A stretch of DNA of 64,000 nt from Porphyridium purpureum (GCA_008690995.1 VRMN01000001.1:744001-808000), one strand, 5' to 3'; counted from the stretch's first letter, positions 1-64,000 are shown. Made by a program: numbers and translations. The notes: a model not told the origin generated them from the letters alone.

Positions 1-256
1 ACTGCACGGTTGCTCGCCGTGGACGAGCGATGGAGCTCGGAAAGAAGGTTGAAAGTTGGGCAGGGAGATTCAAGGGGTGGGTGGGAAGGGGAGAGACCAG
101 GAGAGCGAGGAGACTGCCATTGCGGGTGGGAATCCTTGGCTTGCGGTGGTGTGTGTTTTTGATTTTGGGTTTATTTTCCGCGCTTCAGAATCTTGGGAGG
201 AATCGGAGGGAATGGGGTTAGAAAGTCACGTGGGCGGCGTGAAGCCTGTCGCAGTC

Positions 257-3109
257 ATGGCGTTTCTGGTCGGCCATGCGCCGCGCATTGGCGTGCACCG
301 CATCTCGCACACGCGCATCGGCGCGCAAAGAACGCACGCGCGCGGTTATGCTCATCAAAGGCGATGCTCGCTCAGAATGCAGCAGCAGGACGAATCTGAA
401 TCGGATTCTGGCTTGAATGCGTCGGCAGGTCCGGCGCTGGCTTACGATCACATCAAGGTTGAGGCCCATTGGCAGCAATACTGGCAGCAGCATGGGACGT
501 TTCGCACAGAGCCAATGGAAGCATTGGACATGTCCAAACCCAAATACTATGTTCTCGATATGTTTCCGTACCCTTCAGGCGCAGGTTTGCACGTCGGGCA
601 CCCTGAAGGTTATACTGCCACCGATATTATGGCGCGGTACAAGCGCATGCAAGGGTTCAATGTAATGCATCCCATGGGATGGGACGCTTTCGGCCTTCCC
701 GCCGAACAGTATGCTATCCAAACCGGGACGCACCCAGCGGTCACCACCAAGAAGAACATTGACCGCTTTCGCTCGCAATTGCAGGCGCTTGGCTTTAGCT
801 ATGACTGGCAGCGCGAGCTCAGCACCACAGACGTGTCTTATTACAAATGGACGCAATGGATCTTCCTCCAGCTGTTCAAGCGCGGGCTTGCATACCAGGA
901 TGACGTACCCGTCAATTGGTGTCCCGCCCTGGGTACGGTCCTTGCGAACGAAGAGGTCATTGACGGCAAGTCCGAGCGCGGCGGATACCCTGTGGAGCGC
1001 AGGCCAATGCGTCAATGGGTTTTGAAAATCACCGAATACGCCGACCGCCTGCTCGCGGATCTGGATGAGCTCGACTGGCCAGAGTCTATCAAGGACATGC
1101 AGCGAAACTGGATCGGGCGCTCTGAAGGCGCCGAAATTGTGTTTCCTGTCGCCAGCACGGGAGAGGAGAAATCTCAGTCGACGTCGACATCTATTACCGT
1201 TTTCACTACCCGCCCGGAGACCATCGCGGGCGTGTCCTATCTGAGTGTGGCGCCAGAATACGGCGAGCTCGAGCAGCTCGTAACGCCCGATCAGCGCGAA
1301 GCAGTAAACGCATACTGCGAGGCGGCGCGAAATCGCAGCGATCGTGAGCGTAACGAAGCATCGAACAAGACTGGCGTTTGGACAGGGAGCTATGCAGTCA
1401 ACCCCTTCACGAAAGCGCAAGTCCCGATTTGGGTTGCTGATTATGTCTTGGGTGGATACGGCACCGGAGCCGTCATGGCGGTGCCCGCGCATGATCAGCG
1501 TGACTGGGCCTTTGCCAACGCGTTTGATCTGCCCGTCATTCGGGTGATTACGGGTGGTGGAGACTTGAGTGAGGGGGCTTATACCGGGTACGAAGGCGAG
1601 CTAGTGAACTGGAATGGTGCCGCGGGCTTGAATCTGGATGGCACAGGCGTTGCGTCTGCCAAAGCACAAATTTTAGAGCATCTAGAGGCAAATGCTTCGC
1701 TGGGCACCAAGAAGGTCAACTATAAGCTGCGCGATTGGCTGTTCTCGCGCCAGCGGTATTGGGGCGAGCCTTTCCCGATTGTTTTTGTGGATGGCGAGGC
1801 ACGAGCTGTACCCGAAGACGAGTTGCCAGTGCAACTTCCGAACATGGACAATTTTGAGCCGGCAGGCACGGGCGAATCGCCGCTCGCAAAGGCGACCGAC
1901 TGGCTGAAAGCGCCGGGCGGCGGCACGCGAGAAACTAACACCATGCCACAGTGGGCCGGATCTTGCTGGTACTATCTGCGCTTTATTGACCCGGACAACG
2001 TTGGAGCACCGATCGCGCCGGAGCTCGAAAAATACTGGATGCCAGTGGATTTATACGTGGGCGGTGTGGAGCACGCCGTTCTGCACCTGTTGTACGCGCG
2101 ATTCTGGCATAAAGTGCTGTACGACTGTGGCGTGGTTTCCACCAAGGAGCCTTTCCAGCGTCTGGTGAATCAGGGAATGATTTTGGGCCAAGTCGAGTAC
2201 ACAGCGTATCGCATGGCAGACTCGAACGAGTACGTGAGTGCGACCGATGTGGACACGGATAATTTAGTTCTCAAGAAAGGCGGCGCCGCGGTGCTGGCGG
2301 AAAGTTTGGATCCTGCCCAAGTGAAGAAGATCAATGGCACGCAGATGGTATTGCAGAGCGACGAGTCTATTTCCGTGAGCGCGCGAGCGCACAAGATGAG
2401 CAAGTCGCGCGGCAACGTTGTCAACCCAGATGATGTGATTCAGCAGTTTGGCGCGGACGCGCTTCGCTGCTACTTGATGTTTATGGGCCCGCTCGACCAG
2501 GTCAAACCGTGGAGCACACAGGCCGTGCAAGGTATGGCGCGCTTTCTTTCGCGCGTGTGGCGCCTCGCTATCGACACGGAATCGGTGCCTGATGCAGAAG
2601 GGAATGAGCCATTGCATCCGCTGCTGGACAATGCTGAGCCCACGAAGGAGCAGCTGCGCGTCTTGCACCAGACCATCAAGCGGATCAGTGAAGACACCGA
2701 AGGCTTGCGCTTCAACACGGCAATTGCTGGGATGATGGAATTCATGAACGCGGTGTACAAGTGGGAGAACCGGCCGCGAGCGGTGCTGGAACCCTTTGTG
2801 CTAATGCTTTCTCCGTATGCCCCGCACGTTGCCGAAGAACTGTGGGCGCGACTTGGTCACACGAGCTCACTGGCGCTCCAGCCGTGGCCGGTTCTGGATG
2901 AAAAGTATTTGGTTGTGGATGAGATCACCATCGTTTTGCAAGTCAATGGGAAGGTGAGGAGTAAGCTGACGATCGCAGCGGGTGCAGAGGAAAGCATGGT
3001 TGTCGAGAGCGCGATGGATCTGGAGCAGATCCAGAAATTCACGCAGGGAAAGACGATTCGCAAGACCATTTACGTGCCGAATCGGTTACTCAACATTGTT
3101 GCGAATTGA
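257..3109 (+). CDS. leuS: Leucyl-tRNA synthetase, bacterial/organellar type, with probable plastid transit peptide
   Basis: [14 protein letters not shown] (HIGH motif), [10 protein letters not shown], editing domain [28 protein letters not shown]-terminal QVNGK. Start placed at ATG 257 (MAFLVG) rather than the ORF-track start at 56. Confidence 0.97.
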
Positions 3110-4500
3110 TGACGCACAAGGGGTTGTGATAGTGCGAAGGCTCGTTATTTAAGTTCGCGTTGGCTCGGTTTCCGTCCGTCTCCCTAAAGTGTCCCGTTTC
3201 TTTTCCTTGTTGTTTGCCGTGAACTGCACCTCTCTCCGCACGTCACTCGTCGCCGCGGCTGTTTGAGCAGATTAGGAGATGGCCGAACGCTCGACGCGCC
3301 GGCGCACTGCGCAATGTGCGAACGAGGGCCTCGGCCTCTGCAAGAGTTCATGTATCCCCATGTTTCACACCCTGTCCTCTGCACCAAGGCCTCCCGCGTG
3401 CCTCTTGGCGCCAGAACGCAGATGTCCAAAAATCTCGGGGGACACGTGTACTCATGTATATATATTTTAATTTTTGCCACCATTGAGAAGTCTTTGGTGT
3501 GTTTATAATCGGGGACATTTCTCCGAGAAACCAAGTTGACGTGCCCGAGTGGTTATGATTTCTCGTCAAGAGAACTAGCCTCCGAAGGGGTCAGCCTGCT
3601 AGTTGCGTCAAGGCGCAATTTGTTAGTTGATGGTTTCTGCCGCGCGAGTTCGAACCTCGTCGTCAACGCTTCCAGAGGGAAAACAATTTTTTTCCTCCCC
3701 AGCAGGGTGTGGCGGCAGAAGCCAATCGCGTTTTGGCGCTGAGCCGGCTAGCACGGCAGCTGCTCGACTTTGGGCAAAAGTTAGCAACTCGCGAAACCAA
3801 CATTTCGTGTGAACATGGCTTGGATTTTGATAAGTTGCCAAACGTCCAACGTCCCTCGACTTCAAGGATTCTTGCTGCGAAGGCGTCAACACGCTAAACG
3901 TGACAACAGGCGCATGGTCCATGCTTCGGACAGGAGAGGGCTCGCTCAACGTGTTTCCCAAATCCACGACTGCACTTTACGGTACACAGTCGACTGCTCA
4001 AATAGCACCGCAGCTCTGCAGCCTCAATGGCGCTATGCGGACCTGCATGAAAAGAGCAAGTGTTTCTCCAAACACAGGGCCGAGCTCCATGGACGGAGGT
4101 CCGGAAATGGCGCAACACATCATCCGTGCTTGGCATGAATTTCACTCTGCGGTGACTTACACATCTCGGTCGAGACGCTCTCTGCCGGATTGCTCGCAAG
4201 ACCAAGAGGCCTGGGATGCAGATCCACGTCTCCTTCACACCGCGTCATGACGGCAGCTCTACACCAAGCCATCCCATTCTGCGACAAACACGAACGAACA
4301 CCACTCGACTCCGTCTCCTCCGCAGCCGGAATTCTTATCGCACAGGTACACTCCACACTGTACCGAGCGCGGCGGCCATCTTACGCGGTGCGGCGCGCGG
4401 TCGTGAGGCGGAAGAGGAAGCACAAGTAGGAGCGGAGGTGCGGACGGCGGGACCGCGCGGGGGAGGAGAGGCGGTGGGAAGGTGACGTGGTGCTGTGGAC

Positions 4501-6138
4501 ATGGATTCCATGAACTGGCGCTCGCGCGCCGAGCCGGTGGGGGTGCCTGCGGTGGATGACTCGGCCGCGATCGAGCGGAATCCGGAGCTCGGAAACGTGC
4601 CGGACGCCGTGCGCCAATTCATCGTCTTCTTTCGCGCCAAGTTTCGCGAGGGAAACACGCAGGAGATCCACACGCTGTACGAAAACACGTTCAATAAGCT
4701 GTCCAAGAAGTATTACCCAGACTCTGAATGGCCGCCGGCCGAGGTGATCGCGCCGCTGGTGGAGAACGATGAGCCCTTCCTGCTCCTGTACAAGGAGCTG
4801 TACTTTCGGCACGTGCACGGCACACCGCTCGTGAGCCTGGCACATCGGCTAGACGCATGGCAAAACTATGGCGATCTATTTGACTTCTTCCTGACAGGAG
4901 GTATGCGCCAGTTTGACTTGCCGCCCTCGTGGCTGTGGGATTTGACCGACGAGTTCATCTATCAGTTTGAGGCGTGGTGCCAGTACCGCAGCAAGCCCAA
5001 GAATAAGACCGAGGAGGAGATTCAGTACTTGGAAGAGAACGACTACATCTGGAACGTGAACGGCGTGCTTGGCTACTTGCACAACCTGGTCCACCATTCA
5101 AACATCATTTCGTGGCTTCTGAATGGCAACGCTCCGGCGGGCTCATCCGACCCGCGAGATAACAACTTTGATGTCTCCTCTTTACCGGTGTACCGATACA
5201 TTGGCTATTTCAGCATCATTGGCTTGTTGCGTCTGCACTGTCTGCTCCAGGACTACCGTCTCGCGCTCTTGGTGCTGCAGCCGCTGGATTTCGACATTAC
5301 GACGCCGCTGTACACGCATGTGAGCGCGTGTAATGTTTCTCTCTTTTATTACATGGGCTTTGCTTACATGATGCTTCGGCGGTACGATGACGCCATTCGC
5401 GTCTTCTCGAGCACGTTGATGCACATTGGCCGCATCAAGCAGTATCACACGCGCTCGTATCAGTTCGAGCAAATCAACAAACGAAATGACCAGATGGTCG
5501 CGCTGCTGTCCATCTGTTTTGCGTTCAGTCCGCAGCACACTGAGGAATCCAAGTTTGGCATTTTGCGTGAAAAGTATTCGGACAAGCTGAACCGCATGCT
5601 TGGCGGAGATGAATCCGTGTTTGAGGAACTTTTTACGTATGCTTCGCCAAAATTCGTGTCCCCCGCGCCGCCCGATTACCAGCTGCAGTTGATTGCGTCA
5701 GCAGAGTCTTCTGCGTCGATTGGACCGGACCCAGCCAAGCTCCAGCTCGCCATTTTCATGCGAGAGGTGAAGCAGCAGGCGCTTCTGCCCCACATTCGAT
5801 CGTATTTACGGCTGTATCGATCCATTAATGTTCCCAAGCTCGCTAGCTTTATGGATGTCGACGATGCGACGTGTCGCGCCAATCTGTTGTCCTTGAAGCA
5901 CAAGAGCTGGGAACTTGTCGGTAACGCCTTTGAGCCGCCCGTGGCCGGAACCTTTCAATCGCGCTCAGGTGTGCATTTTCACATCAACAGTGACAATGTA
6001 GTCCAAATTCAGGACTCCGAGGTGGAGATCAAATACGGTCACTACTTTATCGAACAGATGGAGCATTTGGACGCCGTCGTGGCCACCCAGCGGTTAAAGT
6101 TACTGGCTTCGGCGAGCAAAAAAGCAGTTCACGAATGA
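4501..6138 (+). CDS. EIF3L: Eukaryotic translation initiation factor 3 subunit L
   Basis: LYKELYFRH, WLWDLTDEFIYQF, GYFSIIGLLRLHCLLQDY, PKFVSP, IRSYLRLY. First ATG at 4501. Confidence 0.95.
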   Translation: MDSMNWRSRAEPVGVPAVDDSAAIERNPELGNVPDAVRQFIVFFRAKFREGNTQEIHTLYENTFNKLSKKYYPDSEWPPAEVIAPLVENDEPFLLLYKELYFRHVHGTPLVSLAHRLDAWQNYGDLFDFFLTGGMRQFDLPPSWLWDLTDEFIYQFEAWCQYRSKPKNKTEEEIQYLEENDYIWNVNGVLGYLHNLVHHSNIISWLLNGNAPAGSSDPRDNNFDVSSLPVYRYIGYFSIIGLLRLHCLLQDYRLALLVLQPLDFDITTPLYTHVSACNVSLFYYMGFAYMMLRRYDDAIRVFSSTLMHIGRIKQYHTRSYQFEQINKRNDQMVALLSICFAFSPQHTEESKFGILREKYSDKLNRMLGGDESVFEELFTYASPKFVSPAPPDYQLQLIASAESSASIGPDPAKLQLAIFMREVKQQALLPHIRSYLRLYRSINVPKLASFMDVDDATCRANLLSLKHKSWELVGNAFEPPVAGTFQSRSGVHFHINSDNVVQIQDSEVEIKYGHYFIEQMEHLDAVVATQRLKLLASASKKAVHE

Positions 6139-8217
6139 CGCGCGATTCTGAAAGAAAAAACTAGAATGCAGCCTCGCTTTGGCTCCAGAGAAAACAATTG
6201 AAATTGACTTGATCTTCGTGGCCGCTCGGTTGGATAGTAGACATTATCAAAGGAATCGCAAAAGAAAATCCACGCGGAGAATGTCATGAAGATTGGCTCC
6301 ATCATGTTTGACCCTGCTATTCTCGAGCATGGCTGCCCCGTCACCCCGCGCCGCTCACATGGTTTCAATTCTGACGTTGACCTATTTCTGACGCTAACCA
6401 TAACAAGTCGCCCGATGTTTGAGACGCAATGTGATATCATCGTGACGTTAGCTTGTGACGGCTACTCTGAATTTCGTAGATTTACAGCCACCCCAGTGGC
6501 AAATGCTGTGACATTGCAAGCGCACACACATCTTCTGCGATCCACTCGACGCTCTCTAACAAATTCTATGCGTTGGTAGAGAGAGACACCACAAACACAA
6601 CGGAAGACTGGATTTGCACATGCAGAAGTCCTCGCCGTAAAAATTTCGCAAAGGACAAGCACGCCAGTGCTTGGATATCTGTTTTTCATGCGCTGAACAT
6701 CGTGTACATGCCACTTGCGCATGTTCAGATCCCGCCAGTGCTCGAACGCATCTTGAAATAGAGTCGATTGAATGCTCCGATAGGACAGTGCAAACAAACT
6801 GATCACAATGCTGAGACACATCGTCACAGATGCACAACGAAACTCCCAAGATGCGAGAGAACCAATATTCCGACACATTCCGATGCGGATACTACGTGTT
6901 CGCGACCGAATTTGGTTGGTCAAGCTGGGAAAACGAACGCAATTGCGGAGCTGCTCTGCCTCCAGTGAAAAGCATCAGGAAGGTCAGATGACGTCATGGT
7001 TGACCTCCTGGGGGTTGGTGAATGTACAAGGTCCAAGTTTCAAAGACCGAGAATTAGGGAAGCAAACTTTCCTGGATAAGTACAGAGCTCGCATGAAGTT
7101 CAGGTACTTGGGATATGTAGCATGTGCCCTTGGTCAGCTTTGACTGGTCGCCGCCAGAGAGGTAGTTCATGTGTCATCTGTGGAAGGCAGGAGAAGATGC
7201 GGTGAAGGACATGACGTCCGCACAACGTGATTTCAAAAAGGCATGACAGTTCCAAGTTTGGGGTTAAAATCAGACGCATGCGCTTCTGCAAGTCTTTTCT
7301 TCAGCTACCTGGGAAAGAACAGAATCTCTTCTGAGACTATCTGTGGCAATTCCCGTGTAGTACTAGCTTGCAGCAATTACTTCATTCTTCTGCCGCAGGG
7401 CTCTGTGTTTCTGCCCTAGACATCGGTGTACCTACAATCCAGAAGCCGTTCGACCTGGAGTCGAGTCGCGCGCTGTCCGTCGGCGACGACGACACGAGCC
7501 ACACTCTGCATCTGTAGATTGCCGCGGACACGCTGGTATCCAAAATGACATTGGCGGAGACCGTGCGCAGGCTCCATGCGCTGCAACGCCTGCGCAAGCT
7601 GTGCATAAGCAGCACAAACAGCTGGCCGCGTTCCTTATGCACGAGCATGGCCTCATCAATTTGCCCAAGTTTGACGTGTCCAACATGGTCAGGTGCCATG
7701 ACCGCAAGATCCTCTCAATAGGTGCGTATCAAATGGCGTTTTGCGAACATTGACATTTCGAAGGTGGCTTGCATCCAAGGTGCGCCGGCGCGGCTCCATT
7801 CTGGCACTGATTAATGAAACAAAGTCGTCCAAGAAGTTCAAAGCGGGCGGGGCGGCCAGATTCAATACGGGCAGAGTCAAGGTTTACAGGTATGGCTCTG
7901 CGGTGTGTAGTGCAGCCATGAGTCGCAAAATGAACAGCGCAAAGAATAGTTTCCTGCGTAGCTATGTAGCCCTTGACCTTTCGGTGTTCAGCTTTGGAGT
8001 CTGAGCCCAACAGTGAAAACTGGCACACGTCGATTTGAGACAAACGCCGAACTTTGAGTTCGGATCAGGCGTTTTCTAGTTCAAGGGCCCCTTTGCTACA
8101 CAAACGTAAGTTCTAGACCGCGAAAGCATAAGCACGGGCAGAGTTCGTGCTTGAAGAATGAACCTCACAGCAAGTGCGAATCAGCTGTCAGGGAGCAAGC
8201 GTTAACCGGCCGACAAG

Positions 8218-9003
8218 CTAATATGTAGTCACTCGACTCGCCAGGTCGCGCAACACATTCGGGGTTTGAAAGTAAAGCAGGTCGCCCAGAATGCTAATGC
8301 GGTCTCCCAGTAGCTGGTACACAAGCCTCTCAACCATCAGAAGCGCGTGGGCAGCACGTGCCACAAGCACTGCGTTGTACGTTGACACGAGAACTCCATC
8401 GACGACAATATCTCCATGTGCGGTGTGTGGGTTAAACAGTCCCTTTGCCGCGACATCTCTGTTTATCTGAGCCACGCGAGAGTACCCGTCGACATCCTTC
8501 ATCCAATCACCCATCTGAATGTCATTTGCCCGGACCAGCGCGCGCACACGCTGCCCAGAATCATTGTATCGGTAAACATAGGCCAGATGCGTAGCACTAA
8601 GTGTGAGCAGCTTGCCCGATGCCAGCGCTATTCGAACGTAGTTACGCCCGACTGCGTTTTTGTCGCGATGGCCCCAGAATGTCACCGGACTATACAACGC
8701 AGGCTCCTCGCCTACATTCACCCTCACGCGATCACCCCGACGCAACCCGACCATCTGCACGCGCCTCCCATCCTCGAGCTCAACATACGCCGTCGCCGGG
8801 AAACAATCTGTAAACGGCGTTGGCGTGGGCGTAGGTGTCGGCGTCGTCAGCCCTTCCTGTCGGACAACAACACCATCATTCCCAAGCGGCACCGCGTCCG
8901 CATCCGAACTCACTTCATCAACTTTCAGTGCAGCGCATTCAGACACACTGTATCCTAGAGTCACCGCCACAATCGCTCCTACCAAGACCACAAACATCCC
9001 CAT
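8218..9003 (-). CDS. Secreted Hint (Hedgehog/Hog-type autoprocessing) domain protein with PT-repeat linker
   Basis: Hydrophobic signal MGMFVVLVGAIVAVTLG, a (PT)n linker, D|CFPA, GDRVRV, SPV..HRD, LTLSATHL, GLFNPHTAHGDIVVDGVLVSTY, and a hydrophobic SRR-like tail. Confidence 0.9.
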   Translation of the reverse strand: MGMFVVLVGAIVAVTLGYSVSECAALKVDEVSSDADAVPLGNDGVVVRQEGLTTPTPTPTPTPFTDCFPATAYVELEDGRRVQMVGLRRGDRVRVNVGEEPALYSPVTFWGHRDKNAVGRNYVRIALASGKLLTLSATHLAYVYRYNDSGQRVRALVRANDIQMGDWMKDVDGYSRVAQINRDVAAKGLFNPHTAHGDIVVDGVLVSTYNAVLVARAAHALLMVERLVYQLLGDRISILGDLLYFQTPNVLRDLASRVTTY

Positions 9004-9258
9004 CGTGTATCGTCGGCTCCTTCGCCTTCTCCAGAACGAACTCCGTCTTCTTCCTCTTAGCCTCAACAACAAGAACGTCCAATCCTCCAATGTTACTATT
9101 TAAATAACGTTATTTAGATATGAAAATACATCAGAAATCCGAAGCCCATGTTCAACGTGCTTTGTGTATGGAGCGGTTGCGGGAAGGGGCGCTGATCGGA
9201 GCGAGGGTGTGAAGGGGAAGAAGGAAAGGTGGGTGGGTGGTTGGGTGAATCAGGAAGG

Positions 9259-10575
9259 ATGGGGAGACTAGGAACAGTGCCGTCAGTGGCCGGGCTGCTT
9301 GTGTTTGGCACGGCGTGCTCGCTGCTGGCCAAGATCGTGTATTATGTGCAGGCGCCCGGTCTGCACGATGGGCACGCCGTCCGCAAGTTTGAGAAGCCGT
9401 GGTTCCAGGTGTTGACCATGTTTGTGGGAATGAGCTTGTGCATTGTGCTGGATAGAAAGAGCAAGAAGGAGGAGGCGAAGGGGTCCTCGGCTGAGGCGCA
9501 GCCGCTCATGGCCGCCGGGGACGCCGTTCCGGTGAATAAGCACGCAAATACTTCCGTGTGGATCATCAATATTCCGACGCTGTTTGATCTGTTCGCAACG
9601 GGTTGCGGCACCACGGGTCTCTTGTTTACAACAGTCTCTGTGTATCAGATGCTTCGCGCAGGGCAGCTCGTGTTCACTGCACTCCTGTCCGTCATATTTT
9701 TGAAGCGCAGGCTCGACATATTCAATGTTGGCGGCATTTTGCTCGCATGCTGTGGTATTGCGCTCGTCGGATTTGCAAATGTGATTTCGCAGACAAATGA
9801 TGAGGACAAGGCGAACCAACTGTTTGGCGTCTGCATTATTTTGTGCGGCCAGGTGCTGCAGGCGAGTCAGATCGTGATCGAGGAGTTTTTGCTTCAGCAA
9901 GTGCAGATGTCCGGTGTGCGCGTTGTTGCGTACGAGGGATTGTTCGGCGTCATGCACTGCGTGCTTTGGGTGCTGCCGATCATGTACCTGTTGCCAGGAC
10001 GCGATGCAGGTCGTTTGGAGGACACACCAGACTCGCTGTACATGCTCTCCCACACTTGGCGCGTGGCGTTTGTCATGGCGCTAGATATGTTGATGATGCT
10101 TGGGTACAATGTGTGCGGCATGGGAGTGACCGCAAACTTGACTGGCGTAGCTCGCGTAATCATCGAGACGCTCCGCACATTATTTGTGTGGCTGATCGAC
10201 ATGCTGTGCTGGTACGTGATCACGCCTGGATACTTTGGTGAGCCGTGGACACAGTACTCGTGGATGCAGGCTGTTGGGTTTGTATTCCTTGTGCTTGGCA
10301 CTCTTGTGTACAACTACAAACAGTTGGTCGTTGAGCAGGAGATTGTCAAAGAGCACGTGGTCATGGAGCACGACATGGAGAAGGACACCAGAGCCTCCGC
10401 CGGTACTCAGCTGGAAGCCAAGGGGATCGCGCTTGTACGGCCGATCGAGGAGGACGATGACGAGGAGCTGGTGGGATCTTATTATGCACACCCAGTTGGC
10501 TCTGCAGCCCACGCCTCGTACCTCGGGTCACTGCGAGAGGCCGGTCACCTGCATCATCGTGCTGTGGGAAATTGA
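9259..10575 (+). CDS. SLC35F6-like drug/metabolite (nucleotide-sugar) transporter
   Basis: About 10 hydrophobic segments, FEKPWFQVLTMFVGM, PTLFDL, SVYQMLR, QIVIEE, EGLFG, RTLFVW. Confidence 0.85.
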   Translation: MGRLGTVPSVAGLLVFGTACSLLAKIVYYVQAPGLHDGHAVRKFEKPWFQVLTMFVGMSLCIVLDRKSKKEEAKGSSAEAQPLMAAGDAVPVNKHANTSVWIINIPTLFDLFATGCGTTGLLFTTVSVYQMLRAGQLVFTALLSVIFLKRRLDIFNVGGILLACCGIALVGFANVISQTNDEDKANQLFGVCIILCGQVLQASQIVIEEFLLQQVQMSGVRVVAYEGLFGVMHCVLWVLPIMYLLPGRDAGRLEDTPDSLYMLSHTWRVAFVMALDMLMMLGYNVCGMGVTANLTGVARVIIETLRTLFVWLIDMLCWYVITPGYFGEPWTQYSWMQAVGFVFLVLGTLVYNYKQLVVEQEIVKEHVVMEHDMEKDTRASAGTQLEAKGIALVRPIEEDDDEELVGSYYAHPVGSAAHASYLGSLREAGHLHHRAVGN

Positions 10576-12583
10576 TTTTGATTCATTCTTCGAAACAAAT
10601 AAACCACGCGACGCTGGGACCACTTCCACACAGAGCACACCACTACAAGTCGATTAGGGCCTTTCACACGCTTGCGGTGACAACTGCAGCACGTTTCACT
10701 TCTAAAACTAGACAGCACTCGACATGTCGCCAGGTGCCGCCTAAGAGATGCCTCGGTCCGAGCGGCGTGGTGATGATAGCCAAGTAGGGCTCGACGCTGC
10801 TGCAAAGGTTCAAGTCGAACAGTGGCAGGAAAATCCAGTGCATGATTTACGGGTGAGCAGGTTAGCGATACGGACAAACACGAACTCCCAGACCTCGAGA
10901 AAATAGTCACCCTGCGTGACCACCTTGCTGAAGAAGACAGTGTGGTCGCACAGCTAGGACATGCTCGGACAATGATAGAAACACCCAATATTCTCAGCAA
11001 GTCGCTTGGCTCGGAGCGTTCCAGGAAGAAGAGCAGTGATGGGGGAAACGAAACAAAGCGAACAGCCTCAAGAGAGTGCGTGATCTAACCGCCTCTCGAG
11101 GCGTCTGTGAATGACGCTGACGACCTTTCGCCACTGCTAGGCAAGCAGGACCTAGAGTATCCATTCCGGTACTCGAGTGAAGAAGGTGTGCTCTCGTGGT
11201 CGAGTTCACCAGTGTGAGCTACTGCACGTTACACAACAGTTCCAACTTTGAGAATTCCAGATACCGGCGGTCATGTTTATGCTTGTCGGCCGGCACGCAG
11301 ACCCTGGAAAAGACTCGTCAAGTTTTTTGTTTGATGGTATTGCAATGACAAGTGCATTGGCGCGGGCCTCTGTGGCATGGTATCAATGAAAGACTCGGGA
11401 CAGAATGTGTACGGATTGTCCATGCCTGAGACAAGCAAACGAGTGAAATAGGCGGCCACTCCTGGAGATTCTGTGAAAATGTTGAACTGCATCTGGAATT
11501 TTACCGCGCGTTCGAGTCTATTGGGTGAGATATGTTGAAGAAAGTTCTACGTCTGCATTGAGAGAATCCAGGCGACAAAATAGTATATGACCAATCATTC
11601 AATTGATAGGGTCATGGCGACGCACATTGCCCTCGTTCTTGCACTCGCCGGTTTCCCGGAAGACGAGCTTGCTCCTTAATCGCTTGGGTAACCGCGAATG
11701 CAATTCTATTTTTTCACTCAATAGCGAGTTTGATGTCGAACTTGGACTATGTTCCGCAGCGTCGACAATGTTGACGTTGTCCAGGACCCGCTGTCGTCAG
11801 GAACTGGCTTCCACCATGTAGCGAAGGAGACTTGGTTCAGATCTAAGCTGACGAAGGCTCAGCGCTGGGCAACGCATAGCAAGAATCAGCACGAGAAGGA
11901 ACTAGATAAGTTAAGGATTGCCGGCCATATGGGCACTTCCACAAGCACGTTTCCGTTCACCGGCTCTTGACTATGGATCACGAGCTGTACTGTGGGCGTT
12001 CTACTAGGCACGCCGCCTGCAGGGGTTACATTCTGTCACCCACAGAAAATGTTCTTGAATGGGGATGCTTCGGAAGATCGCTCTACGTTCCAAAAGGAAC
12101 AATGTACTCTCTGAGCAGCTGATTGAGTGCTCAAAGCAGCTTTTAAATTCGAAATGAGTTGAGCGTAACTTGAAGTTGGTGGAAATCAAGACGGCGGCGG
12201 AGGAGCTGCCGACGGAGTCAGCGCGAGTACCAGAACAGGATGCTCCTTCATGTTTCAGGCCACCTTGGCCAGCACTGCCGACTTTCGTGAAGGACCCCGT
12301 GTCTGCTGAAAGTATGAAAGCCTTTGTCGAGGCTCGCAGGAGACCACGAGTGATTGCATAGAATTGATGAGAACTTTTTTGCGAGAAGGAAGACGATTTT
12401 ATTGCTGATTCTCCCCACCAAATTGAATACTTCCCGAAATGACTTTCATCAGACTCATGGTACGAAGGCCGCACTCGAGTGGTGAGCGGAACGTCCTCGA
12501 CGTCCGCAGTGAGACCTTGCCTTTCCCCCATGACATGCTCACTCAGCAAACGAACCCAGACAAACGCAGTACAGGGACTAACT

Positions 12584-14095
12584 TTACGAGTAGTAGGTGC
12601 GGGGATTCTCTTGCCCCGAATCATCATTTTCCGAGTTCCGGCTATCTGCAGAATATACTGAGCCCGCCATTGACATGATATTCGACATAGCCGCAGGGTC
12701 ACTGAGAATGCGAGAAATGGCCGACGGATCCCGCCGGACTTCGTCTGCCATGCGGGCAAGGTCAGGATTGTTCCGAACCATGTTCTGAAGGTCTGGATTC
12801 AAGCCTCCCAGAAGGCTACTGAGGTCCGGAGGCACCCCGGGGCCGTTCGGGTCGTCATAAATGTCCTCTGTCTCCTCCGATGGGTCCGCCGCATTCTCGG
12901 GGGTCGCGGACACTTGCTCTGGTGCACTACGACTCGACGTTTGCGCAGGCGCAGCACCAAATGGCGAACCACCTCCAGCGCCTCCGAACATTCCCATGGC
13001 TTGGCGAAGTACATCAGGGTCTTGCATCATGCGCTGCATTTCCGGATTCGACATAAATTGACTAGCCATTTGCGCAAACATTGGATTATTCATCATGCCG
13101 CTGAGATCTGGCATTCCGGCAGGCATCCCTCCCGCCATGCCGGCCATAGGATCAGCCCCGCGGGGAAGAGAATTTCTTCGGTCTCTTCGACTTTCTGCGT
13201 TGGTCAGCTCGGATCGCAGTTTCTCGTTCGACGGATCCAGGGAAACAGCGTGCTCCAAGGCATCGATCTCTTCGTCCACCATATCGAGACTGCGGTACGC
13301 ACGAGCAAGGCGATCGTATGCTCGCACAAAGTTCGGATCAATAGAAACTGCATGCTTTGCGTCATCAATGGCGGCCGAGTACCGTTCCAGGTTAATGCTT
13401 GCGGCTGCACGATTCGAGTAGTACACCGCGTTGCTTGGATCCAATTCGATCGCCTTGGTGTAAAGAGAGAGTGCCTCTTCGTGTTTTTGCGCCTTGAAGG
13501 CGTCGTTCCCTTGCTGCTTGAACTCTTCCGCACGAGCCAAGTTCTGCGATGCCGTTTTGTCCTCGTAAGTGGAGTCGCTGCTGCCTTCAGCGGGTGCTGG
13601 CACCGCACGGGTGCTCGTCGTCGTGTCCGCTTGCCCAGGCGCGCTTTCTGGCCCAAATTTCTGCTCAAACTTTGCGCGGGCCTTCTTCACGCGCGCATCG
13701 TACTCTGGAGTGCCCGGATTGATCCCATCAAAGAACTTCGTGCGCTTAAGCGAAGCAACAAACATGTCAAACTTCTCCTCGTACGCCGAAGGGTTCACAG
13801 TTGTGAGCTCGGGCGCCTGACTTCTTTCGACGTGGTCCTGCTCAGTCTGCTCCTCCAAGCTCGCGATACCAGCAGCATACACTTGTGGCGGGCTGTGACC
13901 CGCGCGCTGCACGACCGCACGCGCCCGCGCATCCAGGTCGCTCATGTCCACCTGTGGAAAGATCTGCGCAAGGCACGACAGAACGATCTCCTTTTCCTCC
14001 ACGAGGCCGCCGGCCTGAGCCGCGGCGTCTAGATAGTCTGCCACGCCATGCAGGAACAATCGCTCAGCTTCGTTGTCCATTGCGTCTGCGTCCAT
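12584..14095 (-). CDS. SGT/SGTA-like TPR co-chaperone with C-terminal STI1/DP repeats
   Basis: Three TPRs (AEEFKQQGNDAF...YTKAIELDPSNAVYYSNRAAA), N-terminal dimerisation-like CLAQIF, and Met-rich MMNNPMFAQMASQFMSNP. Confidence 0.88.
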   Translation of the reverse strand: MDADAMDNEAERLFLHGVADYLDAAAQAGGLVEEKEIVLSCLAQIFPQVDMSDLDARARAVVQRAGHSPPQVYAAGIASLEEQTEQDHVERSQAPELTTVNPSAYEEKFDMFVASLKRTKFFDGINPGTPEYDARVKKARAKFEQKFGPESAPGQADTTTSTRAVPAPAEGSSDSTYEDKTASQNLARAEEFKQQGNDAFKAQKHEEALSLYTKAIELDPSNAVYYSNRAAASINLERYSAAIDDAKHAVSIDPNFVRAYDRLARAYRSLDMVDEEIDALEHAVSLDPSNEKLRSELTNAESRRDRRNSLPRGADPMAGMAGGMPAGMPDLSGMMNNPMFAQMASQFMSNPEMQRMMQDPDVLRQAMGMFGGAGGGSPFGAAPAQTSSRSAPEQVSATPENAADPSEETEDIYDDPNGPGVPPDLSSLLGGLNPDLQNMVRNNPDLARMADEVRRDPSAISRILSDPAAMSNIMSMAGSVYSADSRNSENDDSGQENPRTYYS

Positions 14096-14537
14096 GCTCT
14101 TCCACGGACGACTCTACTACCTCTACGACGACTGGTCATACCACTCAACTTGCTTCTTGTCCATCTTTCTCTTCTCGCCTGCACCGTACAATATTTGTTC
14201 ATAAGTAAAAAACCTTCTTTTGCTATGTGTTTCGCGAAAAGCGCGCGGCCTCGCTGGCGACCGATTGTCCTGCTCGAAGCGAAGGGGACAACTTTGGTGC
14301 CGCCAAGACTTCGGAATGGCCGAGAGAAACACAGCGCTCGAGTAAAGAGAATGGCACAATGAGCATGTTCAAGACGGCAGGGCAGAGCGATAAGCCATCC
14401 CTCAGTACCACGTAACCGCAGCGCTGCCAGAGATTCCCGGGCGTTGCGGGTCCGAACGCTGAAAATTATGGCTCTCGAGTCGCTGCATTCCAGTGTCGCG
14501 CGCCGCGTGTGACCCTGTGCCAACCCGCAAGGTGCCT

Positions 14538-17500
14538 TCAGCGCATATGTGTCAGCTGGGAAAAGTCGTCACACACGTGGAATTCTGGCCTCGTCAGAAA
14601 GTCAACCAGACGCTTGGTGAACAAAGAGCCTTCCTGTAGCGTTTGCGCAGACCCGACGAGAATCAGCTTCGCCTGGGCTCGCGTGATGGCCACATTGAGC
14701 CTTCGCCAGTCACGTAGCAACCCGCCAATCACACGCTTCTCGTTGGAGCGAACGAGCGAAATCACCACGCATGGCTGGTCAAGCCCTTGCGACTCGTCTA
14801 TGGTAAGGCTTCGCACCGCGGCCATAGAGCTATTGCAGCTGCGCCGCAGTTCAGCACGAATGAGCCCGACTTGCGCACGGTACGGAGATAAACACGTGAT
14901 GTCCTCTGGTGCTGCACCATGTTGAACGAGGGCTCGAACAATTGCCACAATCAGATTCTTCTCGCCGACATTCACGCGTTGCGCGTGGCCACCTTTCGCT
15001 CCGCCATCACGGATCCCCTGATCACGTTCACGGTCCTCGGCGCCGGTCAGGCTTTCTGTGCAGCTGGGTGTTTGGTCTGTATTCAAAAAGAGGAGCCGAT
15101 TCTCTGGATCCAGAATCCGACGCAAGTCCCCTGAGCTCTCGTCCTGCCAGGTGCTCTTTCCAGAGGAAGGCGAGAGCCGCAGCGTACGCAATGCCACCTC
15201 TGGCGTACCGCACACAAGGCTTCCGTCATACACAAGGTGGTTGCTTAGCTCCATGATGTCACGTGCCATGCGGTATTGCTCATTCAGGCGGACGGTTGCG
15301 TTCGGAAACGCTGCGGTCAAGTGCTCAAATAAGCTCTGAGTGTTCATGGTACGATTGTGAGGACTGCGAACGAGTGGGGGCAGTTGATGATGATCGCCAA
15401 CGAGCACGACGCAGCGCTTCGCGAGCCGAAGCACGCCGAGCGTGCCCGGTACCGAAATTTGGCTGGCCTCATCCACCAGCACAATGTCGAATTTCCGGCG
15501 CGAAAAGATCGAATGCGAAAGTGCCATGCATGTGCATGCCACGAGCGCCACGTTCTGGTAATATCTCTCCATATCGCCCAGTGTCGAAAGGGTCGGCATC
15601 AGAGCGCTGTGCAGACTCGGATGCACTTGCTGTGCGCGGCCAAGACGGAGCAACCTTCCATCGCGTGTCTCCGCCTGCAAGCGTAGCAGTACATTGTCTA
15701 CCGCGTGATGGGTGTGACTGCACAAGAGCACAGACAGCCCCAGCTGGAGAGCAATCTCAACAGTTGCCGATAATAATTTTGTTTTGCCTGTGCCCGGCAG
15801 CCCTAAGATGAGAGAGTAGTCTTGTGCGCGCAGAATTTGATCCACGGCCGCTTGTTGTTGCGTATTCAAATATTCCATGAGAGACGCAGCAGTCGCTGCG
15901 CCCTTCTCCGTTTGCTCGAGCAATGCTCGAGAATCATTAGCAAAGCAGGGTGGTTTCTTTTCAATGACCAGCTCGCGGAGCCGCTGAGCGCGGAGATCTG
16001 CAGCTGTAGCCTCGAGATCATCCAAAGCACGACCATGGCCACCATGCACGAGCGACGCGAGATGAAAACGCATGAGCCTGAAACTCGTCAGTAATTCGTC
16101 CTTATCGATGCGAAACACATAGATCCTTGACGGATCACCGCTCCTTTTCTGCCACACACGCATTCGCTCCTTCAGATCTGTACGCGTTTCCACGGTTATC
16201 GTGGCGGACGAAATGCTCCTCACAAACCCCATGGCCACTGCTGCCTTCTGGCAAACAGGCGAACGGCTCGACGCATGCAAAACCTCAACAGACAATAAGA
16301 CAAAGTCGTTGGCATGGAAAACTGACTGATCCAAGGCACATGCTTGGGTTTCGGGTACTCGCTCAAAGGACACCATGAATCTGTCGAGCTCCTCGTCGTC
16401 TTTGGGTATAGCTGAAGATCCACTCATTCTCGCTGCAGTCTGTGATGCGGAAGGATCCATCCATCCATTTGCACCACCCCCTGACACTCCATCTGCTAAA
16501 TCCACAAGTAATCTTAAGTTAGACAAGCACTTTCCGCGCCGTTCCTGCTCAAAACTCGGCACGCACCAAATGTCCTTGCGGTGCTGTGCACTCTCATGCT
16601 CCTCCATTTCCAAGAAACGGCGCCACTCGTTGTAAAATGTGGCGTCCGCGTTGGACTCCTTGTTCAAATGCGCCGTGTGCTCCTCAAAGACCCCAGACTC
16701 GCCAGTCAATGTCTCCGCTGATGCCGACGTCCCATTTTCGACAAGCTTGTGATGGACCATGCATGAATGCTGCACAAAGCAGCGCGAACATTTTGTTCCT
16801 GGTGCCGGATTTAAGCGCGGGAGCTCAGCGCCAACGCCTTCCAGCGAAGTCGGGCCGCGCGACGGATTCACAAGGTATGCCGACAAATGGTTTCGCATGA
16901 CAAAAATGGGAGCATATTCGCTCCTGCCGCACGGAATCACGCTCGTTTTCCGCGGAGCTGCCTTTGGGTCGTCGGTTTTGCCAATGTACGCCAGAATACC
17001 TTCGCCGAGCGCAGTATCGTATCGATCTGCAACTAGGAAGCAGTACAGAATGACTTGCGCGCGATGGTACGAGCCTCGCACCCCGGAACTGCCACCTGTT
17101 TTAAGCTCAAGCGGAAGCAAGTATGGCACACCATCACACTCTGCTTCAACAACGGCATCAACAATACCCTTGAGGCCGAGCACTGGGCTCCACACGTTTT
17201 CTTCAATCGTAAGAACGCTGGAGAACCGAACGGCACGATGTGCACCACTGTTGCTCATGTCATCTATCTGAACAGAAACTGCGCGAGAAAAGAAGTCTTC
17301 GATCCACGCCGCAATCGGTTCGGCATTGGCGTCGAGCACTGCACGCAACTCGGCTTCATCCGCCTGTGCGAGGTACATGGCATCCAACGATCCGAGAAGC
17401 AACGGGTCGATTCGTGAACGCACCAGTTGTGCAGAATCCTGCTGTGACAGAGAATGATTCGCGCTCGTCGCTTGGAGTGCAATCTGGAAAAGAGAATGCA

Positions 17501-18569
17501 CAAGACTTCCGACCAGAGCTGATTGATGCATCTGCCCTTGCTCGCGGATTTGCTCGGAGATGATGGTCTGTCGGGAGCATCCAAAGGACGATGCAAGAGA
17601 CGTTCCACTCACAAGAACATCCGGGTTCAGGATGAAGAGATTCTCATCGTCGTGCACAACAATCGAATGCGTCAATGGATCCCACGCAAAAAAATTATTG
17701 TGGCGGTCGCACCGCACCACACGACAAACATCGTGCGTTCGTACATCTGCCACGTTCTGAATCCATTGCGCCTCAAGCGTGACCCAGAGAGGTCGTGAAG
17801 TGTCGATTTCGACAATAGCTGCTCGTGTTCCAGATTCAGACCCTACCCCAGATGACGAACCCACTGCCACGCGTACGAGATCACCAGAACGAGATGCAGC
17901 GGAAATAGAAATCGCGTCGTTACGAGAGGATCCGCCTTCGATGATAGGGTAAGTCAACAGCACGAGCTGCTTCGGGCAGTCCTGCGCTTGCTGCCGAATA
18001 TTAATCTGGACAATCAAAAGGCGACCGCTCGCTGCCTCGAAAATCCGAGCGCCGTTTTTCGACTGAAACGATGAACTACAGACTTTCTGGTCATAAGCGT
18101 CAAAGTGGACCAAAAGTTCGTCCGGAATGTCGAACGCTTCGTCATCTAAAATCCCAGCTGAATGATTGTGCTTTGATGTCGCGTCTTCCGGTGATCTCGC
18201 TGTGGATCCCTGTCGTACTGGACGTGGTGAGGGAGACGGCTGACTTTCTGCGTGGTTTACACAAGTCCGCTGGTTTCGTTCATGCCCTTGATTCTGCTGC
18301 CGCTTCAGCAGTTCACTCTCGAAGGAGGTCACCAAATCCATTGGGATGTCGTACTCGTCATCATCAGATTCTATGGACACCACACCACTACCACTCACGC
18401 ATTTGTCAGGCATCACATGTGCCACGCTGCTGGCGGCTTCAAACGAAGCGTCCGGATGTTCGATCTCACACTTACCCGAGCAAGACTGAATCGGTTTCGC
18501 TCGCTTGGAGCCTTCCTCGTGCCGCTCCTCAGAAGCATGGCTGTGGCGTTTGGCGCCGGCATCCATCAT
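14538..18569 (-). CDS. DNA2: DNA replication helicase/nuclease Dna2
   Basis: Fe-S Cys (FGCSR; CSRCFVQHSC), nuclease motifs EENVWSPVLGLKGIVDA and ELKTG, Walker A GLPGTGKT, DEASQ, VGDHHQLPP, QYRM, RRLNVAITRA. Confidence 0.95.
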   Translation of the reverse strand: MMDAGAKRHSHASEERHEEGSKRAKPIQSCSGKCEIEHPDASFEAASSVAHVMPDKCVSGSGVVSIESDDDEYDIPMDLVTSFESELLKRQQNQGHERNQRTCVNHAESQPSPSPRPVRQGSTARSPEDATSKHNHSAGILDDEAFDIPDELLVHFDAYDQKVCSSSFQSKNGARIFEAASGRLLIVQINIRQQAQDCPKQLVLLTYPIIEGGSSRNDAISISAASRSGDLVRVAVGSSSGVGSESGTRAAIVEIDTSRPLWVTLEAQWIQNVADVRTHDVCRVVRCDRHNNFFAWDPLTHSIVVHDDENLFILNPDVLVSGTSLASSFGCSRQTIISEQIREQGQMHQSALVGSLVHSLFQIALQATSANHSLSQQDSAQLVRSRIDPLLLGSLDAMYLAQADEAELRAVLDANAEPIAAWIEDFFSRAVSVQIDDMSNSGAHRAVRFSSVLTIEENVWSPVLGLKGIVDAVVEAECDGVPYLLPLELKTGGSSGVRGSYHRAQVILYCFLVADRYDTALGEGILAYIGKTDDPKAAPRKTSVIPCGRSEYAPIFVMRNHLSAYLVNPSRGPTSLEGVGAELPRLNPAPGTKCSRCFVQHSCMVHHKLVENGTSASAETLTGESGVFEEHTAHLNKESNADATFYNEWRRFLEMEEHESAQHRKDIWCVPSFEQERRGKCLSNLRLLVDLADGVSGGGANGWMDPSASQTAARMSGSSAIPKDDEELDRFMVSFERVPETQACALDQSVFHANDFVLLSVEVLHASSRSPVCQKAAVAMGFVRSISSATITVETRTDLKERMRVWQKRSGDPSRIYVFRIDKDELLTSFRLMRFHLASLVHGGHGRALDDLEATAADLRAQRLRELVIEKKPPCFANDSRALLEQTEKGAATAASLMEYLNTQQQAAVDQILRAQDYSLILGLPGTGKTKLLSATVEIALQLGLSVLLCSHTHHAVDNVLLRLQAETRDGRLLRLGRAQQVHPSLHSALMPTLSTLGDMERYYQNVALVACTCMALSHSIFSRRKFDIVLVDEASQISVPGTLGVLRLAKRCVVLVGDHHQLPPLVRSPHNRTMNTQSLFEHLTAAFPNATVRLNEQYRMARDIMELSNHLVYDGSLVCGTPEVALRTLRLSPSSGKSTWQDESSGDLRRILDPENRLLFLNTDQTPSCTESLTGAEDRERDQGIRDGGAKGGHAQRVNVGEKNLIVAIVRALVQHGAAPEDITCLSPYRAQVGLIRAELRRSCNSSMAAVRSLTIDESQGLDQPCVVISLVRSNEKRVIGGLLRDWRRLNVAITRAQAKLILVGSAQTLQEGSLFTKRLVDFLTRPEFHVCDDFSQLTHMR

Positions 18570-19576
18570 CCGCCGCGCTCACCTACCTCCGCGGTGCCGC
18601 CTGCCGTGCTCTGCGTAACACATCTCCGTCACACCCCGCAATCACTCTCGTCTGTCCGAACATGCGGCATCAAGTACGGATGCTACGGATCACCGACTCA
18701 GATGAACCGGAACGAGTCACGGTCCAGCTCTGCCGGCATCCGGGCGTATGGGACTTTGTGCAAAGACCTGAGGACTGTGCGTTTGCGCATCGCTTCTCCT
18801 GGAATTGCTCTCAGCTCGGAGCAAGAGCGCGCTGGGAATGCTTACGTGTACATCGTGTGGTTTGGTTGAAGACAATGGGCATGAGTTTGGGGCAACCTCG
18901 TGGTTTCTAGAGCTCTTCGATGTTTCATCCGCTGGGATTTTTGTTTAGGAACACGCGATTGTGGACGCCTCACGGTCTTGTGAAATGTTGACGAGCAGCT
19001 CGGGCCACCACGCCGCACTGCGCGTGCCAACGAATTTCGTGAAGCGGCCAACTGGCGGTCTGACAGCTCTGGGACTGTTCTTTGCTTCCAGCGCAAGAAA
19101 AGCGCGCGTCTGTTGAACGACAGGCGTATGTCGTTGTCTCCTCCCCGACAGATGATGAAGTATGTAAGGGTGAGGCGCACGAAGAATACCGAATCTGGAT
19201 CGACGGAGCGGCTCCGGTGACAATGGGGATTAAATCTGCGCGCGTGACTTGCATATGATTTGGTGTCGTTCAACGCGTTGCAGTTCCCTGGCGTTTGGAG
19301 GCCATGGAGCGCTCCTTCCATCCCCCATTCGCGTGCGACGCCAGGCGAACGTGCAACCGACAGAAACTTTCGCCGAACGCAACGCCAACATTGCCAGTGA
19401 TGAGAGGCCAATCCGCACGCGTTGGCGATGCCACGCCACTGAGTTCACGGGCTCCGCTCGCGAGAATGGAACTTGCGTGCATCTTTGTTGCTTGAGGCGC
19501 GGCTGTCAACCAACGAATCCGCGTCGCGTGTGAGCACGCGCAGTCTAAACCCAGGTTGCATGTTGTGCGCACATAT

Positions 19577-19612
19577 GCGAGCGAGCGAGCGAGCGTGCGT
19601 GCGTGCGTGCGT
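19577..19612. repeat. Compound tetranucleotide microsatellite (GCGA)4(GCGT)5
   Basis: Read directly from the sequence. Confidence 0.85.
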
Positions 19613-20342
19613 GGGTAGGCGCTCGCTCCTCTCCTTTGGTCCCTGTCTCCTCATGGATGTTACGCCAAGAGCAACACGCGTCACACGCTGACGCAGAACA
19701 CCAACAATGCGACGCAGCGCGAGGACGGAATTCTTATTTTTGGGGCATTTTTGATAGGAAGTTCTCGGTTTCAATTCGAAGCGGAACAACCACGTCACAC
19801 CGAGTTGGGCGTCAGGCAAGTGCAAGCGTGCGATCGACAAGTCTCTCTTCGCCGAGCAAGTATCCGACACTTGCGACCGTCGGCGAGCAGGCGCGTGTCG
19901 CGGCCTTGCGTTCCACGTCGCTTGTGCTTATGGGGAAGCCATCGCTGTCTTCCACGGCTACGGGAGGCTGACATGTCGTGTGAGGAGGGGAAGTCGTAGA
20001 AACAGGGAGGATTGGTTGAATGTCCTGTCCGTGTTCCCCGCGGTTGAGTGGGTTGCACCACGTGCGGTCGAACAGACCTGTGCAAGAATCATGTGTCCGG
20101 TTCTCGATTACATGTGAGCGACCGCATTATGTCCAGTGGTGGATCGTCCAGCACGCCTATATAACGGCGGTGATGCAGGCGTGAAGGCGTGGAAGAGATG
20201 ATGGGCCGGGGATGCCGTGAAAGGAGAGGACTCGGGACATGAAGAAGAAGAAGAGACAGGCAAGATACAAACTAACAGGAAAGAATAAGCATACGAGTTG
20301 CAAGATTAGGCCACACCGATTTTGGACGCTCGCCCGTTTCGC

Positions 20343-20744
20343 ATGATGACTGAGAAGCCAGACATGGAGGAACCGACGCAGCCCGTTTCTGAGCGAGCGG
20401 AATCCGAGGACGTGGCGAATGCCAGGACGGACGCGGCGCACCGCGTGGGACGCTCGTTACAAGTTCGCGCGCCGCGGGAGCACGTGCGCAGGCACTATCA
20501 TGCGCATGGCCGGCTGCAGAACAAGGAGCTGCAACGATGCGTAGAGGGACACCTTCCGCATATGTCCCCTATAGCCTCGCCGCGACCTGGCAGCGTCGTT
20601 GTCGCCGTCCCGGATGAGGACGCCATGCAGGTTCCGTTGCTCCGTCAGCAGCCGCGAATTTGCACAAAATCGTCCAGCACCGGAAGTTTTGCGCAGGTGC
20701 CGAGACATCCAAAAAGCTCCAAGCTACAGTACTTCTGGATGTGA
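20343..20744 (+). CDS. Hypothetical protein (about 133 aa)
   Basis: ATG-initiated ORF after a purine-rich leader, with protein-like acidic N-terminus; no recognisable domain. Confidence 0.35.
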   Translation: MMTEKPDMEEPTQPVSERAESEDVANARTDAAHRVGRSLQVRAPREHVRRHYHAHGRLQNKELQRCVEGHLPHMSPIASPRPGSVVVAVPDEDAMQVPLLRQQPRICTKSSSTGSFAQVPRHPKSSKLQYFWM

Positions 20745-21098
20745 AGTATGATTGCGGGCGATTCCAAGGCATGCGCCGCGACTGATTGATAACTTCATTG
20801 GACCTACATCCGTGGCTTGAAGATAAAAAGTCCCCGCCGTCAATCACTCTGATGTAGTTGTGCGGCGCCCATGTGCATAGTGATAAAGAGTGAACATGAT
20901 CCTCATCTATTCTTTGACGTGCTCCGATACTCGACCGCAGAAGAACTCGTCTTGCTTCCACAGTGTTTGCTGACCTCCAACATGCGCACACGAATGCTTT
21001 CATCCCTACGCATCTGTTTTTGAGCAGGAGCGGCAAGTTGCGCATGGTCCTGTGAGAAATTAGAGGAGCCGATCAGCTCGATTGGCAAGAGGTCGCAC

Positions 21099-24000
21099 AT
21101 GTCTCATTATAATATACCGGTGGCGCATCCGGACATCGCATTTGTCCCGACTTCGATCGCCCGGGCATGTTTCCCGGGCCGGATTGAGCGGTTGCGTGTC
21201 CATCAAGCAATGCGCCCACAAGCGCGGCATTCAAGTTGCAGCAAGACTCGCCCGCGATGCAGCTCTGACGAGTCTTTTTCACAGCCGCTGAAAGAGGACC
21301 GACGCACTGTGTTTCTGCGCACCGATTCACCAGGCGTCGAGGAGCATGTGACGCCCATGTTCAAGCATTATGTACAAACGAAGCGCGCCTATCCGGCCGA
21401 CTTTCTGCTTTTGTATCAGGTAGGAGACTTCTTCGAGAGCTACTTTGAGGACGCCGAGCGGCTGGCAGATCTGCTCGGAATCAAGCTGACTTCCAAGTCG
21501 TGCGGTGAGAATGAGAACGGGCGCTTCAAGGCGGCGATGGCTGGTGTGCCACTGCACACACTGAATAGCAAGCTGCGCACCTTGGTCACTGACGCGCAGC
21601 AGAGTGTGGTTATTTGCGAGCAGGTAGCTGACCGCACGGCGTCAGAGCGCAAGACTTCGCTCTTCGCGCGCGATGTGGTTCGCGTCATCACTCCCGGCAC
21701 GCTCGTGGACGAAGAGCTGCTGGACGCCACCACGAACAACTATTTGTGCGCAGTGACAATGTCCAGCTCTGATGACGACATGAAGTGGGCGCTTGTGGCG
21801 TGCGACGTCTCTACCGGCGAACTCGTTGGTTGCGAAGGTTTCGGCATGGCGATGTGCTGCAGCGAACTTGCGCGTCTCGCTCCGAAGGAGTGCTTGGTGG
21901 AACAGGGTCAAATGCTGAATGCTTTGCGGTTCGCGCTCGATCGCAAGACCGGCGGGAGCGGCGCCGGCGGCGTGCAGTCTGCTCGGCAGCGCATCATCCT
22001 CAAGGCCGTACCAAAGAGCGTGTTTGATCCGGGAGCCTATGTCAAACGTGCCGGGCTTTCAGACACCATTGCCGAAGGTTTTAGCCAACCGTGCTTGAGC
22101 GCTGCGGGTGCCATTTGTACGTATCTGGAAGGTACGCTGGAGAAGCGCGGCGAGAGCGTGATATCTCGGACAAGTGACTTGACGACGCCGCTTCGCCCTC
22201 TTGAAATGTATGATGTCAACGAGTTCATGGTGCTGGATGCCACCGTGGTCCGGAACCTGGAATTATTTGAGACGGCACGTGATCTATCGCGGCACGGCTC
22301 GCTGCTGTGGGCACTGGATCGTACCAAGTCATGCATGGGCGCTCGCGAGTTACGGAAGTGGATTCTCATGCCGTTGATGGACACCTTCATAATTCAGCAG
22401 CGCCAAAATGTGGTTGCCCGGCTGTGTGCGCAAACTAAGCTTAGGAAGGAGCTTCGCACCATGATAAGCGGACTACCAGACTGGGAGCGCATGGCAGTCG
22501 GCATTGGCATGATGCGAAGTAATCCACGCGAGCTCAAACGGTACGCCGAGTCTCTGCTTGTGTTACCAGATTTGCTCCACCGCGCCGCTCTCCTCGTAGC
22601 AGAGCTCGATGCAGACCATGTGCGTTCACACTTTGGTGTTTTACACGAACTCGCGCAACTTACTTCGGCCAGCACGCATCTCGTTGAAATGGCGGAGGAT
22701 GCAGTGAAGGCCATGTTGGATATGGATGAATTGCCCGTAAACTTGCCGTCTGGATTTTCTACTGGCGGCTTTGGATCCCAGAGCAGCCGATTCGCAAACG
22801 AGCGCAAGGTCATTTTTCGTCAGGGCCGTCATGCACTAATCGACGAGCAGACAGACCGGTGCCGTGAGAGCCAAAAGCAGCTGTCGAGTGCGTGCGAGGA
22901 GCTTTTGGCGCGCGTGGCAGACGTGACAGGGCGGACGTCCGGAGGCCGCGCGACGTCACCGACGTCGACAGCTAGTGCGCAAGTCAAAGAGCATCAGCTG
23001 TACGGTTGGGTGCTTAGCGTCTCGAAGAGTCTGGACGGCGTACTGAGTGCAAAGCAGAAGCGAGGCTTGACTTTGGTGAGTGAGACCAAGACAGAACGCC
23101 GCTTCAAAAGCGCGCGGCTTGCTCAGCTTGAACAGGACCTGCAGGTGTCCGTTCGCGAGTTGTACGAGGCGCATGCGCAGCAGTTTGAAACACTGAGGCG
23201 CAATTTCGCCGGGCAGGTGGAATTGGTCCGGCGGATTTCACACACTGTTGCGCAGCTCGACGTTTTGTGTTCTTTTGCACAGGTTGCTGTCGACATGGGA
23301 TACATACAGCCAGAGATCGACACTGATGAGGCACGCCGCGAGGTAAGCATTGAGAATGGCAGGCACGCCGTGGTTGAACAGATGAAACCATTTGGGACAT
23401 TTGTGCCGAATAGCACGGCGTTTAGCAGGGAGCTTGATTTGTACGTTCTCACAGGACCCAATGCGGGTGGGAAAAGCGTCTATCTTAGACAGGTTGCGCT
23501 CATCCAAATTATGGCACAGATCGGCAGCTTTGTACCCGCCGACCGTGCTGTGCTAGGCATCTGCGATCGCGTCTTTACGCGCGTGGGCGCAGTGGATGAT
23601 CTGAGTGGGGGCAACTCTACATTTATGGTCGAGATGCTTGAAACAGCCGAAATAGTGAGCGCGGCGACGGCGCGCTCGCTCGTGCTTCTGGACGAAGTAG
23701 GCAGGGGCACATCTGTTCCAGACGGCATCGCCATTGCATGGGCGGTGCTGGAGGAGCTCGCAACGCGCGAAGTGGCCCCGCGTGTGATTTTTGCGACTCA
23801 TTTCCATGAGCTCACAAGCATGGCTGATGTTCTAGCCAACGTGCGGAATCTTCAGGTTCTGATCACTGCAGACGGCGTGCTCACACACTCGGTCGTTCCC
23901 GGCGCGGCGAGTGCTTCGCATGGCATCTTAACAGCGCGCGCGGCGGGGCTTCCGGACCGAGTCATCCGCCGCGCGACTGCGCTGCGCCACGCTCTAGACG

Positions 24001-24287
24001 AGCCGTGCACGCACTTGCGCCAAGCGCTTCAGCTCTGTGTCGGTAGCACAGTCTTGAGCAGGGAAGACGTGTCCGAACAGCCAGAGTCCGACGCACGGGA
24101 TGGATCTCAAAGTATCTCACGCGACTCGGCAAGCAGATTGGACGTCGCGGGAATGGAGCTCGAGGAAGATGGTCTTCGCGCAAACGCAAGGTGCGCCGAA
24201 ACGAGCAACGACGAATTTCGTCGCGGATTCAACGCTGCAGTGGCCCAGATGCGGGCGCAGCTCGACTCCTTGCATTGTTGCGAATGA
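21099..24287 (+). CDS. mutS: Bacterial-type DNA mismatch repair protein MutS1, probably organelle-targeted
   Basis: TPMFKHY, QVGDFFE (Phe-X-Glu), VVRVITPGT, RNLELFET..GSLLWALDRT..MGAR, TGPNAGGKS, STFMVEM, DEVGRGTS, FATHFHEL, plus an N-terminal extension of about 80 aa. Confidence 0.95.
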   Translation: MSHYNIPVAHPDIAFVPTSIARACFPGRIERLRVHQAMRPQARHSSCSKTRPRCSSDESFSQPLKEDRRTVFLRTDSPGVEEHVTPMFKHYVQTKRAYPADFLLLYQVGDFFESYFEDAERLADLLGIKLTSKSCGENENGRFKAAMAGVPLHTLNSKLRTLVTDAQQSVVICEQVADRTASERKTSLFARDVVRVITPGTLVDEELLDATTNNYLCAVTMSSSDDDMKWALVACDVSTGELVGCEGFGMAMCCSELARLAPKECLVEQGQMLNALRFALDRKTGGSGAGGVQSARQRIILKAVPKSVFDPGAYVKRAGLSDTIAEGFSQPCLSAAGAICTYLEGTLEKRGESVISRTSDLTTPLRPLEMYDVNEFMVLDATVVRNLELFETARDLSRHGSLLWALDRTKSCMGARELRKWILMPLMDTFIIQQRQNVVARLCAQTKLRKELRTMISGLPDWERMAVGIGMMRSNPRELKRYAESLLVLPDLLHRAALLVAELDADHVRSHFGVLHELAQLTSASTHLVEMAEDAVKAMLDMDELPVNLPSGFSTGGFGSQSSRFANERKVIFRQGRHALIDEQTDRCRESQKQLSSACEELLARVADVTGRTSGGRATSPTSTASAQVKEHQLYGWVLSVSKSLDGVLSAKQKRGLTLVSETKTERRFKSARLAQLEQDLQVSVRELYEAHAQQFETLRRNFAGQVELVRRISHTVAQLDVLCSFAQVAVDMGYIQPEIDTDEARREVSIENGRHAVVEQMKPFGTFVPNSTAFSRELDLYVLTGPNAGGKSVYLRQVALIQIMAQIGSFVPADRAVLGICDRVFTRVGAVDDLSGGNSTFMVEMLETAEIVSAATARSLVLLDEVGRGTSVPDGIAIAWAVLEELATREVAPRVIFATHFHELTSMADVLANVRNLQVLITADGVLTHSVVPGAASASHGILTARAAGLPDRVIRRATALRHALDEPCTHLRQALQLCVGSTVLSREDVSEQPESDARDGSQSISRDSASRLDVAGMELEEDGLRANARCAETSNDEFRRGFNAAVAQMRAQLDSLHCCE

Positions 24288-25051
24288 AAAAATCAAGCCG
24301 CAGACGCGCGACTCCCATGCACGACGCGCACATGTCAAATTCCACGTCCTGCACGCCCGGTGCCAAACACCAGCTTCAGGTACGTCGAGCTCCGCCCAAA
24401 GAGTACAGCTGTGGTGAACGTCTGGCGTTCCTCGCGGGCTTGTTCGGGCAGGCGGATCGGCACCCCATGCCGGGGCGAGCGCAAGCGGCGCAAGCCACTG
24501 CGATGTTGGACACACGATGGCCACACAAGACTATCCGCGTGTGCAAGTTTGCGTCCCGCACGCGCTTGAGTGCATCAGGCCTTCGCCACGCGGCCGAAAT
24601 CAAACAGGGCTTCAAATTCAGTGGACTCATGGTTCCTTTACACGGTTACCATCGTCACCGTGAGTACCCGATATTCGTGCTGGCCAAACTATACGCACGC
24701 TCCCTGACTGACTGACACACACACAGACTCTGACTCTGCACCCCAGAACAGAGGCGCGTTGCTGCGCCCGCGAAATTCAAACGCGCCTCAAGCGTGTCCA
24801 GTCGGACGGTTTATTTTTGGGATCCTATGTAAATGGGTGTCTTTACATAGAGAGTGCGCGACCGTGCCGTTTCTGCGAGGCGGTGGCCGCACGGATGAAT
24901 TCGGCGTCAGCAGTATCGGATATGGACCCAGCCGAATAGGACGCGGCGCGTGTCTGCGATGACGCGGAACATGGAGCGTGGACGAGCCACGTTGGCAGCC
25001 GCTGCAGTGATGGCCGCCGCAGCTGCAGGTGTGGGCTGTGGCGTGGCCGGG

Positions 25052-25058
25052 TATAAAA
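25052..25058 (+). promoter_or_regulatory. Candidate TATA box (TATAAAA)
   Basis: Canonical TATA in GC-rich context, about 150 nt upstream of ATG 25201. Confidence 0.5.
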
Positions 25059-25200
25059 CCGTGCGGTGGGCTCCTTCTTCACTTGTGCTCCCGATTCGCA
25101 AACAGAACCAAGGTGAAAGGTTAGGTTACGTTCGTAACACGCGGAGCCGACCAAGGATAGCGGTGGAAAGAAGGGCAGGGCGAAGTAACGACAGCGAAGA

Positions 25201-26076
25201 ATGAAGAGAGGGATGACGGGCGCCTTGGCGCTCGTGCTCTTGGCGACATTGTGTGTCTCGGTGCACGCGTACGAGTTCACGGTCTCGTATACAGACTGCA
25301 TGTCTCAGTTTGGTGCGAGGACGATTCCCGCGGCCCGTATTCCAGGACAACAGACGCAACTGAAGACTGATTTGGTCGCAAATGGTGCGGACCCGTTCGT
25401 CGCTGACGTACTCTCCAGTCTGTTCTTCACATCGATGCCAAAGGATCCCGCGTCAGGTGATTACTGCTACACACACGCGAAGCGCTTGCAACTGTTTGCC
25501 CTGAACGACCTGACCTTCGGAACGAACAGCACGATCTTTGTCAGGGACGAGGAGGAAAAGGCTGCGTTGGATGCGGCGGAAGCAGAATTCTATAACATGA
25601 TTTTGGCGCTTGAGGCCAATGCTACTTCCACGCAATCGGCAGAAACTGGCGCCTATTCGGCGCCTGCGACAGGCCGCCAGTACGACGATATTGTGCAACA
25701 AGGAGACGTATACGTGTGCGCGACCAGCAACCAACAATTTGTTCACCAAGGTTGCGCTCAGGAAGCATGTGCTTTTTGCGATACTTCAGCAGCGACGAAT
25801 TCCCCGGAAATTGCAGACGGGTGTCTGGGTAGGAGCTTGGTTGTGCACAACGTAGTCACCGAGCCCCCGTACTGGTCAAAGCGCTTCGACTGGCGCCGTC
25901 GTGTCTATCTCAACTGCCTCTTTGAAACTCACCCCACCTGGGTAGGTACAACGTGGGCGATGGCCGGTGTTGGGGACGCTCTGTCATTCTCCGAGAACAT
26001 GTACGGCAACGCGTGCCCACCGGGTGGGGCCTTTGCGCTTTTCCCTGCCTGTGTGCAGCTGTCCGGGTCACTTTAG
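25201..26076 (+). CDS. Secreted cysteine-rich protein of unknown function
   Basis: Signal peptide (ALALVLLATLCVSVHA|Y), 291-aa ORF, eight Cys in the C-terminal half. Confidence 0.8.
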   Translation: MKRGMTGALALVLLATLCVSVHAYEFTVSYTDCMSQFGARTIPAARIPGQQTQLKTDLVANGADPFVADVLSSLFFTSMPKDPASGDYCYTHAKRLQLFALNDLTFGTNSTIFVRDEEEKAALDAAEAEFYNMILALEANATSTQSAETGAYSAPATGRQYDDIVQQGDVYVCATSNQQFVHQGCAQEACAFCDTSAATNSPEIADGCLGRSLVVHNVVTEPPYWSKRFDWRRRVYLNCLFETHPTWVGTTWAMAGVGDALSFSENMYGNACPPGGAFALFPACVQLSGSL

Positions 26077-27198
26077 AAGAGCGGCAGAGCGTCGGACCGA
26101 AGGTCGAGAACTGAGATGAAAATTGTGAACTTGAAGATCGTATCTTGCGCGGAGTGCCACGGAGCAGCGGAAGTAGAGGACTTGACGCATACGGTGATGC
26201 GAAAATTGATGGGCCCTTTCTACTAACAAAGTAAAACAGCTTTGAGGAAATGTCAGATAGGTCACCAAAACCACACGAGCGATGATCTGGTGATGAGCAA
26301 ATGCCTTCGCTCCAGCGCGTATTGAATCATTTTTGAAAAGCCCCATGATATCGAGACTACTCGCACGCTGATCCAAGTAACCAAGACTGGGGCGGCTTCT
26401 TGAAAGGTGGCCAAGTCGTTCTTTTCCGGCCACGGTTCCATAAATGCGAATCCGAGTTTTCCGCTAGCCTCGTTCTGGCAGCACCGAGGCAGCTTGGCGC
26501 TCGACGGTGGACCAATACGTCGAACTGCTTCGGACACTCCGACCCAGTCGTCCTTGGTGTCGGACGTATCAGTATCATCACCGCGAGTAAACATAATTGC
26601 GCGGGTGCATGCGTCTCGTTCGTTCCGCAAGGCCTTCGTGGAGTTCTCCTCGTTGTTGATGCTTTGAAGGGATTCCTCGCACGTTCTGCGTACGCTGAAG
26701 TAACGCGAAAGGTCGATGTCGTTAGGTCGACGCCTTCCCCAAATGCAGCAGAGTCCCATGCTTTGCCCACAACAAAAATCTATGCCATGGGATGTCATGC
26801 TTGTGTCACAATCGCTACCTTGCGCAAACCTTGCTCTCGAACAGAAGAAACGCCCCGTCATCAACAGGGCCGCCCAGGAACTAGGAAACGTTGCACGACC
26901 TCGGGTTGGCATCAATCACACAGGGGACGAGCGTGCACATGCGGGCAACTTTGCGCCATCACGAAACTTTCATCTAGACTCTACGGCCTGGGTGTCTCCG
27001 CGACGCTCTTGCGCTTGGTACGTCGCGAATGCTGGCCGATATTTTTCACAGCTGACACAAGCTCACCGGACACAACCACGTCAGTGTACTTCATTCTCGC
27101 AACCATGCAGCGTCGTGCCAAGCACCTTTAGTCAGTAACGAATGGTCGCTGCCGCTCCGGACTTTCGGTGCAGGGGAGTGTCACGGTGTAAAGGGAAG

Positions 27199-29727
27199 AT
27201 GACTCTCGACAACGAAGATGACGGCGGCGGTCTAGGCGAACTGAAGCGTCTCCGGACCGCACGCTTCCAGCCGTACTACGCCACCGCGCAGGACGATTTC
27301 GGCGAGCAGTTTGAAATGCAAAAGCTGAGCGCGTGGAAAGAACAATACGTTGATTACAAGCGTCTTCGTGGTGCATGGAAGCAAGGACTGAGCTCGGAGA
27401 AGGATTGTGCCGAGCAACTTGACGCCAACGTTGCCGCGCAGATTGCGCGCGCGCGCGAGATTGTCGACCACATCTGCGTGGAAAAATTGGAGCTGATCGA
27501 GAAGATTAAGCAAACGGCTGCAGGTGTATTGGACGCCGATCTGTCGCTGACGAAATTAGATTCCGACACGCGGATCCCGTCGCCGTTTTCGCACCACCAG
27601 CCGGATTCTGCTTCGTCGAAGAGCTTGCAGCGCGAGCAGAGCAAGGCATTGCTGCGCGCTCAGCACGAGCGACAAGGGAGCATTGCTGATTACGGAGCGA
27701 CGCAAAAATCCTCTCAGCAGGAAGTACGGTCGCAGGTCCTGGTAGAGTCGCGCAGCCTCGTCACTGACGCCTCTGTCCATCTCGAAAACCACCCGGTCGA
27801 CCTCTTTCTTGAGGAGACGAATCGCGTGGTGTCATGGTATTTGAAGGCACTCAAGAACCTTCATGCTCAGCTTGTCAGCCTAATGAGTCAGAAGTCTGAC
27901 GGTCAGACGAACGGTACTGGCGAGCTTGAGATCGCGTTCGTCGACCTATTTCGAGACGTAAACCTGCTCGACTCTTTCACTGAGTTGAACTTGATGGCAC
28001 TAAATGAAGTGTTACTCGGTGCCATTGTGATGGAAAAGCGACTTCGGGGTGAATTAGGCCAGCGAGGCCGTTCTTGTCTAGCGTCACCGAATACCGAGAA
28101 CGCCCCTAAAATTGGCGTTTGGCTAGAAGAGATGCAGGAGGGCCTGCATCGTATCTCGGCTCATCGTTCGCTCGTGCTGCTGCGACATGTGGTTGAGAGC
28201 GTCTTTGCGAATCGCTTTGGCTATCGCAGTCGCATGATGGCACGTGCGCGCCTGCTTATGAAGCGCGGTCAGTCGCAGTTCAGTCTACGCAGCGCACACG
28301 ACTTGCACCTGGTCCAGCTTGGGGTGCGTTTCGGTGTAATGCTCGCCCTGACGCTGTGGTTTTTGTGGGACCTCTTTGTGGACCAGATTTTACCGGCTCC
28401 TCCCCATGACGTCTTCACAGACACCGACCCGGATGTAGAGTTTGTGCAATTCTCACAAATGGGCGCTTTTCTTTTGTTCCGTGGCTTCGGGTGCCTTCTG
28501 CTTGTTGTGTGGTGCTGGACTTTGGCTTGTTTTATTTGGGACGAAGCGCGTGTGAATTACCGGTTTTTGCTTCAGCTGAATCCGCGCGCAGCGCCGCAAC
28601 CGCTCCAGCTCCTGTCTGAAATCATCAACGTGACGAGCATCTACCTTATCAACGCCATCATGTACTTCAAGATTGTGGCCGGTCGTTTCCCTCCTGGTAC
28701 CCATCCGGCCATATTTCCAGTGCTTCTGTCCGCCTTCATTATGTTCAAACTGGTGTGGCCGTGGTACCGCATGCGTGGCTTGTGGTACTCGCTGGGTCAG
28801 ATCGTAGCAATTTTCTATCCACTGACGTTTTTCCACGCCATTTTGACAGACTGGTGGAGCTCGCTCGTCAAGCCCGTGACAGACCTTGTCCTTGGCTCGT
28901 GTTACTTGATGCATGTGCTTCAAAGACATTCAGGCTCCCTGTTGGACGCTGACGTGCACAAAATGTGCTCAAGTTTTCAAACGGCGCCGCGCATCCATCT
29001 TGTTGTGGTTCCGGCTATTACCGTGATGCCATTATTTCTGCGCTTTTGCCAGTGTGTGCATCAGCGCATCCAAACAGGAGCGAGATTTCCTGCCGAGTAC
29101 AACGCAACCAAGTATTTATTGAGCATGTTCACAGTTGGGTTTGGCACGTATCGCACGTTCCATGCCTTTGATCACACTGCTTACCGTTGGCTGTGGCTTT
29201 CTGTGTTCGAACTTAACTCGCTTTACTCCTTTGTGTGGGACATTTTCGTGGACTGGCAGCTGGGCGCTCCAGCGCACGGGTTTCTTCGCAAGGATTTGAT
29301 GTACCGGTCCGTCGGTTGGTACTACGCTGCAATGGCGATGGACATCGTCGGTCGACATATTTGGATGTTGTCTCTGCTTCCGCTCAGCACGCTTAAAGTC
29401 ACGCTCAAAAGCTTTGGCGTGAAACAAGAGCTAGACTTCTTTTCACCATCTGTGATCATGTGCTTTGAGGTTTTACGCCGTGGCATGTGGTCGTTGCTGC
29501 GCATTGAGACAGAGCATATTTCCAACCTGAACGGTTTTCGTCTGTTTGGCTTTGTCCCTCTGTACTACGGAGGCGAGACAACCGATGAAGAGGCTGCAGT
29601 TGAAACGTTCAAAAAGGATGAACGGCAGTGGCTGTGGGTCGACTTACCCACTGTCCTCGAGACATTCGCCATTGTATTCAGCGTCCTGTACATTTTATGC
29701 ATCGTCTTATTCCGGAATAAACCGTGA
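27199..29727 (+). CDS. SPX-EXS protein (XPR1/PHO1/SYG1 phosphate exporter family)
   Basis: SPX-like FGEQFEMQKLSAWKEQYVDYKRLR and FTELN; EXS motifs RVNYRFLL, D.WSSL, RFCQC, NATKY, YSFVWDIFVDW, EVLRRGMWSLLRIETEH. Alternative start at 27142. Confidence 0.9.
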   Translation: MTLDNEDDGGGLGELKRLRTARFQPYYATAQDDFGEQFEMQKLSAWKEQYVDYKRLRGAWKQGLSSEKDCAEQLDANVAAQIARAREIVDHICVEKLELIEKIKQTAAGVLDADLSLTKLDSDTRIPSPFSHHQPDSASSKSLQREQSKALLRAQHERQGSIADYGATQKSSQQEVRSQVLVESRSLVTDASVHLENHPVDLFLEETNRVVSWYLKALKNLHAQLVSLMSQKSDGQTNGTGELEIAFVDLFRDVNLLDSFTELNLMALNEVLLGAIVMEKRLRGELGQRGRSCLASPNTENAPKIGVWLEEMQEGLHRISAHRSLVLLRHVVESVFANRFGYRSRMMARARLLMKRGQSQFSLRSAHDLHLVQLGVRFGVMLALTLWFLWDLFVDQILPAPPHDVFTDTDPDVEFVQFSQMGAFLLFRGFGCLLLVVWCWTLACFIWDEARVNYRFLLQLNPRAAPQPLQLLSEIINVTSIYLINAIMYFKIVAGRFPPGTHPAIFPVLLSAFIMFKLVWPWYRMRGLWYSLGQIVAIFYPLTFFHAILTDWWSSLVKPVTDLVLGSCYLMHVLQRHSGSLLDADVHKMCSSFQTAPRIHLVVVPAITVMPLFLRFCQCVHQRIQTGARFPAEYNATKYLLSMFTVGFGTYRTFHAFDHTAYRWLWLSVFELNSLYSFVWDIFVDWQLGAPAHGFLRKDLMYRSVGWYYAAMAMDIVGRHIWMLSLLPLSTLKVTLKSFGVKQELDFFSPSVIMCFEVLRRGMWSLLRIETEHISNLNGFRLFGFVPLYYGGETTDEEAAVETFKKDERQWLWVDLPTVLETFAIVFSVLYILCIVLFRNKP

Positions 29728-30000
29728 AAGTTTGCAGGCCTCGAAGGAGTTGGTCGACATGCTCTATTCTATTGGAGGCATCAATTGCTTTGTCTGGACT
29801 TACCATATTCAATACATTCTATCTGAAGTAGACTACGTGTATCATGCCAGACTAACAGAATACCACAGGCCGTACAACGAAGAAAACACTTGTCGAATTC
29901 TCATCTATCGCGACTTTAGCCTTACAATGAAACTCTCTTGCTTTTTGACAGAGAAGGAAATCAGACAATACAGAGCGAGACAAAGACGATAACCAAGACC

Positions 30001-31257
30001 CTACTTTTCGCTCAACGTGCTAACCCCTGGCAGCTCCTTTCCTTCCAGCAGCTCCAGTGACGCACCACCACCTGTCGAACAATGAGACACCTTCTCCTCG
30101 GCGCCGTACTGCTTCGCAGCAGTGGCCGTGTCTCCTCCTCCAATGATCGTGATCGCCCCGGCTTGCGTTGCCTCAATCACAGCGTCCATCATGCTCTTGG
30201 TTCCTCCAGCAAACTTCTCAAACTCGAACACGCCCGCGGGCCCATTCCACACAATAGTTTTGCAGCTAAGGATGGCCTCCTTGAAGAGTGCACGACTCTT
30301 TGGTCCGGCGTCAAGACCCATCCAGCCGTCTGGGATGCCTGCCGAGTCATCTGCCTCCCCAGTTTCGGCATTGGGGTCAAACTTATCAGCCGTGATGAAA
30401 TCAACTGGCAAGTGCAGCTTCACACCCTTCTCCGCAGCCTTCTTCATAATCTCCGGCACAATCTTGGCACCCTCCTCGTCGTACAGTGACGTTCCAATAG
30501 GCATGTTGCCATTGACCTTCTTGAAAGTGAACGCCATGCCTCCGGCGATTATCATCTCGTCGACCTTATCGAGAAGGCTCATGATGAGCTGGATCTTATC
30601 CGCCACCTTGGCACCCCCAAGAATAGCCAAGAATGGGCGTGCAGGCGTCTCGAGCGCTTTGCTGAAATATTCGAGCTCCTTTTTCATCAGCAATCCAGCC
30701 ACGCGCTCCGGCAGGCACACTCCGACCATGGAGCTGTGCGCGCGGTGCGCAGTACCAAAGGCGTCGTTGACATAGACGTCGCCCAGCTTGGACAACGACT
30801 CGCGGAACTTTGCCGTGGCTTCTTTATCAGCCTTCACCTTGTTGCCGTCCTGGTCGACACCCTTGCCCTCCTCCTCCACATGGAAACGCAGGTTCTCCAG
30901 CAGAAACACAGTACCCGGCGCCGGATCTGCACAGGCCTGCTCAACGTCCTCGCCGCAGCAGTCTGGAAGGAACGTGACCGGTACGCCCAGCAGCTTCTCC
31001 ACGACGGGCGCGACGGGGCGCAGCGAGAACTTATCGACCTTACTTCCGTCTGGGCGCCCCAGATGTGACATGAGCACAACCGACTTTGCGCCCTTCTCAA
31101 GCACCGCCTTGATCGTCGGCAGCGCGGCCTCGATGCGCGCTGTGTTTGTGATCTCGCCGGTCTTCTTGTCCTGCGGCACGTTGAAATCCACGCGCATCAC
31201 CACGCGCTTGCCTTTCGGATCGATATCCTCGATCCCCATCTTCTTTGCGAGCGACAT
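30001..31257 (-). CDS. PGK: Phosphoglycerate kinase, cytosolic
   Basis: [61 protein letters not shown]. No transit peptide. Confidence 0.98.
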
Positions 31258-31399
31258 ACTGACTAACCTCTTTAGTTCACCTCGGCGTCCCGTCCGTTCC
31301 CAGCTCTCCCTTTCCCCTTCGTAACCTCTGCTCCTCCAACTTACGTACAAGTCTCACACTCTTTCTCTCGCACGCTCTCTCCACCGCCCGTGTGGCGGC

Positions 31400-31407
31400 T
31401 TTATATA
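31400..31407 (-). promoter_or_regulatory. Candidate TATA box (TATATAAA) of PGK
   Basis: About 145 nt upstream of the PGK ATG, before a purine-rich 5' leader. Confidence 0.5.
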
Positions 31408-31527
31408 ATTTTCCGTTGGAAGACCGGTTTATCGGTTTATCGTGTTTGAGTCGATTCGGTTCATTTCTTTGTGGCGCCGATAGGCGGGTGTACAGTATAA
31501 AATCAACAGTACCTTACAAGAAACCGT

Positions 31528-33456
31528 TTAGTCGTGATCATCTGTATCGGTTAGCTGGCTGTTGTTGCTCAACTCGCAATGGCGTTCGAAGCCCCTGCGC
31601 ACGGACGAGCGCACGTGCCATGTGCGCCAGCCAAGAATGGAATCAAAGCGCGGTGTCATCCACTTGGGCTGAAAGCTGAGCCCCTTCTCCCGCAAGTGCC
31701 ACGCCTGCGTGGCGTTGGGCCTGACGGCGAATAGCTTGTGCACAGTGATGGCGCCGCAGAGCTTGCAGTGCGCAACAACCTTGCCGTGCCGCCGATCGGG
31801 CCTTGGGTTCACCTCGTAACATGACTCGTTGGTAAGCTGTGTCTCAGGGTCTACCAGCGCAGGCAAACTAGCGTGCAGCAACGAGTCGGTGACGCGCGCA
31901 TAGTTGCGCTCCGAATCAAATACATTTAACCACGGAAAGATGTACAAACCATCGGTCAAATGGGTCCGTATCCGGTCGAAGAGCTCACTTGCAGCCTCCG
32001 GTACGTGCTTGGACCAAGGATAAGAAGGAGCAAAAAACTCATCCACGTCGGCTGATGCAACCCACGCAAAGTGAGGGCTGAACAAGTGGTACGCGAGTTC
32101 AAGCGCAACGGTCTGTCCGTGGTACAGAGACAATTCGCACGCTCTCCCGTACGCCTCGCCACCCTTGTGACTGGTACCTAGGCGGCAGTACGGAAACAAA
32201 ACGATTCGAGCGAACACGGTGCTCGGCACGCCGAGGCGAGTCAGTTCTGTTTCAATCCTGCATTTTAAGCGGGAAAGTGCCAGTACATTGCGCTTGTGCA
32301 GGCCCTCACGACACTTTGTGTTCCCGTCCTCGGGGCGACTGTTTGCGCGAGTGCACCAGGCTTCGATCTCTGAAACACTGTGAGGAACGCGCACGGAAAT
32401 TCCAACCACATCAAACTGCGCCAAACCCAGGAGGCTTCGAACCGCATAATGCGCTGCCTCGACCCCGCTGTCAAGCTTTGCGCCGAATAGGCCGCCGCTC
32501 GTGACGACCGCCGCGCCTGTGGCATCCGCGCACGTATTGAAGCCTCTACTGTTCAGCACTGGAGGTATTATATCAGGCGCAAACCAGTCAGCTGCGCAGC
32601 CAACGGCAAACCGAGCCGTGTAGCTGAAGATGTGCTCACCCACGCCGCTGTCTTCTGCATAGGAGCCACTCAATTTGAGCTCAATCATTAGTTGATCCCA
32701 GCCACTGCTGAGTGCCGGATCCATCATCAGGTGCACCACCCAATCATGATCGCGAGTAACCGTCAGCGGCGCGATCAAATGCGAGAGCGAGAAGACACTT
32801 TCCACGTGGATTCCCTGAACAAACTCGGACAACGCCGTGTCATATAAACGCGCGCTGGTTGTCTCTGTAGACATCGTTGCACTCGCGTGGCTTGTCACGT
32901 GAAGCACGATACGTGTGTGCGACGGTGTCGGCTTGAACTCTTGCGTGGCGAAGCGACGGTCGATATATGCCTCTCGAATCCACATGACATGATGGTCAAG
33001 CCCAAACGATTCGGAATTTTCCGGCAGTAAGAATGTGCCAACGCATCGCTTGGCTGTCGGATACCAAACCTGGATCGAGGCAGGCGATGCCTCATCTGAA
33101 GAAGGTCCATTCACAGCATCGCCCCCATCAGAACTGCACGCACCGGCGCGCTCGCTGGGGCTCGAAGTACTTGATCGCGGCGCCACAGATTCTTCAAGTT
33201 CTGGCCAAGATGTAGGCAGGGGAAACGATGCATACTCATCTGACTTTGATATTGGCTGTGCAGGCGCGGTGCTAAACGCACCTCTTTCCTGTTCCAACCG
33301 GTTTTTCTGCGGAACCGGAACCACAATAAACGCTGTGCGGTCCACTCTAGCCAGGCCCTTGAGCGCATCTGTGGTGATCACTGCCAGCGTGACCAAAACG
33401 AGGGTCACAGAGAGCACCAGCAGGCGCCCCTGCTCGGAACTTATCCAGTTGTTCAT
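31528..33456 (-). CDS. Type II membrane protein, putative GT-A glycosyltransferase (GT92/DUF23-like)
   Basis: N-terminal TM anchor, Ser/Pro stem, YHGQTVALE...WVASADVDEFFAP (DxD), GKVV and ITVH motifs. Confidence 0.6.
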   Translation of the reverse strand: MNNWISSEQGRLLVLSVTLVLVTLAVITTDALKGLARVDRTAFIVVPVPQKNRLEQERGAFSTAPAQPISKSDEYASFPLPTSWPELEESVAPRSSTSSPSERAGACSSDGGDAVNGPSSDEASPASIQVWYPTAKRCVGTFLLPENSESFGLDHHVMWIREAYIDRRFATQEFKPTPSHTRIVLHVTSHASATMSTETTSARLYDTALSEFVQGIHVESVFSLSHLIAPLTVTRDHDWVVHLMMDPALSSGWDQLMIELKLSGSYAEDSGVGEHIFSYTARFAVGCAADWFAPDIIPPVLNSRGFNTCADATGAAVVTSGGLFGAKLDSGVEAAHYAVRSLLGLAQFDVVGISVRVPHSVSEIEAWCTRANSRPEDGNTKCREGLHKRNVLALSRLKCRIETELTRLGVPSTVFARIVLFPYCRLGTSHKGGEAYGRACELSLYHGQTVALELAYHLFSPHFAWVASADVDEFFAPSYPWSKHVPEAASELFDRIRTHLTDGLYIFPWLNVFDSERNYARVTDSLLHASLPALVDPETQLTNESCYEVNPRPDRRHGKVVAHCKLCGAITVHKLFAVRPNATQAWHLREKGLSFQPKWMTPRFDSILGWRTWHVRSSVRRGFERHCELSNNSQLTDTDDHD

Positions 33457-35085
33457 GCAAGAGAAGCGTCTCGCGCGAACACAGCGCGGTCTTCATCTCT
33501 CACGCTCGCAACGCCGCGTCATCACTTCCAATTTCCTCGCTATTCGTGGAGGCGAATAAAGTACACGCACGGACTGTACCGCCGCGTGCGAAGTCTTAAG
33601 CCGAGCTCTCATGCTCTGACTTTGCTGCGGACGTTTGAAGGCACCGCTGCTGAACTGGGTCTACGACTCTGATACCGCGGCGGCCCTCGCTTTGCACGTG
33701 AAGCGTTCGCCAAGTTTATTGTGAATGTTTTAACCGCACGAAGATCTCACTATTCGCTTTCATGGCGTTGCCGTGATGAGGAAGAACGCGTCAAGGGCGG
33801 CCGCACACGCAGTCCCAGCAACATTCCCGACAACGGCGGACGTTCACCTCCAAGTTTCACCAATACCAATTGGATGTAGTGGGTAGCTTCATCAGCGAGA
33901 TGCACTTTGGACACGGAAGGAACATACGTTTGCAAGTCTGGCAAGGCGAGCCTTGACTCTCTTTGATTTACTGTCTGCGGCTAGCGCGACAGAGGCGTTA
34001 ACAAAGTTGTGGGGACCCATGCGATACGGTGTGACACACGGCCGCCGCAGCACAGCATCCGAATGCAAGATGTTTCCGTGGAATGTGACTCTGCCACCGT
34101 GAGCCGGCGGTCTCTAAAGCATCTTCCAGCGGCTGCTTTGGATTTTCAGCGCGCTCTACCGAGCGCATGCCGCCGGCCCCTACTTTTGCCTCGGCCAGAA
34201 CGCTCCTAGTTTGGCCGGTGTAATTGCACCGCTTGTGAGTGACGCCGTTGCGCCAATCTTGCGTGGGGTCGTTGTGGGGGTTCTAGTTCCACATGACTTC
34301 GGCTGATAGGCTACGAACCGCGGAGCCGTTAATGCATGATGCCTTCTCGGACAAGGGAGTGGTGCGTGGCTGCAACGCTTGAATGTCTGAGCGCATTTCC
34401 AAAAAGTATGCTCACACACACACACACGCACACACATTCTTCTCTGATCCGCACGTCTCATAATTCTGTACTTCCTACCAAGCGCATCGATGTGATGGAA
34501 GCTTCCTACAGCATCGCCCACCCGGCCGCAAATCATTGTTGCTGCTTGCACTCGGCACAATGCGGAACGCGAGAAATTAAAATAGGATATGCTTGAAGGG
34601 GAGCATACTCACTTTAAGCTTACGAGAAGAAACGCCGCATCTTAATTGAAGAGAGAGAAAAGGGGAGGATCCACGTCAGCATCTTGATGCATCAGTGCGC
34701 AAGATGTGTTTACACATGCGGAAAGTCTCAAGATTCGGCGTTCGTTCGGAAGAAAGGAAGAAAGAAAACAACACCAAGTGCGGTCTGCATCGAGGGATTG
34801 ATCGAGACGCTTTTGCTGTAGCAAACGAACGATCCATGGTTACCTCGAGCGACGACGCGTGCGGACTAGTATATAGCCATTACATTCACTGGTTGGACTG
34901 GAAGAATGGGCGCCACTGAGCTGAGCGGCGCGGTGAATGTATGTGTGTGTTTGTGTGTGTGTAAAGGACGTACGAACGAGCAGAGACTTTGCGTGATTGG
35001 CAAGTGCGAGCGCGTCACGTGGATAAGCAAGTCCGCAAGCTGAAAGTGCGCGCACAGTGCGTGCGGCGCAAGGCTAGTGGAAGAC

Positions 35086-36321
35086 ATGATGAGCACGCCG
35101 GGTGGACCGGTCCAAGCTGCCGCGTATGGGCACGCCACAGGAGCTGGACGCGGCGACAGCAGTGGCCTCAGGGACGCAAGCGTCAGAGTCGCAGCGGGCA
35201 CCTTCAAGAGACCCCGCGAGTATTTGCACTTTGAGGCGCCCTTCCGCCGGTTCCTGCTTCGCCGCGAGCTTCTTGCGTCGCGTGCGGACGAAACAGATAT
35301 TCTAATGACGTCCTCCCTTGACCGCGGGCGCGGCGCGACACTCGACCGTTCTGTGGGTAATGAACCATTCCGAAAATCCATCGCCGGGGCTGGACTGGGC
35401 AGGAGCAGTAGTGGTACGGGCTGGGATAGGCCACAGGATATGTCCGGGGTCACGACTCCATCAATGGAAATGACATCGCTACAATGGGAGGGATCATTGC
35501 AACATCAAGCACAGGTGTACCGAAAACAAGAGCGGCAGGTATTGCAGCCTGTTGGGCCGCCTGCGGAACAGCATCAGTCGCGACCACCGCCTTCTCAAGA
35601 GCAACTTCATCAGCTGCCACTGCCGCCTCGCCTAGGCCACCAGCTTCCCCATTCTTGGCCTCCACAAGAGCAGCCGCTACAAACGGGGAACCGTGTTCCG
35701 CATCAGCAGGTGCTGGTGCAGCGCTCTGGGAGCATGGATCACGCGGGGCCAAGCCACGAGGCGTGGCCAGCGAGCCTCCACCAATTCCAAGCCCATCATA
35801 ATCAGCGCGCTGGTGGGGACTTGAAACTGTCCAAGGACTTAACATACAATTGTCCATCGTGCTTGCTGTGCTTTGCGCGCAAACCGGATCTGTACCGGCA
35901 CGTGCGTACCGTTCACTTGGGTCTGAAGCGATTCGCATGTCCGACGTGCGGGCGCCTGTTTGGCACGAGTGGAAACATGAGGAAGCACATGCGCAACGTA
36001 CATGAAGCTTCTGGAAGATTATCGGGCTCAAATGCGGAGAGACGGAGCTCTCATGCCGGACGAATGAACCGCATTCTGGAGCCACACTCGTCGTCGGGTG
36101 GGTCGAGTGAGATTGATCTGGGGACAGAGAGCGGAGAAAAGGATGACGCCGCAACCAATCTGCTGCTCCGTATAGATCCGCAGTCGTACTCTGCTGAACC
36201 CCAGTCCTCTCCGGCTGGGTCGGGAACTGAGAGCGACGACTCCAAGGAAGATACGAAGTCTGGCATAAAGAGTGGTGAGAAGGAGGGTTCCTCCACGGGG
36301 TCAGACACGAAAGGCGGGTAG
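35086..36321 (+). CDS. C2H2 zinc-finger transcription factor (two fingers, Gln/Pro-rich region)
   Basis: YNCPSCLLCFARKPDLYRHVRTVH-LGLKRF-ACPTCGRLFGTSGNMRKHMRNVH. Confidence 0.9.
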   Translation: MMSTPGGPVQAAAYGHATGAGRGDSSGLRDASVRVAAGTFKRPREYLHFEAPFRRFLLRRELLASRADETDILMTSSLDRGRGATLDRSVGNEPFRKSIAGAGLGRSSSGTGWDRPQDMSGVTTPSMEMTSLQWEGSLQHQAQVYRKQERQVLQPVGPPAEQHQSRPPPSQEQLHQLPLPPRLGHQLPHSWPPQEQPLQTGNRVPHQQVLVQRSGSMDHAGPSHEAWPASLHQFQAHHNQRAGGDLKLSKDLTYNCPSCLLCFARKPDLYRHVRTVHLGLKRFACPTCGRLFGTSGNMRKHMRNVHEASGRLSGSNAERRSSHAGRMNRILEPHSSSGGSSEIDLGTESGEKDDAATNLLLRIDPQSYSAEPQSSPAGSGTESDDSKEDTKSGIKSGEKEGSSTGSDTKGG

Positions 36322-36637
36322 GAGGTAGGAAAATCAAAGGGCTCTGGCCGTGGCTGTGGTTGTTGCGGTACTCTCCCGGGCCGTAGGCGGTCTCGGGCCC
36401 TGCCCAATTGCGCTGCAGCGTCAGCCTCAGCTGGGCTGGATAAGAGACAAGGTACGCATCTTAGCTTAGCCGTAGAGCATGTAAAAGTCAGCACTTTTAT
36501 TCAAACCGTGCGGGATCGCCGTGCGCTTGCGGTTCAGTAGGTACTGTAAATTAGACTTCACAAGGTCGCCCGGCACGGGTGCGTAGTTGGCTTGCTTCCA
36601 CATGCTCGCTCGCTCGCTTGCTTCGTCGGAGAAGGCA

Positions 36638-37462
36638 ATGGCGGCGTTCGTTGGCCCTTTCTGCGGCATATGCGGCCAGCCCGCGGCGCGAGAAAACGAA
36701 ACTCGCCCGTGGTGGCACGGAAAGACGCCGCTCTTCGCGAGAAAGCCGCCGCATGTACCGCGCACGTATGCGGGACCAGTCCTGCGTTGTTCTGTTGATC
36801 CGAGTGAGGCGCGAAACGGCCGCGCTGTGTCGCGGCGCGACGTTCTTTTCGGGTTGTGCGTCGCTGCGGCCAGTAGTCTGCCTCTGTTCGGAGTCCCTCC
36901 GCGTTTAAACGCAGAGGAAGCTTCCGCGTCGAGCTCGACTGGTGTTGCGGCACCAGCAGCGCAGAACGGAGGTGCCTCGTCCAGCACGGTGCAGCCGGGC
37001 ATTGTGGTGCTTCCGAACGGTCTGCGTTTCACCGATTTCGTGCAGGGCGACGGAGCGCAGCCTACTTGGGGCGATTTGGTCTTGATCGAGTACCAGACAT
37101 ATGTGGTGAAAAACGGCAAGGACCTCCAGCTTCTTGATACGACGGAAGGGCGCGACCCGTACTTTTTCCACCACGGCAACGGGTTTCAGATGCAAGGCAT
37201 GGAAGAAGCAGTGCATACTATGCAAGTGGGAGGGTTTCGTCGCGTGATTATTCCGCCACACATGAGCTATGTGTCAAGTGACCTCGGGCCACTCCCAGAG
37301 ACTGCCAGGCAACGCACGCGCATGAACCAAGCACTGAACGAAGCGCAAGGCCTGATTGTCATGGATTTGCGGCTGCTCCAAGTCCAAGCGACCGAGGACC
37401 CGCGCGGCTACTACTCAGACATCACGGACCGGGCAGCAATCAAGAAGCTGCTGAGCCAGTGA
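36638..37462 (+). CDS. Thylakoid-lumen FKBP-type peptidyl-prolyl isomerase
   Basis: MAAFVG transit peptide, twin-arginine VSRRDVL + hydrophobic + LNA signal, FKBP motifs GLRFTD..GDG, GMEEAV..MQVGGFRRVIIPP. Confidence 0.88.
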   Translation: MAAFVGPFCGICGQPAARENETRPWWHGKTPLFARKPPHVPRTYAGPVLRCSVDPSEARNGRAVSRRDVLFGLCVAAASSLPLFGVPPRLNAEEASASSSTGVAAPAAQNGGASSSTVQPGIVVLPNGLRFTDFVQGDGAQPTWGDLVLIEYQTYVVKNGKDLQLLDTTEGRDPYFFHHGNGFQMQGMEEAVHTMQVGGFRRVIIPPHMSYVSSDLGPLPETARQRTRMNQALNEAQGLIVMDLRLLQVQATEDPRGYYSDITDRAAIKKLLSQ

Positions 37463-37920
37463 GGGAGTGCGCAGTTCTCTCCATTTCCGTGCGGGCTGAA
37501 CCCGTACACTCAACCAACCAGGTTATACATTTGAGTATGCGTCCTGGTGTCTCCACTTTGCAACTAAAGGCCCACACCGCACGCGAATTGGCGAGGTGTC
37601 ACTGACTGTGGGCCTCGTTCTCAGTCTCGGTCTCAAACTAAAAGAAGGGAGCTGCATATGACGTTCTCTGTCTGCGGCTTATGGATGGACGAGCACCACT
37701 GTCAAACTCACACTTTCGCCGCAAATTCAGCCGAGCGGCAAACACGCGTAGTAAACCGGTCCCGTTTTTATAAGCCGCTGTCGAACTGTGTCATGCGCTT
37801 CTGGTGACCAGTTTGCGGAATGGACTAGGTAGAACGCGATTGGATTGGGAAGGAACGCGTGGGCACTGACGAAGCGGTAGGTGCTTTGGGAATAAAGGTT
37901 GGGCTACACTTCAGCTCAAG

Positions 37921-38868
37921 ATGGCCGACCGAGCGATACTGTCACCGGGACTCAAGTCGCCGCCGCCCGAGCGTGACATGAAGACGGCGAGCCAACGCAT
38001 CACGCTTTCAGGGCGTCTCGCCGTACAGGACGGCATTGCCAAGGCGACCGGCGGCCCCATTGATATGTACCGCGCGCGCACGCGGGATGAGTGGAAGGCG
38101 CTCTTGGGAAGGGAGCGCTACCTAGTCATGCGGTACCGCAAGTTCGAGCCGCCGGGCACCGGGCCGTACCACGACTTTGAACGTGAGGCGTGCGAACTGG
38201 ATGGGCTGTTCGTTTGCTACGCATGCAAGTGGGTCTTGTTTGATATCGATGCGTTTCAGCAAACACACTCTGGATGGCCCGCGTTCACCGCCACGTTGGG
38301 CGAGCAAGTGGTCAAAGCGTACGGCGATGACACCGAGGGCGGTATGCCATTCTTGGAGTACTTTTGCGCGCACTGTGAGGGCTTCTTGGGTAAGTCGCTG
38401 TGTACTGGGGGCGCCAATACCATTCAGATCAGCGGCTACGCCATTGAGCTAAAAAAAATGTCCGCAGAGGCCAAGCACACGAAACTCGTTGAGCTTGCGA
38501 TTATCCCAGGAGATGGCCGCTCCGCGAACTCCAAGGGGGGCAAGATTTCTCGTGGTTCCTCCTTGAAAGATCTGATGCGGAGCAGTTCCAACTCTGCAGA
38601 AAACAGCTCTCGCCAGGCATCAGCGGAGGGCAAGCCGAAGCCGGCCGGGCGCACGAGCGGGATTCTACCTTACAAATTCTCAGGTCTCGCAAAGAGCCCG
38701 GACGCCGCCCCGCGAGCGAACTCAAAGAACATCGCGAAACCGTCCCTGGCCAGCCCAGACGGAGCATCGAGCCCTTCCGCGGAGACTGCCAAGGCGCCTG
38801 CACAGAAAAAGGGGTTGTTCTCGCCGCGACAAGCGTCACGGAACGCCAGCACCGGTGGGAAACCGTAA
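37921..38868 (+). CDS. MsrB/SelR-like zinc-binding protein lacking catalytic motifs, with Ser/Lys/Pro-rich tail
   Basis: EWKALL..RY.VMR..FEPPGTGPY, CYAC..LF, SGWPAF, EYFCAHC.GFLG. Confidence 0.75.
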   Translation: MADRAILSPGLKSPPPERDMKTASQRITLSGRLAVQDGIAKATGGPIDMYRARTRDEWKALLGRERYLVMRYRKFEPPGTGPYHDFEREACELDGLFVCYACKWVLFDIDAFQQTHSGWPAFTATLGEQVVKAYGDDTEGGMPFLEYFCAHCEGFLGKSLCTGGANTIQISGYAIELKKMSAEAKHTKLVELAIIPGDGRSANSKGGKISRGSSLKDLMRSSSNSAENSSRQASAEGKPKPAGRTSGILPYKFSGLAKSPDAAPRANSKNIAKPSLASPDGASSPSAETAKAPAQKKGLFSPRQASRNASTGGKP

Positions 38869-38956
38869 GGCCTAATCGTGAGATTTGGTTTATAATATGC
38901 AAACATAAACGATACAGAGGTCTCACGCACACACTCGGTAGCAAGCGCGCGGGTAC

Positions 38957-39499
38957 TTAGATCGAAGTGGGTCCAATTTCGTCGGCGTCATCGTCTGGAC
39001 TGTACAGAATTTCTTTGACATCGTCAAGCGTAACTGGCTCGTCACTCTTAACGTATTTGCCCGGATTTGCGAGCGCATCAAAGATCTGAGGAAGGAAGAG
39101 CAGCGCGGGTACCTGTGACTCGATTCTGGTCGATACATTTTCAACATTCCGCCTCGCGATTTCGATGGGCATATTTCGTGACGCCGGATTGGCCACCTCG
39201 GACTTCACGTCCCACTCGAAGCTGATGTGACGGCGGTTCGTGACCATCTCAAAGTGTTGCATAGCCTTCTTGTCGATGTGCGGTGACTTGTTCACGCACC
39301 AACGCCTAATCTTGGGGCGCAGCGCGCCCACCCCGCTCACGCGCTCGGCGCCCCCCAACTTTAGCCCGATCATGTACCGCCGCATCGTCTCGTTGATCTT
39401 CCATTTCCTCGTATCGTACGTCTCAAACTGGTACACGTATGACCGCGAAAGGCGTAACGCCCTCACGGTTCCCGGTCCTGGCCCAAGAGGAAGTGCCAT
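38957..39499 (-). CDS. rps10: Mitochondrial ribosomal protein uS10
   Basis: GVGALRPKIRRWCVNKSPHIDKKAMQHFEMVTNRRHI matches the S10 signature (SPHVDKKSREQFE). Confidence 0.85.
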   Translation of the reverse strand: MALPLGPGPGTVRALRLSRSYVYQFETYDTRKWKINETMRRYMIGLKLGGAERVSGVGALRPKIRRWCVNKSPHIDKKAMQHFEMVTNRRHISFEWDVKSEVANPASRNMPIEIARRNVENVSTRIESQVPALLFLPQIFDALANPGKYVKSDEPVTLDDVKEILYSPDDDADEIGPTSI

Positions 39500-39612
39500 T
39501 GCCTTGTGCGCCACACTTCGTCTCTTCGACTCTCCGCTTTTCCCAGACGGGGATTCGCTACATTCAACCTTCCAAGACGAAGACGGGTGCGCAAGAATCC
39601 TTGACTAGCACG

Positions 39613-40413
39613 ATGGCGTTTGTAGCGTATAGTCTGAGCACTACTGGCAGCGCCGCCCGGACGGCATGGACGTGCCCTTCCACTCAGGGGCTTGGCATCA
39701 GACTGGGGCGTGGATCCGGTGGACGTGCACGCGCGAAGCCAGTCCCGTCATCGCTGGCGCGGTGGACAGCGTCGATGCAGCTCAGTGAGCGGGTGAATTA
39801 TGTCGTGGAGGTGCCCATCAAGTCATCTGTGGCGTTGTCTGCAGGAGAGATGTTGTTGCATGAGCGCTGGCTAAGTAATGTACCGCTTGATCAGGAGCGC
39901 CGTGCCACGTCCGTGCAGCTGATCGCGGATTTGACGAGCAATCAACTTTCCGTAGGTGCCTTTGGTATTGTCGGTGCCCAGATTGGCACCGCGAAGAGTG
40001 ATTTGGTGCAAACGCTGGTGCTCGGCGATCCGCTGTATGAACAAGGAAGGTACGCAATCGCAGAGGCGTCAGTGCGGCAGTGGCGGCCCGTCGTGAAGGA
40101 AAAGCTGAACGTTCTGCTCAAGGGTTCCGGTCCCGTTTTCTGCTTTACGGGTATTGATCGGCCAGGTTGCAGAGAGCTGCGAGCGTCCACTCGGCCAAGA
40201 CATTTGGCATTTCTCTCCAGCTCGGGAATACCGGCACTGGGAGGCCCCCTGTTAAGTGACACAGACGGCGGTCCTGTTGGTAGTCTAGTCGTCATCCAAA
40301 GCCTGACCGAGCAGACTGCAGCTACATTGTTTGCCCATGATCCATATGCACAGGAAGGTCTGTTTGCGTACACTCTCATCCGCGGTCTGGCTCGTGTTCG
40401 TGGTGCTTTCTAA
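39613..40413 (+). CDS. Plastid-targeted protein with tandem YciI-like domains
   Basis: MAFVA transit peptide; RASTRPRHLAFL..GGPLL..GSLVVI..DPYAQEGLF; degenerate first copy (LHERWL..GDPLYEQG). Confidence 0.75.
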   Translation: MAFVAYSLSTTGSAARTAWTCPSTQGLGIRLGRGSGGRARAKPVPSSLARWTASMQLSERVNYVVEVPIKSSVALSAGEMLLHERWLSNVPLDQERRATSVQLIADLTSNQLSVGAFGIVGAQIGTAKSDLVQTLVLGDPLYEQGRYAIAEASVRQWRPVVKEKLNVLLKGSGPVFCFTGIDRPGCRELRASTRPRHLAFLSSSGIPALGGPLLSDTDGGPVGSLVVIQSLTEQTAATLFAHDPYAQEGLFAYTLIRGLARVRGAF

Positions 40414-40642
40414 ATGAAAATGATGTCGATATGAATGTCGAATATGCAGAGTCCTTCTGCATTGTGAGATCATCCTAGAAGAGAAGCCTTGGGATCAATT
40501 ATGACGACACGCCCAACTATCACGCCTTCAGCTGTGTCCTTTGACATTTAGTCCTGTCGCACGTGACTCGAGAGCGCGCAGCCTCGCGCGGCAGTACGCG
40601 ACAAGGACGATTTCTTCACGATTATACACCTTGAACGCGAGT

Positions 40643-41863
40643 TTATTTGCGCAAAAGAATATTCAGAATTACCGTGGCAATGAGGCCCACAAAGACAAGA
40701 AAGACCACACTATTAGATGCCTTTTCTTTCTCAGTCAAGAGCCCCATTTCTTCCCGTATTTTGCGCTCTTTCGCGAGGCCTACCTCAGAGTAGCTTGTGT
40801 CGTATCGATCCGGCGTGAGCGCCGCAAAGTCCGGGAGCTTAAAGTCCATCACTTTGAGCCCTTCTCGGCTGGTATCGACCTTGAGCGCGTCCATGGCTTG
40901 AAACCCAAACGCGAGTTGTTTCACCTTGGATCTAATGTCAGAATACGGAGAGCGCCTCAGTTCCCCGTACAGCTCGCGTGCGCGCTCGCTGTTGCCGAGA
41001 ATTTCATTAGTCAACGCAAGCTCAAGATACACGTCGCCACCTAGACGGGAAAGTGGTGAAACATAGTCTAATACACTTTCGAGCGCTTCTACAGCTTCGT
41101 AGGGTCTGCTCTTGAACACCATCACGCGCGCCAAATCTAATTTTGCTTTGATCTCTTCTCGATGTTCCTCCTCCTTCTCCACATCGATTCCCATGGCTTT
41201 CCTGTACGCCGCCAACTTTTTCCGCGTTTCCTCTTGCTTCTTCAGTTCCTCTTCGTTCGAAAGATCAACTCCACCAGTAGGCAGGTTCTTGCCCCCGCCA
41301 TACGCTGATGAAATATTCTTCGGTCGCGGAAACACGCCCCACGTTGACACTTTTGGCTGATGGAAGGGCTTATCGTCGGGCGCACTTGCCTTGGCGGTCC
41401 CCGAGCTGGCGCCAGACATGAAGGCTTCTGCAGCGCGCATTTCTTGAAGAAGCACGTCCTCGAGCTTCTTCTGTCCCGCCTCTGAGCGCAAAGCATCATC
41501 CACGTCTTTGTCACCGCTCTCTGGAATCGAGCCTTCTCTCAGCTCCGTACCATGGCCTCCGGTTGCGCCTCCTTTCCCGCTCCGCTTCAATTTTGAAATC
41601 AGCGCCTCGATTTCGCGTGCGCGCTCCGGGCCTACCCCAGCATCGTTCGCGTTTGTTTTCCGCTGAGCCACAATCACCGCACACGTGCGCCGCGTGCGCG
41701 CTTGTCCTGGCCGGGCGTGACCAACTTTCTGACGCTGCGGGGCCTGCCCAGCATCTGTGTCATCGAGTCTCAGCAGATTCTTCAGCAGGGATCCCGAACC
41801 CACGAACGCCAGTGCAATCTGCTGCTGCGGCGGCGGCGGCGGCGGCGGCTGATGTTGCTGCAT
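40643..41863 (-). CDS. Conserved uncharacterised photosynthetic-lineage protein with TPR-like helices and C-terminal TM
   Basis: PKVSTWGVFPRPKNISSAYGGG motif (recalled from plant proteins of unknown function), helical repeat region, hydrophobic C-terminus. Confidence 0.7.
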   Translation of the reverse strand: MQQHQPPPPPPPQQQIALAFVGSGSLLKNLLRLDDTDAGQAPQRQKVGHARPGQARTRRTCAVIVAQRKTNANDAGVGPERAREIEALISKLKRSGKGGATGGHGTELREGSIPESGDKDVDDALRSEAGQKKLEDVLLQEMRAAEAFMSGASSGTAKASAPDDKPFHQPKVSTWGVFPRPKNISSAYGGGKNLPTGGVDLSNEEELKKQEETRKKLAAYRKAMGIDVEKEEEHREEIKAKLDLARVMVFKSRPYEAVEALESVLDYVSPLSRLGGDVYLELALTNEILGNSERARELYGELRRSPYSDIRSKVKQLAFGFQAMDALKVDTSREGLKVMDFKLPDFAALTPDRYDTSYSEVGLAKERKIREEMGLLTEKEKASNSVVFLVFVGLIATVILNILLRK

Positions 41864-42150
41864 GGCTCGGTCAACGCGAACGACTATCCACGCCAAACCT
41901 TCGACCCACCCTCCAACCTTCGGTGCGAGGAGGGCGCTCAATTCTTCTGGCGCCTCCGATTCTAATTTGAACGGTACCTATAAAGTACAGTGCGAGTTGA
42001 ATTGGTTGAGCGAGTCGCAGCTGCTCAGGAATGCTTGACCTGCATGACCGTGCGGACGAGCGTTGGTCTTTTACAGTGAGGACGCATTGACGAGTTGAGT
42101 TTCAGTATCCAGTGGAAAGAAAGCTCTAGGACAAAGTGAGAGAAGAGTGG

Positions 42151-43755
42151 CTACAAGTTAGCTTGTGAACGGCGCCTGAACGGACTTGAGCGGGATATGT
42201 ACGTGCGGAACACGTGGGCGACCAGCCGGATGGTGAAGTACGGGCAGAAGAGTACAAACCACATGGCGTGCGCCGAGGCGTACTGGCTGGACCGGGCCAG
42301 CATGAGGGCAATGGGGGCGGTGCATGCACCGGCGACCAACAGGGAGAGCGCGTTGAATGAGAAGTCCGACGCGGCGTAACTGAACGAGTCGTACAGCCAG
42401 ACCAAGCAAAACATCGGGAAGACACAGAGTAGCATTCGCATCACAGACAGCGCCTTGAGCTGCACCTGTGCGTCCGTCGCCATGATCTGCAGCCACTTGG
42501 GCATGGCAAACTGAGCCACGACTGCAATGGCGGAGCTCAGCGCAAGCGAGATAGCCACCAGTCGCGGAATGAACGCCCTCGCCGTCGCATGCGAAGTGTC
42601 TTCGACAAGATGCTTGGTGCACAGAATTTGCCCTGCTACACTGAGCGGTTCATGCAAGAATGTGAGAAACAGAAACGTAGACAGAACCAGCTGATGGCTG
42701 GCAATCTCGATCAGACCCATGCGCGTGATCAATGAGGACATGAATGTCCACACGCCAAGGTTCGAAACTTGTCGCACCAACAGAGCCCAGCTCGATTGCA
42801 TAAAGGCCATGACCTCCGAACGCTTAATGGGAGCCTGCGCCGTTTGGGCGGCATGTAACCCAAAGGTGTCTGGCCTGCGAAGCACATCCACGACGTATGC
42901 AATTGCGCCACATATTTGTGCAATGGACGTAGCAATCGCGGCACCGCGTAGCCCCATCTTCAGGGGACCAAACATCAGCAGCGGGTCCAGCACAAGGTTG
43001 ATGATTCCAATGAGCATTGAGATGCGAAAAGGCGTGACTGTATCCTGGACCCCGCGGTGCGCGCCATCGAGACACAAGAGCAGAAACATGAAGGGTAGTG
43101 CGACAATGCGCGCGCGAAAGTAAGCAAGAGCGTCACCAATAATTAGCTCTGTTGCGCCCATCGCGCTCAGCAATGGCCGCGCAAAGACAAACGACAAGAG
43201 GGCCAAAATTGTGCCCATACCCAGCGCTACGCTGGCAGACAACCGAACGGCGCGTGCGACGCCTGGCAGATCCTTTTTTGCGCTCGCGCGAGTCACCAAA
43301 AGCGCCGGCGAAATGGTGTACATGGGCTGAAACGTTGCAAAAATGAAGCTTGTGAGTGCACTGCATGGACCCATGGCTGCGAGCGGTCTAAGGCCCAAGC
43401 GGCCTACGCACGCCGTGTCCACAAGCGTCAGAAACGGATCGACGAGCAAGGAGCCCAGCGCCGGCACAGCCAGGCTCCAGACTTCATCATCGAAAGGCGA
43501 CTTCCTCCACGACAACTGCCAGAACTGACCTTCAGCGCGTGAGTCAATCAAAGGCTGCGGAAGATCTAGCGACGATGGTGGTGAGAGCGAATCCTCCGGG
43601 CTCTTTCTGTTCATCCAGAGGCCCCTGCTCCTGCCGCGTGCTCGACCGTGTTTAGATATCGCGAATTGAATCGATCCAAAGAAGCAAATATCTGCGCCTG
43701 ATGCACGTGTTCGCGCACCAGTGCGCCACTGTCCATGCGATTGAAAGGCCTGCAT
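42151..43755 (-). CDS. MATE efflux family transporter (DinF-like), probably plastid-targeted
   Basis: LAVPALGSLLVDPFLTLVDTACVGRLG, GAHRGVQDTVTP, NLVLDPLLMF..GLRGAAIAT, ASHQ. Confidence 0.92.
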   Translation of the reverse strand: MQAFQSHGQWRTGARTRASGADICFFGSIQFAISKHGRARGRSRGLWMNRKSPEDSLSPPSSLDLPQPLIDSRAEGQFWQLSWRKSPFDDEVWSLAVPALGSLLVDPFLTLVDTACVGRLGLRPLAAMGPCSALTSFIFATFQPMYTISPALLVTRASAKKDLPGVARAVRLSASVALGMGTILALLSFVFARPLLSAMGATELIIGDALAYFRARIVALPFMFLLLCLDGAHRGVQDTVTPFRISMLIGIINLVLDPLLMFGPLKMGLRGAAIATSIAQICGAIAYVVDVLRRPDTFGLHAAQTAQAPIKRSEVMAFMQSSWALLVRQVSNLGVWTFMSSLITRMGLIEIASHQLVLSTFLFLTFLHEPLSVAGQILCTKHLVEDTSHATARAFIPRLVAISLALSSAIAVVAQFAMPKWLQIMATDAQVQLKALSVMRMLLCVFPMFCLVWLYDSFSYAASDFSFNALSLLVAGACTAPIALMLARSSQYASAHAMWFVLFCPYFTIRLVAHVFRTYISRSSPFRRRSQANL

Positions 43756-43954
43756 AACAGTCGCTAGAAGTCAACACAAGGGACGATCCTCTCGTTCTCT
43801 TTCTTCGAGCCAAAGGACGCAAGGGTCGAAAGTCGGAATTCTCAGAAACAGCTCACGAGCCAGGTAAACAAATGTAAGTCTCGCAGCGAAACCAGTTAAT
43901 AATAGATGTCGCTTTGGCGACGTGTGCGGGAGGAACGTCACGGGTGGCAACATC

Positions 43955-44855
43955 ATGGCGGCGACGCAAGATTCCATCAAGACAGAGCAGGTGCTTGTGC
44001 GCGGCACAGTGGCGGGCATCGATGCAGATGCCGTGCTGACGTTGCTGCAGGCGCTGGTCGGTGACTACGGACATCTAGGCGCATTTCGCACGCACGAGCG
44101 CGTATTCTCATCAGCGGGCGAGAAAAACTTGAAGTGGTACCCGGTGCATGTGACGCACAGGCTACGCTACTCGTCGGGATACCCGGAACTGTTTCCATAC
44201 ACTATCAAGTACTATGGACGCCCAGACCCGCGGCAGCCACTTCCGTGCGTGAAGCGACCCGTTCTAGAGTCGAACAGTGTGTCCGATCCTGTACCGCTGC
44301 TCAAGGGTATGGGATGCGAGTTTGCCTTTGAGTACGTGCGCCAAGGATACAGCTTCCGCGCGCATAATCTCAATGTGGATTTTTATGAAATCCAGAAGCT
44401 GCAGACGCCCGGTGACCCGACCCGAACAGTCAAACTTATGGGCGATGAGGACGAGGAAGACGTTGTTGAGGAGCTCCGAGGTGAGAACCTCTGGATCTTA
44501 GACGTCTGGAGCTCAAGCAAAGATACTCGGGGCCCAGTTTCTGCAGCAGACGTTCAGGTACGTTTCTTTGATTTTCTTTTTGTGACTGTGCCCCAAACAG
44601 CTCAACCTTCGCAAGGACGCGAAAGTGGCTTATATGCACATTGGTATTTGTTCCCTGCCGGTGATGACACCTGTCGAGAAAGCGACTTGGCGTCGTGACG
44701 CTGAGCAACCGGAGTACTGACACTTTTTGATTTATTCGTTCGAGACACTTCACTTTTCACATTTTCATCACTGGACATATCGCCATATCATGTGCACCTA
44801 GGCATTCGCGCGCATGCTGCACCCGAGAGTCGTGCTGCGTGGTGCTCAGTCATGA
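43955..44855 (+). CDS. MED18: Mediator subunit MED18; exons 43955-44557 and 44802-44855
   Basis: HERVF, LKGMGCEFAFEYVRQGYSF. A phase-0 intron CAG|GTACGT...CCTAG restores the MED18-like C-terminus DVQ-AFARMLHPRVVL. Confidence 0.8.
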
Positions 44856-45659
44856 GCGCTCCGCGCGTCCTTGCACATCGTAGCCAACCTCCGTCACAAG
44901 AAACGGGCGTGCGACTTGCCACTCGCCGTTCTTGCTGCCGTGCGCCAGTCCCGTTGATTGCCTTCTTGGTCTGGAACGAATTTTAGGCTCATCATTATCT
45001 CGGCAGTACACCACACGTGTGATAAAGAACCAGCGCGTCAGCTCTCAAAGCCATCACATTCTCTCGCGCACATGGAGCCGCGGCCCAATCGATCTAGCGT
45101 ACTAAGAAGCATACTCTGGCTGCTCAGTGAGTGGGTTTCGCGTGATGAGCCACGTGACGCAAGGAAGAAAATTGAGCCAACTCTGTATACAAGCGTGAAA
45201 GCGTTCCGCCTTGGAGGTTCTATCTGCTACCGGCTGCTGTTCAGACCATGGTCTGTTGTACCACTTTGGCGATGGAAGCAGCATTCAAGACCGTCGCGTG
45301 GTCTGTTGACTCGGTCGAAGTCCCCAGGCTACCTTTCAAAAGTTGAGATCCCATATTGTGTTGTGCTGTTGGAGATCATGTTTCTGTTTGCCGTGTGAGT
45401 CTCGAAGATCCGGAGCAGGCAACTAGTTGTTCATCTCGCTGGTTCGTTCAGCACAAATGAGTTGCCATCGCCCCAAACGGTAAATGAATAATTCGCAGTA
45501 CACCCATGTACAGTCTGTGTGAAAATTAAAATAATGGCAGGACTGTACTTTTTTAATGTGGGTTGGTGTTGGACGAGGATGGAGCGACGATGGTCGGTGG
45601 GTGTGGGGGAAAGAAGATACTGTTGCGTGGATCGGTGTGGACGGTTCGGTGGTGGTAGA

Positions 45660-46315
45660 ATGGCTCGGAAGCGTGCTGGAGACGACGCCGAGTGGCAAGC
45701 GCTGGACGCAGAAGATCATGGAGTGCGAGAGTCTGCTTTGGAGAACGATGAGCGGCTGGATGCAGAAGGAAGGAACGAGGCTGACGGAGACGACACGTCT
45801 CGCCTGCGAGATGAACGATTATGTGCGTGTATTTGTGATCTTTAAATTAGGCCTTGTTGTGGCTTCGCAATGCTGCGCTCGAAGGGAGTCCGGAAATGCT
45901 GACCTCTGATCCTTGTTGTTGTCTGTGGAACGGACCTTCCTCTCTGATTGTGTGCTGCGGTTTAGACGAATTCCATAAGCGCGTGCCACAGCGAGCGCAT
46001 GCGCATGTAAACGAAATCTACGTGAGCCGTGGGACGCGATTCGGGGCTCTGTTTGCACGCGCGCTGCATCTGCTACTGAACAAGCGCGAGCCCGAAGTCG
46101 TCATTCACGGCATGGGCGCCGCGACGCAGACGGCGTGCGAGCTGGCCCTCAAGCTCACCCGCGACGTGGCCGAGTGCCAGCTCCTCCTTGCCGTGCACAC
46201 GCACACAGTCACTGTTATCGACGACTTTGAGCCAGTCCAGCCAGGCCTGCCGCTTGTCACGCGCTCGCGCAACGTCTCGGCCGTGCGCATCCGCGTGTAC
46301 CGCGCGTCATCATAG
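45660..46315 (+). CDS. POP7: RNase P/MRP subunit Rpp20/Pop7 (Alba-like); exons 45660-45822 and 45966-46315
   Basis: KRVP...NEIYVSRGTRF, VVIHGMGAA, TVTVIDDFEP, RNVSAVRIRV. A phase-1 intron GTGCGT...GCTGAC...TTTAG joins an acidic exon 1 to give RLYEFHKRVP. Confidence 0.82.
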
Positions 46316-46427
46316 AAACAGCTCGGACTGTACTTTCCATTCTCCATCTCCGTCCGCAAGCGCCAGCGTTGTTTGTCTGAGTTGCCTGGTGTTCGTTGTC
46401 GAGAGGATCTCCGTTGGCCAGACCATC

Positions 46428-48314
46428 ATGCGGTTCCATGTGATGCGCGCGCTCGCGCCCTGCAGGTTTGCCTCGTACTCAAAGCTCGGGCTGGCCAACA
46501 GGCGCGCGTTCTCTGCTTCCACTGGCTCGCTCAATTTGATGGCGGCGGCTGCTACGGCTGCGAACCAGCATGCCGATTCTCGTCGGAGGTATGGCGCCGC
46601 GCTGGGCATGTTGACTGCGCTTGGAAGTGCCGTCACACTCGACACCTACTTACACAGCATGAACGCAGAAGAGCACCCCCGAGGTGTAAAGTGTGACGCT
46701 GGCGCCGGGAGCTCAAGAAAGGCGGCAGAGAATGGAGCAGCAACGATCAACGTGGAACACGATGTCGAGATGAACAACTGGTCTGACACGTTCCGCGTCA
46801 ATATTACCCGCGTGTACCGGCCGGAATCGGAACAAGAGCTGGTAGCACTTTTCGAACAAGTGCAAGGGGAAGGAATTAGCTTGAGGCCTGTGGGTTCCGC
46901 GCTGTCGCCGAATGGGCTCGCTTTTGAACCACGAGGCATGGTGAGCATGGCTCTAATGGACAAAATTCTGGATGTAAATACCGAGAAGATGCAAGTGCGG
47001 GTCCAAGCAGGTGCAAAGGTGAGCGATGTTGTGCAGGCGCTGCGCCCGTACGGACTCACGCTGCAGAACTATGCGTCCATTGCCGAACAGCAGATCGGCG
47101 GCTTTGTCAATGCCGGCGCGCATGGCACGGGCGCCGCGATTCCGCCGGTTGACTGCCAAGTGGTCGCGATGAAACTAGTGACACCCGCGCTTGGAACCAT
47201 TCTGCTCAACGCAGATGACCATAAGGAGCTTCTAAACTTTGTGCGCGTTGGGCTCGGCACGCTCGGCATTGCCTCCGAATACACACTGCAGTGCGTGAGA
47301 GCACACGAGCTCATTGAACACACGTTTGTCGCGTCAAGGACCAAAGTGAAGGCGAACCACGAGAAGTGGCTCAAAGAGAACCAGCATATTAGATACATGT
47401 GGATTCCTTACACGGACTCTGTGGTCGTGGTTGCGTGCAACCCAGTGACTCCCGAGCTTGAAGCACAGATGAATCAACACCAGCGCAGCGATAAGGCAGG
47501 GGACCAAGCTGCGGCAGCGCAAGCAAAGGAAAGCGCTATTCAGTACTTGCGCACACTGTATGCGCACAATGACCACCGTGAGGAGATTGCATGGGAACTA
47601 CTGCGAAGCATGTCATTCCCACAACTGCGGGACAGGCTGCTTGCATGTGATCCGCTGAATGTCGAGCATGTTCAAAAGGTTAATACGCTTGAAGCTCAGT
47701 TTTGGAGCGCCAGTTCAGGCTACCGAAGGGATGTTTCGGATCGTATTCTTGGCTTTGACTGCGGCGGACAGCAGTGGGTGTCCGAGGTGGCGTTTCCCCT
47801 GCACCAGACACACGGTGATGAGTGCCCAAAGGACGTGGACCTTGTTTACATGGATTCTCTATTGAAGCTGATTGAAGAGAATCGCATCGCTGCACCCGCA
47901 CCCATTGAGCAGCGATGGACGTGTGCATCGCCGTCCGAACTATCACCTGCGTATTCTAAAGACGCCTCGGATGTGTTTTCGTGGGTGGGAATCATCATGT
48001 ACTTGCCGACGGAGGATGAGCTTCCGGGTGGCGAAGAGCGTGTGAAAGCCACGCGAAATGCGATCACGACATCATTCCAGGAGTACAGGGCTCGTTGTGC
48101 CGCTCAGCTGTGGACAAAGTATCATGCCAACGAGCACTGGGGAAAGCTGACCTTACCGTTTGAGCAGGGCCCTAACGCGGTGACCGAGTGGAAGGACTTC
48201 GTGCGACGCTCCATTGGAGAGGAGAAGTTGGAGCATTTCAATGCTTTTCGCAAAGCGTGTGATCCCAACGGAATTCTTTTAAATGACACGCTTCGGACCA
48301 TTTTTGGAGCGTGA
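46428..48314 (+). CDS. GLDH: L-galactono-1,4-lactone dehydrogenase, mitochondrial
   Basis: NWSDT, RPVGSALSPNGL, LQNYASIAEQQIGG..GAHGTG, ILGFDCGGQQWVSE, APAPIEQRWT, SWVGIIMYLP, EHWGK, with a mitochondrial-type presequence. Confidence 0.95.
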   Translation: MRFHVMRALAPCRFASYSKLGLANRRAFSASTGSLNLMAAAATAANQHADSRRRYGAALGMLTALGSAVTLDTYLHSMNAEEHPRGVKCDAGAGSSRKAAENGAATINVEHDVEMNNWSDTFRVNITRVYRPESEQELVALFEQVQGEGISLRPVGSALSPNGLAFEPRGMVSMALMDKILDVNTEKMQVRVQAGAKVSDVVQALRPYGLTLQNYASIAEQQIGGFVNAGAHGTGAAIPPVDCQVVAMKLVTPALGTILLNADDHKELLNFVRVGLGTLGIASEYTLQCVRAHELIEHTFVASRTKVKANHEKWLKENQHIRYMWIPYTDSVVVVACNPVTPELEAQMNQHQRSDKAGDQAAAAQAKESAIQYLRTLYAHNDHREEIAWELLRSMSFPQLRDRLLACDPLNVEHVQKVNTLEAQFWSASSGYRRDVSDRILGFDCGGQQWVSEVAFPLHQTHGDECPKDVDLVYMDSLLKLIEENRIAAPAPIEQRWTCASPSELSPAYSKDASDVFSWVGIIMYLPTEDELPGGEERVKATRNAITTSFQEYRARCAAQLWTKYHANEHWGKLTLPFEQGPNAVTEWKDFVRRSIGEEKLEHFNAFRKACDPNGILLNDTLRTIFGA

Positions 48315-48719
48315 TCGCACAGTTTGCACTTTCCACCGCAGAAATCGAAAGGAGAGCGTGTGCATCCAATACGGGCGTAGTCTTTGGCTTTCAGGGCATG
48401 ATGACAGTGCGAGCCAAAGAGCACCGAGTATTCTCTATGGACTTGAACACTTTATGGATCGAGGAAGTATAGCACTCTTGAGTGAAGACGTGAGAGGCAG
48501 TAGCAGACTGCCGAGGGCCGCTGCACACGAGCCATCAGATGCACACCGAGCTGAGAAAATAAAGAGGACGGCATTTGACGGTCGTTACAATGTTCTCCGG
48601 AATTACCCAAGCCGATGGAGTACTCTGCCTCCGAGAACACGAGCCACTTCCCGTCCTTTCAGTCTGAAAGAAAAACTATTTGCTGATTTCCGTCTCGTTT
48701 CCGCTGTCCGCTGCCGAAT

Positions 48720-50948
48720 CTAAACGGGCTCATCGCACGTGATATCAACAGTCTCGACCCCTGGGTTCCCTGCGATAGTGCGTTCGCGCTGTGGCTCACC
48801 ATTCTCCGCAATCATGTCAGATACTACGGACTGCTCCACTGCCGGCGACAATGCTTCATGCGGTCCTGGAATTGAGCGTTCCACGTGAACCGAGTTAGCG
48901 ATAATATCAGGCGGGAATTCTTTTCTCAATCGAACCTGAAAATATTCGGCTGGACTTTTCCTGGCCCACTTTGTCTGAAAGCATTCCCACAGAATTATGC
49001 CTTCATTGTCACCACAAAGTCTGCTCTGAACCTCGTCGTGCTTCAAAAATTCGCAAAGTCGAAGCAGTGGAACGTCCGTCCAATTCTGAATTTCGGCAGC
49101 AAGAAAGCCACGCATCATACACTTTGCGAAGAAAAGGGTTGCACGAGTGTCAATCATGGAGACGCTGCTTTCGAACGATTCCAAACATAAGTGCATGATA
49201 ACCGATGACAGCCTGCACAGCGAGACCAGGCATTCAGTCCACTGCTTGCGCTGATCCGATACCTTTGCACTCCAATCTCCAGTATTTCGTGTCGAGAGTT
49301 CCTTCGCCTTCAAACTTGTTTTGCCAGCCGGCAAGAGCACCTGGGTTGTCTCGGCAGGCTCTGTTCTGCATAGTGCGTTCCAAAAAATTTGAAAGATGTG
49401 CTGGCCCCAAAACGGGAACCTCCCGAGTATTTCGCAAGCGATGGTTTCGCACTCCTTGGCAAACTCTATGATCTTGAATCCCGCATTCTGCCTCACGAAA
49501 ATCGTTGCTCCCTCCAGCCAAACAAGCAATCCTCTTGCAAGTATGGGGTGTGAAAGCACAAGCTCTCGTTTTTGCTTGTACTGGTTATCCTTGAGCACAC
49601 TCACGGATTTCGGCATCACACACAGGCGAGAGAGCTCCTCGAGTTTCTGCGCAAATTGCTCACGCTCGGAATTGCCGGCAGGAGACAATCCAACGACACG
49701 GAAGGCAATAATCTGACAAGCAAGAGTACGCACACGGCCTCGGCGGATCTGCTCGGCTTGCAGAGCAAAGAGAAACCACAAGAGAGAATCCAAAACCGTC
49801 TGGAAACCCACGCATTCAAAGAGCGGCCCCACAAGTTCCGTATCCTCCAAGCCCTCGTCTCTGCCTTCCTCTAGTATTGCCACACAGTCACTGAACAATT
49901 CGTCCAGGAAGCCATCTTCCGCCTGGGCAAGACTTATTTCTTCCAGCTGCGTGTCGTACGGAATTTTGCGCGGGCTCGCATGGCGGGTGGCCAAGTTGAT
50001 CAATTTCATTAGACCTATCCACGTCTCAGACTCTCGTTTTAACCCTCGCTTGCCAAACCAGAATGTTGCGATCATTTGTTGAATCGATGCCAGTTGCCCC
50101 GAGACAAGAACTGCGGGGCAAGTGAAGCACAGTTCGTGGACAAGCCTTACCATCAAGCGCGAAAACCGTCGATCTGGCGATGTTACCGCCTGATGAATAA
50201 ATATATGGAAAACACGGAAGTAATCAATGTCATCATCGTCCGGAAGAATGCTAGAAAGTCGAGCAATGAGATGACGAATTTCTAGCATCTCATCCAGAAG
50301 ACTTTGAATTCGAGCGCCGCGATCCAGCCAGTGTTCCACTTCTCCAACCACAGCAGCCAGCAAACGCTTCGGGTCGGACGCTTGTGGATTCTCGCGCAGG
50401 GAGCGCACGGCTGAGACGAAAACAGATTTGCCGGTTCCAAGCTTTTCTTCCAGTCGATCGAGAAAGCCCTTGTACCTTTCGTAGTCCTTGGCAAAGGCCG
50501 GTATGAGGAGAGGATATTCCAAGGCACTAATTTGGCTGCTCGAGTTGAACCGCTGATACCCCACCTCGCAAAGTGCGTCATCGTCGAGCTTTTGCATAGC
50601 CTCCATGGCGTGCTTTTCTGCGTCTGGCTCGGAGCTCACGCCATTCGCAATCGCACGATGTTTCACAAAGGTGCTCAGAACGTGTCTCAAGACGACGCAG
50701 CTGGCCTCCTTGCCCTCATAATTCGCCACGAGCAGGTCCATCAGCCTATTCAGCAGCACTTGGTCGCCCGGGTCCTTCTGGCGCAGCCGAAGCAGCTGGT
50801 CCGCGCAGACCATGTCGGGGTCCATCACCGCGTCTGGCGTCGCGAACTTGGCTTCCATCTCCTGCCTTTCTTTCGCGTCCAGCGGCCTTCCGCGCTTGCG
50901 CGCCGGCCCGGCGTTCTGCGCGGGAGCTGCATGTCTGGACCGAAGCAT
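48720..50948 (-). CDS. Negative elongation factor C/D (TH1)-like protein, divergent
   Basis: KFATPDAVMDP and LLVANYEG resemble TH1 FSTRDYIMEP and LLSENY; HPILARGLLVWL resembles FPVVAMGVLKWV; NLS-like RKRGR. Confidence 0.6.
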   Translation of the reverse strand: MLRSRHAAPAQNAGPARKRGRPLDAKERQEMEAKFATPDAVMDPDMVCADQLLRLRQKDPGDQVLLNRLMDLLVANYEGKEASCVVLRHVLSTFVKHRAIANGVSSEPDAEKHAMEAMQKLDDDALCEVGYQRFNSSSQISALEYPLLIPAFAKDYERYKGFLDRLEEKLGTGKSVFVSAVRSLRENPQASDPKRLLAAVVGEVEHWLDRGARIQSLLDEMLEIRHLIARLSSILPDDDDIDYFRVFHIFIHQAVTSPDRRFSRLMVRLVHELCFTCPAVLVSGQLASIQQMIATFWFGKRGLKRESETWIGLMKLINLATRHASPRKIPYDTQLEEISLAQAEDGFLDELFSDCVAILEEGRDEGLEDTELVGPLFECVGFQTVLDSLLWFLFALQAEQIRRGRVRTLACQIIAFRVVGLSPAGNSEREQFAQKLEELSRLCVMPKSVSVLKDNQYKQKRELVLSHPILARGLLVWLEGATIFVRQNAGFKIIEFAKECETIACEILGRFPFWGQHIFQIFWNALCRTEPAETTQVLLPAGKTSLKAKELSTRNTGDWSAKVSDQRKQWTECLVSLCRLSSVIMHLCLESFESSVSMIDTRATLFFAKCMMRGFLAAEIQNWTDVPLLRLCEFLKHDEVQSRLCGDNEGIILWECFQTKWARKSPAEYFQVRLRKEFPPDIIANSVHVERSIPGPHEALSPAVEQSVVSDMIAENGEPQRERTIAGNPGVETVDITCDEPV

Positions 50949-51185
50949 CGCATTCTGAGCACCGTGCGCGAAAAGCTGCACGCACGCTTGCTCGCACCAG
51001 CCCTGAAGTGCTCAAACCCTAAAGCTTCAACCACGCGGAGGTACAGCAACTGTACTTCATCCTGTACAGTTTCTAGTGTACTAATCCTAAACGGACGAGT
51101 GCGTTGAGGGGAGGGGGACGGCGGATGTGTGCGCGACAGAGACACTCAGGGACGCAGGGAGGGAGGGACGGATGGAAGGGGAACG

Positions 51186-51575
51186 ATGGCGGACTTGTTT
51201 GGACAAATATTCTTGAGAGGACGGACGCTGGCGCGGAACAAGATGCCGTACCTCCACCCGAAGCACGGGAACAAGAACTACAACAAGGGGTATAGTGCGA
51301 GGCGGTTGGGGCGGCACACGCCGTGGGCTGGCTACCGGATCGATCCGTTGATGGTCCCCGAGTATGTTGCACCGGATCTGACGAATTGCGACCTCAAGCC
51401 GTACGTCGATTACCGTGCGCCGCTGGTTAAAGTGGGCCCGCCCCCCGTCGTGAAATACAGGAAGCTGACCAAGGAGCAGTTTGAGCACGTCATGAAACTG
51501 CGCCGCGCGAAGGCCGACCCAGAAGGCTCGCCGTACACGCCGATTGGATGGCCCGAGAACGGCAACGTGTGGTGA
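51186..51575 (+). CDS. Mitochondrial ribosomal protein mL41
   Basis: LHPKHGNKNYNKG..GRHT..GY...VPEYVAPDLTNCDLKPYV. Confidence 0.9.
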   Translation: MADLFGQIFLRGRTLARNKMPYLHPKHGNKNYNKGYSARRLGRHTPWAGYRIDPLMVPEYVAPDLTNCDLKPYVDYRAPLVKVGPPPVVKYRKLTKEQFEHVMKLRRAKADPEGSPYTPIGWPENGNVW

Positions 51576-52115
51576 TCCAGCGCGATTGCCTGTTCCGCCA
51601 AGATTTTTTTGGGCTTGCTGGGTACGTTAAGCTTGTCGACCGAAATGGGTCAAACGCCATATTTTGTGTGAATAGTTGTTTGTTTGCGTGCTCGTTCGTG
51701 GTACGCCTCACTTGCATGAGCTTGCAGTCGGACAGGATGGCTCTTTCCCCGTAAGATCGACCATGGTTCCGTTCATGAAAGACACTCAAAATCGTAACAT
51801 CAAGCCACGATTGAGTGACACTGATCCGACTGCGGGCTCCAAGATATATTCACGTTCGTGAGCAGCAGAGTTGCATGCGCACGACGGGAGACATGTCTGC
51901 GATTGCTTTTCCCCTTTTGTCGTATCGTGGGTGGTATCTGACCAAAGTTCTGTGATCGTTTCGTCCATGTGCGCTCGCGTATGTGTCCTCTTTTCGTGTC
52001 TTATGAGCTTCGTTGGAACTTTTCTAGTCAGGCTGAACATATGTGTATATTTAATCCTGCGCCAGCCGCCTGGTAAAATAAAAAAAAACTAAGTACGGAG
52101 GACCGTACTTGCTCT

Positions 52116-53114
52116 CTATTGTGCAGGACCCGCCGCTTGTTCTTCTGTTGGACCTCTGGCCTCCGGTCGCCTTCTTGCTTCAGGGTATCTTCTAAAGACC
52201 TTTGTTGGCGGCTTGAGATTCTGTGCGTCTGGGTCAAAGACAAGCACGTCCTCTACCGCTTTGTAATACTGAGGTGAAATATATTCTTTGAGTTCTTCGG
52301 CAGTGAGCCACAGAAAGTCGACACCATGGCGGAGCTTCGAAACTTCTCCGGTAATCAGCTCTGCAGGATAAAAGAAGATCTTGACGCCGTGAACCTGGTT
52401 CTTCTTCTGGTACTCGGCCGAGTAGCTATACTCTAGATGCGCATGAGGCCGGTAGGTTGTATAGTAAGTTTGAACTTTTTGATCGCCCAGCACGGCCTTC
52501 AGTGCCTTCTCTGCGGAATCGCGCAATTTTTCGTCATCCCCAGTGACGCGCTGCGGAAACTGATAAAATTCACTTGTCTCTGTCCGCTTCAGGACAAAGT
52601 ATAGCGTCCGATCGAGCTTCCGATGCAGCGAGCGAAGGTCGTTCGTTTTATCGGCTTCGGTGATACGTGGCGCCGGCACGAACAACTCCCCGCGCTTCTG
52701 GTTTGCTTTAAATGAATCTCGTTCCATCTCTGACACAGGTTGCAAGCGCTCATCTCGCCTCGCGGCAAACCGGTTGAAGTGCTGAAACTTGTTCTCCTCG
52801 TACAGCTCCTCAATTGGCTTTGGTTGCGGTAGGATGATCGGCCCGCGTTCAAAGATTACCGCGCTCGCAAACTTCCACGGGAATCCGCTCGGCCCTAAAA
52901 CAACCCGATCCTTCATAGGCACAACGACCTCTGGCGTGTCGCGCTTCGAACCGAACAGCCACTGAAGCTCCTCGGACTTGAAGCGCCGCGGCTTGCCGGT
53001 GAAGCCGCGTACTTGCGCGAGCTCACCATGCCGTGTCTTTTGCACAAGCATGTACTTGGCGGATAGTTCCGACAAAGCGCGACATGGCCACGACACTTTC
53101 CGGCTCAGATTCAT
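52116..53114 (-). CDS. Mitochondrial ribosomal protein mL46 (Nudix-like C-terminus)
   Basis: ER.PII, PAPRITEADKTNDLRSLHRKLDRTLY, QFPQ, KIFFYPA, DFLWLTAEEL. Confidence 0.9.
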   Translation of the reverse strand: MNLSRKVSWPCRALSELSAKYMLVQKTRHGELAQVRGFTGKPRRFKSEELQWLFGSKRDTPEVVVPMKDRVVLGPSGFPWKFASAVIFERGPIILPQPKPIEELYEENKFQHFNRFAARRDERLQPVSEMERDSFKANQKRGELFVPAPRITEADKTNDLRSLHRKLDRTLYFVLKRTETSEFYQFPQRVTGDDEKLRDSAEKALKAVLGDQKVQTYYTTYRPHAHLEYSYSAEYQKKNQVHGVKIFFYPAELITGEVSKLRHGVDFLWLTAEELKEYISPQYYKAVEDVLVFDPDAQNLKPPTKVFRRYPEARRRPEARGPTEEQAAGPAQ

Positions 53115-53405
53115 CCTCGCTGGTGACTCTCACTCGAATCACTCGCCTACCACTCTTCGGCCGTCGAGCCTGCAAAAATGTTTGGTTCTGTGTCCCACAT
53201 GCGCCGTGAAAGATCGACGCCACTCGTTCGACAAGGACGGGCGTTAAGCGGTACGAAGAGATGAAACTGGGATAGCGGGGCTGAGGCGTGATCAATCCAC
53301 CGCCACATGTAACTGAAGACCATGTCGTTTATATATGTGGAGCTTAACATACGAATGAAAAGATGAATCGAGGCCAATGCATGCCGACTGTCGCTGTGGG
53401 CACTT

Positions 53406-53798
53406 TCAATCCTTAATCTTGTCGAACTCGCCTGCGTAGCCAAGGGCGCCCATATGCCAGACCTTACCTGGAGTGGGCGGCAGGTCCGAAACCGTCCTAT
53501 ACGGCTCAACTGTTTCGCGCGTGATCCTGCGGCGAGAGTCACGCACCGAGTAGTTAATGTCAAACACCTTGCGGTACTCGCCTTGCGGAATCTGGACCTT
53601 TGGCTGGGACGCCGGGGACGGGTATCGGTAGTGCGTTTCCTGGAATGGCCTACGCAGTGTGTCTTCGGCCAAGTCCTGTCGCAAGATCTTCCCCGTCGTC
53701 AGAATCGTCTTCATCCGCTCAATCAGCCCGCGAAGCCCTCCCGCGTTCGCACCGCTTTGAGCCCCGCTCAGAAGCATGCGTGTTGGTCGCAGCGCCAT
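53406..53798 (-). CDS. NADH:ubiquinone oxidoreductase subunit NDUFA7/B14.5a-like
   Basis: YRYPSPASQP, NYSVRDSRR, LPPTPG. Confidence 0.8.
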   Translation of the reverse strand: MALRPTRMLLSGAQSGANAGGLRGLIERMKTILTTGKILRQDLAEDTLRRPFQETHYRYPSPASQPKVQIPQGEYRKVFDINYSVRDSRRRITRETVEPYRTVSDLPPTPGKVWHMGALGYAGEFDKIKD

Positions 53799-54119
53799 GC
53801 TGTTTGTGTCGTGCTTGCGCTTGTGCTCACCCACGCGCTCGCCACCACTCCGTTCTTCCCAACCCGCTTGTTTGTGCGGAGACCCTTCACACACTGTTGA
53901 ACATCACACGTGCGCGAAAGACTTCTGCCGGTAACGCGGTGGCTGGATTTGACGCAAAGTGGATAGGGACGAGGCCGTGTTGGAGCAAAGGGAAACAGAA
54001 TTTCCGCAGTGGAGCAATCCGTGACGAGGATGCAGCAACGATAGACGCCAGTCTCGCAGAAAACAAACAAACTAACAAGTGCAGTTTACCCGTCTCTGAG
54101 ATCTTGATAATGAGGGGAA

Positions 54120-55388
54120 TTACAAGATGATCTCGCCGCGACAGCTGCTGCTAATGCTCTTGTTCGCGAGGACGACGCAGCTATCAACAACGACCTCGGC
54201 GTTGGCAGTCACCCCGGCACTGAAAATGGACGGGCTGGTTTCTGAGCCCTGCACGCGAGTCCAAGCGCCGATTTGCGAGTTCCATCCAATGATGCTGTTC
54301 TTGACGAACGCGTGCTCGCGGATAATCACGTCCTCGAGGATGATGCAGTCCAGCAGACGCGCACCGGCACCAATCATAACACCGGCCGCGATGGTCACGT
54401 TAGGCCCCACACGTGCACCCGGTTGAATATTTGCAGACGGATGGATCAAGCATGGCTCCTGGATATCCAGCTTCGCGGCGCTTGTCCCGACGTCGAAACT
54501 ACTTTGGCTCGCTGCCCTGGCAAGCGTGCCGCGCGTGGCGGCCAGGTTTTTCGACAGGAGCTCTGGCTTTGCCTTGGCAAAGTATTCCAGGTAGAGCTTG
54601 GTCGCAATCAACGCGTGCACAGGGACCTTGATCTGAAACCAGAATTCCTCCATCTTGTACACGTAGATGAACTGCTGGCCAGCCATAGGCATGAGTAGAT
54701 CCTGCTCCAATCGAACAATCCCTTCTTCTTGATCCGAGCCCATTGCTGACGAACGCGATCCGCCAACGGTCTGCAGCTTGTCAAACACGTCCGGATGGAA
54801 GACGTAAACGCCGCAGTTGATGACCGGCGAGATGTTGGACTGTGGCTTGGCGGCGTAGTGGATCATCTCATCGCTTTCCGGATTCACGGCCATTTCGCCA
54901 TACTTGTGCGCCTCCTCTAGGGACAGCTCCTTCCCGAGCACCGTGACCCTGGCCGATTTGGCGGCATGGAAAGCAAGCATTTTGGCGAGCGGGAATGAGC
55001 AGGCAATGTCGCAGTGTAAAATCACGACGGCAGATGGGTCGCCGGCCAGAATGTCGTCTCGGTAGCGATTAAGGCCGCCGGCAGAGCCGAGCGACACGAT
55101 TTCGCGCAAGTATCGAATGCGGATCCCGTACCTCTCGGTGCACCCCTCGATGAACGGTGTGAAGAGCTCTTCCTCATAAAAGCCCAGCAGAATGATCTCC
55201 GCCATATTGTCGAGCGTGGCGCACGCCTGGATGTGATGCTCGACCATGGGGAAGCCCGCCACCGGGAAGAGCGGTTTCGGGCAGTCCATCGAGAGCGGGC
55301 GAAAGCGCGTGCCCTTGGACGCGCCGCCCACCAGGATCACAGCCTTGACGGGGCCCGTCTTCTGCTTCTTGCTCACTGGCTCCCCCAT
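54120..55388 (-). CDS. GMPPA: Mannose-1-phosphate guanylyltransferase alpha (regulatory, GMPPA/KONJAC-like)
   Basis: KAVILVGGASKGTRFRPLS (alpha-type insertion), PKPLFPVAG, INCGVY, RLEQD, left-handed beta-helix GPNVTI..SIIGW. Confidence 0.9.
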   Translation of the reverse strand: MGEPVSKKQKTGPVKAVILVGGASKGTRFRPLSMDCPKPLFPVAGFPMVEHHIQACATLDNMAEIILLGFYEEELFTPFIEGCTERYGIRIRYLREIVSLGSAGGLNRYRDDILAGDPSAVVILHCDIACSFPLAKMLAFHAAKSARVTVLGKELSLEEAHKYGEMAVNPESDEMIHYAAKPQSNISPVINCGVYVFHPDVFDKLQTVGGSRSSAMGSDQEEGIVRLEQDLLMPMAGQQFIYVYKMEEFWFQIKVPVHALIATKLYLEYFAKAKPELLSKNLAATRGTLARAASQSSFDVGTSAAKLDIQEPCLIHPSANIQPGARVGPNVTIAAGVMIGAGARLLDCIILEDVIIREHAFVKNSIIGWNSQIGAWTRVQGSETSPSIFSAGVTANAEVVVDSCVVLANKSISSSCRGEIIL

Positions 55389-56170
55389 CTTACGAGCAGG
55401 ATCCGACGTAGCGGCTCGCAAAGTCTCTCGCTAGCCGTCAGAACGCTGCTCTCCACCGCCACGCCACAACCTTTACTCGCTTGCATCCACCGGTTGCCAC
55501 ACTCACACTAAAGAAGCCGCATCACCCCGATTCGTCATAAACACCCTCCATGGGCAAATAAGCTCAGTTTCTGATCTTCAGCCATGCGGGCTATCGATGG
55601 CAGATGTTGCGACAGGCTGGCTGGTTGGGTGGCTGGTTAACCCGCGCGTCGAAGAAAAGCAGGTTTATCGTTTTGGTGGAGTGCCGAGAGCGAGTTCTGG
55701 AATGGCAAGAGCCATCCCTGCGCGAGTCTGGTGTCCGCGTTGAATGAATGTTCTATCTTCTGGGCGTTTTGCGTGCAGAGTGGTTCGCGGGTGCGCTAGC
55801 ACACGACGCAAGCGGCGAAAATGAAGAATACAGGTCTTGGGTGCAACAGGAACACCGCAATCAAACACGAGCTCGGTCGCTTCGTCGATGTTGGATTACA
55901 CGCGCGCGCAACCATGTGGCTCTCTATCTCGCTCTCATTGGTTCGCCCTGCACACACGCACGCACAGACAAACACAGGAGCGAAGAATAGATGACGGTTC
56001 TCGGATACGAGAGCTTTGGCACGATAATACACACCGCAACCGTCCTGCCCTCGAAGAAGCTTAGTGGTACAAATCTTCTGTGAATCTCTCGGGAAAGTCC
56101 CCCCCCGAAGCGTGCCACAGCCTACTTGCCGGTCCGACGCCGCCCAGGGGATAGCGCTGCGCAGGTTTGC

Positions 56171-56485
56171 TTACTTGTTCTCATCCATCGCGGAATCCTC
56201 TTCCAAGACCGCTTCGGCCTCCTTCAAGTACGCCATGTCCTGACTCTCCGGGGGCGGCGTCTCCCCCCACTTTTCCAGCTGCTCTCGGTGCTCTTCACAC
56301 TCTTGTCTCGCATTGGCAGGCATGGGTGTCTTTTTTCTGCTCATGCCGCGCTTGATGGGACCCTCGGAGGCCGGCGGCATCTGTCCAAACTGTACACTCA
56401 CCTTCTTCTTTGGAGACAAGGGCTTCTGCTGCGCGTTCTCTGCTGTGGCCGCGCCCGCGTCGGCTGCCTTTCCTTGCCCCTCCAT
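56171..56485 (-). CDS. Small hydrophilic hypothetical protein (about 104 aa)
   Basis: ATG-initiated ORF with coding-like composition (KKKVSVQF..RKKTPMP); no family recognised. Confidence 0.5.
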   Translation of the reverse strand: MEGQGKAADAGAATAENAQQKPLSPKKKVSVQFGQMPPASEGPIKRGMSRKKTPMPANARQECEEHREQLEKWGETPPPESQDMAYLKEAEAVLEEDSAMDENK

Positions 56486-56694
56486 TCCGCGCGTGTCCAC
56501 CAGCCCGCTCGCACCCACCCTTCCCTCCCCCACACAGATCGCTCCTCGTCCTCGTCACCGTCCCAGCCACGCGATATCCTCCTCGCGTCCCACTACCCCT
56601 TACTACCACAACCACCACCACACACAGAAACACACACAATGCCCACCGCACTCCTCCTTCCCCCCTAGTCTTCCTTACCTCAGCGCCTCCTAAA

Positions 56695-56718
56695 ATCGCC
56701 ATCGCCATCGCCATCGCC
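56695..56718. repeat. (ATCGCC)4 hexanucleotide repeat
   Basis: Read directly from the sequence. Confidence 0.8.
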
Positions 56719-57049
56719 ACCGCCAACACTCCAAGCCTCCGCTTCCCGGAAATCGGTCCGTCGCACGCCTTTGGTAGCACCAAAGCGCCGTCTACATAGA
56801 AAGACAAGATAAGACAAACTTTCATGGCGCTCCCTCCCGATCAGACCTTCTGATTTTGGGGCGTGTTTTGTATGTTTGTGTGTCTGTATTGGTGTCATAC
56901 TAAAAGCGCACGGTTCCTCGACTGAGGTGGAGGCGAAATTTCGCGTCTGGTGACGCGCGTGAATTTGAGAAGAGGGAACGGAGGGGGGGGATCGGGAGGT
57001 ACAGTGTTTGTGTGTGTCTGGGGGGTCCGGGTACAGTGCATTCGAGGAT

Positions 57050-58219
57050 TTAGGGTTGTGTACAGGGTGGAAGCGCGGTGCTGGCTTGGAGGAGGGTATG
57101 GTCGAGGCGGGCGCGACGCAGGTGGCGTCCGATGAAGAGGATGCGGGAGCCGAGGAGTTCCCATGGCTGAGAGGTGGAGAGCGACGCGTTGCCGGCGGGC
57201 GCGCAGACTTCGAACGTGTCGTCCACGCCTTGCACAATCCACCAGTGCGGCGGCTCGCGCTCCCGCTCGTGCTCGGCGTCGCCAGCGCGCGCAGGCGTCG
57301 CCACAGCCACGCGAACAACGCCCTTGATGCGCCAGATCTCTTGCCGGCGCTGCTTCTGATCGTTGGCTTCTAGCAAAGGGTCGCTGCCGCCATTGTCCTC
57401 GACGTCGTCATCGTCGCAACCCCACAGCAAGTCGCCCAGCGCACGTTCCAGTGCACGCGGCTGGAACGTCCAGTTGGCAGGAACGAGAACGACGTGGCTT
57501 TCCAGGCCATGTGAGTGCGACTGCGGCCCGTGACTGTCAGCCGATGTAAGCGCGAGGTCCCGCCGCACCGCGTTAACACTCATCTCGAAGGCGCGTATTC
57601 TAAGCAGGTCATGTAGCGGCACGTCACACTGAACGCAAGCCTGCACGCGCACGCCAGGATTATGGCGTTGCACAAAATCTTCCATGAGTTCGCGCTCTGT
57701 GTCGCTGATCCGGTCTACTTTGTTCAGAAGCACACGGTCCGCAAGCGCAATCTGCTTGATAAACTCGAGGCGGTCCACTTTCCCTTCGGTCTTGACCGCA
57801 CTGGCGTCAACGACCGTGATAATGCCGTCCAGCGCAAGGCGCATTTCCAGTGCCTCGTCGACCCAGAACAAAGCGGCGACGGGCGCCGGATCCGCGGCGC
57901 CAGACGCTTCAATTACAATGTGGTCGATCTGCTTGGCCGCCAGCAGCCGAGCGAGCGCGTCCACGAGGTCGTCCTTGACAGTGCAACATAAGCAGCCGTT
58001 AGGAAGCTCAACAAACTCCGGGATAAGTGTGCTATCCACTCCTTGTGTTACAATGCTATTCTCAATTCCCAGCGTCTGTCCAAACTCATTCTCGACCACT
58101 GCAATCCGCAGTCCATGCTTCTCAGTCAGAATGCGACGGATTAATGTGCTCTTCCCTGCCCCCAAGAATCCGCTGACGAGCGTGACCGGGACAACACCCG
58201 GCTCTTCGATGCTCGACAT
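57050..58219 (-). CDS. COG0523/CobW-family (ZNG1/CBWD-like) metallochaperone GTPase
   Basis: SGFLGAGKS, NEFG, ELPNGCLCC (CxCC), IEASG, NKVD, C-terminal WRIKG..VQGV..FIGR. Confidence 0.93.
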   Translation of the reverse strand: MSSIEEPGVVPVTLVSGFLGAGKSTLIRRILTEKHGLRIAVVENEFGQTLGIENSIVTQGVDSTLIPEFVELPNGCLCCTVKDDLVDALARLLAAKQIDHIVIEASGAADPAPVAALFWVDEALEMRLALDGIITVVDASAVKTEGKVDRLEFIKQIALADRVLLNKVDRISDTERELMEDFVQRHNPGVRVQACVQCDVPLHDLLRIRAFEMSVNAVRRDLALTSADSHGPQSHSHGLESHVVLVPANWTFQPRALERALGDLLWGCDDDDVEDNGGSDPLLEANDQKQRRQEIWRIKGVVRVAVATPARAGDAEHEREREPPHWWIVQGVDDTFEVCAPAGNASLSTSQPWELLGSRILFIGRHLRRARLDHTLLQASTALPPCTQP

Positions 58220-58343
58220 TGCAAGGATGGCTCCGCGAGACCTCGCCTCGAAACCAGACCAGATCGGACACCAGGAAAAGAAGATGACGAAGGAAACAGT
58301 GATGAACTCCTCCTCTTTCCCTTGCAGTCATGGGCGCGGCGCT

Positions 58344-59300
58344 TCAACCTGCGAGAAATGGGTGCGCGCGAACTTGTGCCGCGGTATATCTTTGCTCCGG
58401 AACGCGATCCACGAGTCCGCAAATCAAGTCGTGCGCGTCGGGAAGCGCTTGAACGGCTTCCAATACTCGTTGTCTCAACGCGTCTGGCTCCTGAAAAACG
58501 ATAGCCCTCTGCGCATCTACCGCGCTCCGTTCGCTCCCGAACAGCAGTGTTCCACTCAGACAATAAAAGATCAGGCAGCCCAGACCCCACATATCCGACG
58601 CCTTGGTCACGCGCTGATGTTTCAGCACTTCGGGCGCTGTGCACCACACGGTGGAGTGCACTGTGTAGTTCAAAGAGGCGGTGCGTCCGGAGCCTTCCGA
58701 TTCGGAACCTGGCTCGCCGGTGTGTACCTCTAGCACTACCGCGCTTCCAAAGTCCGCCAGGCGAAGCGAATCCAGCCTCGCTGAGCCGTCAGCATTCGCG
58801 CGCAGGAAAAGAATGTTCTCTGGTTTGAGATCACAATGCACAATTCCCTGAGCGTGAATGTATTCGAGGGCATTGATGAGCTGTATCACCACTTGCCGCG
58901 TATCGTGTGCTGCAAGCCGCCCGTCGTGTCGCGCCTGCAACGCCGCCGCAAGCGTGCCGCCACGACACAGTTCAAGTAGGAAAAACACACACTGCTCATC
59001 GTGGAACGCGCCGAGCATGCGTAGGACATTTATGTGATTCAGCCGGGCGTGCACGCGCCGTTCTTGGATCACGCGCGAAAGCGTCTGAGCCCGCAAACTT
59101 TGTCTCTTATCCACCACTTTGAGCGCCACATACGTGGCGCGCAAGTCAGATGGCAACGACGGCTTGCCACTAGGTCGTAGCCGTGCAGTCAGCACGGTCG
59201 TGAATGGACCCGTGTGCAGCGTTTCACCGAGCTCAAAGTCGTGGATCGTGATGGCGCTATTGGAAGGAGTTTCTTTCGCGTCGTCTGCGGATGTTGCCAT
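58344..59300 (-). CDS. Ser/Thr protein kinase, PDK1/Aurora-like, with divergent Gly loop
   Basis: VALK, HCDLKPENIL, LADFGSA, APE, SDMWGLGC, R...HPF. Confidence 0.88.
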   Translation of the reverse strand: MATSADDAKETPSNSAITIHDFELGETLHTGPFTTVLTARLRPSGKPSLPSDLRATYVALKVVDKRQSLRAQTLSRVIQERRVHARLNHINVLRMLGAFHDEQCVFFLLELCRGGTLAAALQARHDGRLAAHDTRQVVIQLINALEYIHAQGIVHCDLKPENILFLRANADGSARLDSLRLADFGSAVVLEVHTGEPGSESEGSGRTASLNYTVHSTVWCTAPEVLKHQRVTKASDMWGLGCLIFYCLSGTLLFGSERSAVDAQRAIVFQEPDALRQRVLEAVQALPDAHDLICGLVDRVPEQRYTAAQVRAHPFLAG

Positions 59301-60867
59301 GATGCCATCCCATTGACACTCGCTCTCAGCTCCGATTTCGAAATTTCCGGGAGTTACGTTTGGGATTGGGCTGTGTTTTGAGCTTTGGGTTTGGATTTCC
59401 CGTACAAGGCAACATGATTGATTGAGCGCTTCACCAACTAATTGTCACATGGAAAGAACATCAGTTTAATGCTTCTTTCTGTCTCCCAACTCGGCCACGG
59501 AAGACAAGAACGTACCGGAAAGGATCAGTACTGCTCCGCCGCGCATCTTCGGTGCGGAGGTTTGCAGTCCAGTCTTTCGCGTCAACTTTGCGTAGCATGT
59601 ATAAAACCACGACGAGAAGTCGCCGCTCATTGAGAGCCATCAAAACGTGTTCAATGTTTTCGCCTTCGACGGTGATTTCAAGGCCACCGTCAGGAAAGGA
59701 AGTACCGCACCCAAGCCAGCACCCGAGCGGCGTTCAAATGTCCCGGGTTGAACAGAATGAGACATGAAGCGCGGGAACACGTAACAATGAGTATTGAGGC
59801 GGAATAGCCACTCTCGCGCCAAACACGTTCAGAAAGATGCCTGAATAGAATGGGCTCTTAGCGTTGTGCTGTTCCGCAGCGCCATGGTTCTGCTTTGTTC
59901 CGCCGCGCGCCGGCCACTCTCCCTTCTGCTGCAGCTCAGAATGCGCTGGGAACTTGACTGCCATTCCGGACTTTTCCTCAAGCATCAAGCAGCCAACCGC
60001 ACGGCGTTCATCATCATCCGCGCAGCTCCACACCGTTCGTGTTCGCTTGAGCTCACCTGTCAATGCTTTTTCATACGAGCCGCGGATTGTGCGCCTCCAC
60101 CACTCCCGGAAGTAAATAGGATCATTAAGGGCGTGACAAATACTGCTTCACTCATCCTCACATCCCACGTCCACCTACCTCGTCTCTCATCTCCGGACCA
60201 CATCCGTGAACATTTCCCGACTGCTACCGCCACCAACACCGAGCGGCAGCGGTTTCGATTTATCCATCACAGCCAAGTGATCAACAATCTTCGGTCACTG
60301 TACTCGAAATAAGTCAGCGATCAGCCTTGACGGTGCGGCCACACGAATGCATCGCGCGCAAAGTGTTCGGAAATCCCGTGGCGCCATGCATGTACCCCAT
60401 CGACCCGAAAACCAATCGACCACTCCCAATGTCAGACGCGGAGCCCTTTCTGACTGGCGCTCATTTCGTACCCGAGCACAACGGCCATGCTCGGCCTCGA
60501 GCTTCATGCGCGACTGACACAACTTCATCCATCGACGCTCGTTTGCTTCACAGTCTTCCCGCTCTTCAACAGTGGCAGCCACCGAGCCGCGCTGCTCCTA
60601 GCCAAGCTCCTTATCGGTTTCACTTTCGCGGTTATCCGTTTAGCCGTTTCATGAATTGGCGCGTGGCGTGTGTCGAAAGAACCACGAGGGGTACAGTGCG
60701 TACAGTTTGAACGGAACTTTAAATTCTCGCACGCTTGATGATGACAAGCGCACGAGCTCGGATGACACAACCCTTCTCAGATGACCGAACCCCAGCAACA
60801 CGACGCACACGGCACAGAGAACACAACCACACGACGCACACAACACAGACGACGAATACCCGGGGCG

Positions 60868-61522
60868 TGGAAAATCCAACGTATAGGGCCTCTACTATTG
60901 CCTTTCGCGTCGGCACAGACAGCACCGGTCTCGACAGGGGCAGGGTGTCGTAACGGACAAAGCCGCCGTCTGCCTTCAGTGCTCCAAGAGCACCGAAACC
61001 CCCCAGACACGATGTGCTGCTGGCTCTGCTACACAGGCTCAGCAAAAGGCCCCACGTCTTCCGACGACCACGCCCAGGCACCCGACACCAAAGAACAACT
61101 CTTCCTTTATTCTCTGTGTCGTACTCCCTTGCCTCTTCTTCTTCCGCTCTAAAGAAATCCGGGGAACCGCACGGGCCCGCGCCCATTATATACCCCGCCG
61201 TCCTTGCTGTCCTTGACGCGGAAGGGAGAAATTATTTCTCCCAAAAGGCTGGGCTTTCCTCCGTTCGTTCCACGGAACGAAGCCACAGCCAGCCACGTCA
61301 GCAAGCGGCTCAATGGGTGCCGGCCGGCCGCCAAGCGGCTCCTGCTTCCCTCGGACACGCGACTCCGGCTCCTCGGGGCGAAAGACAACAATGCACAAAA
61401 CCAGAGGTACAGGGTAAAAAACCACGCGGGCGAAAAAGCCCCTGTACCTCAAAGAATTCCGAGACGCCGTACCTCTAGGTGTACACCCAGGGCGTCTCTC
61501 GGACCGGAACACTTTTAATCCA
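60868..61522 (-). repeat. Probable 3' LTR (about 655 bp) of the copia element
   Basis: On the minus strand it starts TGGA just after the polypurine tract and ends TCCA at 60868; it contains TATATAA (61192-61186) then AATAAA (61091-61086). The left boundary is inferred because the 5' LTR is outside the window. Confidence 0.55.
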
Positions 61523-64000
61523 TGCTCCTCCTTCCGATCTGAGGGACGCGTAACATGTTCCAACACCTGATGTGACCTTCCGGAAACAAAGGCTTTGTCA
61601 TCAAGTCGGACACGTTTTCTCCCGTCCTCACATACTCCAATGTCACCAACTTCTGCTTCTCGCAAATTTGGTGTATCCACGCCAAGTCCGTGGCTCTGGT
61701 TACTGCCATGTGATGCAACTTTGGCGAATATCCCATCTCGACCGCACGGAGAACAACTTGACTATCACAAAGCAGGGTCAACGCATAATCCCCCTCCTGC
61801 ACGCTTCGAAGAAACGACAATGCCGGAAACAAAGATAACTGCACCGTTTCTTCCAGAGCGGCCATCTCAGACTCAGAGGTCGAAGAGCTAACAAAGCGTT
61901 GCCTTCTGGAGCTCCAATCGACCAGATACTTGTTTCCACCCGCGACCAAGTACGTCACTCTTCCAGACGTTGACTTGCGCGTTTCCGGGCATCCAGCAAA
62001 GTCGGCATCAGCATAGCCCAAGACGCTTACGTCACCGACCTTCAATGACGTCATCCGCAAATACTCAAGTGGCTCACGAGGAACCTTCAAGTATTGCATG
62101 ACGCGAACCAGGAGTCTCTCAGCTGCGACGTTCCAGCTATCCACATACCGAGCCACCACTCCAACTGCGTAGGAGATATCCGGTCTGACCGTCCTGGCCA
62201 ACCACAGCAGCCTCCCAACATGCTCGCGTATTTTCAGATGCCCATGTTCGACTTGAACATCCAATACAGCGTCAGCATTCATCTTCTCGCCTGGTGACTT
62301 CACTGCTCGCAGCACCTGCCCAAGCTCTTCTTCAAATTCCTTCACCACCAAGGTTTGGTAGTGATCATGATCCAACGAAAACCGTGTCGCCGACTCCGAG
62401 ATCATGAGACCTAGGAACCTTAACGGGGCTCCTTCCGAGAGGACTTCTGGCTCCTTCTCAATGAGGAACTCTGACCTCAACTCTCGAAATATCTCACCCC
62501 GATCCTTCTCGGCACACGCGAGCAGGCCATCGTCGACATACAAGGCCAAGAGTGCAACAGATGCACTTCCCGCCATCTTTTTCACGTATACGTTCTTCTC
62601 GCCGTGAATCAAATCCCACCCGAACTTTTGAAGTCTTCTGCGGGCATCGATGGAAAAGTCAGACCCGCTTCTTGGTAAGCCATAAAGCGCCCTCCTTAAG
62701 CGAACGACAAGTCCATCACCTCCTCCTGGAACGTGACGGGGCAACATGGCAAACGTCGGTGGTCCTGACAAGTCAGCGTGTAAGTACGCCGACGTCACAT
62801 CGAACGACACGATTTTCAATCCCAGGATCGCGGCCAAAGCTATCAACATTCTGATTGCAGACAGGCCCGCGGGCACCTCATAGTCAAACACATCCTGAGT
62901 GACCTTCCCTGAGGCATCCCAAATCCTATTTCCACCAGCAACAAGCCGACACTTGACCTTGCGAAACTCCTCCGGAAGCTCAGCGAACTTCAATCCGAAT
63001 ATAAAGTGTGTCCGCACAAATCGTGCGCCTGGGACCTTGAGAGCTTCTTCCCTTGAAATAGGTTGCTCATCCCATACCTTGAATCGAATCATCAAGTCCA
63101 CTTCTTTTTGCATGGCTTCTCTTCCAGCCGAAGAAGCCAGAGCTTGGCTCGTCTGCAACAAAGTTGTCAAGTTCAATTGCGGTGTTTCTGGAGCAACTCC
63201 TGCGCGTTGCTTCCAATTTTCCTCCGAGAGGCCCATATTATGGGCCCGGGCTCGCACATCCTTTCCGTTTCTTGAATTGCGGAACACTGCCTTGTATTCT
63301 TGCAGAGTTCTTTCCCACTTCCCCCAGCCAAAGAGCCGTAAGCCATCCATGATGGCCTGATCCTCTTCCCGGCTCCAAGCTACACTGGGTTTTCGTTTCC
63401 CCCTTCTTCCAATAGGTAGGGGAACGTCCTCCTCCAAGTTCCCGGACACACGCGCCTCGGCCGTATTCGTAGGCAACACCATAGTCTCTTGACTATCCGG
63501 TTCTTCCTGCCTAGAGTGAAAGTCGATTTCACCCTCACGTGCCGAGACCTCCTCGTCATCCTTTGTTTCCAAAGTCCGCATTGGAAACACTTCAGGGAAC
63601 GCCTTGAAGTCCTGAGTGCGAGTCAGCCTCGGTACCGCACTCGTCCACTCCTCCTGAGGAAGGACCCAGATTGCCAGCGGATGCTCCGCAACTCCAACAA
63701 GGACTCCAATCTTTCCTCTGGGTGCATACTTGTTCTCAGGTTGATCATTCTTGAACACCACCTTGCATCCAAATGGTACTGCTACCTTCCCCCGCTTCCA
63801 TCTCTCACCGTACCTCATTTCATACGGAGACTTCCCAGACCTCTTGTCTGGGTGCAGCCGATTGAACATGAAGACGAAATGCTGAGCGGCATGCAAAAAC
63901 CACCGCTTTCCCAGCCCAGACTGCAGGAGATTTGCTCGTACCCCCTGATTCAAAGTATGATGGAAACGTTCCTGTTCAGCGTGGCTATTTGGTCTATGTG
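61515..64000 (-). CDS. Ty1/copia Pol polyprotein (integrase C-part, Myb/SANT domain, RT, RNase H), 5'-truncated by the window edge
   Basis: PNSHAEQERFHHT, SPYE, PFGC, KCRLVAGG, FDVTSAYLHA, LRRALYGL, LYVDD, FLGL, RPDISYAV, YADADFAG, SSTSESE, SDLMTKPL. The frame is open to the window end. Confidence 0.95.
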   Translation of the reverse strand, partial: HRPNSHAEQERFHHTLNQGVRANLLQSGLGKRWFLHAAQHFVFMFNRLHPDKRSGKSPYEMRYGERWKRGKVAVPFGCKVVFKNDQPENKYAPRGKIGVLVGVAEHPLAIWVLPQEEWTSAVPRLTRTQDFKAFPEVFPMRTLETKDDEEVSAREGEIDFHSRQEEPDSQETMVLPTNTAEARVSGNLEEDVPLPIGRRGKRKPSVAWSREEDQAIMDGLRLFGWGKWERTLQEYKAVFRNSRNGKDVRARAHNMGLSEENWKQRAGVAPETPQLNLTTLLQTSQALASSAGREAMQKEVDLMIRFKVWDEQPISREEALKVPGARFVRTHFIFGLKFAELPEEFRKVKCRLVAGGNRIWDASGKVTQDVFDYEVPAGLSAIRMLIALAAILGLKIVSFDVTSAYLHADLSGPPTFAMLPRHVPGGGDGLVVRLRRALYGLPRSGSDFSIDARRRLQKFGWDLIHGEKNVYVKKMAGSASVALLALYVDDGLLACAEKDRGEIFRELRSEFLIEKEPEVLSEGAPLRFLGLMISESATRFSLDHDHYQTLVVKEFEEELGQVLRAVKSPGEKMNADAVLDVQVEHGHLKIREHVGRLLWLARTVRPDISYAVGVVARYVDSWNVAAERLLVRVMQYLKVPREPLEYLRMTSLKVGDVSVLGYADADFAGCPETRKSTSGRVTYLVAGGNKYLVDWSSRRQRFVSSSTSESEMAALEETVQLSLFPALSFLRSVQEGDYALTLLCDSQVVLRAVEMGYSPKLHHMAVTRATDLAWIHQICEKQKLVTLEYVRTGENVSDLMTKPLFPEGHIRCWNMLRVPQIGRRSMD
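61525..61535 (-). other. Polypurine tract GGAAGGAGGAG
   Basis: Purine run at the end of RNase H, 2 nt before the TG of the putative LTR. Confidence 0.7.

Follow-up and report, generated by a model that had tools for sequence, protein, structure and literature searches.

Host-type modules at the integrase tail are already known from LTR retrotransposons. Diatom CoDi-A elements of the Ty1/Copia group carry a putative chromodomain at the integrase C-terminus (PMC2774666), Ty3/Gypsy chromoviruses carry a chromodomain that reads histone marks at this position (PMC2774666, PMC12477314), and in Ty1 and Ty5, both of the Copia superfamily, integrase C-terminal targeting regions contact a Pol III subunit and Sir4, respectively (PMC5911963). 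As far as the available portions of these sources extend, integrase targeting parts use chromatin marks or host proteins, and Myb DNA readers are described only for non-LTR elements. R2 and R4/Dong encode an N-terminal Myb/SANT domain, often beside a zinc-binding motif (PMC12203849, PMC7998251), and Myb domains direct R2 insertion (PMC12203849). In the accessible portions of the full-text literature (including PMC2868851, PMC3248453 and PMC6431247; subscription journals, Repbase and GyDB fall outside this scope), no Myb or SANT domain was found in the polyprotein of an LTR element. Among 4,811 angiosperm Copia consensus sequences that were screened, domain gain is likewise not reported in the available part of the paper, whose supplementary domain chart may bear on the point (PMC9289625).

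The young, multicopy Copia-type element described here lies in a 64,000-nt stretch of Porphyridium purpureum DNA (GCA_008690995.1 VRMN01000001.1:744001-808000), hereafter the window, and its Pol carries a Myb domain that is real, conserved and apparently undescribed. What appears to be new is not a host-type module at the integrase tail as such but a Myb there, in a mosaic Copia lineage with an exchangeable slot. The features of the element are as follows.

61515..63998, minus strand: 3' part of pol (integrase tail, SH3-like region, linker, Myb, RT, RNase H); frame open at the window edge
63570..63998, minus strand: end of the integrase core and SH3-like region, aa 1-143; weak PF25597 match, E 0.02
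63408..63569, minus strand: acidic, poorly conserved linker, aa 144-197; from sequence
63387..63407, minus strand: basic arm, aa 198-204, ahead of helix 1; from sequence, aligning near the TRF1 N-terminal arm
63231..63398, minus strand: telobox-like single Myb domain, aa 201-256; profile, model and fold matches
63237..63266, minus strand: predicted recognition helix, aa 245-254; model and Tbf1 alignment
61584..63182, minus strand: Copia-type reverse transcriptase and RNase H, aa 273 to about 805; RVT_2 at aa 326-556
61512..61536, minus strand: purine-rich tract across the pol stop, candidate polypurine tract; from sequence
60717..61511, minus strand: 3' LTR, about 795 bp, TG start; depth step, loose ends and sequence

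The minus-strand frame 63998..61515 is uninterrupted over 827 aa and encodes, in order, an integrase tail, SH3_retrovirus, an acidic linker, Myb, RVT_2 (E 2e-16) and an RNase H-like end; the annotated protein P0056 is identical to it across 789 aligned residues. The integrase-core end and SH3-like region are 68% identical to the sister family, and rve is detected in full-length copies of the window family, which has the Copia order PR-IN-RT-RH with an RVT_2-type RT. Full-length copies match Retrotrans_gag, Ty3_capsid, gag-asp_proteas and Asp_protease_2, while Copia-type Gag (Retrotran_gag_2) with its protease (Pol_BBD) was not found in the family copies. Ty3/Gypsy-type Gag and protease upstream of a Copia-order IN-RT-RH occur in P0021, P0056, P0066, P0068, P0213 and P0217, and a PDB search with the Gag returned zinc knuckles only. 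Gene models suggest that gag and pol are separate frames, and one annotated protein, P0050, is gag alone, ending after the zinc knuckle. The Gypsy-type Gag and protease, and the exchangeable slot described below, go beyond the original prediction for this locus.

The outer end of the 3' LTR, at 60716-60717, is marked by a depth step and loose ends (60714-60717) in all four runs; its start at ~61511 comes from sequence, with 61522 a possible alternative, and the 5' LTR lies outside the window. The LTR end reads ...TTTAAAG, without the canonical CA, and is directly followed, by the letters at one low-depth joint, by TGGTATC, which we take to resemble an initiator-tRNA primer site. In two contigs, and in a non-internal context, AAAG immediately precedes the TG start (window 60714-60725, 61506-61524). 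A degenerate 9/17-bp tandem repeat lies inside the LTR (60798-60854), and GGTACAG-type motifs are repeated or inverted near its U3 end (about 61400-61490); a GTACAG motif, seen in LTR and flank, was absent from the other readable flanks and was dropped.

The original prediction had placed a Myb/SANT-type domain in frame between integrase and RT at 63231..63398, which is exactly aa 201-256 (the peptide it quoted is aa 201-255), and both profile searches and structure prediction bear it out. The isolated region matches PF00249 (Myb_DNA-binding) at E 3.5e-6 (27.5 bits) and E 2e-6 (28.3 bits), above the curated cut-off of 24.4 bits; in the whole window protein the match falls under it, at 21.6 bits, which is likely why the precomputed annotation of relatives lists no Myb. 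PF00249 matches seven of the eight element domains at E <= 1. A leave-one-group-out profile built from the other element Mybs finds the window domain at E 1e-16, the best non-Myb among 172 proteins scoring 0.11, and such profiles recover each omitted domain (E 1e-16 to 9e-3; best non-Myb 0.023-0.34). On this sequence evidence the Myb match is not due to chance. An AlphaFold2 model from the eight-sequence alignment has three helices (aa 210-223, 228-234 and 245-254; mean pLDDT 80); single-sequence prediction was uninformative (pLDDT 50.6).

Both sequence and predicted fold point to telomere-binding proteins. The best PDB sequence match of the window Myb is the human TRF1 Myb (E 6e-4), and VIA-align over 48,161 chains ranks TRF1 first (Z 7.9, rmsd 1.4 A over 51 aa, 33% identity), followed by Tbf1 (Z 6.8), with c-Myb and SANT entries at 5.7 or less and the R2-type structure 8ibw at 5.1. 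The best single-domain profile match is an S. pombe Tbf1-type telobox (E 2.8e-7), and c-Myb chains outscore Tbf1 only by summing repeats. Foldseek also ranks TRF1 top, but with nothing at E <= 0.001, and a Z of 7.9 is middling, in the range common for small helical domains; the identification therefore rests on profile, fold and homologues together. The first two Trp are invariant in all eight element Mybs and the third is Ala in seven, including the window Myb (A252), as in fungal Tbf1. An origin from SHAQKYF-class Mybs, of which we take the SHAQKYF motif to be a marker, was considered and set aside, as the Tbf1 alignment accounts for the Trp-to-Ala change; an NCBIfam scan gave no Myb match, which says little either way. 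The proposed TRF/telobox likeness thus stands, in that the domain is, by sequence and model, a real Myb fold closest to the TRF/Tbf1 teloboxes. With TRF1/TRF2 and Tbf1 (PDB 1w0t, 8ynu, 8x6d) it shares the three-helix fold, the first two Trp and a basic arm, which here is a candidate minor-groove arm or nuclear localisation signal, and with Tbf1 also the third Trp-to-Ala change. Unlike them, it has R-A-H in place of the K-D-R triad and sits inside a retrotransposon Pol, in which no TRFH dimerisation domain was detected.

The surroundings of the domain were also largely as predicted. An SH3-like region (weak, E 0.02) and an acidic linker (from sequence) precede it; the order, with RT following, was correct, but the junction is not direct, ~17 residues (aa 256-272) lying between the Myb and the conserved RT-opening strand. 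This strand, which the clade conserves, aligns with its counterpart in ordinary Copia elements, and the Myb lies N-terminal of it, in agreement with the proposed integrase C-terminal slot. The element thereby shares the Copia domain order with CoDi-A, and a host-type module at this place with CoDi-A and the chromoviruses, but has a DNA-binding-type Myb fold where they have a chromodomain (PMC2774666, PMC12477314); relative to Ty1 and Ty5 it has, at the same Pol position, a folded domain belonging to a host family of transcription factors (PMC5911963).

Word-index searches with the Myb region return only the window family, and relatives came from an HMMER search of representatives. Among 171 related proteins (148 from the representative search, 22 from annotated relatives, and P0004), an element-Myb profile finds eight at E < 1e-5, namely its seven members and P0133, the next best scoring 0.076. 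A homologous Myb occupies the same slot in eight other clusters, 31-37% identical to the window Pol, and stands directly before RT in all seven with enough upstream sequence. All seven Myb-carrying clusters that were looked up, P0133 not among them, name P. purpureum, and a Myb in Copia Pol is known so far from this one species. A metagenome scan with the LTR end gave no matches; one with an alignment query gave three short loci, none with a Myb, and only one of these has ~100 codons upstream of RT.

In RT-RH trees (78 rows, fragments and near-duplicates dropped, and 21 rows), Myb elements fall into three sub-lineages of one 16-row clade (support 99/98), requiring at least four state changes, and a test of their monophyly rejects it (p-AU 2e-51). 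The RT-RH tree fits either a single old capture followed by repeated losses or later swapping; a Myb-only tree is unresolved save for one group. The Myb is absent from many relatives. In the most closely related sister family, which is 72% identical in RT and has 16 members, a coiled-coil-like stretch takes its place; this family is equally expanded, so the Myb is dispensable. In 28 of the 171 proteins the part of Pol from integrase to RT includes a Cys-rich motif (CxxC...CxxC...H, mostly with three further Cys after it), a 29th match, in gag, being excluded from the count. This module, probably zinc-binding by its sequence, had no Pfam match in the proteins scanned; in P0064 and P0068 it stands directly before the Myb, an arrangement that recalls the zinc-binding motif beside many R2 and R4/Dong Mybs. 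Since relatives have a Cys-rich module or a coiled coil at the Myb site, the slot is exchangeable, unlike that of the CoDi-A and chromovirus chromodomains. The Cys-rich module is conserved throughout a large, divergent clade of Copia elements; P0022, for instance, has it from aa 225 and P0067 from aa 326.

Two relatives, P0207 and P0215, combine a Copia-type Gag, protease and integrase with an acidic Myb. In an integrase tree they group among ordinary Copia integrases, outside the divergent group (100/100), while by RT they are members of the Porphyridium clade. They are mosaics of an ordinary-type integrase and a divergent RT, in which the Myb travelled with RT and not with the integrase core.

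Among P0063, P0066 and P0070, pairwise identity is 35/57, 39/57 and 41/57 in the Myb core (61-72%) and 333/536, 330/536 and 365/537 in RT-RH (62-68%), against 5/37, 13/39 and 13/63 in the linker before the Myb (14-33%); by Fisher tests Myb differs from linker (p 2e-8 to 9e-4) but not from RT (p 0.39-1.0). The window family and P0064 agree at 23/56 Myb positions (41%) and 191/515 RT-RH positions (37%), while the acidic pair is weaker (Myb 19/54 vs RT 182/330, p 0.008). As the Myb is conserved like RT between three sister families whose linker is eroded, sequence comparison indicates that it is kept under selection. Such a Myb, retained by selection in a Copia Pol while close sister families have other modules at the same site, amounts to a natural experiment on whether the module sets target choice.

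Within the window family, annotated copies are 97-100% identical to the window copy in protein, which fits the recent LTR expansion reported for the P. purpureum genome (PMC6811547), and the acidic linker is the most variable part of Pol, both among copies and between families. Of the 15 annotated copies covering the slot, 12 retain an intact Myb (P0001 and P0056 counted as one, likewise P0054 and P0003; gag-only P0050 and RNase H-only P0018 omitted; two of 17 main-cluster members unlisted). Two of the remaining copies, P0019 and P0055, lack 56 aa. The gap ends fit GT..AG in the window DNA, and no spliced or deleted-Myb joint was found in eight alignments of contigs from seven runs, although contigs drop rare variants; the gap is probably a gene-prediction intron, and real splicing or deletion was rejected. 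One RNA-labelled run spans the Myb region in a single unspliced contig. Relative to the window Myb, the run contigs show only three silent and three replacement variants, all of them outside the core positions, and the contigs examined contain neither stops nor indels in the Myb. The third copy (P0054 with P0003) is interrupted exactly at the Myb start (window 63404) by a TG-starting sequence, with a matching loose end, probably another LTR element.

What the domain might bind is suggested by its third helix. In TRF1, Lys, Asp and Arg of helix 3 read telomeric bases (PMC8867601). A gapless alignment to Tbf1 equates these telobox positions with R249, A250 and H253; the triad is complete in none of the eight element Mybs, and Asp is present in none. 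The positions matching TRF1 R415 and R423, which contact the DNA backbone and also form structural salt bridges (PMC2377444), are each basic in all eight. The window Myb has a net charge of +6, a pI of 10.6 and a basic helix 3; six of the eight element Mybs are basic (pI 9.7-10.7) and two acidic (pI 4.5-4.6, net charge -7). Histone-tail-binding SANT domains have an acidic surface and a non-basic helix 3, features seen only in the relatives P0065 and P0098 (net -7) and not in the window Myb. The diverged recognition helix of the original prediction is thus confirmed, while the SANT-like histone binding offered with it fits poorly with a pI of 10.6, albeit two relatives are acidic. TERB1 provides a precedent of another kind: its telobox-like Myb also has a substituted triad, with His at the Arg position, and has lost DNA binding altogether, but it has Ala at the Lys position, where the window Myb has Arg beside a basic helix 3 (PMC8867601).

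The explanation we lean towards, with slightly less than even confidence, is that a conserved telobox-like Myb, likely host-captured and likely on the integrase tail, anchors the integration complex on chromosomal DNA with a recognition helix re-specified away from TTAGGG. Its foundations, namely domain identity, in-frame position, retention, RT-level conservation, slot exchange and triad loss, are observed. From these, the Myb would have been captured from a host gene, and the element protease would cut at the conserved hydrophobic strand just after it. Copia polyproteins are in general cleaved by the protease at the IN/RT boundary. If the cut falls at the RT-opening strand, the Myb stays on the integrase tail, in the place of the Ty1, Ty5 and CoDi-A targeting parts, and by this analogy may have a targeting role; the basic arm and helix 3 would then bind DNA, and the tethered complex would shift insertion sites. 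Against such a DNA tether stand the equal expansion of the sister family with a coiled coil, the second role of the conserved arginines in TRF1 salt bridges (PMC2377444), the loss of DNA binding in TERB1 (PMC8867601), the joint travel of Myb and RT in P0207 and P0215, and the modest Foldseek and Z values. Moreover, no common motif is clear in the three individually readable flanks (that of the window and one each in X8 and X4). In contrast to R2 and R4/Dong, which insert site-specifically by target-primed reverse transcription (PMC12203849, PMC7998251), the window element is a DDE-integrase LTR element with no fixed-site evidence. Should the Myb read DNA directly, it would offer a natural model of a sequence-guided DDE integrase.

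A broader version of this DNA-tether explanation, possible but speculative, takes in a whole red-algal radiation of mosaic LTR elements, with Gag and protease of Ty3/Gypsy type joined to Copia IN-RT-RH. Their Myb would have been captured from a telomere protein, have acquired a recognition helix of new specificity and read DNA directly as a targeting domain on integrase. It would be one of several interchangeable modules (a basic or an acidic Myb, a Cys-rich finger, a coiled coil) through which sister families would divide the insertion niches of a compact genome among themselves.

Alternatively, the Myb may act on the element itself, on LTR cDNA ends or element RNA, in reverse transcription or integration-complex assembly, leaving target choice unaffected. 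We regard this as unlikely but deserving of attention, as the Myb follows RT-RH in the mosaic relatives, abuts the RT start in P0068, and belongs to a family whose LTR ends look non-canonical. Yet it lies N-terminal of the presumed IN/RT junction strand, and close relatives swap in unrelated modules, which is easier to reconcile with an accessory targeting slot than with a core step.

It is improbable, to about a similar degree, that the Myb links integrase to a protein of the host or to a histone tail, in the manner of SANT or TERB1, without reading DNA. The incomplete triad in all eight Mybs, the two acidic relatives, the coiled coil among the alternative modules, the TERB1 precedent (PMC8867601) and the protein contacts through which Ty1 and Ty5 target (PMC5911963) all agree with such a protein tether, but the window Myb and five others are basic, helix 3 is conserved as basic, and SANT structures rank under TRF1 and Tbf1.

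It is very doubtful that the Myb recognises a repeat of the host's telomeres or subtelomeres and guides insertions towards chromosome ends, even though its closest solved relatives are telomere-binding Mybs. Binding of canonical telomeric repeats, an example given in the original prediction, is not supported: with the triad lost and the insertion in gene-dense DNA, TTAGGG targeting by the window Myb is unlikely. The window copy lies ~1.3 kb from a protein kinase gene, the annotated region at 52-60 kb of the window is gene-dense, and no telomere-like array, tRNA gene or Rfam RNA was found in the whole 64-kb window, including the ~60 kb flank, which has genes in the part examined. An unusual host repeat is possible, the P. 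purpureum telomere having hybridised to neither a human-type nor a Cyanidioschyzon-type probe in the available account (PMC3622300). Of six named Myb-family proteins on a 5.7-Mb contig, three have accessions at the low end of the range seen for that contig, but the other three are well inside the range (accession order being an assumed proxy for position), and copies are spread over at least 11 contigs. Pol III-type targeting was also rejected, with neither tRNA nor Rfam RNA within the window. The host genes at 52116-59444 encode a protein kinase, a CobW GTPase and a GDP-mannose pyrophosphorylase-like protein, as well as complex I B14.5a-like and mitochondrial L46-like proteins.

Finally, that the Myb is a functionless passenger, recently captured and now decaying, is scarcely credible and largely refuted, since the three of 15 copies without an intact Myb and its absence from many relatives are set against RT-level conservation beside an eroded linker, homologues in three RT sub-lineages and a reading frame free of stops and indels in the contigs examined. 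Other domains were seen on Copia-type relatives: P0081 bears a C-terminal AAA_28 P-loop NTPase (aa 1213-1375, E 5e-13), which may be a gene-model fusion, and P0030, a Copia-type RT protein, is listed with PF00692, presumably a dUTPase.
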